Below, in pieces: positions 1 to 32,190 of a stretch of DNA of 32,190 nucleotides (position 1 is the first letter of the stretch; every line of letters starts with the position of its first letter). A program made the position numbers and the translations under genes. The notes under the pieces were generated by a model, which was not told the DNA's origin, ran no database searches, and saw nothing but the letters and a program-made list of their open reading frames with translations. The stretch lies in the sequence record SRR31156797_2845. One strand, written 5' to 3'.

Positions 1-1494
1 GCCCATGGCAATTACAATTTGCTTGTAAGGCACAATTGAAACATCGCCAGCTGCATAAATTCCGGCTTGATTTGTTCTGCAATGTGAATCAATCTCAATT
101 TCACCTATTCTATTCGTTTTTACGGTATCCGAAAAGGCTTTACTGTTTGCGTTAAGACCAATTTGAACAAATACACCATCGGTGGTTAACACTTCTTCTT
201 GTTCGGTTTCTCTGTTCTTATATTTGATCGAATTTACTTTGCTTCCGTCACCTTCGATACTTAAAGTTTGAGCATTGGTTCTAACTTTTACATTCGATAA
301 TTGCTTAATCTTATCCTGAAGTACCTGGTCGCCTTTTAATTCGTCCATAAATTCAAGAATTTCAACCTCCGTAGCTATAGAAGATAAGTCAATGGCAGCT
401 TCCAAACCTGAGTTTCCTCCACCAATTACAACTACCTTTTTTCCTTTGTAAAATGGACCATCGCAATGGGTACAGAATGCAACACCTGAGCCTATGTAGT
501 CACTCTCGCCTGGAATATTTAGTTTTTTCCAACTAGCACCTGTTGCAATAATTAGTGCTGGTGTAGAAAGTTTTTCGTTTAAAGATGTTGTTAGTGTTTT
601 TATACCATCCACAACATCCAATTTTTCAACAATACGATTATCTAATATATCTATTGGGTAATCGTTAAGGTGTTTCATTAGGTTGCCCGATAGTTCAGCG
701 CCACTGGTTTTTGGAATTGAAATCATATTTTCGATTGAAACTGTTTCGGTAACCTGTCCTCCAATTTTCTCGGCTACAATGGCTACCGAAAAACCTTTAC
801 GGGCTGAATAAACTGCTGCAGAAACTCCTGCAGGACCACCTCCGGCAACTATAACATCATATTTTTTGTCTGGTTGTGCCTGCTGGGTAAAATCGGTACC
901 AAATTGTTCTTCTATTTTTCCCAATAATTCACCCAAGGATGAGTGACCCACATGCAATTGATTTCCATTGGCATAAATACTTGGTACAGCTTGTATGTTT
1001 AGGCTTTCAGCTTCTTCGGTATTAATAGCTCCATCAATTATTTCGTGTGAAATATTTGGATTTAGGAAGGCTAAAATATTTAATGCCTGGACAACATCTG
1101 GACAATTGGTACAGGATAGAGAAATAAAACTTTTTAGTTTCACCTTTACCGTTATTGCTTGAATTCTCTTGGTAAGAATTTCATCTGGTAAGTTTTTGCC
1201 AATTCCATCCAGATTCAATACAGCCAAAAGTAATGTTGTAAATTCATGTCCGTTTGGAACAGCTTTAAATACTACATTGGTATTTTGATTGTTTTGTAAG
1301 ATATTGAATGATAAGCCAAAAGCTTCAATAACTTCTACCGATACTTTATCGGAACAAGAAGCAACATCTTCTAATAGAGATACTAACTCCTTTTTACTTG
1401 AATGAGATGATGCAACATTAATTTGAAAAGTGTATTGATTTTTGAGAGAGGAGAATAAATCAATAACCTGTTTTTTTATTGTTTGTTCCAGCAT
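1..1494 (-). CDS. ahpF: Alkyl hydroperoxide reductase subunit F (3' end runs off window; absent from ORF track)
   Basis: Manual translation from ATG at 1494: MLEQTIKKQVIDLF..., CTNCPDVVQ, GGGPAG, CTHCDGPFYKGK, GGGNSG, ...IYAAGDVSIVPYKQIVIAMG at window edge; directly downstream of ahpC. Confidence 0.95.
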   Translation of the reverse strand, partial: MLEQTIKKQVIDLFSSLKNQYTFQINVASSHSSKKELVSLLEDVASCSDKVSVEVIEAFGLSFNILQNNQNTNVVFKAVPNGHEFTTLLLAVLNLDGIGKNLPDEILTKRIQAITVKVKLKSFISLSCTNCPDVVQALNILAFLNPNISHEIIDGAINTEEAESLNIQAVPSIYANGNQLHVGHSSLGELLGKIEEQFGTDFTQQAQPDKKYDVIVAGGGPAGVSAAVYSARKGFSVAIVAEKIGGQVTETVSIENMISIPKTSGAELSGNLMKHLNDYPIDILDNRIVEKLDVVDGIKTLTTSLNEKLSTPALIIATGASWKKLNIPGESDYIGSGVAFCTHCDGPFYKGKKVVVIGGGNSGLEAAIDLSSIATEVEILEFMDELKGDQVLQDKIKQLSNVKVRTNAQTLSIEGDGSKVNSIKYKNRETEQEEVLTTDGVFVQIGLNANSKAFSDTVKTNRIGEIEIDSHCRTNQAGIYAAGDVSIVPYKQIVIAMG

Positions 1495-1507
1495 TGTTTT
1501 TGATTTT

Positions 1508-1544
1508 AAAAAAGACAATCTCAAAGAATGTATGAGATTGTCTT
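1508..1544 (-). terminator. Intrinsic terminator/attenuating hairpin between ahpC and ahpF
   Basis: Minus strand aagacaatctca-loop-tgagattgtctt followed by T run. Confidence 0.65.
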
Positions 1545-1556
1545 GAGTGTGTGTGC

Positions 1557-2120
1557 TTATATTTTACCAACTAAATCAATACTTGGTTCAAGAGTCTCAT
1601 TTCCTTCTTGCCATTTGGCAGGACATACTTCCGAAGGATTTTTAGCTACAAATTGCAAGGCTTTTAATCGTCTTAGTAGTTCTTCTGCATTACGACCAAC
1701 ATTACCTGCAACAACTTCATAGGCTACAATTTCACCTTCAGGATTTACAATAAAAGTTCCACGTTCTGCCAAACCAACTTCTTCAATCATTACGTCGAAA
1801 CCACGAGATAAAACTCCTGTTGGATCAGCTAGCATTGGATATTGAATTTTTTTGATTGTATCTGAAGTATCGTGCCATGCTTTATGAACGAAGTGAGTAT
1901 CGGTTGATACAGAATAAATTTCGGTATCTGCAGCTTTAAATTCAGGATAAAGATTTGCAAGATCTTCTAACTCTGTAGGGCATACAAAAGTAAAATCGGC
2001 AGGATAAAAGAAAAATACAGACCACTTACCTAATAAATCTGACTTTTTAACGCTTTTAAAATCGTTGTTTACAAATGCTTGTGTTTCAAAATCTACGACT
2101 TGCTTTCCAATTTGTGACAT
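1557..2120 (-). CDS. ahpC: Alkyl hydroperoxide reductase subunit C (2-Cys peroxiredoxin)
   Basis: FFYPADFTFVCPTE and EVCPAKW motifs, 187 aa. Confidence 0.98.
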   Translation of the reverse strand: MSQIGKQVVDFETQAFVNNDFKSVKKSDLLGKWSVFFFYPADFTFVCPTELEDLANLYPEFKAADTEIYSVSTDTHFVHKAWHDTSDTIKKIQYPMLADPTGVLSRGFDVMIEEVGLAERGTFIVNPEGEIVAYEVVAGNVGRNAEELLRRLKALQFVAKNPSEVCPAKWQEGNETLEPSIDLVGKI

Positions 2121-2168
2121 ACTTTCTATTTTAATGTAATTTTTTATTGTTTGTTATTTTATCTGGTA

Positions 2169-2235
2169 CAAATCTATATTGATCATCGATATAAATCAAA
2201 TAGATAATAAATACAAAACGATAGATAAAATCAAT
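2169..2235 (-). promoter_or_regulatory. Bacteroidota sigma-A promoter for ahpCF with overlapping OxyR-like operator
   Basis: Minus strand TTTG (2197-2200)-N20-TAGATTTG (2169-2176) matches the -33/-7 consensus; tetranucleotides ATTG/ATAT/ATAG/ATAC spaced by N7 at 2178-2214 plus ATAG-N7-CAAT at 2221-2235 resemble OxyR ATAG-N7-CTAT repeats. Confidence 0.6.
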
Positions 2236-2300
2236 ACGAATAATTGGAATGCTTGATAAATGGATGTTTTCAGAGAAATTTGGACTAGGAAGAATAGGTG

Positions 2301-2339
2301 AAAAATAAACGAGCACAATATAAAAATGTGCTCGTTTTT
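2301..2339. terminator. Hairpin, probable terminator of the aminotransferase gene
   Basis: aaacgagcaca-loop-tgtgctcgttt flanked by A/T runs. Confidence 0.6.
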
Positions 2340-2410
2340 CTCATTGTAAGGTGAGAATTAGGATTTATTAATAAAAAATGTTTGTTTCGATTTATATCAA
2401 AAACAAACGA

Positions 2411-3634
2411 TCAAACTTCTACATTGTTTTTCATCAGCAAGTTAATAGATTCTGCCAAACGTTGTACTCCAATTCGGTTATTTTTTTCATCCATAAAGGA
2501 AAAATTGATTCTCATGGTATTCTTACCACTTCCATCGCAATGAAATACGGAGCCTAATACAAAAGCTACATTTTTTTCAATTGCTAGCTGGAACAGTTCT
2601 TCAGCGTCCATTCCTTCAGGTAAACTAAGAAATAAAAACAATCCTCCATCTGGTCTGGTCCAACTTACTCCTTCAGGCATAAAATCCTCAAAAGCTTGCA
2701 GCATCACATCTCTTTTTTTGTGATACATTTTAATGATTACCTTTAAATTTTTATCGAAGTAACCTTTTTCAATGTATTTAGCAGCAATCTTTTGTGTGAA
2801 TGATGCAGTACATAAATCGGTGTTCTGTTTTGCTTTTACAAATTTGTCGATTATTTTTTCGTGAGCTATCACCCAACCAATTCTAAATCCGGGTACGAAA
2901 ATTTTAGAAAAAGTTCCCAATGCCATCACATGACCTGTATTGTCCAATTCGTACATCATTCGCTGAGGTTTTCCTTCGAACCGTAATTCTCTGTATGGAC
3001 TATCTTCTATAATTAAGACATTGAATTTTTTGGCAATATTAATAATCTCTAATCTGCGAAATTCAGGCATTGTAATACCTGCAGGATTCTGGAAGTCGGG
3101 AATGACATAGATGAATTTAGGCATTTCACCATTATTTTTCATCTTAATAAGAGTTTGGTCTAATATGTCTGAACGCATTCCATACTCGTCCAATTCTATG
3201 CCTACCGGAATAGCACCATAACTTGCGAAAGCACCTAAACCACCTAAATAACTTGGCAATCCACAAATAATTTTATCTCCGCGATTGATGAATATTTTAC
3301 CTGCCAAATCCAATCCTTGCTGAGATGAGGTGAGGATCACTAAATTGTCTGTGCTAATATTCAAACCTTCTTGCCGATATCTATTGGTAAGAATCTCCCG
3401 AAGCTTTGCATCTCCTTCGGTTGCACCATATTGTAAGGCACACTTGCCATCTTCTTCAAGAACCTCACAGGAAATTTTTTTTAATTCTTCAATAGGAAAA
3501 GAGTTGGGAGCAGGAAGTCCTCCAGCAAATGAGATGATATCATCTCGTTGGGTTAGTTTCAATAATTCTCGAATTACAGACCGTTTCATGCCCTTGGCAC
3601 TGTCGGAAAGAATGTCTTCTAAATTAGTAATCAT
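2411..3634 (-). CDS. PLP-dependent class I/II aminotransferase (LysN/2-aminoadipate transaminase-like)
   Basis: SFAGGLP, QYGATEG, PDFQNPAG, EDSPY, GTFSKIFVPGFRIGW motifs; ATG at 3634 preferred over the upstream GTG at 3682. Confidence 0.9.
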   Translation of the reverse strand: MITNLEDILSDSAKGMKRSVIRELLKLTQRDDIISFAGGLPAPNSFPIEELKKISCEVLEEDGKCALQYGATEGDAKLREILTNRYRQEGLNISTDNLVILTSSQQGLDLAGKIFINRGDKIICGLPSYLGGLGAFASYGAIPVGIELDEYGMRSDILDQTLIKMKNNGEMPKFIYVIPDFQNPAGITMPEFRRLEIINIAKKFNVLIIEDSPYRELRFEGKPQRMMYELDNTGHVMALGTFSKIFVPGFRIGWVIAHEKIIDKFVKAKQNTDLCTASFTQKIAAKYIEKGYFDKNLKVIIKMYHKKRDVMLQAFEDFMPEGVSWTRPDGGLFLFLSLPEGMDAEELFQLAIEKNVAFVLGSVFHCDGSGKNTMRINFSFMDEKNNRIGVQRLAESINLLMKNNVEV

Positions 3635-3797
3635 TTTTCCCCCGTTTTTAGTAATATTTTTGGATTTTAAGCCGAAAAACACAATTTTCTACTGTAATAA
3701 ATTTACGTTTTTATTACGTTAAAACCTTGAAATTGTAAAAAAAAGGAAGTTTAAAAATTCATTTTATAACAAATAAGCCTTTTAAAATTTAAAACAG

Positions 3798-5282
3798 TCA
3801 AATTAGCTCTCGTAGCTTTTCCAATTGTTTGTTTTTATTTACATCACGCATATTTCGTGCAGTTTTTGTAAAATATTGATGGTTTGAAATGAACTTAATC
3901 TGGAGTCTGTTCCAATCATCGATACTTTTAATTTTTCCATACTCCTTTAATTCGCGGTATAAATTTCCGGAAACAGGAATAAAATCGGTCCTACCCAAAT
4001 AATCCAAATCGGCATCGCATATGATCATTTCCAAGCTTGTTTTTGGTTGTGGCGGATGTTTGGTATGCATGATTAAACTTGCAATTTCGTTAATTTGATC
4101 TTCGGAATATTTGTATTGTGGAAGTATATGACGAGCCAATTTAACACTATAGTCTTCATGATCATTGTAGGAAAGAATAAAACCTGTATCGTGGAATAAT
4201 GCTGCAGTTTTAATCAGTAGCATTTCAGCTTCGGTAATTCCTTCTTTTCTGCCTATAATTTCAACCTCAGTAATCACATCGATGGTGTGTTTCAGATTGT
4301 GATAGTAGAGGTTTTTAGGTAATTCATTTTCCATTTTGGTAAGGATGCTCTCTTCTAAATCATCATATCGAAGCATTTGGAATCGGGTTATGAAATATTC
4401 ATTGGGAACTAGTCCTTTTAAATCTGCCGACATGTTAGGCAAAAATCCTTTTACGAAGTACATGTCAATATTACCCTTATATTTTACTGGCATTCTACCG
4501 CGATACTCACAAATAAAGAATTCTTTTACGAGCATATAGGTCATTCCTGAGATGTTAATTTCATTAACTGCTCCTGAAGATTCCATCCTACTGGCAGTGT
4601 TTACCGTATCTCCCCAAATATCGTAGCTTACTTTTTTAGAACCCACAACACCAGCAATTACAGGACCAGTATGAACACCGACTCTCAATCCCCAAATAGC
4701 CTTTCTGGTTTCGCGAGAGTTAATTTTCATGCTTTTCATGTATTGCTGAATTTCCATTGCAGCTAAAACTACTTCAATTGGATTGGTTCGGTTTTTATTT
4801 GGAATTCCACCTGCACACATGTATGCATCTCCAACTGTTTTTATTTTTTCAATATTAAATTTCTCAACTACCGTATCAAAATGCATGAAGAATTTATCCA
4901 ATTCATCAATAAGGTCTTCCGGATTCATTTGTTCCACAATTTTAGTGAAACCGTGAATGTCCGAAAACAATACGGTAACCATTCTAAATCGTCGGGAAGA
5001 TACCTTTCCTTTTGTTTGGAGCTCTTCAGCCGTTTGTTTTGGTAGTAGATTAGCTAATAATTTTTCTGCTTTTTCTTTTTGATAGATCAACTCCTGGTTT
5101 TTATCGTAGAAGTCTTTTTCAATTTCACTTCTTTGCTTTCGCAATTCAATTCTAAACCATAAAAACATAAATACTATGAGGCTAAGGAGAAACAAGACAA
5201 ATAGTAAAATATTTTGTGATAAAAATGCAATTTCAAATTGTTTAAGAAATTGGAATTGAATTATGAGAGGGTATTGAGTCAT
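3798..5282 (-). CDS. Membrane-anchored class III adenylate/guanylate cyclase fused to C-terminal HD domain
   Basis: N-terminal TM helix; helix EKAEKLLANLLP; VLFSDIHGFT, EKIKTVGDAYM, YDIWGDTVNTASRMES; HD part YHNLKHT...FHDTG...HE...CDADL. Confidence 0.9.
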   Translation of the reverse strand: MTQYPLIIQFQFLKQFEIAFLSQNILLFVLFLLSLIVFMFLWFRIELRKQRSEIEKDFYDKNQELIYQKEKAEKLLANLLPKQTAEELQTKGKVSSRRFRMVTVLFSDIHGFTKIVEQMNPEDLIDELDKFFMHFDTVVEKFNIEKIKTVGDAYMCAGGIPNKNRTNPIEVVLAAMEIQQYMKSMKINSRETRKAIWGLRVGVHTGPVIAGVVGSKKVSYDIWGDTVNTASRMESSGAVNEINISGMTYMLVKEFFICEYRGRMPVKYKGNIDMYFVKGFLPNMSADLKGLVPNEYFITRFQMLRYDDLEESILTKMENELPKNLYYHNLKHTIDVITEVEIIGRKEGITEAEMLLIKTAALFHDTGFILSYNDHEDYSVKLARHILPQYKYSEDQINEIASLIMHTKHPPQPKTSLEMIICDADLDYLGRTDFIPVSGNLYRELKEYGKIKSIDDWNRLQIKFISNHQYFTKTARNMRDVNKNKQLEKLRELI

Positions 5283-5476
5283 GAATTAGTAGTTAAGATC
5301 AAAACGGTTCAGAGGTAATAAAAATAACCAAGATATTTGAATTATAAGACTTAAACCTAATTTAATCTGATTTGTGGACATGCGTTTATAAAATTTGCTA
5401 CTTTAACAAAAAATGGCTAAATTGATCTCTGGTTATGTTAAGACTTAATATTGCTGATCCTCTTTTACTCTAAACT

Positions 5477-6304
5477 ATGGAAAATACAAAACGATCATTA
5501 CTTGTAGCATGGGATTTTTCAACAGTAGCAGAATATGCACTGGAACATGCGTTAATTTTTGCGGAGAATGTAAGTGCCGAGGTAATACTTGTTCATATTG
5601 TTAAGAAAGAATCTCAAATTGAAGAAGCCAAGAAAAAAATGGCAAAAATGATTGAGGATTTTGAAAAGGAGAAAGATGTTCGTCTGGAATCAATTGTTCG
5701 GGAGGGAAGTATTTTTACTACTATTAATGATATTGCCAAGGAGATGAATACCATGTTGGTACTTATGGGAACTCATGGAATTAAAGGAATGCAGAAGCTT
5801 ACTGGCAGTTGGGCCTTGAAGGTAATTGTTGGATCGAGAGTTCCTTTTGTTGTGGTTCAGGCTCCACCGGTACAGAAAAAATATTCATCGGTAGTTTTAC
5901 CTGTTGACTTCAAGAAAGAGAACAAGGAAAAATTGAGTTGGGCTGAATTTTTAGGTAAATTTTTTAAAGCAAAAATGCGAATCATTACGCCCAAAATGCC
6001 TGAAGGTCAGATGCTACAAAGAACAAAAGCTAACTTGGTTTTTGCTAAAAAGTACTTGGAAAATAGAGGCATTGATTATGAGATTGATACAGCGGATGGA
6101 GGAAATGATTTTGCAATGGAAACTGTCGATTTCGCTAAGAAGATTGATGCTGATATCATTTTGATTATGACTACCAAAAATATTTCATTCCAGGATTACA
6201 TGCTGGGAGCTCACGAACAATTTGTTATAGCAAACTCAGCTCATATTCCTGTTATGTGTGTAAATCCACGAACTGATTTATCCAAATACGGAAGTTTTTA
6301 TTAA
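5477..6304 (+). CDS. Universal stress protein (tandem USP domains)
   Basis: LLVAWDFS...LVHIV...LVLMGTHG; second domain VVLPVDF...PVMCV; 275 aa. Confidence 0.9.
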   Translation: MENTKRSLLVAWDFSTVAEYALEHALIFAENVSAEVILVHIVKKESQIEEAKKKMAKMIEDFEKEKDVRLESIVREGSIFTTINDIAKEMNTMLVLMGTHGIKGMQKLTGSWALKVIVGSRVPFVVVQAPPVQKKYSSVVLPVDFKKENKEKLSWAEFLGKFFKAKMRIITPKMPEGQMLQRTKANLVFAKKYLENRGIDYEIDTADGGNDFAMETVDFAKKIDADIILIMTTKNISFQDYMLGAHEQFVIANSAHIPVMCVNPRTDLSKYGSFY

Positions 6305-6331
6305 TGCTTATTTTATTAATATCTATATTTG

Positions 6332-6359
6332 AACAACGGTTTTTTAGCCGTTGTTTTTT
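6332..6359 (+). terminator. Intrinsic terminator after usp
   Basis: aacaacgg-loop-ccgttgtt + T tract. Confidence 0.6.
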
Positions 6360-6387
6360 GTTTGATTAAATTGATAATAGAAGAAAA

Positions 6388-6969
6388 ATGAAGTTAGTTT
6401 TTGCGACCAATAACCCGAATAAATTAAAGGAGCTTCAGAACCTTTTAGGTGATGATATTGAATTGCTAAGTCTTGCAGATATTAATTGCAATGATGAAAT
6501 TCCTGAAGATCATGAGACATTAGAAGAGAATGCAACTCAAAAGGCTGAATACATCTATAAGAAATTTAAGTTGAATTGTTTTGCTGATGATACAGGATTG
6601 GAAATTGAAGCATTAAACAATGAACCGGGCGTCTATTCAGCAAGATACGCAGGTGTTGATAAGGATGCGAAAGCAAACATGAAAAAAGTTCTTGAAAATT
6701 TAGATGGGAAGTCGAATCGATCGGCAAGGTTCAGAACTGTAATTTCGTTGTTCTTGAATGATGAAGAGTATCAGTTTGAAGGTATTGTTAATGGGAGTAT
6801 TTTGGAAAGTGAAAGGGGAAAAGATGGATTTGGATATGATCCAATATTTGAACCTAAAGGATATTCAATCTCATTTGCAGAAATGGAAATGACAGAAAAA
6901 AATAGGATTAGTCATCGTGGTTTAGCCGTTCAGAAATTGGTAAAATTTCTCTTAAATTGTAAAAAATAG
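6388..6969 (+). CDS. rdgB: Non-canonical purine NTP pyrophosphatase (RdgB/HAM1)
   Basis: [35 protein letters not shown] motifs. Confidence 0.95.
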
Positions 6970-6988
6970 CCAACTATTATAAGTTATT

Positions 6989-9259
6989 ATGCGACAGCTG
7001 TATATTGTAGTTTTATTGATGTTCAACTTTATTTATTTAGGGGCACAGGAATTTACATCGTGGACAGAACATCTGCCTTATAGAAAGGCGATAAATCTTG
7101 TCGCGAATAATGAAAATATTTTTTGCCTGACTAAGTCCGGTTTGTTTTCTTATTCTATAAACGATAATGAAATTGTCAGCTATAGTAAGACAAAAGGTTT
7201 GTCGGATGTTGATATTACAGCAATTGAATGGTCACAAGAGCAGAATTCTTTATTGATAGGATATGATAATGGTAATTTGGATCTGATAAAAGACAATGAG
7301 ATTATTAATATCCCAGAGATTAGTAAATTCTCTGCTATTGATAACAAAACAATTAATTCCATAACGGTTTCGGGAAGTTTTGCTTATTTAGGAACTGATT
7401 TTGGAATTGTACTTCTTAATATTGATAAAGAAGAGGTAACTGATACTTATATTATTGGCGAAGGAGGAAAGAGACTAAAAGTGAACGATGTTGTGCTAAG
7501 TTCAGATGAAATTTGGGCAGCAAGTGAAGAGGGTATTTACAATGCAAAGCTTAACTCCCCAAATTTGGTCGATTTCAATAATTGGAATCTGATTAGTGAT
7601 ATTCCCGTTATTAATCGGGAGTGTAAGGATTTGGAAATTATTGGTACTGATTTATTTGTGTTGCGATCAAACTTTGGAAATACCAGTGAAATTTATAAGT
7701 TTTCTAATAATTCCTGGTCAGTATTTCAGTCCAATACGAGTCAAATTTATACGATTAGAAATATTAATGATAATTTATGGTTGTGCCAGTCGAATATTAT
7801 TAAAGAGTTAAGCGTAAATGGTATACAACAATCTTCTATAGCATTTGATGGTGATGATGATTTTAGAGATGTGAATCAGGTAAATAGCAGACTTTTTATT
7901 GCCGATTATCAGCGTTCTTTGGTTGAAACACAGGGGGATTCATATGAAACAATTAAGCCTGATGGACCTATGAGATCTGATATTAGCGCGATACATTCAA
8001 TTGGAGATCAAACATGGGCAGTTGCAGGAAATTATGATGATCTTTATCAAAACACAAATGTACCTGCTGAATTATTTCTGTACGAATCTAAAAATTGGAA
8101 AAATTTCACTCAGGAAAATACAGAGAATTTATCTGGAAAGTTTGATTTGGTTGATATTACGTCTAATCAGCGAAATGAATCCAGAATATACACAGCTTCG
8201 TGGGGAGATGGAATTTTCTTATTTGAAAATCAGGAGTTAAAAACAAATTGGAATTCAGGTAATTCGCCTTTAGGTTCAAAAGGTGTAATTTCAATGTCCT
8301 CGGATCCTGATGGGAATTTATGGGTTTTGGATGCAAACTCTGCTGATGCTATTAAGGTGTTAAACTATGAAGGAGAGTGGAATTCTCTTGCTTATAATAG
8401 TTTGAGTAATCAAGTTGATTTGCGAAAAATTATTGCACTTAATAATGGCGACAAATGGGTATTACGAGCAGTTGGAAAATCAATGTTTGCATTTAATGAA
8501 AATGGTACAGTTGCCAATAATGATGATGATGTTAGCGCTTCATTTTCAGTTCGTGATGAAAACAATTCAACCATTACCTCTAAGGTGTATGATTTGGTAG
8601 AAGATCAGGAAGGAAGCGTTTGGTTGGCTACTTCAAGTGGAGTAGTTGTTTATGCTGATCCGGGAACGATCTTTCGAAATGGTGATTTTTATGCCTATCG
8701 CCCAATAATTACAATAGAAGGATCAACTCAATATCTACTGTCAACTGAAAAAGTTATTAGTATTACTACAAATGGAGCCAACCAAAAATGGCTGGGGACG
8801 GAAAGTTCAGGGGTATTCTTAGTTTCAGAAAATGGGGATGAACAATTGGCACATTTCAATACCAACAACAGCCCTTTACCATCTAATAAAATCGATGAAA
8901 TTTCGGTAAATCCGGGAACGGGAGAAGTGTTTTTTGTCACCGATAAGGGAATGGTTTCCTATAGAGGAAAAGTAACGGAAGGAACAGATAATTATAGTGA
9001 TTTATACGTATATCCTAATCCGGTTCGAGAGACTTATAAGGGAGACGTAACTGTAAGTGGATTAATTACCGATTCTACGGTAAAAATTACCGATGTAAGT
9101 GGAAATTTGGTTTGGGAAGGAAAATCGGAAGGTGGACAATTTATTTGGAACGGTAAGAATTTTAATGGTTCTCGAGTCCATACGGGTGTCTATCTGATAT
9201 TCTGTTCAAATTCTGATGGATCTAAATCAAAAGTGATTAAATTGTTATTTATTCACTAG
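6989..9259 (+). CDS. porZ: T9SS component PorZ-like beta-propeller protein with type A CTD
   Basis: Signal peptide, WTEHLPY start, propeller repeats, C-terminal VYPNP...G...KLLFIH; ~756 aa; upstream of recO as typical in Bacteroidota. Confidence 0.85.
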   Translation: MRQLYIVVLLMFNFIYLGAQEFTSWTEHLPYRKAINLVANNENIFCLTKSGLFSYSINDNEIVSYSKTKGLSDVDITAIEWSQEQNSLLIGYDNGNLDLIKDNEIINIPEISKFSAIDNKTINSITVSGSFAYLGTDFGIVLLNIDKEEVTDTYIIGEGGKRLKVNDVVLSSDEIWAASEEGIYNAKLNSPNLVDFNNWNLISDIPVINRECKDLEIIGTDLFVLRSNFGNTSEIYKFSNNSWSVFQSNTSQIYTIRNINDNLWLCQSNIIKELSVNGIQQSSIAFDGDDDFRDVNQVNSRLFIADYQRSLVETQGDSYETIKPDGPMRSDISAIHSIGDQTWAVAGNYDDLYQNTNVPAELFLYESKNWKNFTQENTENLSGKFDLVDITSNQRNESRIYTASWGDGIFLFENQELKTNWNSGNSPLGSKGVISMSSDPDGNLWVLDANSADAIKVLNYEGEWNSLAYNSLSNQVDLRKIIALNNGDKWVLRAVGKSMFAFNENGTVANNDDDVSASFSVRDENNSTITSKVYDLVEDQEGSVWLATSSGVVVYADPGTIFRNGDFYAYRPIITIEGSTQYLLSTEKVISITTNGANQKWLGTESSGVFLVSENGDEQLAHFNTNNSPLPSNKIDEISVNPGTGEVFFVTDKGMVSYRGKVTEGTDNYSDLYVYPNPVRETYKGDVTVSGLITDSTVKITDVSGNLVWEGKSEGGQFIWNGKNFNGSRVHTGVYLIFCSNSDGSKSKVIKLLFIH

Positions 9260-9267
9260 AAATTATC

Positions 9268-9993
9268 ATGTTACATCAAACCAAAGGCATTGTTTTAAAT
9301 AGGGTACAATATGGTGAAACCAGCCTGATTGTTCATGTCTACACGGAAAAATTTGGTAGGCAAGCCTACATGGTGAAAGGTAGTCGCTCCAAAAAATCAA
9401 AAAGCAAGAGCAACTTGTTTCGTCCATTTTTTCTTCTCGAAATGGAAGTGTACCACAAAGAGGGAAAAAACATCCAATCCTTAAAAGAGGTGCGATTAAC
9501 TGAAACTTTAAATAATATACTCTTTGATGTTGAGAAAAGTACGATGGCATTATTTCTTACTGAAGTCTTGTCTAAAGTTTTGCGGGAAGAAGAAGCCAAT
9601 CAGGAATTGTTCGTATTTCTTTACAATTGCATTCGATATTTGGATTTGTGTGAAGATTCCATACAAAATTTTCATTTGTACTTTTTAACCAAGCTAACTC
9701 GCTTCCTGGGTTTTTATCCTCAGCTAAATTGGTCCGATGAATATCCTGTTTTTGATATGGATAATGGACGTTTTGTAGAAGAGGTAAATTCTCATGCACA
9801 TTGCTTGGGAAAACAAGAAAGCGAAACGCTTTATTCTTTATTTAACACTTCAATTGATGATCTTAATGAATTAAAAATCAAGAACAAAGAGTTTGATTTA
9901 ATTTTGAGAGGAGTTTTAAACTTTTATGCACTGCAAAGTCAAGGTTTTTCTTCCTTAAAGTCTCTTGCGGTTATCAGAGAATTATTCGAATAG
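9268..9993 (+). CDS. recO: DNA repair protein RecO
   Basis: TKGIVL...YGETSLIVHVYTEKFGR OB fold; LGFYP; C-terminal LKSLAVIRELF. Confidence 0.95.
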   Translation: MLHQTKGIVLNRVQYGETSLIVHVYTEKFGRQAYMVKGSRSKKSKSKSNLFRPFFLLEMEVYHKEGKNIQSLKEVRLTETLNNILFDVEKSTMALFLTEVLSKVLREEEANQELFVFLYNCIRYLDLCEDSIQNFHLYFLTKLTRFLGFYPQLNWSDEYPVFDMDNGRFVEEVNSHAHCLGKQESETLYSLFNTSIDDLNELKIKNKEFDLILRGVLNFYALQSQGFSSLKSLAVIRELFE

Positions 9994-10082
9994 GATTATT
10001 TTCACAAAGATTTTATTTTATCTATATAGTTTGAATAATTCTTTTGTTGATTAGTAGGAATTTGTATTTTTGCATGTCTTAT

Positions 10083-10154
10083 GGCCCCATAGTTCAAGGG
10101 ATAGAACAAGTGTTTCCTAAACACTAGATGCAGGTTCGAGTCCTGCTGGGGCTA
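10083..10154 (+). tRNA. tRNA-Arg (anticodon CCT)
   Basis: Acceptor GGCCCCA/TGGGGCT, D arm GTTC/GAAC, anticodon stem AGTGT-TTCCTAA-ACACT, T arm GCAGG-TTCGAGT-CCTGC; TATTTTTG promoter element at 10065-10072. Confidence 0.95.
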
Positions 10155-10158
10155 CCCA

Positions 10159-10196
10159 ATAAAAAAAGCTGATAGTTATATCAGCTTTTTTTATTT
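10159..10196 (+). terminator. Intrinsic terminator after tRNA-Arg
   Basis: aaaaaaagctgata-loop-tatcagcttttttt. Confidence 0.85.
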
Positions 10197-10332
10197 TCCT
10201 CTTCAATAGCTATACTTCCTTATAAGCTATAAATCCTTAGAATGTTATTTCTCTGTTAAACTTTCTTTTGTAGACTAAATCTAAATAATAAAACAATAGA
10301 TTTAGTGGTTCAATTAAAATGGAAACTATAGT

Positions 10333-11232
10333 ATGAAAAGAAAAATAATAGTAGGCAGTATATTGGCAATTGCGTCTTGTGTTTTTATTGGCTGTTCAAG
10401 CGATAGTGATAAAGTGGATTTTGACCAGGACTTGTATGTAGACATTCCTGATTCAAATTTTGAGACAGAATTAATTGAACAGGGGATCGATTCAGATGGT
10501 ATAGTGAACCAGGAAATTCTCAAATCAGACGCTGAGAAAGTTAGTGAATTGGATTTAAGTAATTCTAATAAAATTAAGGATTTAACGGGAATCGAGGCTT
10601 TTGTAAATTTACATTATTTGGTTGCAAATCAACATGAAATTGCGAGTATCGATTTAAGCGCTAATCCCTTATTAGATACAATTTACTTTAGTGGTAATTA
10701 TCTAAATAGTATCGATTTAAGTGAAAATACAAATTTAATTTTGGTGGATGTTCAGGCTAACGGGTTGAAATTAATTACAGGAATATCAGAATTGACAAAT
10801 CTAAAAAAACTGAATGTTTCCTGGAATGATTTGGAACAATTGACTGTTCAAAATGAATCGATTGAGGTTTTGCATGCTAGCCAAAATCTGTTAAGCTCTT
10901 TAAATACTGAAGGATCTGTTAATCTGAAGAATATTTTACTGAGAACGAATAAATTGGCAACAGTAGATTTTAGCACCAATGTATTGTTAGAAACCTTAGT
11001 GCTTCCTGATAATAAGCTTGAAAACATTAATTTAGAGCAGAATAGTAAGCTAACGCACTTTCATATTTTTGACAATTTACTTTCCGATTTAGATCTTACA
11101 AATAATCCCAACTTAGTAGAAATTAAAGTAGATCGAAACGAGTCTTTAACCTGTATTAAAATTAATGATGGTCAGTATATTTCAAGTGTTTCCATATCGG
11201 ATTATCAAGAGTTAAGTAGTACTTGTGATTAA
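10333..11232 (+). CDS. Leucine-rich-repeat lipoprotein (internalin-like)
   Basis: Lipobox FIGC; IPDSNFETELI cap, DLTGIEAFVNL, repeated LxxLxxxxNxL units, NESLTCIKI end cap. Confidence 0.85.
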   Translation: MKRKIIVGSILAIASCVFIGCSSDSDKVDFDQDLYVDIPDSNFETELIEQGIDSDGIVNQEILKSDAEKVSELDLSNSNKIKDLTGIEAFVNLHYLVANQHEIASIDLSANPLLDTIYFSGNYLNSIDLSENTNLILVDVQANGLKLITGISELTNLKKLNVSWNDLEQLTVQNESIEVLHASQNLLSSLNTEGSVNLKNILLRTNKLATVDFSTNVLLETLVLPDNKLENINLEQNSKLTHFHIFDNLLSDLDLTNNPNLVEIKVDRNESLTCIKINDGQYISSVSISDYQELSSTCD

Positions 11233-11425
11233 TTTTATAGAAGAATATTGGAAGCTTATTGCTTGTAATAATAAGCAGGTAAAATTGTCATAACTGCGAT
11301 TAAACCTTCGATGCTAAGAAGACAATTATCTTTTCACATCTTTATAAATAATTCCATTTAAAAGTATATTTTTTTTAATTTCGTTGCTGCAATAGGGTAA
11401 AAATAAACGATTAATAAGCATAAAA

Positions 11426-12034
11426 ATGGATATTAAAGCACTTAATGAAGAGTTAAGAGGTAAATCACCAAAGGAAATTATTGAATGGGCTGTTGAGTAC
11501 GGAAAAAAGTCAGTGGTTACTACAAATTTTAGACCTTACGAAGCAGTTATTCTACATGCCTGTGCAGAGGTGAAAAAGGATATTCCTGTAATTTGGTGTG
11601 ATTCAGGATACAATACATCTAATACTTATCGTCATGCTGAAGAAACCATTAAGCAATTGGACTTAAATGTAAACTTGTATGTTCCTAGACAAACTGCAGC
11701 ACATCGCGATGTTGTGATGGGAATTCCTGATATTAATGATCCTAAACATGCTGAGTTTACCGAGCAGGTGAAGCTTGAGCCATTCAAAAGAGCAATGTCG
11801 GAGCATAAGCCAGATGTATGGTTTACCAACTTAAGAAAAGGACAAACTGCTTTTCGCGATTCTATTGATATTCTTTCACTTTCGGCTGATGGAATGTTAA
11901 AAGTAAGTCCATTCTACGATTGGAGCGACGAGCAAATGGATCAATATCTTGCGGAGAATAATTTGGGAATTGAAACCAAGTATTTCGATCCTACAAAAGT
12001 TCTTGGTAATCGCGAGTGCGGATTACATGGTTAA
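11426..12034 (+). CDS. cysH: Phosphoadenosine phosphosulfate reductase family protein
   Basis: DSGY, KLEPF, PFYDWS and C-terminal ECGLH motif; no Fe-S cysteines. Confidence 0.8.
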   Translation: MDIKALNEELRGKSPKEIIEWAVEYGKKSVVTTNFRPYEAVILHACAEVKKDIPVIWCDSGYNTSNTYRHAEETIKQLDLNVNLYVPRQTAAHRDVVMGIPDINDPKHAEFTEQVKLEPFKRAMSEHKPDVWFTNLRKGQTAFRDSIDILSLSADGMLKVSPFYDWSDEQMDQYLAENNLGIETKYFDPTKVLGNRECGLHG

Positions 12035-12081
12035 TCATATTAAGTAGGCTTATTTATGAGTCTATTGAGAAAATAAAATTT

Positions 12082-12124
12082 AAAAAAACGCTTTTGTCCG
12101 TATCTGGATAAAAGCGTTTTTTTA
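12082..12124. terminator. Bidirectional intrinsic terminator
   Basis: aaaaaaacgcttttgtcc-loop-ggataaaagcgttttttt between convergent genes. Confidence 0.8.
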
Positions 12125-12211
12125 TGCAATGCCATAAAACCTCTTGCGGAGGTATAAAATCATCGCAGAAGCGAACCTACGCTTGCAGAATCCAATCGAA
12201 CGATCAAATCA

Positions 12212-12347
12212 TCGATTTTACCAATAAATATGTCAATTCTACCTTAAAAGTTGTCGATTCTGATCTTACAGCATCAATTTTACCACTTACATTGCCGATT
12301 TTACCATTCACAAAATGCATTTTGAGCTTCATTTATCAATGCTACCA
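12212..12347. repeat. Degenerate ~21-bp tandem array (7 units, core tcrattttacca)
   Basis: Core starts at 12212, 12233, 12254, 12274, 12295, 12316, 12336. Confidence 0.7.
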
Positions 12348-12362
12348 TTAAATCCAGCTTAT

Positions 12363-13607
12363 TTAAGTTTGACTTTGGCTATTAAACTCAAAAGAACCTT
12401 CTTTTTTGAACTCCTCTAATTTCTTCTCAAAAATTGCAGAGAAGTTATTCAATTCATCTTTGTGTTTATCAGCAAAAGAAAATCGAAAAGGAGAGTGGCG
12501 TTCACATAATTCTATAAATTCCGGACTAAAATCTTTTGGATTACTTACAACCGAAGAGGCGAATAATAATCCGAAACTTCTTTTTATTAATCCCTGAAAA
12601 GACAATTGCTTCGGATATATTTTTTCAATTGTGGCATGTACTTCTTTACCCAAATGATAGGTTTTGCATAGCATTCTGTCTAAATATTGAGAGTGAAGAT
12701 TTCTGGAAAAGCATGTAAAAACTCCTTCGTACAAATCGTCTCTGGCATCTTGTAAATCATCTAATATTTGCAGGTAAGCACCATATTCGTATAGAAACTG
12801 AAGCTGATCCATATTTAACTCTCCGGCAATTAAATAGCCATCGGCAATAACCGAAGTTGCACCTTTGGTCACGGCAATTTCAAAACATTCCAAATCGCTC
12901 AAAACCTGCTTTGAACTGGTTAAGGCAATGCTTTTGGTTTGTGCATTGTGAATGTCTAGTAAGCTCTCATATACTTTTGGGAATTGGGATCTTTCGAAAT
13001 CACTTTCTATCAAAGCAACTAAGTCGTAAATTTTCTGCTCGCTATCATTCTCTGCATTCACATTTTCACCTGCCAGTCGAAGTGCAAATCGTTTCGAAAA
13101 TTCTATTTTTTCATGATGAGAAATTCTTGCAGAATCAATAAAATTATCGGTATAAGGATATAGTAAACTGTAGGCCAAAGTAGCTTGTGTAGTTTGCAAA
13201 GGATAGCCAAACAGGGATTGCAAACCGAATACAATCCATTGATTTCTTAATGCCTGAAACAGTTCCTCACTCTCTAATTCGGAGTCAAATTGAAGGGCTC
13301 TTTGAATAAAGTCTTTAGTTGCATCAATCATGTCATCGGAAAAGATCATTTCAAGCTGGTCGTTTGTATAAGACAATTCATCTTTAAAGAACGATTTGCA
13401 TTTGCTGAGTAGCAGGAGGTTCTCTTTCGTTTCTGTTTCGCTATAGGAACGAACATAGTTTAGAAATCGATCGCACTTCATCTCCCAAATAAATTTTTCA
13501 ATACTCGAGAATCTTTTTTTATTGCTTGGAAATTCTTCTGAACAATTCAACCATTTGTTGGTAAACTGATTTAGGAATTTGTTGTATGTTTTTGTGTGGT
13601 CTATCAT
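12363..13607 (-). CDS. Class I isoprenoid-synthase (terpene synthase/prenyltransferase fold)-like protein
   Basis: YPYTDNFID and YLQILDDLQDARDD aspartate-rich motifs, KGATSV; ATG at 13607 preferred. Confidence 0.6.
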   Translation of the reverse strand: MIDHTKTYNKFLNQFTNKWLNCSEEFPSNKKRFSSIEKFIWEMKCDRFLNYVRSYSETETKENLLLLSKCKSFFKDELSYTNDQLEMIFSDDMIDATKDFIQRALQFDSELESEELFQALRNQWIVFGLQSLFGYPLQTTQATLAYSLLYPYTDNFIDSARISHHEKIEFSKRFALRLAGENVNAENDSEQKIYDLVALIESDFERSQFPKVYESLLDIHNAQTKSIALTSSKQVLSDLECFEIAVTKGATSVIADGYLIAGELNMDQLQFLYEYGAYLQILDDLQDARDDLYEGVFTCFSRNLHSQYLDRMLCKTYHLGKEVHATIEKIYPKQLSFQGLIKRSFGLLFASSVVSNPKDFSPEFIELCERHSPFRFSFADKHKDELNNFSAIFEKKLEEFKKEGSFEFNSQSQT

Positions 13608-13843
13608 TTTGGGTCTTTTTATTTGTTGATACAAATTGAGAAAAATACCTGAGCTTGAAAATTTAAATCGTTCAATGAAGCTTATCACTTGTCGAAATTG
13701 ATTTTTGCATTGATGTTGTTTGCAGAACACCTGTTAAATCATTGAAAGTGATGGTCAATTTTTTTACTTTAGCAACTTGTGTACCGATCACTGGTGTTTT
13801 AGAGATCTTGTGATCAGATTACTTTAATCAAAAATTCAGAAGA

Positions 13844-14788
13844 ATGAAATTTACTATACTTGAACCAATTGGAATGACTGCTTGTAAATATGGTCAATTC
13901 AAAAAGGAATTTGAGGACCTTGGACACGAATTGGTATTTTTTGGCGATAGAAATGAAAACGAAGATGAACTAATTAAACGTGCTGAAGGAGCCGATGCAA
14001 TTGTTGTCAGCAATATTCCTATTAGCAAAAACTTTATCGATGCCTGTCCAAATCTTTCGATGATTTCGGTTGCATTTACTGGAGTTGATCATATCGACAT
14101 GAAAGCTTGTAATGAGCGAAATATTTTGGTATCGAATGCAGCAGGTTTCTCTACAGAGTCTGTAGCAGAATTGACCATTGGTATGATTTTATCGGTTTAT
14201 CGTAAGATTGTTGGTGGAGATGCCATGACACGCTTTGGAGGTGATAGAGGAGGATTTTTAGGAACGGAATTAAATGGAAAGACACTTGGGATTATAGGTG
14301 CTGGTGAGATAGGTCTTAGAGTAGCTGAGATAGCCAAAGTGTTCAGATGTAAGGTTCTTGCTTATAGTAGAAGTGAAAAGAGCGTAGAAGGTCTTACATT
14401 CGTTGATAAGGAAACTCTTTTAAAAGAATCTGATATTGTTTCTTTGCATGTTCCATTGAGTGAAGCAACCAAAGGTTTAATTTCAACCAATGAGTTTAAG
14501 ATGATGAAGCCCGAAGCCATTTTAATTAATACTGCTCGCGGACCAGTTGTCGATAGTGAGGCTCTATGTGTTGCTCTGGAAGAGAGCGAAATTGCAGGTG
14601 CTGCGGTTGATGTTTACGAAAAAGAACCACCATTGGATAAAGAGCACATCCTGTTTACTGCACCAAATTTAATTATGCTTCCACATATTGCTTACGCTAC
14701 CCACGAATCGTTCGATAAGCGAATTAATATTGTAATGGAAAATATTCGTTTGTGGTTACAAGGCAAGCCAAGAAATATAATGAACTAA
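13844..14788 (+). CDS. D-isomer-specific 2-hydroxyacid dehydrogenase
   Basis: TGVDHID, GIIGAGEIG, SLHVP, INTARG, DVYEKEP, PHIAY motifs. Confidence 0.93.
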   Translation: MKFTILEPIGMTACKYGQFKKEFEDLGHELVFFGDRNENEDELIKRAEGADAIVVSNIPISKNFIDACPNLSMISVAFTGVDHIDMKACNERNILVSNAAGFSTESVAELTIGMILSVYRKIVGGDAMTRFGGDRGGFLGTELNGKTLGIIGAGEIGLRVAEIAKVFRCKVLAYSRSEKSVEGLTFVDKETLLKESDIVSLHVPLSEATKGLISTNEFKMMKPEAILINTARGPVVDSEALCVALEESEIAGAAVDVYEKEPPLDKEHILFTAPNLIMLPHIAYATHESFDKRINIVMENIRLWLQGKPRNIMN

Positions 14789-14790
14789 AG

Positions 14791-14852
14791 AAATTCCAAA
14801 CATCAAATCCCAAGCTCCAAATCTGGAATTTGGGATTTGTATTTTGGAGCTT
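14791..14852. repeat. Imperfect palindrome built of aaattccaa/aaatccca units; likely terminator between convergent genes
   Basis: aaattccaaa..caaatcccaagctcca / tggaatttgggatttg..ttttggagctt. Confidence 0.6.
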
Positions 14853-15547
14853 TATTTTACAATCTTCACCAACTGTGTGATTCCAGTTAATTTTCCTTTC
14901 TTGTTATACGATTCACTGCGAATTGTGCCAATATCTTTCGATATCCACATTACATTGTGCATTCGAACATTTACAAATCCGGTTTTACTTTCAATATCCT
15001 CAGAAAGTTTATAGGTTTTAAACGTTCCAGCAGGTGTATCAATACTTTCCTTAGCTTCTACCTTTCGGTTGATAATATTAGTCGTCATGTTCATATTCAT
15101 CATGCCACCTTCAATACTAATAGTTATGGATCCATCTTTTAAGGATTGACCAGGAGACAGTTTTGCAGGATAGATTAAATCATCTGTGGTGATTTTGACT
15201 TCCATATCTTTAAAGGCTTCCATCTGTTTCTGATTCATGTATTTATCCATATCAATATAAAATTCATTTCCCTTACACCTAAAGGTTATGGTATCCTGCA
15301 TGATGACTTCATCTTTCGATTTTGCATCCTTTGTGGTCTGAAGCAAGGAATAAATGGTTTCGCCACCTTTGTTTTTTATGGATAAAAGTTTCTGACTGTA
15401 ACTTCCCATTACCTTTCCTTTGGCATTGGTCATTTCGTAATGTAATTCTGTGCCAACAGTATTCGGAATATAAATTGTGCATTCCTGTGCTAATGTTATA
15501 ATACTACTCGCCAAAACTAGTAGTAGCATATAAAGTAACTTCTTCAT
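14852..15547 (-). CDS. Secreted hypothetical protein (DUF3108/TapB-like beta-rich fold)
   Basis: Signal peptide ending LAQ; ESIDTPAGTFKTYK and W...IGTIRSE motifs. Confidence 0.65.
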   Translation of the reverse strand: MKKLLYMLLLVLASSIITLAQECTIYIPNTVGTELHYEMTNAKGKVMGSYSQKLLSIKNKGGETIYSLLQTTKDAKSKDEVIMQDTITFRCKGNEFYIDMDKYMNQKQMEAFKDMEVKITTDDLIYPAKLSPGQSLKDGSITISIEGGMMNMNMTTNIINRKVEAKESIDTPAGTFKTYKLSEDIESKTGFVNVRMHNVMWISKDIGTIRSESYNKKGKLTGITQLVKIVK

Positions 15548-15822
15548 GAAAGTTTCAATTTTGACTATTTAAGTGGAATAATAGTCTAGTTTAAAGTGAG
15601 TTGATATGAATTGCGAGTGCAAATAAGAGTTTGAGGATCAAAACTGAATACTAAATTTAAGGATTTAGATAGGAATGATAAAATAAAATTTAGCAATGAC
15701 TTGATAAATTAAGACTATCTGGTCTTATTTTATGCTGCTTTTCTTAGATAGGCTCAAAAAGTTTGATAATTTTATAAAAGAATTGGCTGTATGGTAAAAT
15801 CAGCTACAAATTATGAGATAAA

Positions 15823-16254
15823 ATGAAACTGGAAATACAAGAATTTGGATTTGGTGAGCGACCACAAGTAACACGTCCCAACAGAGAAATTTTAACGCTT
15901 TTGGGTGAGGAAGGAATACGAAAGCTGGTTGATGATCATTACAACATGCTTCGGGAAAGTAGTTTTTTCCATCTGTTTCCTCAAGGCGATGCCGATTTTG
16001 AGGCAGCAAAATTGCGTTCCTCTGATTTTTTTATTCAAATTTTGGGTGGACCGCAATATTTTAATCAGAATAGGGGAGAGCCGATGTTGGTGCGACGTCA
16101 TCGCCCATTTCAAATCACTCCTGAAGCGAGAAGAGTATGGCTACAATGCTATCAGCAATTGTTACCGGAACTGAATTTGCCAGAGGAGATGTTACTATCC
16201 TACTGGAATTATTTGAATGTATTTTCTACCTGGATGATAAACACTGAAGAATAA
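15823..16254 (+). CDS. Truncated (2/2) globin, group II-like
   Basis: LGEEGIRKLVDDHY, FFIQILGGPQYF, PMLVRRHRPFQIT...W. Confidence 0.85.
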   Translation: MKLEIQEFGFGERPQVTRPNREILTLLGEEGIRKLVDDHYNMLRESSFFHLFPQGDADFEAAKLRSSDFFIQILGGPQYFNQNRGEPMLVRRHRPFQITPEARRVWLQCYQQLLPELNLPEEMLLSYWNYLNVFSTWMINTEE

Positions 16255-16284
16255 AAAAAGAGATCTGCATTGCAGATCTCTTTT
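16254..16284. terminator. Bidirectional terminator
   Basis: aaaagagatctgca-t-tgcagatctctttt. Confidence 0.8.
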
Positions 16285-16304
16285 AGTTTAAGCCTAAATT
16301 AAGC

Positions 16305-16529
16305 TTAGTTCTTTATGTAACGTCCTTCTTTATCCTTAAAGCTACCAACGGCAATAATAATAAGGTCGATAAGTGTCCAAATTCCTAAACCTCCTAAGGT
16401 AAAAATCATTAATACTCCAGTACCTATTTTCCCAGCATAGAAACGGTGAACTCCTAATCCGCCAAGGAAAAAACATAGTAATAGCATTGCAACATAATTT
16501 CTGTCGCTTCTTTGATCTACGATTTCCAT
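16305..16529 (-). CDS. TM2 domain protein
   Basis: [18 protein letters not shown]...GIWTLID motif. Confidence 0.9.
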
Positions 16530-16599
16530 AAATTATAATTTATACATATTAAACAGGCATGTAAAATAATAAAAAAAGAAAGATATATTGAAAAATAAG

Positions 16600-16635
16600 A
16601 CAAAAAAAAGCTACTGATAATTACCAGTAGCTTTC
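16600..16635 (-). terminator. Terminator after queA
   Basis: aaagctactg-loop-cagtagcttt with A run giving U tract on minus strand. Confidence 0.75.
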
Positions 16636-16656
16636 TATGATGAAAATATTTTAGTC

Positions 16657-17706
16657 TTAGATGATTAGCATTGCATCACCGTAAGTTCCAAATCTGTATT
16701 TTTCTTTAATAGCTTCTTCGTAAGCAGCCATTACATTATCGTAACCTCCAAAAGCACAAACCATCATCATTAAAGTAGATAAAGGAAGGTGGAAGTTGGT
16801 AATCATTCTATTTGGTACGTGGAATTCGTATGGAGGGAAAATAAATTTATTTGTCCATCCTTCGAAAGGTTTCAATGTTCCCATTGTTGAAACAGAACTT
16901 TCCAATGTTCTCATTACAGTAGTTCCTACGGCACAAACATTCTTCTTCTTTTTCTTAGCAGCATTTACTTTTTCAACCGCTTCATCTTCAATAAAGATTT
17001 GCTCTGAATCCATTTTGTGCTTCGTCAAATCTTCAACATCAACAGTTCTAAAGTTACCCAATCCAACGTGAAGGGTCACTTCTGCAAAATCGATACCTTT
17101 AATTTCCAAACGTTTCATCAACTCACGGCTAAAGTGCATACCTGCAGTTGGAGCAGCAACAGCACCTTCGTGTTTTGCAAAAATTGTTTGGTAACGATCA
17201 GCATCTTCAGGCTCTACTGAACGATCGATGAATTTTGGAAGAGGAGTTTCTCCCAATCCAAAAAGAGTTTTTTTGAAATCTTCGTAAGGACCGTCGTAAA
17301 GGAAACGTAAAGTTCTACCTCTTGATGTTGTGTTATCAATTACCTCAGCAACCAATAAATCATCTTCACCAAAATAAAGTTTATTACCAATTCTGATCTT
17401 ACGTGCAGGATCAACCAAAACGTCCCATAATCTTTGCTCACGGTTCAATTCTCTCAACAAGAATACTTCAATTTCCGCTCCGGTTTTTTCTTTATTACCG
17501 TATAAACGAGCTGGAAACACTTTGGTATTGTTGAACACCATCACATCTTCATCGTCGAAATACTCGATCAAATCTTTAAAGATTTTGTGTTCAATTTTAC
17601 CCGTCTCTTTGTGAAGTACCATTAAGCGAGATTCATCTCTATTATAGGCTGGATGTAAAGCAATAAGTTCTGTAGGTAATTTATACTTAAACTTAGATAA
17701 CTTCAT
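16657..17706 (-). CDS. queA: S-adenosylmethionine:tRNA ribosyltransferase-isomerase
   Basis: [47 protein letters not shown]. Confidence 0.97.
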
Positions 17707-17788
17707 AAGGCTGAATGACTTTTATGTTATATTTTTTGATAATGGGAAAGTGCAAAGCTTTCCTTTTTACGAAAAAGTTGCAAGATAG

Positions 17789-18493
17789 TTATAAATTTTC
17801 TAAGAATTTTATAAAATCTTCAATTTCAATAGCATCGTCGATTTTGAAATCGCCGATTTGAGTACGTTGCAGAGCTGTTAAGTGGGCACCACTATTTAGT
17901 GCTTGCCCAATATCTCTTGCTAAAGCTCTGATATAAGTTCCTTTACTACAAACTACTTTGATTTTTAAGATGTTTTTATCGAATTCTAAAACTTCGATTT
18001 CATCAATAACCAAGGTTTTCTTTTTGATCTCAACTTCCTGACCTTTTCGAGCATATTCGTAAGCTCTTTTTCCATTTACTTTTACCGCAGAATAATCTGG
18101 CGGACGCTGTTCTATGGTTCCGATAAATCCTTTTAAGGTTTCATCAACAAGTTCACGAGTAATGTGTTCAGTTGGATATTCCTGATCAATTTCCGTCTCT
18201 AAATCGAAAGATGGTGTTGTAGCACCTAATTGTAAAGTGGCAATGTATTCCTTTACTTGTGACTGGTAAGAATCGATCTGTTTGGTATACTTTCCAACAC
18301 AAACAATCATCAATCCGGTAGCTAATGGATCTAGTGTCCCAGCATGTCCAACCTTAATTTTTTTCACACGAAGTTTGTGCTTGATTTTGAACTTTATCTT
18401 GTTCACCAAATCAAACGAAGTCCACTCGTAAGGTTTATTCAGAAGAATAAAAGCACCTTGTTGAAAATCATTATCAGTCTCGAATCGAATCAT
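17789..18493 (-). CDS. truB: tRNA pseudouridine(55) synthase
   Basis: KVGHAGTLDPLATG, YSAVKVNG, CSKGTYIR. Confidence 0.97.
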   Translation of the reverse strand: MIRFETDNDFQQGAFILLNKPYEWTSFDLVNKIKFKIKHKLRVKKIKVGHAGTLDPLATGLMIVCVGKYTKQIDSYQSQVKEYIATLQLGATTPSFDLETEIDQEYPTEHITRELVDETLKGFIGTIEQRPPDYSAVKVNGKRAYEYARKGQEVEIKKKTLVIDEIEVLEFDKNILKIKVVCSKGTYIRALARDIGQALNSGAHLTALQRTQIGDFKIDDAIEIEDFIKFLENL

Positions 18494-18532
18494 CTACAGT
18501 CAAAATTTAAAAGGAAAAGCCCTTTTTTAGAA

Positions 18533-19321
18533 TTAGGCTGCAAAAATAGCAATTACTCCGATAATCAGGCAATAAAATGCAAAATAGATTAGTTTTCCTT
18601 TTTTAACCAACTTAATCATCCAGCTACAGGCAAGTAATCCTGAGGCGAAAGCAGCAATAAATCCAACGATTAAAGGTGTTACTTCGAGTGAACCACCTGA
18701 TGTAAATTCGCCACTAAAAAGGCATAATATATTTTCACCAATAATTGGAACCAAAACCATAAGGAATGAGAATTTGGCAACATCGGCTTTTTTATTTCCC
18801 AGCAATAATCCGGTTGCAATAGTTGCTCCCGATCTTGAAATACCAGGAAGAATAGCAAATGTTTGAGCCAAACCAATAATTAAAGCATCCTTGAAGGAAA
18901 TTTCTTTATCCTTTTGTTTGGCGTAATAGGTAAATCCGAGAAGAGTAGCTGTAACCAAAAGCATACAACCAACTATTAGAAGAATTCCATTGTTATCGAA
19001 AAGTGCGGCTACTTCATCTTTAAAAAAGACACCTACAATTCCGATCGGAATCATTGAAACTGCAATTTTAGCAATGTATTGAGTTGATTCGTTCCACTGA
19101 AAGCTAAAAACATCACGAATCAATGATAAAATATCTTTTCGGAATACAATTATGGTACTTAAAACAGTTGCACCATGTACCACCACCGTAAAGGCAAGAT
19201 TGTTTTCGGCATTTACGCCTAAAAGCGCTTTACCCAATTCAAGATGTCCACTGCTGCTTACAGGCAGAAATTCAGTGAGTCCCTGGAGCAATCCAAGGAT
19301 CAAGGCTTCAATCCAATTCAT
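18533..19321 (-). CDS. uppP: Undecaprenyl-diphosphatase
   Basis: [14 protein letters not shown] and PGISRSGAT. Confidence 0.96.
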
Positions 19322-19375
19322 AAAATAAGTAGTAAGATTTTCCGATTATTATTCCGGAGTCAAGAATTTGATACG

Positions 19376-19618
19376 TTACTTGTCGGCTTTAGGTTTCTTC
19401 ATGATTGCATAGATTTCGAATGCAAAACCAAAAAGAACAACCAATGGAGCAAGCGTAATACGTCTAAAGCTGAAGATACTTTCATCAAACACATTTGGAT
19501 CATCCGATCCTCCACCCATCATCAATAAAAATCCTATAATGATGATCACAAATCCGATAAGGAGTAACTTGTAATTCTCTTTACCAAGAGCAAATCCGGC
19601 TTTATTATCTTGTTTCAT
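19376..19618 (-). CDS. DUF3098 family small membrane protein
   Basis: NYKLLLIG...GFLLMMGG...FSFRRITLAP; position between ftsX and uppP. Confidence 0.85.
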   Translation of the reverse strand: MKQDNKAGFALGKENYKLLLIGFVIIIIGFLLMMGGGSDDPNVFDESIFSFRRITLAPLVVLFGFAFEIYAIMKKPKADK

Positions 19619-19699
19619 GAAATTCTTTTTTTAACTATTTCGGCTTGTTCGGCTACAAAAGTAAACAATAAAATTAAAATTCTAGTACTGACTTAAAGA

Positions 19700-20572
19700 T
19701 TAATACAAGGATCTGGATTCCAATCTTAGGTATTTATTTACGGCAAATAGAGTAGAAATCCAGGTGATGAATAATCCCAGAAGAATAATTAGTAAAAACA
19801 GTACACCAATCATTTCTACATTGCTAAAATTAATTACTTGTCGCAATTCTTTTTGTGAGAAGTAAATTACAGCAGATAACATAGCGTTGGCGATTAAAGC
19901 TCCTAAAATCCCATGTAGAAAGCTTGTTCCCATGAATGGTTTTCGAATAAAAGAGCGAGTTGCACCAACCAATTGCATTGTATTAATGATAAAACGCTGT
20001 GAATAAATCGAAAGTCGAATGGTGTTGTTAATTAATGTAAAAGAGATAATAAAAAGCAATCCACTAAATGCAAGAATGATAAAACTAATGCGTTTTACAT
20101 TATCGTTTACAAGGTGTACTAATGATTTTTGGTAATATACTTCTTGTACCTGAGCATATTTCGTGAAATCTTTTTCAATAACTGCGATGCTATCAGGATT
20201 GGCATATTCCGCGTATAATTTAACGTCGATAGTTGCTTGCAGCGGATTGTAACCTAAAAAGGAAAGGAAATCTTCGCCCAATTCTTTTTGAAGCTCCTTG
20301 GCAGCAGTTTCCTTATCAACAAACTCAGTAGCTTTTACAAATTCGGTTGCGTCTAAGGTTTTTTGCAGTCGCCTGATTTCAACTTCCTTAACGTTATCTT
20401 TTAAAATGATAGAGACACCAATGTTCTCTTTTACGTAATTCGACAGTTGATTTGCATTCAGAATTAACAATCCCATTAATCCTAACATGAAAAGAACCAA
20501 TGAAATACTGATAACCGATGTAATGTATGAGGAACGAAGTCTTCGTTTTGTACCTTTTTCTTTGTATGCCAT
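19700..20572 (-). CDS. ftsX: Cell division permease FtsX
   Basis: 4 TM, NPL motif, INNTIRLSIY...MQLVGAT..FIRKPF. Confidence 0.95.
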   Translation of the reverse strand: MAYKEKGTKRRLRSSYITSVISISLVLFMLGLMGLLILNANQLSNYVKENIGVSIILKDNVKEVEIRRLQKTLDATEFVKATEFVDKETAAKELQKELGEDFLSFLGYNPLQATIDVKLYAEYANPDSIAVIEKDFTKYAQVQEVYYQKSLVHLVNDNVKRISFIILAFSGLLFIISFTLINNTIRLSIYSQRFIINTMQLVGATRSFIRKPFMGTSFLHGILGALIANAMLSAVIYFSQKELRQVINFSNVEMIGVLFLLIILLGLFITWISTLFAVNKYLRLESRSLY

Positions 20573-20765
20573 TTAGTAGCGTGTTTTAACTTGATAAGGA
20601 TTGGTCACATGCGAAAATACAATTTTTAAACAAAAAAGGAATGATTATCAAGTTTGAATTGGTTTATGATTTGAAATCAGACTTATAAAAATCGGCAATT
20701 GTCAAATCAATGCCTCATTTTTGTTAAATTTGTTTTGAATTCACCACTAAACACAAAAAGATACA

Positions 20766-22238
20766 TTGGGAATCATTCGTCAACAAACCATAAAAGGATC
20801 GGTAGTATCCTATATTGGAGCCATTCTTGGATTTATCAACACAGGAATACTTTTTCCACGTTTTTTAGAAGCGGATCAGATTGGATTGATCAACTGGATA
20901 GGACCAATGGCGGCTATTGTGGCTCAATTTTCTTCTTTGGGATTCAATAATGTTACGGCGCGTTTATTCCCTTATTTTCGAAATGAAAATCGAAATCATA
21001 ATGGCTACCTGTTTATTTTGTTTTGGGTGGGAATGGCAGGCTTTGCCTTGGCATTAATCAGTTATTTTGCACTGCATCCCTTTGCTGTTGATGCTTATCA
21101 AGATGAATCGCCTCTCTATTTGGATTATTTGGTATATCTGATTCCTCTGGTATTTTTCACCATATTCTTCAATCTATTTGACGCTTACAATCGGGTTTTA
21201 TACGACGCAGTTTCGGGAACTTTTTTTAGAGATATCGTATTCAAAGTCCTTAACCTTACCATCATTTTCTTGTTCGCGCTGAATGTATTGAATTTTTCAG
21301 ACTTTGTTCTTTTGTATGTAATAGCCTATTGTTTGCCAACTTTATTGCTATTTCTATTGCTTTGGTATAGAGGGAAAATATCATTTGCCTCCAATTTAAA
21401 ATTTGTTCGACCAACGCTTCGGAAATCGATGATAAGTGTTTCTCTTTATGGGATTTTAAATGGCTTGAGCGACAAGTTGGCAAATCATATCGATAAAGTA
21501 ATGATTGTTAGCTATGTTGGATTGGGCGCTAATGGTATATATGCAACCATGGCTAACTTTGGCGTATTGGTTTCTATGCCATCACGAACTTTAAGAAAAA
21601 TTGCCAGTACTGTAATTGCCGAGGCTTGGAAAAAGAAAGATTTAAAGACCATTGCTCAAATCTACACACAAAGTGGTTTGCATCAATTCATGGCTGGATG
21701 CCTTTTGTTTATTGGTATTTGGGCGAATATTGATAATGTAATAGAAATAGTAACTGATAGATTTATAGATGGTAAATATGTGATCTTTTTTATTGGAATT
21801 GGACATGTAATACAAATGGCATCAGGAGTTAGTGGAGTGATTCTTCAATCGTCTCCTTACTACAAAATGCAAGCTGTTTTTATGGCGATTTATGGTGTTT
21901 TGGTCATTCTTACCAACCTGATCATGATTCCTATTTGGGGAATAAATGGTGCTGCAATTGCTTCGGTATCTGCCACTCTGGTATTTAATCTGTTAAAATA
22001 TCTGTTTTTGTATAAGAAATACAAATTTCAACCTTTTACCTACAAATACCTTTTGGTGATATTGGTTGCCATAGGCTCTTACTATACAGGAAACATTCTA
22101 CCAAAGCAAGATTGGTTTATTTTGGATATCATTTTTAGATCTGCTATTGTTGGTGGTGTGTATCTGGTTTTAATCTTTGCATTTAAGATCTCAACAGATT
22201 TTAACCAATTCATAAAAAAGACAGTTGGATTAAAATAA
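20766..22238 (+). CDS. Wzx/MATE-like polysaccharide flippase
   Basis: About 12-14 hydrophobic segments, IDKVMI..GANGIY, WGINGAA; TTG start. Confidence 0.85.
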   Translation: MGIIRQQTIKGSVVSYIGAILGFINTGILFPRFLEADQIGLINWIGPMAAIVAQFSSLGFNNVTARLFPYFRNENRNHNGYLFILFWVGMAGFALALISYFALHPFAVDAYQDESPLYLDYLVYLIPLVFFTIFFNLFDAYNRVLYDAVSGTFFRDIVFKVLNLTIIFLFALNVLNFSDFVLLYVIAYCLPTLLLFLLLWYRGKISFASNLKFVRPTLRKSMISVSLYGILNGLSDKLANHIDKVMIVSYVGLGANGIYATMANFGVLVSMPSRTLRKIASTVIAEAWKKKDLKTIAQIYTQSGLHQFMAGCLLFIGIWANIDNVIEIVTDRFIDGKYVIFFIGIGHVIQMASGVSGVILQSSPYYKMQAVFMAIYGVLVILTNLIMIPIWGINGAAIASVSATLVFNLLKYLFLYKKYKFQPFTYKYLLVILVAIGSYYTGNILPKQDWFILDIIFRSAIVGGVYLVLIFAFKISTDFNQFIKKTVGLK

Positions 22239-22247
22239 ACAAAAGGA

Positions 22248-23129
22248 TTAATGAAGTATTTCGTGCTCTTGTTTTTTTAGTTTCCATCTTTTGTGGCTCC
22301 ATAGCCAGTCTTCTGGTTTGTTACGAATTTGCTCCTCAAGTAATTTTGTGTGTTGTTTTGTGATACTGCCATATTCAGCATCGCGTGGATTTTCTTCAAT
22401 AATTTTTAATTCCACGTCGTAATGTCCACGTTTTGTTCGGGTGATATAAAGAAATACAACTGCGTAGTCGTAATCCACAGCATACTTTTCGGTACCGAAC
22501 ATTACTGCAGTGTCCTGATTCAAAAACTTTGTCCAGAAGAGGTTTTTCTTTTTCCGGTTTGGAGATTGATCACAACCAAATCCAACCAAATAGCCTTTGT
22601 CTTTCTTTTGTTCTAAAAATTCTTTTGTAGCACGCTTTGGAACCAATTGCAATCCAGATTTTGATCTGGTTTTTCTAAATTTTTTATCGAAAAACTTATT
22701 AGAAAGTGGCTTGTATATGGCGCTTGTTTTGTGTTTTAATGATCCGGCAAGCCCGGTAGCTACCATTTCCCAATTGCTGTAATGACCAAAGGCTAGTACG
22801 ATACTTTTTTTCTTTTCAAATAGATGATCAAGAGCTCCGGGATTCACTATCCTACATCTCTTTTCAGCTTCCTTAGCACTCATGCTAAAACATTTTATGC
22901 TTTCAACTATAAAGTCGCTGAAAAAGCGATTAAAATCCTTGGCAATTTTGAGGTGTTCTTTACGATCTTTTTCAGGAAACGATCTTTCAATATTGCTTAA
23001 GATTAATTTCTTGCGATATCTAAGAACATAGTGATTTAAAACAAATAAAAGATCTGCAATTAGATACAATACTCCAAGTGGAAGTAAAGAAAGAGGTTTT
23101 AGAAACAGGTAATAGAGTACTCGTGTCAT
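22248..23129 (-). CDS. Lipid A lauroyl/palmitoleoyl (LpxL/HtrB) family acyltransferase
   Basis: GHYSNWE, DQSP, PEDWLWSHKRWK. Confidence 0.9.
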   Translation of the reverse strand: MTRVLYYLFLKPLSLLPLGVLYLIADLLFVLNHYVLRYRKKLILSNIERSFPEKDRKEHLKIAKDFNRFFSDFIVESIKCFSMSAKEAEKRCRIVNPGALDHLFEKKKSIVLAFGHYSNWEMVATGLAGSLKHKTSAIYKPLSNKFFDKKFRKTRSKSGLQLVPKRATKEFLEQKKDKGYLVGFGCDQSPNRKKKNLFWTKFLNQDTAVMFGTEKYAVDYDYAVVFLYITRTKRGHYDVELKIIEENPRDAEYGSITKQHTKLLEEQIRNKPEDWLWSHKRWKLKKQEHEILH

Positions 23130-23234
23130 GTGGGGCGATTAGTGGTTCGCCACAAATATACAAGCATACTTGTAAAAACAAGATTTACGCTAAAATCTAT
23201 TTTAATTTTAAATTAGAAAATGTCGTTAATGGAA

Positions 23235-23624
23235 TCAGTCTTTAATGATTTCAATAATTTCAGTGGTCGAGATAGAAGGAGTTCTTTCCAAATAAACAAC
23301 TTCGCAAAGTGATTTGAATTCATCAAATCTACCTTCCCAGTCGTTTCCCATTACCAAAACATCCGCATTGAATTGTTTGATATAATCGCCCTTCAATTCC
23401 AAAGATTCTTCATAAAACACTTCATCAACCACTTTTAATGATTCAATGATTCGCATTCTATCTTTTTCGGAATAGATAGGATTTTTCTGTTTTTTGGAGA
23501 AGTTTAAAGCATCGGTTGAGATGCCAACAATTAAGTAATCACCTTCAGCTCTGGCACGTTCCAGAATTCGTAAATGTCCGATGTGAAATAAATCAAATGT
23601 GCCAAAAGTAATTACTCGTTTCAT
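23235..23624 (-). CDS. tagD: Glycerol-3-phosphate cytidylyltransferase (TagD-like)
   Basis: TFGTFDLFHIGH, MGNDW, RTPSISTT; ATG at 23624. Confidence 0.85.
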   Translation of the reverse strand: MKRVITFGTFDLFHIGHLRILERARAEGDYLIVGISTDALNFSKKQKNPIYSEKDRMRIIESLKVVDEVFYEESLELKGDYIKQFNADVLVMGNDWEGRFDEFKSLCEVVYLERTPSISTTEIIEIIKD

Positions 23625-23726
23625 GTGTTTAAGTTTATTTTTCAATGGTCACAATGGAACTCACAAATAAATTTAATCATCCTCAATGTGTCAATTTGGA
23701 TAATTAAATTTGCATGCTCGTTTCAT
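23618..23726 (-). ncRNA. Putative structured 5' leader, copy 1 (upstream of tagD)
   Basis: High similarity to 30129-30240; stem 23669-23682/23698-23711. Confidence 0.55.
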
Positions 23727-23735
23727 ATTCTTTTT

Positions 23736-24971
23736 TTATTGGTTCTTGCGAAGATAATGTTCTTGAATGAAATTAAAAATTCTCTGAGAACTGTTCGCAT
23801 CAATATTGTCGTACGATTTCTCGATTATTTCACCTCTTTTTTCTTTAAATTGATCTTCATCATTAAAAGTAGACAAGAGATCTTCCTCTAATTTGTTTTG
23901 ATCGGTAGAAATTGGTCCAACTATAAAATCGTTAAAGAAGGTATGTAACTCGCGATCCTTAGTCTCATACTTTTCTCTATCGTACAAAAGGAAGAAAATT
24001 GGGCGATTCAGTAGAATGTAATCCATATAGATGGATGAATAATCGCTGATCATGGCGTCAACTTCAGGAAGAAAAGGATACACATCCTTCACATTATCAT
24101 ACCATAAAATTCTTTCAAATTCACCTGATATGGATTTGTATTGAGGCAGTGGATGCAATTTGAAAACAAAAACCAGATCATGCTCTAAGGCAAATTGATT
24201 CATTCTTTCCAAATCCAAAATTCTATCAGAAATTCCATCACCACCGGTATCACGAAAAGTGGGAGCGTAAAGAATGGATTTAGTACCATTCTTGCGCATT
24301 TTGGCAACTTTATTAATTGTCTCTACATCTGAATTAATCAGTGCATTCTTGTATTTTTTTGGATCAACAATTACATCGTTTCTTGGATATCCGGTATCGA
24401 TAAAATGATCCGAAAGAAAAGCTGGCTTAAAAAACTCTTTGGTAAAGAAAGCTCCCGTTGAAATCAGTGCCTGATACTTCGGCAATTTTCCTACGAAATT
24501 CAGAATGAATCGACGGTACAAAGAGCTGGTTTCCTGAATAAAAAACTTATTGCTTCTCTGTATTTTTTTAAATCCGATTCCGTGCCAAATCTGAATGATT
24601 TTAGCTCTCCAGAACAACTGAAAACGACAATTGTCCATCCACGAAAAATTATCAACAACAAACACTCTACTTCGTAGCATAATCCAATATGCTTTAGCCG
24701 TAGGGTAATAGAGAATATTGCTGTATTCAGCTTTTAAAGTTTCGTAAGTTTCTTTGTTTGCCGTAAGTAGGTAGAATTCCTGATCCTTTTTTTCTTCTGC
24801 CAGGTAAAGAAAAAAGAACTTCACATTATCAATGAAGAAACCATCTTTTGCGCCCATAAGTACCATCAAATTCTTTTTTTTAGGAATCAGATAGGTAAGT
24901 GGAACAATAAAGATCCAACCCAAAAGAGTTGTAAGAAAAATTACCGGCTTAGAGTATTTATTTAGGTTCAT
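23736..24971 (-). CDS. CDP-glycerol glycerophosphotransferase (TagB/TagF family)
   Basis: QIWHG, GYPRND, YAPTFRD, KLHP, ISDYSS. Confidence 0.9.
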   Translation of the reverse strand: MNLNKYSKPVIFLTTLLGWIFIVPLTYLIPKKKNLMVLMGAKDGFFIDNVKFFFLYLAEEKKDQEFYLLTANKETYETLKAEYSNILYYPTAKAYWIMLRSRVFVVDNFSWMDNCRFQLFWRAKIIQIWHGIGFKKIQRSNKFFIQETSSLYRRFILNFVGKLPKYQALISTGAFFTKEFFKPAFLSDHFIDTGYPRNDVIVDPKKYKNALINSDVETINKVAKMRKNGTKSILYAPTFRDTGGDGISDRILDLERMNQFALEHDLVFVFKLHPLPQYKSISGEFERILWYDNVKDVYPFLPEVDAMISDYSSIYMDYILLNRPIFFLLYDREKYETKDRELHTFFNDFIVGPISTDQNKLEEDLLSTFNDEDQFKEKRGEIIEKSYDNIDANSSQRIFNFIQEHYLRKNQ

Positions 24972-26195
24972 TTAATTCAATTTTCGGATTTCATTGTACA
25001 CTCTTTCGCAACTATAGGCATCCTGATGGGTGTGGTACAGATCTCTTATTTTTTTGCGCCACTTTGCATGAGTCTGTGGTTGTTCAAAATACCTGCTTAA
25101 ATGGGTGATAAACTCTTTTTGCGTACTTGGTTTTGCACCTGGAGTATTAGCCTCGAAATCGATAAAAAAGCCTTTGTATTGGCTGTATTCTTCCAAATCG
25201 TATGGCAAATACACAATAGGTCTATCCATTAGCAAATAATCAATCCAAAGCGAAGAATAATCCGTTACCAAAATATCTACGTAAGGCAACAATTGATACA
25301 CATCTTCAAATCTATCCTGATCGGCTTTAATTACTCTATCTATGGAGAAAAAGTCGTGTGTTTTTTCAACAGTTTTTCTTTTGATATCTTCTTTGTGACC
25401 ACGAACTAAAATGTAGGCATCCTCTTTTTCCAAATATTTAGAAAGTTGATCCGCATCAAAATCCTCAAAAGGGAAGAAGTGAGTCTTGTGTCCTTCCTCG
25501 CGCCAGGTTGGAGCATAAAGAATAATCTTTCGATCTAGAAATGGATTTTTTAGAAGCAAGTCAGTATTCAAATTGAACTCTTTCAACAAATAATCGTTAC
25601 GAGGCAATCCGCTTACCCAAACATTATCCATATCGATATTAAAACCAGCCGCGTGAATAATCTGTTCAAGAGGTGAACTACCTGCCATGTAAGAGTATTT
25701 TTGCAATTGTTTTTCTTTGCCATATTTTCTCCAAACCGGAGTTTGTAAACCCATTTTTTTCATTGGAGTTCCATGTCCCAGGTAGATGATATTTTTGAAT
25801 TTTTCGTGCAAGTAATAAGGTGCAAAAGCAGCTGCGCTTATTCCGTAGGATATGATTACATGTTTCGATCGAAGAAACAGAAAGAATCCTTTTAACGAGT
25901 GTGCATAAACCACTTCTCCTGGAAAAGTTTCCTGTAATTTTCGATATAAGTTCTTATTTGGAGTGAATAGAATGCTATTAAAATCGTTCTTTTCGCGCAT
26001 GTATTCGAATTGGTATTTCGAATTGTCGAAAAAGAACTTCTCTGTGAGAAAAAACAATGCAATGCGTTTGTTCTTGCGTACTATTAATTCCAGAAAGAAA
26101 TAGAACCACCGCATGATAAACAAACTAATGTGCAAAAGAACAATCTTCTGCATAAAGTTGACAAATTGTTGTCTTCTTGAATAAGCTCTACTCAT
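24972..26195 (-). CDS. CDP-glycerol glycerophosphotransferase (TagB/TagF family)
   Basis: LGHGTPMKK, GLPRND, YAPTWRE, VTDYSS. Confidence 0.9.
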   Translation of the reverse strand: MSRAYSRRQQFVNFMQKIVLLHISLFIMRWFYFFLELIVRKNKRIALFFLTEKFFFDNSKYQFEYMREKNDFNSILFTPNKNLYRKLQETFPGEVVYAHSLKGFFLFLRSKHVIISYGISAAAFAPYYLHEKFKNIIYLGHGTPMKKMGLQTPVWRKYGKEKQLQKYSYMAGSSPLEQIIHAAGFNIDMDNVWVSGLPRNDYLLKEFNLNTDLLLKNPFLDRKIILYAPTWREEGHKTHFFPFEDFDADQLSKYLEKEDAYILVRGHKEDIKRKTVEKTHDFFSIDRVIKADQDRFEDVYQLLPYVDILVTDYSSLWIDYLLMDRPIVYLPYDLEEYSQYKGFFIDFEANTPGAKPSTQKEFITHLSRYFEQPQTHAKWRKKIRDLYHTHQDAYSCERVYNEIRKLN

Positions 26196-28797
26196 TTTCC
26201 TTCTTCAATTTTAATGCTCCAAAAACAACTCCTCCAGCTAGTAATACAAAGAAAAGTATCATACTTGCCAAAGAAATTTTCTCACCTGTGAAATATCCTT
26301 TTGGTTCAAATTTGAACTCAATTTGGTGTTTCCCTGAAGGTAGCTTCATTCCGCGTAACACGTAGTTCGCTCTGAAATGATTGGCTGGTTTTCCATCGAT
26401 ATAGGCATTCCATCCTGGCTGATAATACATCTCAGAGAAGATAGCCAATTGTTCTGATTTAGCCTGGTAATTGTAAGTAATGCTATTTGGAGAATACTTT
26501 GCCATTTGAATCCCTGCAGTTGAATCTGTAACAATATTCAATCCATTTAGTTGATCTTCGAAACGCTTATCAACGATAGCTTCTTTAGCAGGATCAATGG
26601 CATTCAGAATCATGATTTCTTCATTGGCATCCTTCACAATTTTGTAGGAATCTACCAACCAGGCATTACCTAAAGCATCAGGATTGATAGCAGCTTGCAT
26701 GCCTTTTTCCCCTTGAGTGATTACATATCGGGTGTTTAGCATGTTCAGAACCTTACGGTTTCCTTTTTCGATATGGTAATCGTACAATTCCTGAATGCGA
26801 CGCAACTTGGCACCATGATAACCACCAATTGATTTGTGGAAATAAGATGTTCGTGCACTTTGGAAAGGAGAGCCTGCCTGCTCGAAAACTCTGTAGTTGG
26901 TATTGTAGGTAATTGCCCACAATTGAGCAGCAACTTTTTCGTAATCGCTAGCTTTTCTATTCTTGCGAGTATATTCAGCTAATGCTTGATTGGCTACAGC
27001 TTGTAATTCAGGATGATTTCTCAATTCGGTTTGCAGGATCTGGTAATCTGCCATATTTGGCATGTAAGCCAGGTTTAAATCTTTTTTCTCTACAAAATTA
27101 TCGTTGGTAGTAAAACGCTTGTTAACCGGATAAAGATCAACAATAACTAAAAGAATAATTGCCGGGATAAAGAATTTTGTTTTCAGATACCCCTTCGAAA
27201 AGGCAAATAAACACGCTAAACCTAAACCAATGAATAGCAAACTTCTTAACGCATCCGCTTTAAAAATATCAATACGGGCATCTACTAAATCATTCTGTAT
27301 TTCTGATATAAATGCCAAAGCATTAGGATTCGATGATTTTATTTGAGCAAAGTAGTTTTGCTCCATATCACTAAGGAAATCGAGTCCCATTGTAGGCATT
27401 ACATAAAGAAGTAAAGCTACTCCTCCGGTTAATACAAATGGCAACACAAGTACATTTACTTTGTATGAGGAGATGGCTATTTTTCTTTTTAGAACTTCTG
27501 GCTCATCGATGATTTTCTTCAAAGCTAAAATCGCTAATAATGGAACACAAAGCTCTACGATGATTAGGATAGATGATACAGCTCTAAATTTGTTGTAAAG
27601 AGGAACGTAATCGAAAAAGATACCAGTAAGTGCCTGGAAATTGTGCCCCCAGGAGAGCATGATTGCCAATATGGTTGCTGTCAACAATCCCCATTTCAAT
27701 CGTCCGCCAACAATAAAGATTCCCAATACAAACAAGAACATGATAAATGCACCAAGATATACAGGACCAACAGTAAATGGTTGATTTCCCCAATAATGAT
27801 GGTTATCAACCTGCTCCATATCGTAATAATCCGATACTTTCTGAATTTGACCGCCGTTTATGTAGTTCAAAATCTGCATTCCTTCCTGAGGTGATCCGCC
27901 ACCACCTTTTACATTCGGAATTAAAAGACTTAAAGTCTCCTGAATACCATAACTCCACTGCGTACCATAGTCTTTATCAACACCACCGGTTTTATTGTCT
28001 TTATTACCAAGTGTTAGTTCCGATTTGCCACGAATGGTGGATTTTGTATAATCGTAGGAGTTATATAGGTTGGTAAAGTTTACACCCAAGGCAATTACTG
28101 ATGCAATTGCAAGTACACCAATGGCTTTGAAAAAGTGTTTCAGGTTCTTCTCCTTCAATTGGTGATAGAATTCGAATATCAGGATACAGAAAACCATGAT
28201 CACAAAATAATAGGTCATCTGAATGTGATTGGCATACAATTCCATGATCAGGAAGAAACCTGCAATCAATCCACCCAAGAGATATTTTCCCCTGAAAACT
28301 AGTAATATCCCCGCAAGGGCAGGAGGGATGAACGCCAGTGCATTCACTTTCCAGAGGTGACCGGCACCAATAATAATAATGAAATAGGTAGAAAAGGCAT
28401 AGGCTACGGCTCCTGCAATAGAGAGCCATGGATTCACCCTTAAGCTGATCAGAAGAATATAAAAACCAATCATGTATAAAATCAGGAACTTTACTGGATC
28501 AGGAGTATAAAGCTCCATCATCTGTTTGAATGTATACATGTCTTTTGCACGATAATCCACATTGATGTGATAGGATGGCATTCCACCAAACATGGAGTTG
28601 GTCCAAAGTGCATCTTCACCGGTTTGATTACGGTAATCAACAATTTCTTTTTTGGCACCCCAGGCATTTATAGAATCACCTTTTTTATAGACTTTCCCTT
28701 CCAAAGCTGGCTGGAAATAAATGAATCCTATGATTAAAAAGATGATGATAGAGACCAGGTGTGGTAATGCTGATTTAAATATCGACTTAAAGTTCAT
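26188..28797 (-). CDS. YfhO-family polytopic membrane protein (GT-C-like)
   Basis: LWTNSMFGGMP, ANHIQMTYY, YWGNQPFT, SIGGYHGAK, FSEMYY..GW..YIDG; ATG at 28797. Confidence 0.85.
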   Translation of the reverse strand: MNFKSIFKSALPHLVSIIIFLIIGFIYFQPALEGKVYKKGDSINAWGAKKEIVDYRNQTGEDALWTNSMFGGMPSYHINVDYRAKDMYTFKQMMELYTPDPVKFLILYMIGFYILLISLRVNPWLSIAGAVAYAFSTYFIIIIGAGHLWKVNALAFIPPALAGILLVFRGKYLLGGLIAGFFLIMELYANHIQMTYYFVIMVFCILIFEFYHQLKEKNLKHFFKAIGVLAIASVIALGVNFTNLYNSYDYTKSTIRGKSELTLGNKDNKTGGVDKDYGTQWSYGIQETLSLLIPNVKGGGGSPQEGMQILNYINGGQIQKVSDYYDMEQVDNHHYWGNQPFTVGPVYLGAFIMFLFVLGIFIVGGRLKWGLLTATILAIMLSWGHNFQALTGIFFDYVPLYNKFRAVSSILIIVELCVPLLAILALKKIIDEPEVLKRKIAISSYKVNVLVLPFVLTGGVALLLYVMPTMGLDFLSDMEQNYFAQIKSSNPNALAFISEIQNDLVDARIDIFKADALRSLLFIGLGLACLFAFSKGYLKTKFFIPAIILLVIVDLYPVNKRFTTNDNFVEKKDLNLAYMPNMADYQILQTELRNHPELQAVANQALAEYTRKNRKASDYEKVAAQLWAITYNTNYRVFEQAGSPFQSARTSYFHKSIGGYHGAKLRRIQELYDYHIEKGNRKVLNMLNTRYVITQGEKGMQAAINPDALGNAWLVDSYKIVKDANEEIMILNAIDPAKEAIVDKRFEDQLNGLNIVTDSTAGIQMAKYSPNSITYNYQAKSEQLAIFSEMYYQPGWNAYIDGKPANHFRANYVLRGMKLPSGKHQIEFKFEPKGYFTGEKISLASMILFFVLLAGGVVFGALKLKKENE

Positions 28798-28902
28798 TAT
28801 CGTGTGTGTTTTTGCAGATTCTATTTTAAAGCCCCTAAAATACAAAAAGCACAGAACAAAATTGCCCTGTGCTTCACTTAATATTTTCTATTGTGGTTTT
28901 GC

Positions 28903-30135
28903 TTATTTCTCCATAAACGGTTTCACGTTCAGCATTCCACTATATGTTTCGATTGTATATTTATCTAACCAATTGTAGAACTCTTCAATTTCTTTTTTAT
29001 CAGCTTTAGCTGAGCGCCATTTCTGTTGATGAATTTCTGTGTTTTTGAAAAGTTTCTCTTCAGCCAATTCCAATTTTTGAATGATACCGGTTTTTTCAGC
29101 ATTAATCAATTCCGAAACTTTCAAATACTTGTATCCAGCCGAACGACTAATAGGATAGCACTTGCTTTTTAACTCCATCGACATGGCATTCAGTGGGCAG
29201 TTTTCTTTTCCTTCAGCCAATAATACTTTAGGAAGATTTTTGCCACCTCTTACCCAAACAGGCAATGCGATGGATGTATTTGGAAAACCAACCTGAGTCC
29301 AGATGGTTGCCATATCCTTGGCTTCGCCTTCTTTAACTCCTTCAATCATGATCATTGATGAAGAACCGTGACGAGTAATTAAATCACCAGAATTCACAAA
29401 GTTTTCGCCATAAGGAACTGTTTCGAACTCTTTTCTGAAATCACGTTTTAAAACAGGATGTTTCAAACATCTCGAGAAGTTTTGGATTACGGTTTTGGCG
29501 CTCATATCGCCACAAGCATCAGCCTGGTAAAAGATATCCTGAGCAGTTTGGAAACGGATAAATCCATAGCCAATATCTTTTTTACCAGTAAACGAGTAGT
29601 TGGTTCTTAGAATATAACCATTAGGAGCTTGAGCCGGATCGTTGGCATCAAACTTGGTAAAGGTTTGGTTGTTTACCTCGTAGAAAGCAACATTACCATC
29701 GGCATCTAACACGCCAAAGTGTGCCGCTAAACCCATTGGTTTTGGAGTATCTTTCATTAATTGCTCAAATTCTTCCAGGTTGGCACATTTTTGCAATGCC
29801 AATTTCATAAACTTCCCTTCCTGATCTTTCAAAGAAGTAGTGTCCTTCATATTCACATTAAAAGAAGCAGAATTCATGATGGCGAATCCCATTGAGTTGG
29901 AACCACCCCAAACGTTTTCCCCTTTTTCATCCTTGGAATTGATCAAGCCAATGTATGGATATTTTCCATCTGTGAAATACATCATCTTGTTTTCGAAGCT
30001 TTCAGTATCGCGAAGCTTCCAAATCATAGGACGACCATCTTTGGTGTATTTGCCAGAAATTACGGCAGTTGTACAAGCATCAGCTTGCCATACGCTTACT
30101 ACTACAAGTAGTAATAGAGTTAAGAGTTGTTTCAT
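28903..30135 (-). CDS. Secreted Ntn-hydrolase (C45/C69-like, N-terminal nucleophile Cys)
   Basis: Signal peptide then ADA|CTTAVISGKYTKDGRPMIWKLRD; RTNYS motif. Confidence 0.75.
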   Translation of the reverse strand: MKQLLTLLLLVVVSVWQADACTTAVISGKYTKDGRPMIWKLRDTESFENKMMYFTDGKYPYIGLINSKDEKGENVWGGSNSMGFAIMNSASFNVNMKDTTSLKDQEGKFMKLALQKCANLEEFEQLMKDTPKPMGLAAHFGVLDADGNVAFYEVNNQTFTKFDANDPAQAPNGYILRTNYSFTGKKDIGYGFIRFQTAQDIFYQADACGDMSAKTVIQNFSRCLKHPVLKRDFRKEFETVPYGENFVNSGDLITRHGSSSMIMIEGVKEGEAKDMATIWTQVGFPNTSIALPVWVRGGKNLPKVLLAEGKENCPLNAMSMELKSKCYPISRSAGYKYLKVSELINAEKTGIIQKLELAEEKLFKNTEIHQQKWRSAKADKKEIEEFYNWLDKYTIETYSGMLNVKPFMEK

Positions 30136-30240
30136 GTGTTTAAGTTATCTTTTAAAGGTCACATGGAACTCACAAATAAATTTGATCATCCTCTTGTGTG
30201 TCAATTTGGATAATCAAATTTTCATGTTCGTTTCATGTGT
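30129..30240 (-). ncRNA. Putative structured 5' leader, copy 2 (upstream of Ntn hydrolase gene)
   Basis: High similarity to 23618-23726; stem 30178-30191/30208-30221. Confidence 0.55.
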
Positions 30241-30320
30241 AAGTAGTGGTTAAGTTGTTTGAAGGCACTAATGTAATTAATAATTATGACTTCTAAATTA
30301 GATTGTAGAATGATTTATAG

Positions 30321-30709
30321 CACCCCTTCGCCTGTCGGCACTTCCCCTAAAAGGGGAAGACATTAATATTAACATTCTCCCCTTTTAGGTTCTTCTTTAT
30401 ACACAAATGTTGAACCCACTTTGGGTTCTTTGATTCGATTGTCAATACCACGGGTAAAACCCGTGGTTATTCCAATTAAACCACTTCGTGGTTTTCCAGG
30501 AGGAAAAATTACAGAATTTGAAAAGATTATATCATAGAATTTAGGTATCCCGGAGGGATTCAATATAAATAACCCCGCATGAAATGCGGGGTTATTTATG
30601 ACAGGTATATGAGGTTGAACCCCGAAGTGGGTTCAATGTCTTCTCTGTGATATGAAGAGATGTGTATAAAGAGTAGCCACCCAGGGGAAGTGCCGAAGGC
30701 GAAAGGGTG
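30321..30709. repeat. GC-rich REP-like inverted pair interrupted by an inserted element
   Basis: caccccttcgcctgtcggcacttcccct (30321-30348) is near reverse complement of aggggaagtgccgaaggcgaaagggtg (30683-30709). Confidence 0.75.
30410..30636. mobile_element. Non-autonomous REPIN/MITE-like element, copy A
   Basis: Terminal IR ttgaacccactt..gggttc / gaaccccgaagtgggttcaa; internal palindromes accacgggt..acccgtggt, aaaccac..gtggttt, ataaataaccccgcat..atgcggggttatttat; second copy at 31663-31893. Confidence 0.75.
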
Positions 30710-30749
30710 AAACAGCAGTAAACGAAAGGGTGCATCGTGAAGTAAAACA

Positions 30750-31550
30750 TTAATAATTGTTCCTCCTGTCTTCTCTAAAACGATATTCTTCTCGCACTTT
30801 ATGGATTAGGTCTGTATCGATTTCTCCAATGATAATATCTTCCTTGCTTTTTAAGGTGGTAGGAGAGGTATTGTAATCGATCCAGGGCGGACAAAAAATG
30901 GAATTGCCATATTTCTCTCCCGCTCGATTTAAACTGAGCATGTAAATTTGATTTTCCAATGCTCGGGTGATTATAAAATGATGCCAACTTGGAAAGCTGT
31001 TATCCTTATAAAAAGCAACCGGATGAATCAGGAAATCGATATTGTGTTCCAAAGCCAATTTGCGAGTCAGTTCTGGAAAACGCATGTCGTAACAGATAAT
31101 CATACCAATTGTAACGCCATTAATTTTGAAGCTAACAGTTTGATCTCCTCTTTGGAAATATTCCTTTTCTATGGAGTTGCCAAATTGTGCCATGTGCTGT
31201 TTGTTATAGACAGTTACCATCTCTCCTTCGGGATTGATAACAGCTTGGGATATGAAATATTTATCATCCTTTATTTGAGGAAATCCATAACAGATGTAGC
31301 AATTTTTCTCTTTGGCTATTGATGAAAAAAACTGAAAGCTATCCCCTGAAATATCTTCAGCTAAATCTTGTAAATTATCGAATGTTTCTCGAGAATATCC
31401 ACAGGTAAAGAGTTCTGGTAAAACTATCAGGTCAACATTTTCTAGTTTATCGATGATCTTCTTTGCCTGGAGCAGATTAGTATCTCTATCGGCTATAGTT
31501 TTAGCATCGATATTGTTGACTTGTATAGCAGCGAATTTGAGTTTGGGCAT
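30750..31550 (-). CDS. Carbon-nitrogen hydrolase (nitrilase/omega-amidase family)
   Basis: VLPELF, YNKQHM, ICYDMRFPE triad motifs, RALENQ; true start MPKLKF at 31550. Confidence 0.92.
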   Translation of the reverse strand: MPKLKFAAIQVNNIDAKTIADRDTNLLQAKKIIDKLENVDLIVLPELFTCGYSRETFDNLQDLAEDISGDSFQFFSSIAKEKNCYICYGFPQIKDDKYFISQAVINPEGEMVTVYNKQHMAQFGNSIEKEYFQRGDQTVSFKINGVTIGMIICYDMRFPELTRKLALEHNIDFLIHPVAFYKDNSFPSWHHFIITRALENQIYMLSLNRAGEKYGNSIFCPPWIDYNTSPTTLKSKEDIIIGEIDTDLIHKVREEYRFREDRRNNY

Positions 31551-31662
31551 GCTTGAAGAGATTAAAATGGTAAGCTTAAAGATAATGAAATTGAAAATTA
31601 TCTCATCTCCCTCATTAAGTTCGGGACTTTCTCCTTGAGGAACTACTCTTAAGACACAAATA

Positions 31663-31893
31663 TTGAACCCACTTCGGGGTTCTATGGTTTGATTACCAAA
31701 CACCACAGGTTTTACCCGTGGTTATTCAAATTAAACCACTCTGTGGTTTTCTATAAGGAAAAAATTACAAAATTTGAAAAGATTAAATCATAGAATTTAG
31801 GTATCCTGAAGGGATTTTATATAAATAACCCCGTATGAAATTCGGGGTGGATAAATGATAGATATATAAGACTGAACCCCGAAGTGGGTTCAA
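31663..31893. mobile_element. Non-autonomous REPIN/MITE-like element, copy B
   Basis: Perfect 20-bp terminal IR ttgaacccacttcggggttc / gaaccccgaagtgggttcaa; colinear with copy A including the AT-rich spacer aatttgaaaagatta.atcatagaatttaggtatcc. Confidence 0.75.
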
Positions 31894-31967
31894 CACCTTT
31901 TTTTTTACGATATTCGAAGATCTTTAGAAATAGTAGTTCTAAGAGAAGTTTAGGATGAGGTGATAAC

Positions 31968-32000
31968 AAAAAAAAGCCATCCTCAATGAGAATGGCTTTC
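31968..32000 (-). terminator. Terminator after glycyl-tRNA ligase
   Basis: Minus strand aaagccattctca-t-tgaggatggcttt + T run. Confidence 0.75.
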
Positions 32001-32018
32001 ATATATTTTGAATTTAGC

Positions 32019-32190
32019 TTATTTCAATTGCTTAAATAAAGCTTTCATGCTAACATGAGAATCAAGGATCTCAGCTAATTTTGAAATCTCAACACGCTCT
32101 TGTTCCATGCTGTCGCGATGACGAATGGTAACCGTGTTGTCTTCTAACGACTGGTGATCAACCGTTACACAGAAAGGAGTACCAATGGCA
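32019..32190 (-). CDS. glyQS: Glycine--tRNA ligase (alpha2 type), C-terminal anticodon-binding fragment
   Basis: Manual translation [38 protein letters not shown]...*. Confidence 0.9.

Follow-up and report, generated by a model that had tools for sequence, protein, structure and literature searches.

The stretch of DNA analysed here (hereafter the window) comprises the 32,190 nucleotides of sequence record SRR31156797_2845 and is near-identical to a contig of an uncultured Marinifilum. On its minus strand lie a gene for a TagD-like glycerol-3-phosphate cytidylyltransferase (23235..23624) and a gene for a C45/Ntn-type hydrolase (28903..30135) with a signal-peptide-like N-terminus (MKQLLTLLLLVVVS...); the labels given to both genes in an earlier, sequence-only reading of the window hold. 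That reading had also located two look-alike segments at 23618-23726 and 30129-30240, directly upstream of these genes, and placed them correctly, on the minus (gene-sense) strand. Both are about 101 nt long, open with a second ATGAAAC, fold into a long hairpin and end at the ATG of the next gene. They are 93-97% identical in their core and 77% identical in their tail, and an 18-mer and a 20-mer of the repeated unit each have exactly two occurrences in the window, the chance expectation being 0.13 and 0.03. The copy upstream of the tagD-like gene (copy 1) occupies the space between the stop of a TagF-like gene (23736) and the tagD-like ATG, and starts 9 nt past this co-oriented upstream gene, within an apparent operon. 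Automatic ORF calling put the start of the tagD ORF at a TTG inside the unit.

The unit upstream of the hydrolase gene (copy 2) spans 101 nt from its 5′ ATGAAAC to the base before the true ATG (30136..30236, minus strand; nhmmer family profile, E = 5e-27), and copy 1 spans 102 nt (23625..23726, minus strand; E = 3.2e-23). All parts of both units lie on the minus strand. In copy 2, the 5′ ATGAAAC (30236-30230), a former start or “decoy,” precedes a core hairpin (30178..30221) made of a 14-bp stem (30208-30221 with 30178-30191) and a conserved loop of 16 nt (30192-30207). A 3′ arm, GAGTTCCATGTGACC (30157..30171), complements the 5′ ATGAAAC as well as the 3′ end of the unit, CACATGAA, and is followed by an A-rich tail (30136-30156) and by the true ATG of the hydrolase gene (30135-30133). 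This start codon and the two bases after it form a 3′ ATGAA (30131..30135), which repeats the ATGAA at 30232-30236. Copy 1 has the same organization, with a core hairpin at 23669..23711 (stem 23698-23711 with 23669-23682, loop 23683-23697), a 3′ arm at 23647..23662, the true ATG of the tagD-like gene at 23624-23622, and a 3′ ATGAA consisting of that start codon and two bases (23620..23624), which repeats the ATGAA at 23722-23726. The arm GUUCCAU.UG is able to pair with either the decoy or the true start; in copy 1, pairing with the true start is spoiled by a one-base insertion in the arm (CCATTGTG), and its predicted probability is 0.004. The predicted fold of copy 2 reaches -29.7 kcal/mol (z = -5.9), a value equalled by none of 200 shuffled sequences, and that of copy 1 is weaker (-19.6 kcal/mol, z = -1.9, equalled by 6 of 200 shuffles). 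The G-C to A-U change between the stems of the two copies and the accompanying U.G wobble, both picked out in the sequence-only reading, are real. The same reading did not recognize a known riboswitch, and the unit indeed had no Rfam match at the gathering score, the only match in the whole window being a tRNA; an E-value threshold returned seven matches, the best at E = 0.34 and all far under their gathering scores.

The two segments belong to a family whose copy number is tens or more per genome. BLAST matches to the unit numbered at least 50, 36, 47, and 11 in four Marinilabiliales genomes (G002, G003, G004, and G005, respectively), scoring having covered at most 40 candidates in each. Of 121 genomes sampled from a single GTDB family, that of G002, 40 proved to contain the unit. 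In the complete genome G267, the exact arm motif occurs 40 times and a control pattern 0-1 times, and the orientation of the units there shows no replichore bias around dnaA at 2.85 Mb, the presumed origin. Units also form head-to-tail arrays of two to three with a period of about 102 nt, neighbors having a junction ATGAAA in common; insertions nested in one another and assembly breaks at unit copies were encountered as well, and about ten of the G002 matches are situated 100-330 nt from contig ends. A search of plasmid and phage collections with the unit gave no match.

The position of the units relative to genes was examined at loci chosen from BLAST match lists seeded with a window copy, a choice that under-samples diverged or oddly placed copies. 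Of the 129 units that include a 3′ end, 26 lead into the next unit, 2 extend beyond the locus and 101 are terminal. An ORF of at least 50 aa, always in sense, opens at the unit's own ATG in 88 of the 101 terminal units; 12 have no such ORF and one has no ATG, ORFs having been called mechanically. The copies are thus many and scattered, which the sequence-only reading had associated with a generic repeat, but their orientation is not random: every unit examined is in sense and most lie exactly on a start codon. No common function links the downstream genes. Pfam matches, found for 41 of the 50 downstream proteins scanned, fall into many different families, and rhodanese, thiolase, exonuclease III, glycoside hydrolase, sulfatase, and TonB receptor genes are among those that follow a unit. 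Judged by a crude rule based on hydrophobicity, 56 of the 83 proteins encoded downstream have a signal-peptide-like N-terminus, an excess that an ATGAA (Met-Lys) target alone predicts. The earlier proposal of a cis-regulatory RNA co-regulating a glycerophosphate-polymer locus is not supported, as the copies are those of a generic dispersed repeat found before unrelated genes, and the two “leaders” of the window are no argument that a teichoic-acid-like locus is co-regulated.

Nor does the unit behave as a gene-specific leader. It is absent upstream of C45 homologues at all 30 loci examined in other genomes, it is polymorphic at four orthologous starts, and orthologous copies outpace their flanks in divergence. 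(The tagD region had no match in six genomes of the family of G112, the genome with the best C45 homologue, and this family was rejected as that of the window.) The clearest empty site is found in G263, which reads ...AAATCAT-ATGAAA-TTTACATTC where its counterpart in G252 holds two units between ATGAAA repeats, the flanks being 94% identical. Three further orthologous starts differ in unit presence among G267, G252, G263, G240, and G237, and the flanks of relatives that differ at one start codon are 80-94% identical. In three orthologous pairs of G252 and G263, the units are 78-92.5% identical vs. 94-98% for their flanks, and individual copies seem to drift rather than to be kept as regulators. 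Some of the presence/absence pattern could stem from precise loss instead of gain, and the analysis encountered no transposase, circle junction or new insertion. A contig joint from 30140 to 30328, which offers 30 letters on one side only, was not counted as an empty site.

The edges of the unit are sharply defined. All 93 of 93 units carry the 5′ ATGAAA unchanged, and the 3′ ATGAA is likewise invariant; among 73 terminal units, the sixth base there is A in 64, T in 6, and G in 3. The 5′ flanks of solo units are biased, with A at -2 in 69/88, a pyrimidine at -1 in 68/88 and C at -3 in 29/88. Comparison by eye of the consensus 5′ end, (A)CGAnCATG..., with the reverse complement of the 3′ end, ...TTTAAACAn, revealed no terminal inverted repeats. 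Direct ATGAA(A) repeats stand at both edges of the unit and a single one at the empty site, as for the target repeat of a DDE-type MITE; the edge repeats are equally compatible with insertion 3′ of ATGAA without duplication. A longer parent or autonomous element with the same ends was not found in G267, where 14 of 15 exact 5′ ends belong to units of about 100 nt (7 are paired with an exact arm motif at unit distance, and 7 proved by inspection to be ordinary units). No internal ORF was read as coding: small ORFs that run from the 5′ ATG (MKRT*/MKRTCKFDYPN*) or in an internal frame (MIKFICEFHV...) were rejected because their lengths vary and common variants bring stops, as judged by eye.

The covarying structure proposed from the two window copies is borne out across the family. 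Core stem positions are paired in 92.6% of cases and carry compensatory changes (UA 77/CG 8, CG 78/UA 11, and AU 83/GC 5, relatedness of copies ignored), and the loop sequence is highly conserved. The stem contains 120 G.T vs. 8 A.C cells, which makes the hairpin specific to the sense strand. The arm covaries with the 3′ end of the unit beside the true start, pairing in 91 of 93 units (AU 33, GC 31, CG 25, GU/UG 2, unpaired 2; relatedness of copies again ignored), whereas only 40 of the 93 allow its variable base to pair with the 5′ flank. Among 76 solo units, 69 have an arm base that complements the 3′ end and 24 have one that forms a Watson-Crick pair with the 5′ flank base, the latter a chance result (shuffle mean 22.4, P = 0.38). 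The idea that the arm guides the choice of target was accordingly rejected, the base preceding the target ATG being complementary to the variable base of the arm no more often than by chance. The absence of covariation between the arm and the 5′ flank base means that the decoy helix is not being maintained, and it speaks against the decoy half of the switch put forward earlier, although the arm can pair with both decoy and true start. Folding predictions for 81 units gave the arm:start helix a probability above 0.5 in 45, the arm:old-start helix in 29, and neither in 7, a modeled two-state pattern that would look identical in a real switch. Likewise, as the start codon region is included, covariation of the arm with the 3′ end fits an RNA helix that sequesters the start equally well.

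We consider it highly probable that both window segments are copies of a gene-less, non-autonomous Marinilabiliales repeat of about 102 nt which inserts at ATGAA. Insertion of the unit would take place in a single orientation, either at the pentanucleotide ATGAA or immediately 3′ of it; ATGAA is presumably the commonest gene start here and is characteristic of signal peptides rich in Lys. As the unit has ATGAA at its end (or duplicates it) and carries an A-rich upstream tract, a start codon hit by the unit would be rebuilt; the gene would survive and its old start would turn into the upstream decoy. The long hairpin would be a single-stranded structure of the sense strand, in which the internal arm may pair with the unit's own 3′ end (CA-N′-ATGAA), and selection on transposing master copies would keep this pairing. 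The most likely mechanism is a single-strand, orientation- and sequence-specific one in the style of HUH/Y1 enzymes (IS200/IS605 or REP-RAYT), with a putative enzyme acting in trans. An inserted copy would become part of the DNA directly upstream of its gene and, as RNA, could either bury the old start and leave the true start free or pair the true start to the arm.

A bolder version, unlikely although conceivable, sees in the unit a start-codon-homing mobile element that installs a ready-made bistable translation-initiation region, dozens of genes coming to share an RNA switch that the host can exploit. The old AUG would be hidden in the hairpin, the new AUG would be provided with an A-rich, Bacteroidota-style upstream tract, and the remaining arm would be able to close over it. 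The genes so equipped, dozens in each genome, would mostly encode secreted proteins, and the unit would spread by means of a guide-like internal arm and an enzyme class new to such targets.

Among the rival explanations, the one that survives best holds that the unit is a host-selected family of cis-regulatory RNAs, a bistable translational switch whose many copies reflect a large regulon, notably of secreted proteins, rather than mobility. The sense-strand-specific structure, the covariation of arm and start, the predicted population of both fold states, the constant sense position immediately 5′ of ATG and the signal-peptide-like N-termini given by the crude rule all speak for it. Contigs from RNA libraries also hold unit-like sequence, and one fuses the unit ATGAAA to another ORF; this is weak evidence because only contigs are involved and DNA carry-over is possible, and contigs with such small shares (0.07-0.10) are uninformative on transcription start or strand. 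Against a regulon stand the variation of unit presence at the same start codon between relatives with similar flanks, the faster divergence of orthologous copies, the tandem arrays, nested insertions and assembly breaks, the unrelated downstream functions combined with a signal-peptide excess expected from the target alone, the unmaintained decoy helix and the broken arm:start helix of window copy 1. We judge this explanation distinctly unlikely.

Very improbable is a double-stranded DNA module, that is, a transposed or duplicated Bacteroidota promoter with a palindromic transcription-factor operator, the hairpin being merely an inverted-repeat binding site. The location of the unit upstream of genes and its highly conserved loop would suit such a module, as would partial by-eye matches (TAAATTTA, TTTATTTG) to the Bacteroidota -7 promoter motif, TAnnTTTG. 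A duplex palindrome, however, gives no reason for the preference of G.T over A.C; the arms are 16 nt apart, and copy 1 closely follows a co-oriented gene in an apparent operon. A sigma-70 scan, the model of which does not extend to Bacteroidota promoters, found no promoter-like site in either unit, and a terminator scan found no site inside the units. Finally, a local segmental duplication or gene conversion within the polysaccharide locus, without wider meaning, might be suggested by the distance of 6.5 kb between the copies within one gene cluster, but is refuted by the occurrence of further family members at numerous unrelated loci in other genera and has a practically negligible probability.

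If the proposed mobility is true, the element can colonize, at little cost, the triplet where a gene is most sensitive, it rewrites dozens of 5′ leaders in each genome across a whole bacterial family, and it provides a natural system in which to test initiation independent of Shine-Dalgarno sequences in Bacteroidota. On the practical side, the unit breaks assemblies and can mislead start-codon annotation, as in the TTG call for tagD. Small non-autonomous repeats are already known as a kind; a search of literature mostly outside subscription journals found no repeat that targets the start codon itself in sense and repairs it.

Several known systems invite comparison. Integron attC sites have core and inverse core sequences GTTRRRY and RYYYAAC and form arrays after promoterless cassettes next to an integrase; an attC identity was rejected, as the unit ends ATGAAAC and GTTCCAT misfit these cores by eye and the units are dispersed before ordinary genes. 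As in RNA thermometers and translational riboswitches, an upstream anti-start arm can form a helix that covers the AUG region and an alternative pairing frees the AUG, but the unit has no ligand-binding core, Rfam match or fixed gene family or pathway and lacks conservation between orthologous loci. Classical bacterial MITEs such as Correia/NEMIS, ERIC, and RUP are non-coding, dispersed elements of about 100-150 nt that are co-transcribed with adjacent genes and can alter their expression; they possess terminal inverted repeats and insert in either orientation at short targets such as TA. The unit is about as short, non-coding and dispersed, but it lacks terminal inverted repeats and is specific for orientation and start codon. 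Rickettsia palindromic elements are small palindromic mobile repeats that lie inside ORFs, are translated and are tolerated because the frame survives; the unit is also small, palindromic and tolerated at a site touching coding sequence, but stays upstream and re-creates the start codon.

Closer parallels are found among systems that act on single-stranded DNA. Like REP/REPIN sequences, the unit is short, gene-less and high-copy, has an imperfect, strand-specific hairpin, occurs in clusters and forms sub-families within a genome, and mobilization in trans on single-stranded DNA, by analogy with RAYTs, is presumed. REPs are typically extragenic and have no fixed register to genes, whereas the unit lies in one orientation exactly on ATGAA starts and is bounded by an ATGAA repeat. 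A conserved GTAG or CGTC tag is described at one end of REP palindromes (PMC3733652), and PMC6006769 reports that some Y1 subclasses of Bacteroidetes have “atypical secondary structures” on their flanks, further copies of which lie at other places in the genome. Y1 genes (PF01797) occur in 90 of the 121 sampled genomes, with or without the unit, and none of 42 Y1_Tnp (PF01797) loci, drawn from the family sample and from five genomes rich in units, has a unit (E ≤ 1) in the 1.5 kb on either side. One 184-aa Y1-like clade (at least ~68% identity) co-occurs with the unit, which is present in 25 of about 30 clade-positive vs. 15 of about 91 clade-negative genomes, phylogeny and genome size being uncontrolled; this clade is flanked by different, GC-rich REPs of its own and was rejected as the mobilizer, being kept only as a lead.

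Members of the IS200/IS605 family are free of terminal inverted repeats, and each inserts beside a particular tetra- or pentanucleotide, always in one orientation; they carry hairpins read on one strand and rely on internal-guide pairing at their cleavage sites, properties stated in part in PMC6006769. The unit resembles these elements and their ORF-less derivatives (PATEs) in its single orientation, its position next to ATGAA (93/93) and its lack of terminal inverted repeats, and resembles IS200/IS605 further in an internal arm that pairs with both of its ends. The unit differs in that no autonomous relative was found in G267, in having one long central hairpin and an arm:3′-end helix instead of two small subterminal hairpins of the kind recognized by TnpA, in a guide-like arm that forms about nine Watson-Crick pairs across a loop of about 25 nt, and in a 3′ end that equals its target, ATGAA, so that the interrupted start codon is restored.

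The two near-identical segments noticed upstream of a tagD gene and a hydrolase gene are members of an apparently undescribed family of mobile hairpin repeats that occupy start codons. Both lie on the minus strand: copy 2 (30136-30236, ~101 nt) is found 5′ of a C45/Ntn-type hydrolase gene (28903-30135), and copy 1 (23625-23726, ~101 nt) between a TagF-like gene (stop codon at 23736) and the ATG that opens a TagD-like gene (23235-23624). Each unit opens with ATGAAAC, forms a 14-bp A/U-rich stem with a loop of 15-16 nt, carries a 3′ arm of the form GAGTTCCAT(.)TG, and ends in an A-rich tail that terminates in AAACAC and is immediately followed by the ATGAAAC of the gene. Each of two long words taken from the unit has exactly two occurrences in the window, against a chance expectation of ~0.1 or fewer; copy 2 folds much better than its shuffles (z = -5.9), copy 1 only modestly so (z = -1.9), and a search of Rfam returned no family for either. 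The duplicated hairpin segments are thus confirmed where the sequence-only reading had placed them, and its description of them is accurate. Both copies are also in place, on one contig, in sequencing run X7 from a relative of the window organism (~95% identical). In a mechanical ORF call, tagD begins with a TTG that lies within the unit (position 23645; ORF 23235-23645, minus strand); the start that agrees with both the N-terminus of the TagD family and the boundary of the unit is the ATG at 23624. Start-codon annotation can be led astray by such units.

Several other features surround these copies. Just upstream of copy 2 lies a hairpin region with the motif GGGGAAG...CTTCCCC (~30321-30390), which is probably one more short dispersed repeat; in run X7, a contig of 123 nt maps to 30321-30359 at ~2x the depth of the main contig, and a similar motif comes after a unit at another locus (L025). 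A direct repeat of ~245 nt (30394-30636 and 31647-31893; 83-91% identical, spacing ~1255 nt), composed of several small GC-rich hairpins, flanks a carbon-nitrogen hydrolase ORF (30750-31706, minus strand). Between the C45 hydrolase and YfhO-like genes, a terminator-like hairpin followed by a T-run (28846-28875, minus strand) suggests that the C45 hydrolase may be transcribed on its own and not as the first gene of the TagF/TagD operon.

An alignment of 93 units (A2) defines the boundaries and the structure of the repeat. The 5′ ATGAAA is invariant (93/93), as is ATGAA at the 3′ end; in the 73 terminal units, the base after it is A (64), T (6) or G (3). The unit thus has ATGAA at both edges, and the host gene contributes the sixth base on the 3′ side. 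No terminal inverted repeats were seen by eye. The unit is a self-contained hairpin with 89.5% of cells paired, and its core stem holds compensatory pairs (UA 77/CG 8; CG 78/UA 11; AU 83/GC 5) as well as a conserved U.G pair in 73 of the 93 units, while the pair that differs between the window copies (G-C vs A-U) is the least constrained (GU 28, AU 23, GC 13, unpaired 28). Core-stem mismatches comprise 120 G.T/T.G vs 8 A.C/C.A, an excess indicating that what matters is the single-stranded structure of the sense strand, in DNA or RNA, and not a duplex palindrome. The structural interpretation of the segments is thereby upheld.

Covariation favours only one half of the proposed start-codon switch, in which the arm would pair either with the upstream "decoy" (the 5′ ATGAAAC) or with the true start. 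The variable base of the arm pairs with the base three positions ahead of the true ATG in 91/93 units, in all Watson-Crick types but one (AU 33, GC 31, CG 25), and with the 5′ flank in only 40/93. In solo units (n = 76), it matches the 3′ end of the same unit by complementarity in 69 cases; Watson-Crick complementarity to the base of the 5′ flank is seen in 24, which is the level of shuffles (P = 0.38). The conserved helix is consequently that between arm and 3′ end, internal to the unit, and the pairing of the decoy helix comes solely from the invariant AUGAAAC. Folds predicted with 20 nt upstream and 30 nt downstream of each unit (n = 81) favoured the arm:true-start helix in 45 cases, the arm:old-start helix in 29 and neither in 7. 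These two predicted populations would make a hypothetical bistable leader thermodynamically possible. For the window copies, the prediction favours the closed hairpin with an unpaired true start (P 0.90 and 0.62), and a 1-nt insertion leaves copy 1 unable to form the arm:start helix. RNA-library contigs hold unit-like sequence, amounting to small shares of the stretch and uninformative on transcript ends; one of them joins the ATGAAA of a unit to another ORF.

The further proposal of a regulatory leader specific to this locus, co-regulating genes for a glycerophosphate surface polymer, does not survive a wider survey, as many scattered copies exist in other genomes. An 18-mer scan of genome contigs yielded 26 loci, of which 12 were chance matches by inspection and 14 held a whole unit, in Marinifilum, Carboxylicivirga, Saccharicrinis, Labilibacter and one Bacteroidales MAG; the named genera all belong to the Marinilabiliales (three of them looked up), and one Marinifilum locus (L004) is near-identical to window copy 2 plus its gene. 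BLAST with copy 2 gave at least 50, 36, 47 and 11 matches in four of those genomes, several of them head-to-tail with a period of ~102 nt, and ~10 of the matches in one genome (G002) were 100-330 nt from contig ends. The unit is present in at least 40 of 121 sampled genomes of the GTDB family of G002, and the complete genome G267 contains 40 exact 12-nt arm motifs, vs 0-1 for the reversed control. In a second sub-family the core is different, the ends and the arm are the same, and the mid-stem is GCCA/UGGC. At three loci (L184, L195, L215), the unit is followed by another recurrent sequence beginning ATGAAACATCCATGGC, with no long ORF, which may be a further sub-family missed by the profile.

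All fetched loci together provided 133 distinct units, 129 of them with a 3′ end. Another unit came next in 26, two ran off the locus, 88 supplied the ATG of an ORF of ≥50 aa, 12 had no such ORF (three of these precede a further repeat type) and one had no ATG; an ORF is thus opened by 88 of 101 terminal units, always in the sense orientation. The downstream genes are unrelated: of 83 distinct proteins, 50 were scanned and 41 matched Pfam families as diverse as rhodanese, thiolase, glycoside hydrolases, sulfatases, a sigma-54 regulator and TonB receptors. A signal-peptide-like N-terminus was scored in 56/83 by a crude hydrophobicity rule, an excess for which a preference for ATG-AAx (Met-Lys/Asn) starts would suffice alone. 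Of 151 genomes sampled from the order, 28 have homologues of the window C45 gene (identity 63% or less), and none of 30 such loci in other genomes carried the unit.

Related genomes also differ in the presence of the unit. In the clearest pair (G252 vs G263, flanks 94% identical), the empty site reads AATAAATCAT ATGAAA TTTACATTC, and the filled site has two units between these flanks, with ATGAAA after each. At three more orthologous starts, presence differs among five related genomes and the N-terminal protein sequence is preserved (MKKILVFS..., MKKTIYINLNG..., MKNIII/MRNIII). Three orthologous unit pairs of G252 and G263 are 78%, 92.5% and 86.5% identical within flanks of 94-98%, and nested insertions of 20-50 nt occur within units. 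At loci L005, L020, L026, L042, L050, L165, L012 and L025, these include GC-rich hairpins of 20-25 nt, placed in the loop or just past the arm, and an insert of ~50 nt that lies within the 3′ stem arm and recurs in different genomes. Such presence/absence at starts, decay and nesting indicate a mobile, decaying repeat and not a conserved leader.

As for its mobilisation, no longer element with the unit's 5′ end was found in G267 among 14 inspected of 15 exact 5′ ends: seven have an exact arm motif at the spacing of a unit, and the other seven belong to ordinary units (two at L134 and L135, plus five more). Y1 HUH genes are present in 90/121 genomes, and no unit lay within 1.5 kb of them at 42 loci. 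One 184-aa Y1-like clade (MSRNYKFHNP...; L126, L114, L217-L228), multi-copy in some genomes, was considered and rejected as mobiliser, keeping only the standing of a lead: among the matches listed, 25 of ~30 clade-positive genomes carry the unit vs 15 of ~91 clade-negative ones, a co-occurrence uncorrected for shared ancestry, and the clade has GC-rich REP hairpins of its own on its flanks (GCTGCCGCACG...CGTGTGG), which makes it resemble a separate REP-RAYT-like system residing in unit-bearing genomes.

The unit departs in at least one defining feature from each of Rfam families, DDE-type MITEs, REP-RAYT systems and attC sites, and no description of a start-codon-targeting repeat was found in the literature searched, most subscription journals being outside its scope. 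Some of the HUH-type (IS200/IS605, REP-RAYT) properties with which the unit was compared are general background on these systems. Others are taken from a published account (PMC6006769). The closest working analogy is an ORF-less IS200/IS605- or REP-like element, and movement by single-strand HUH-type transposition is suggested by resemblance: like these systems, the unit combines a single fixed orientation, a fixed pentanucleotide target, ends without terminal inverted repeats, strand-specific hairpins and pairing of its ends with an internal arm.
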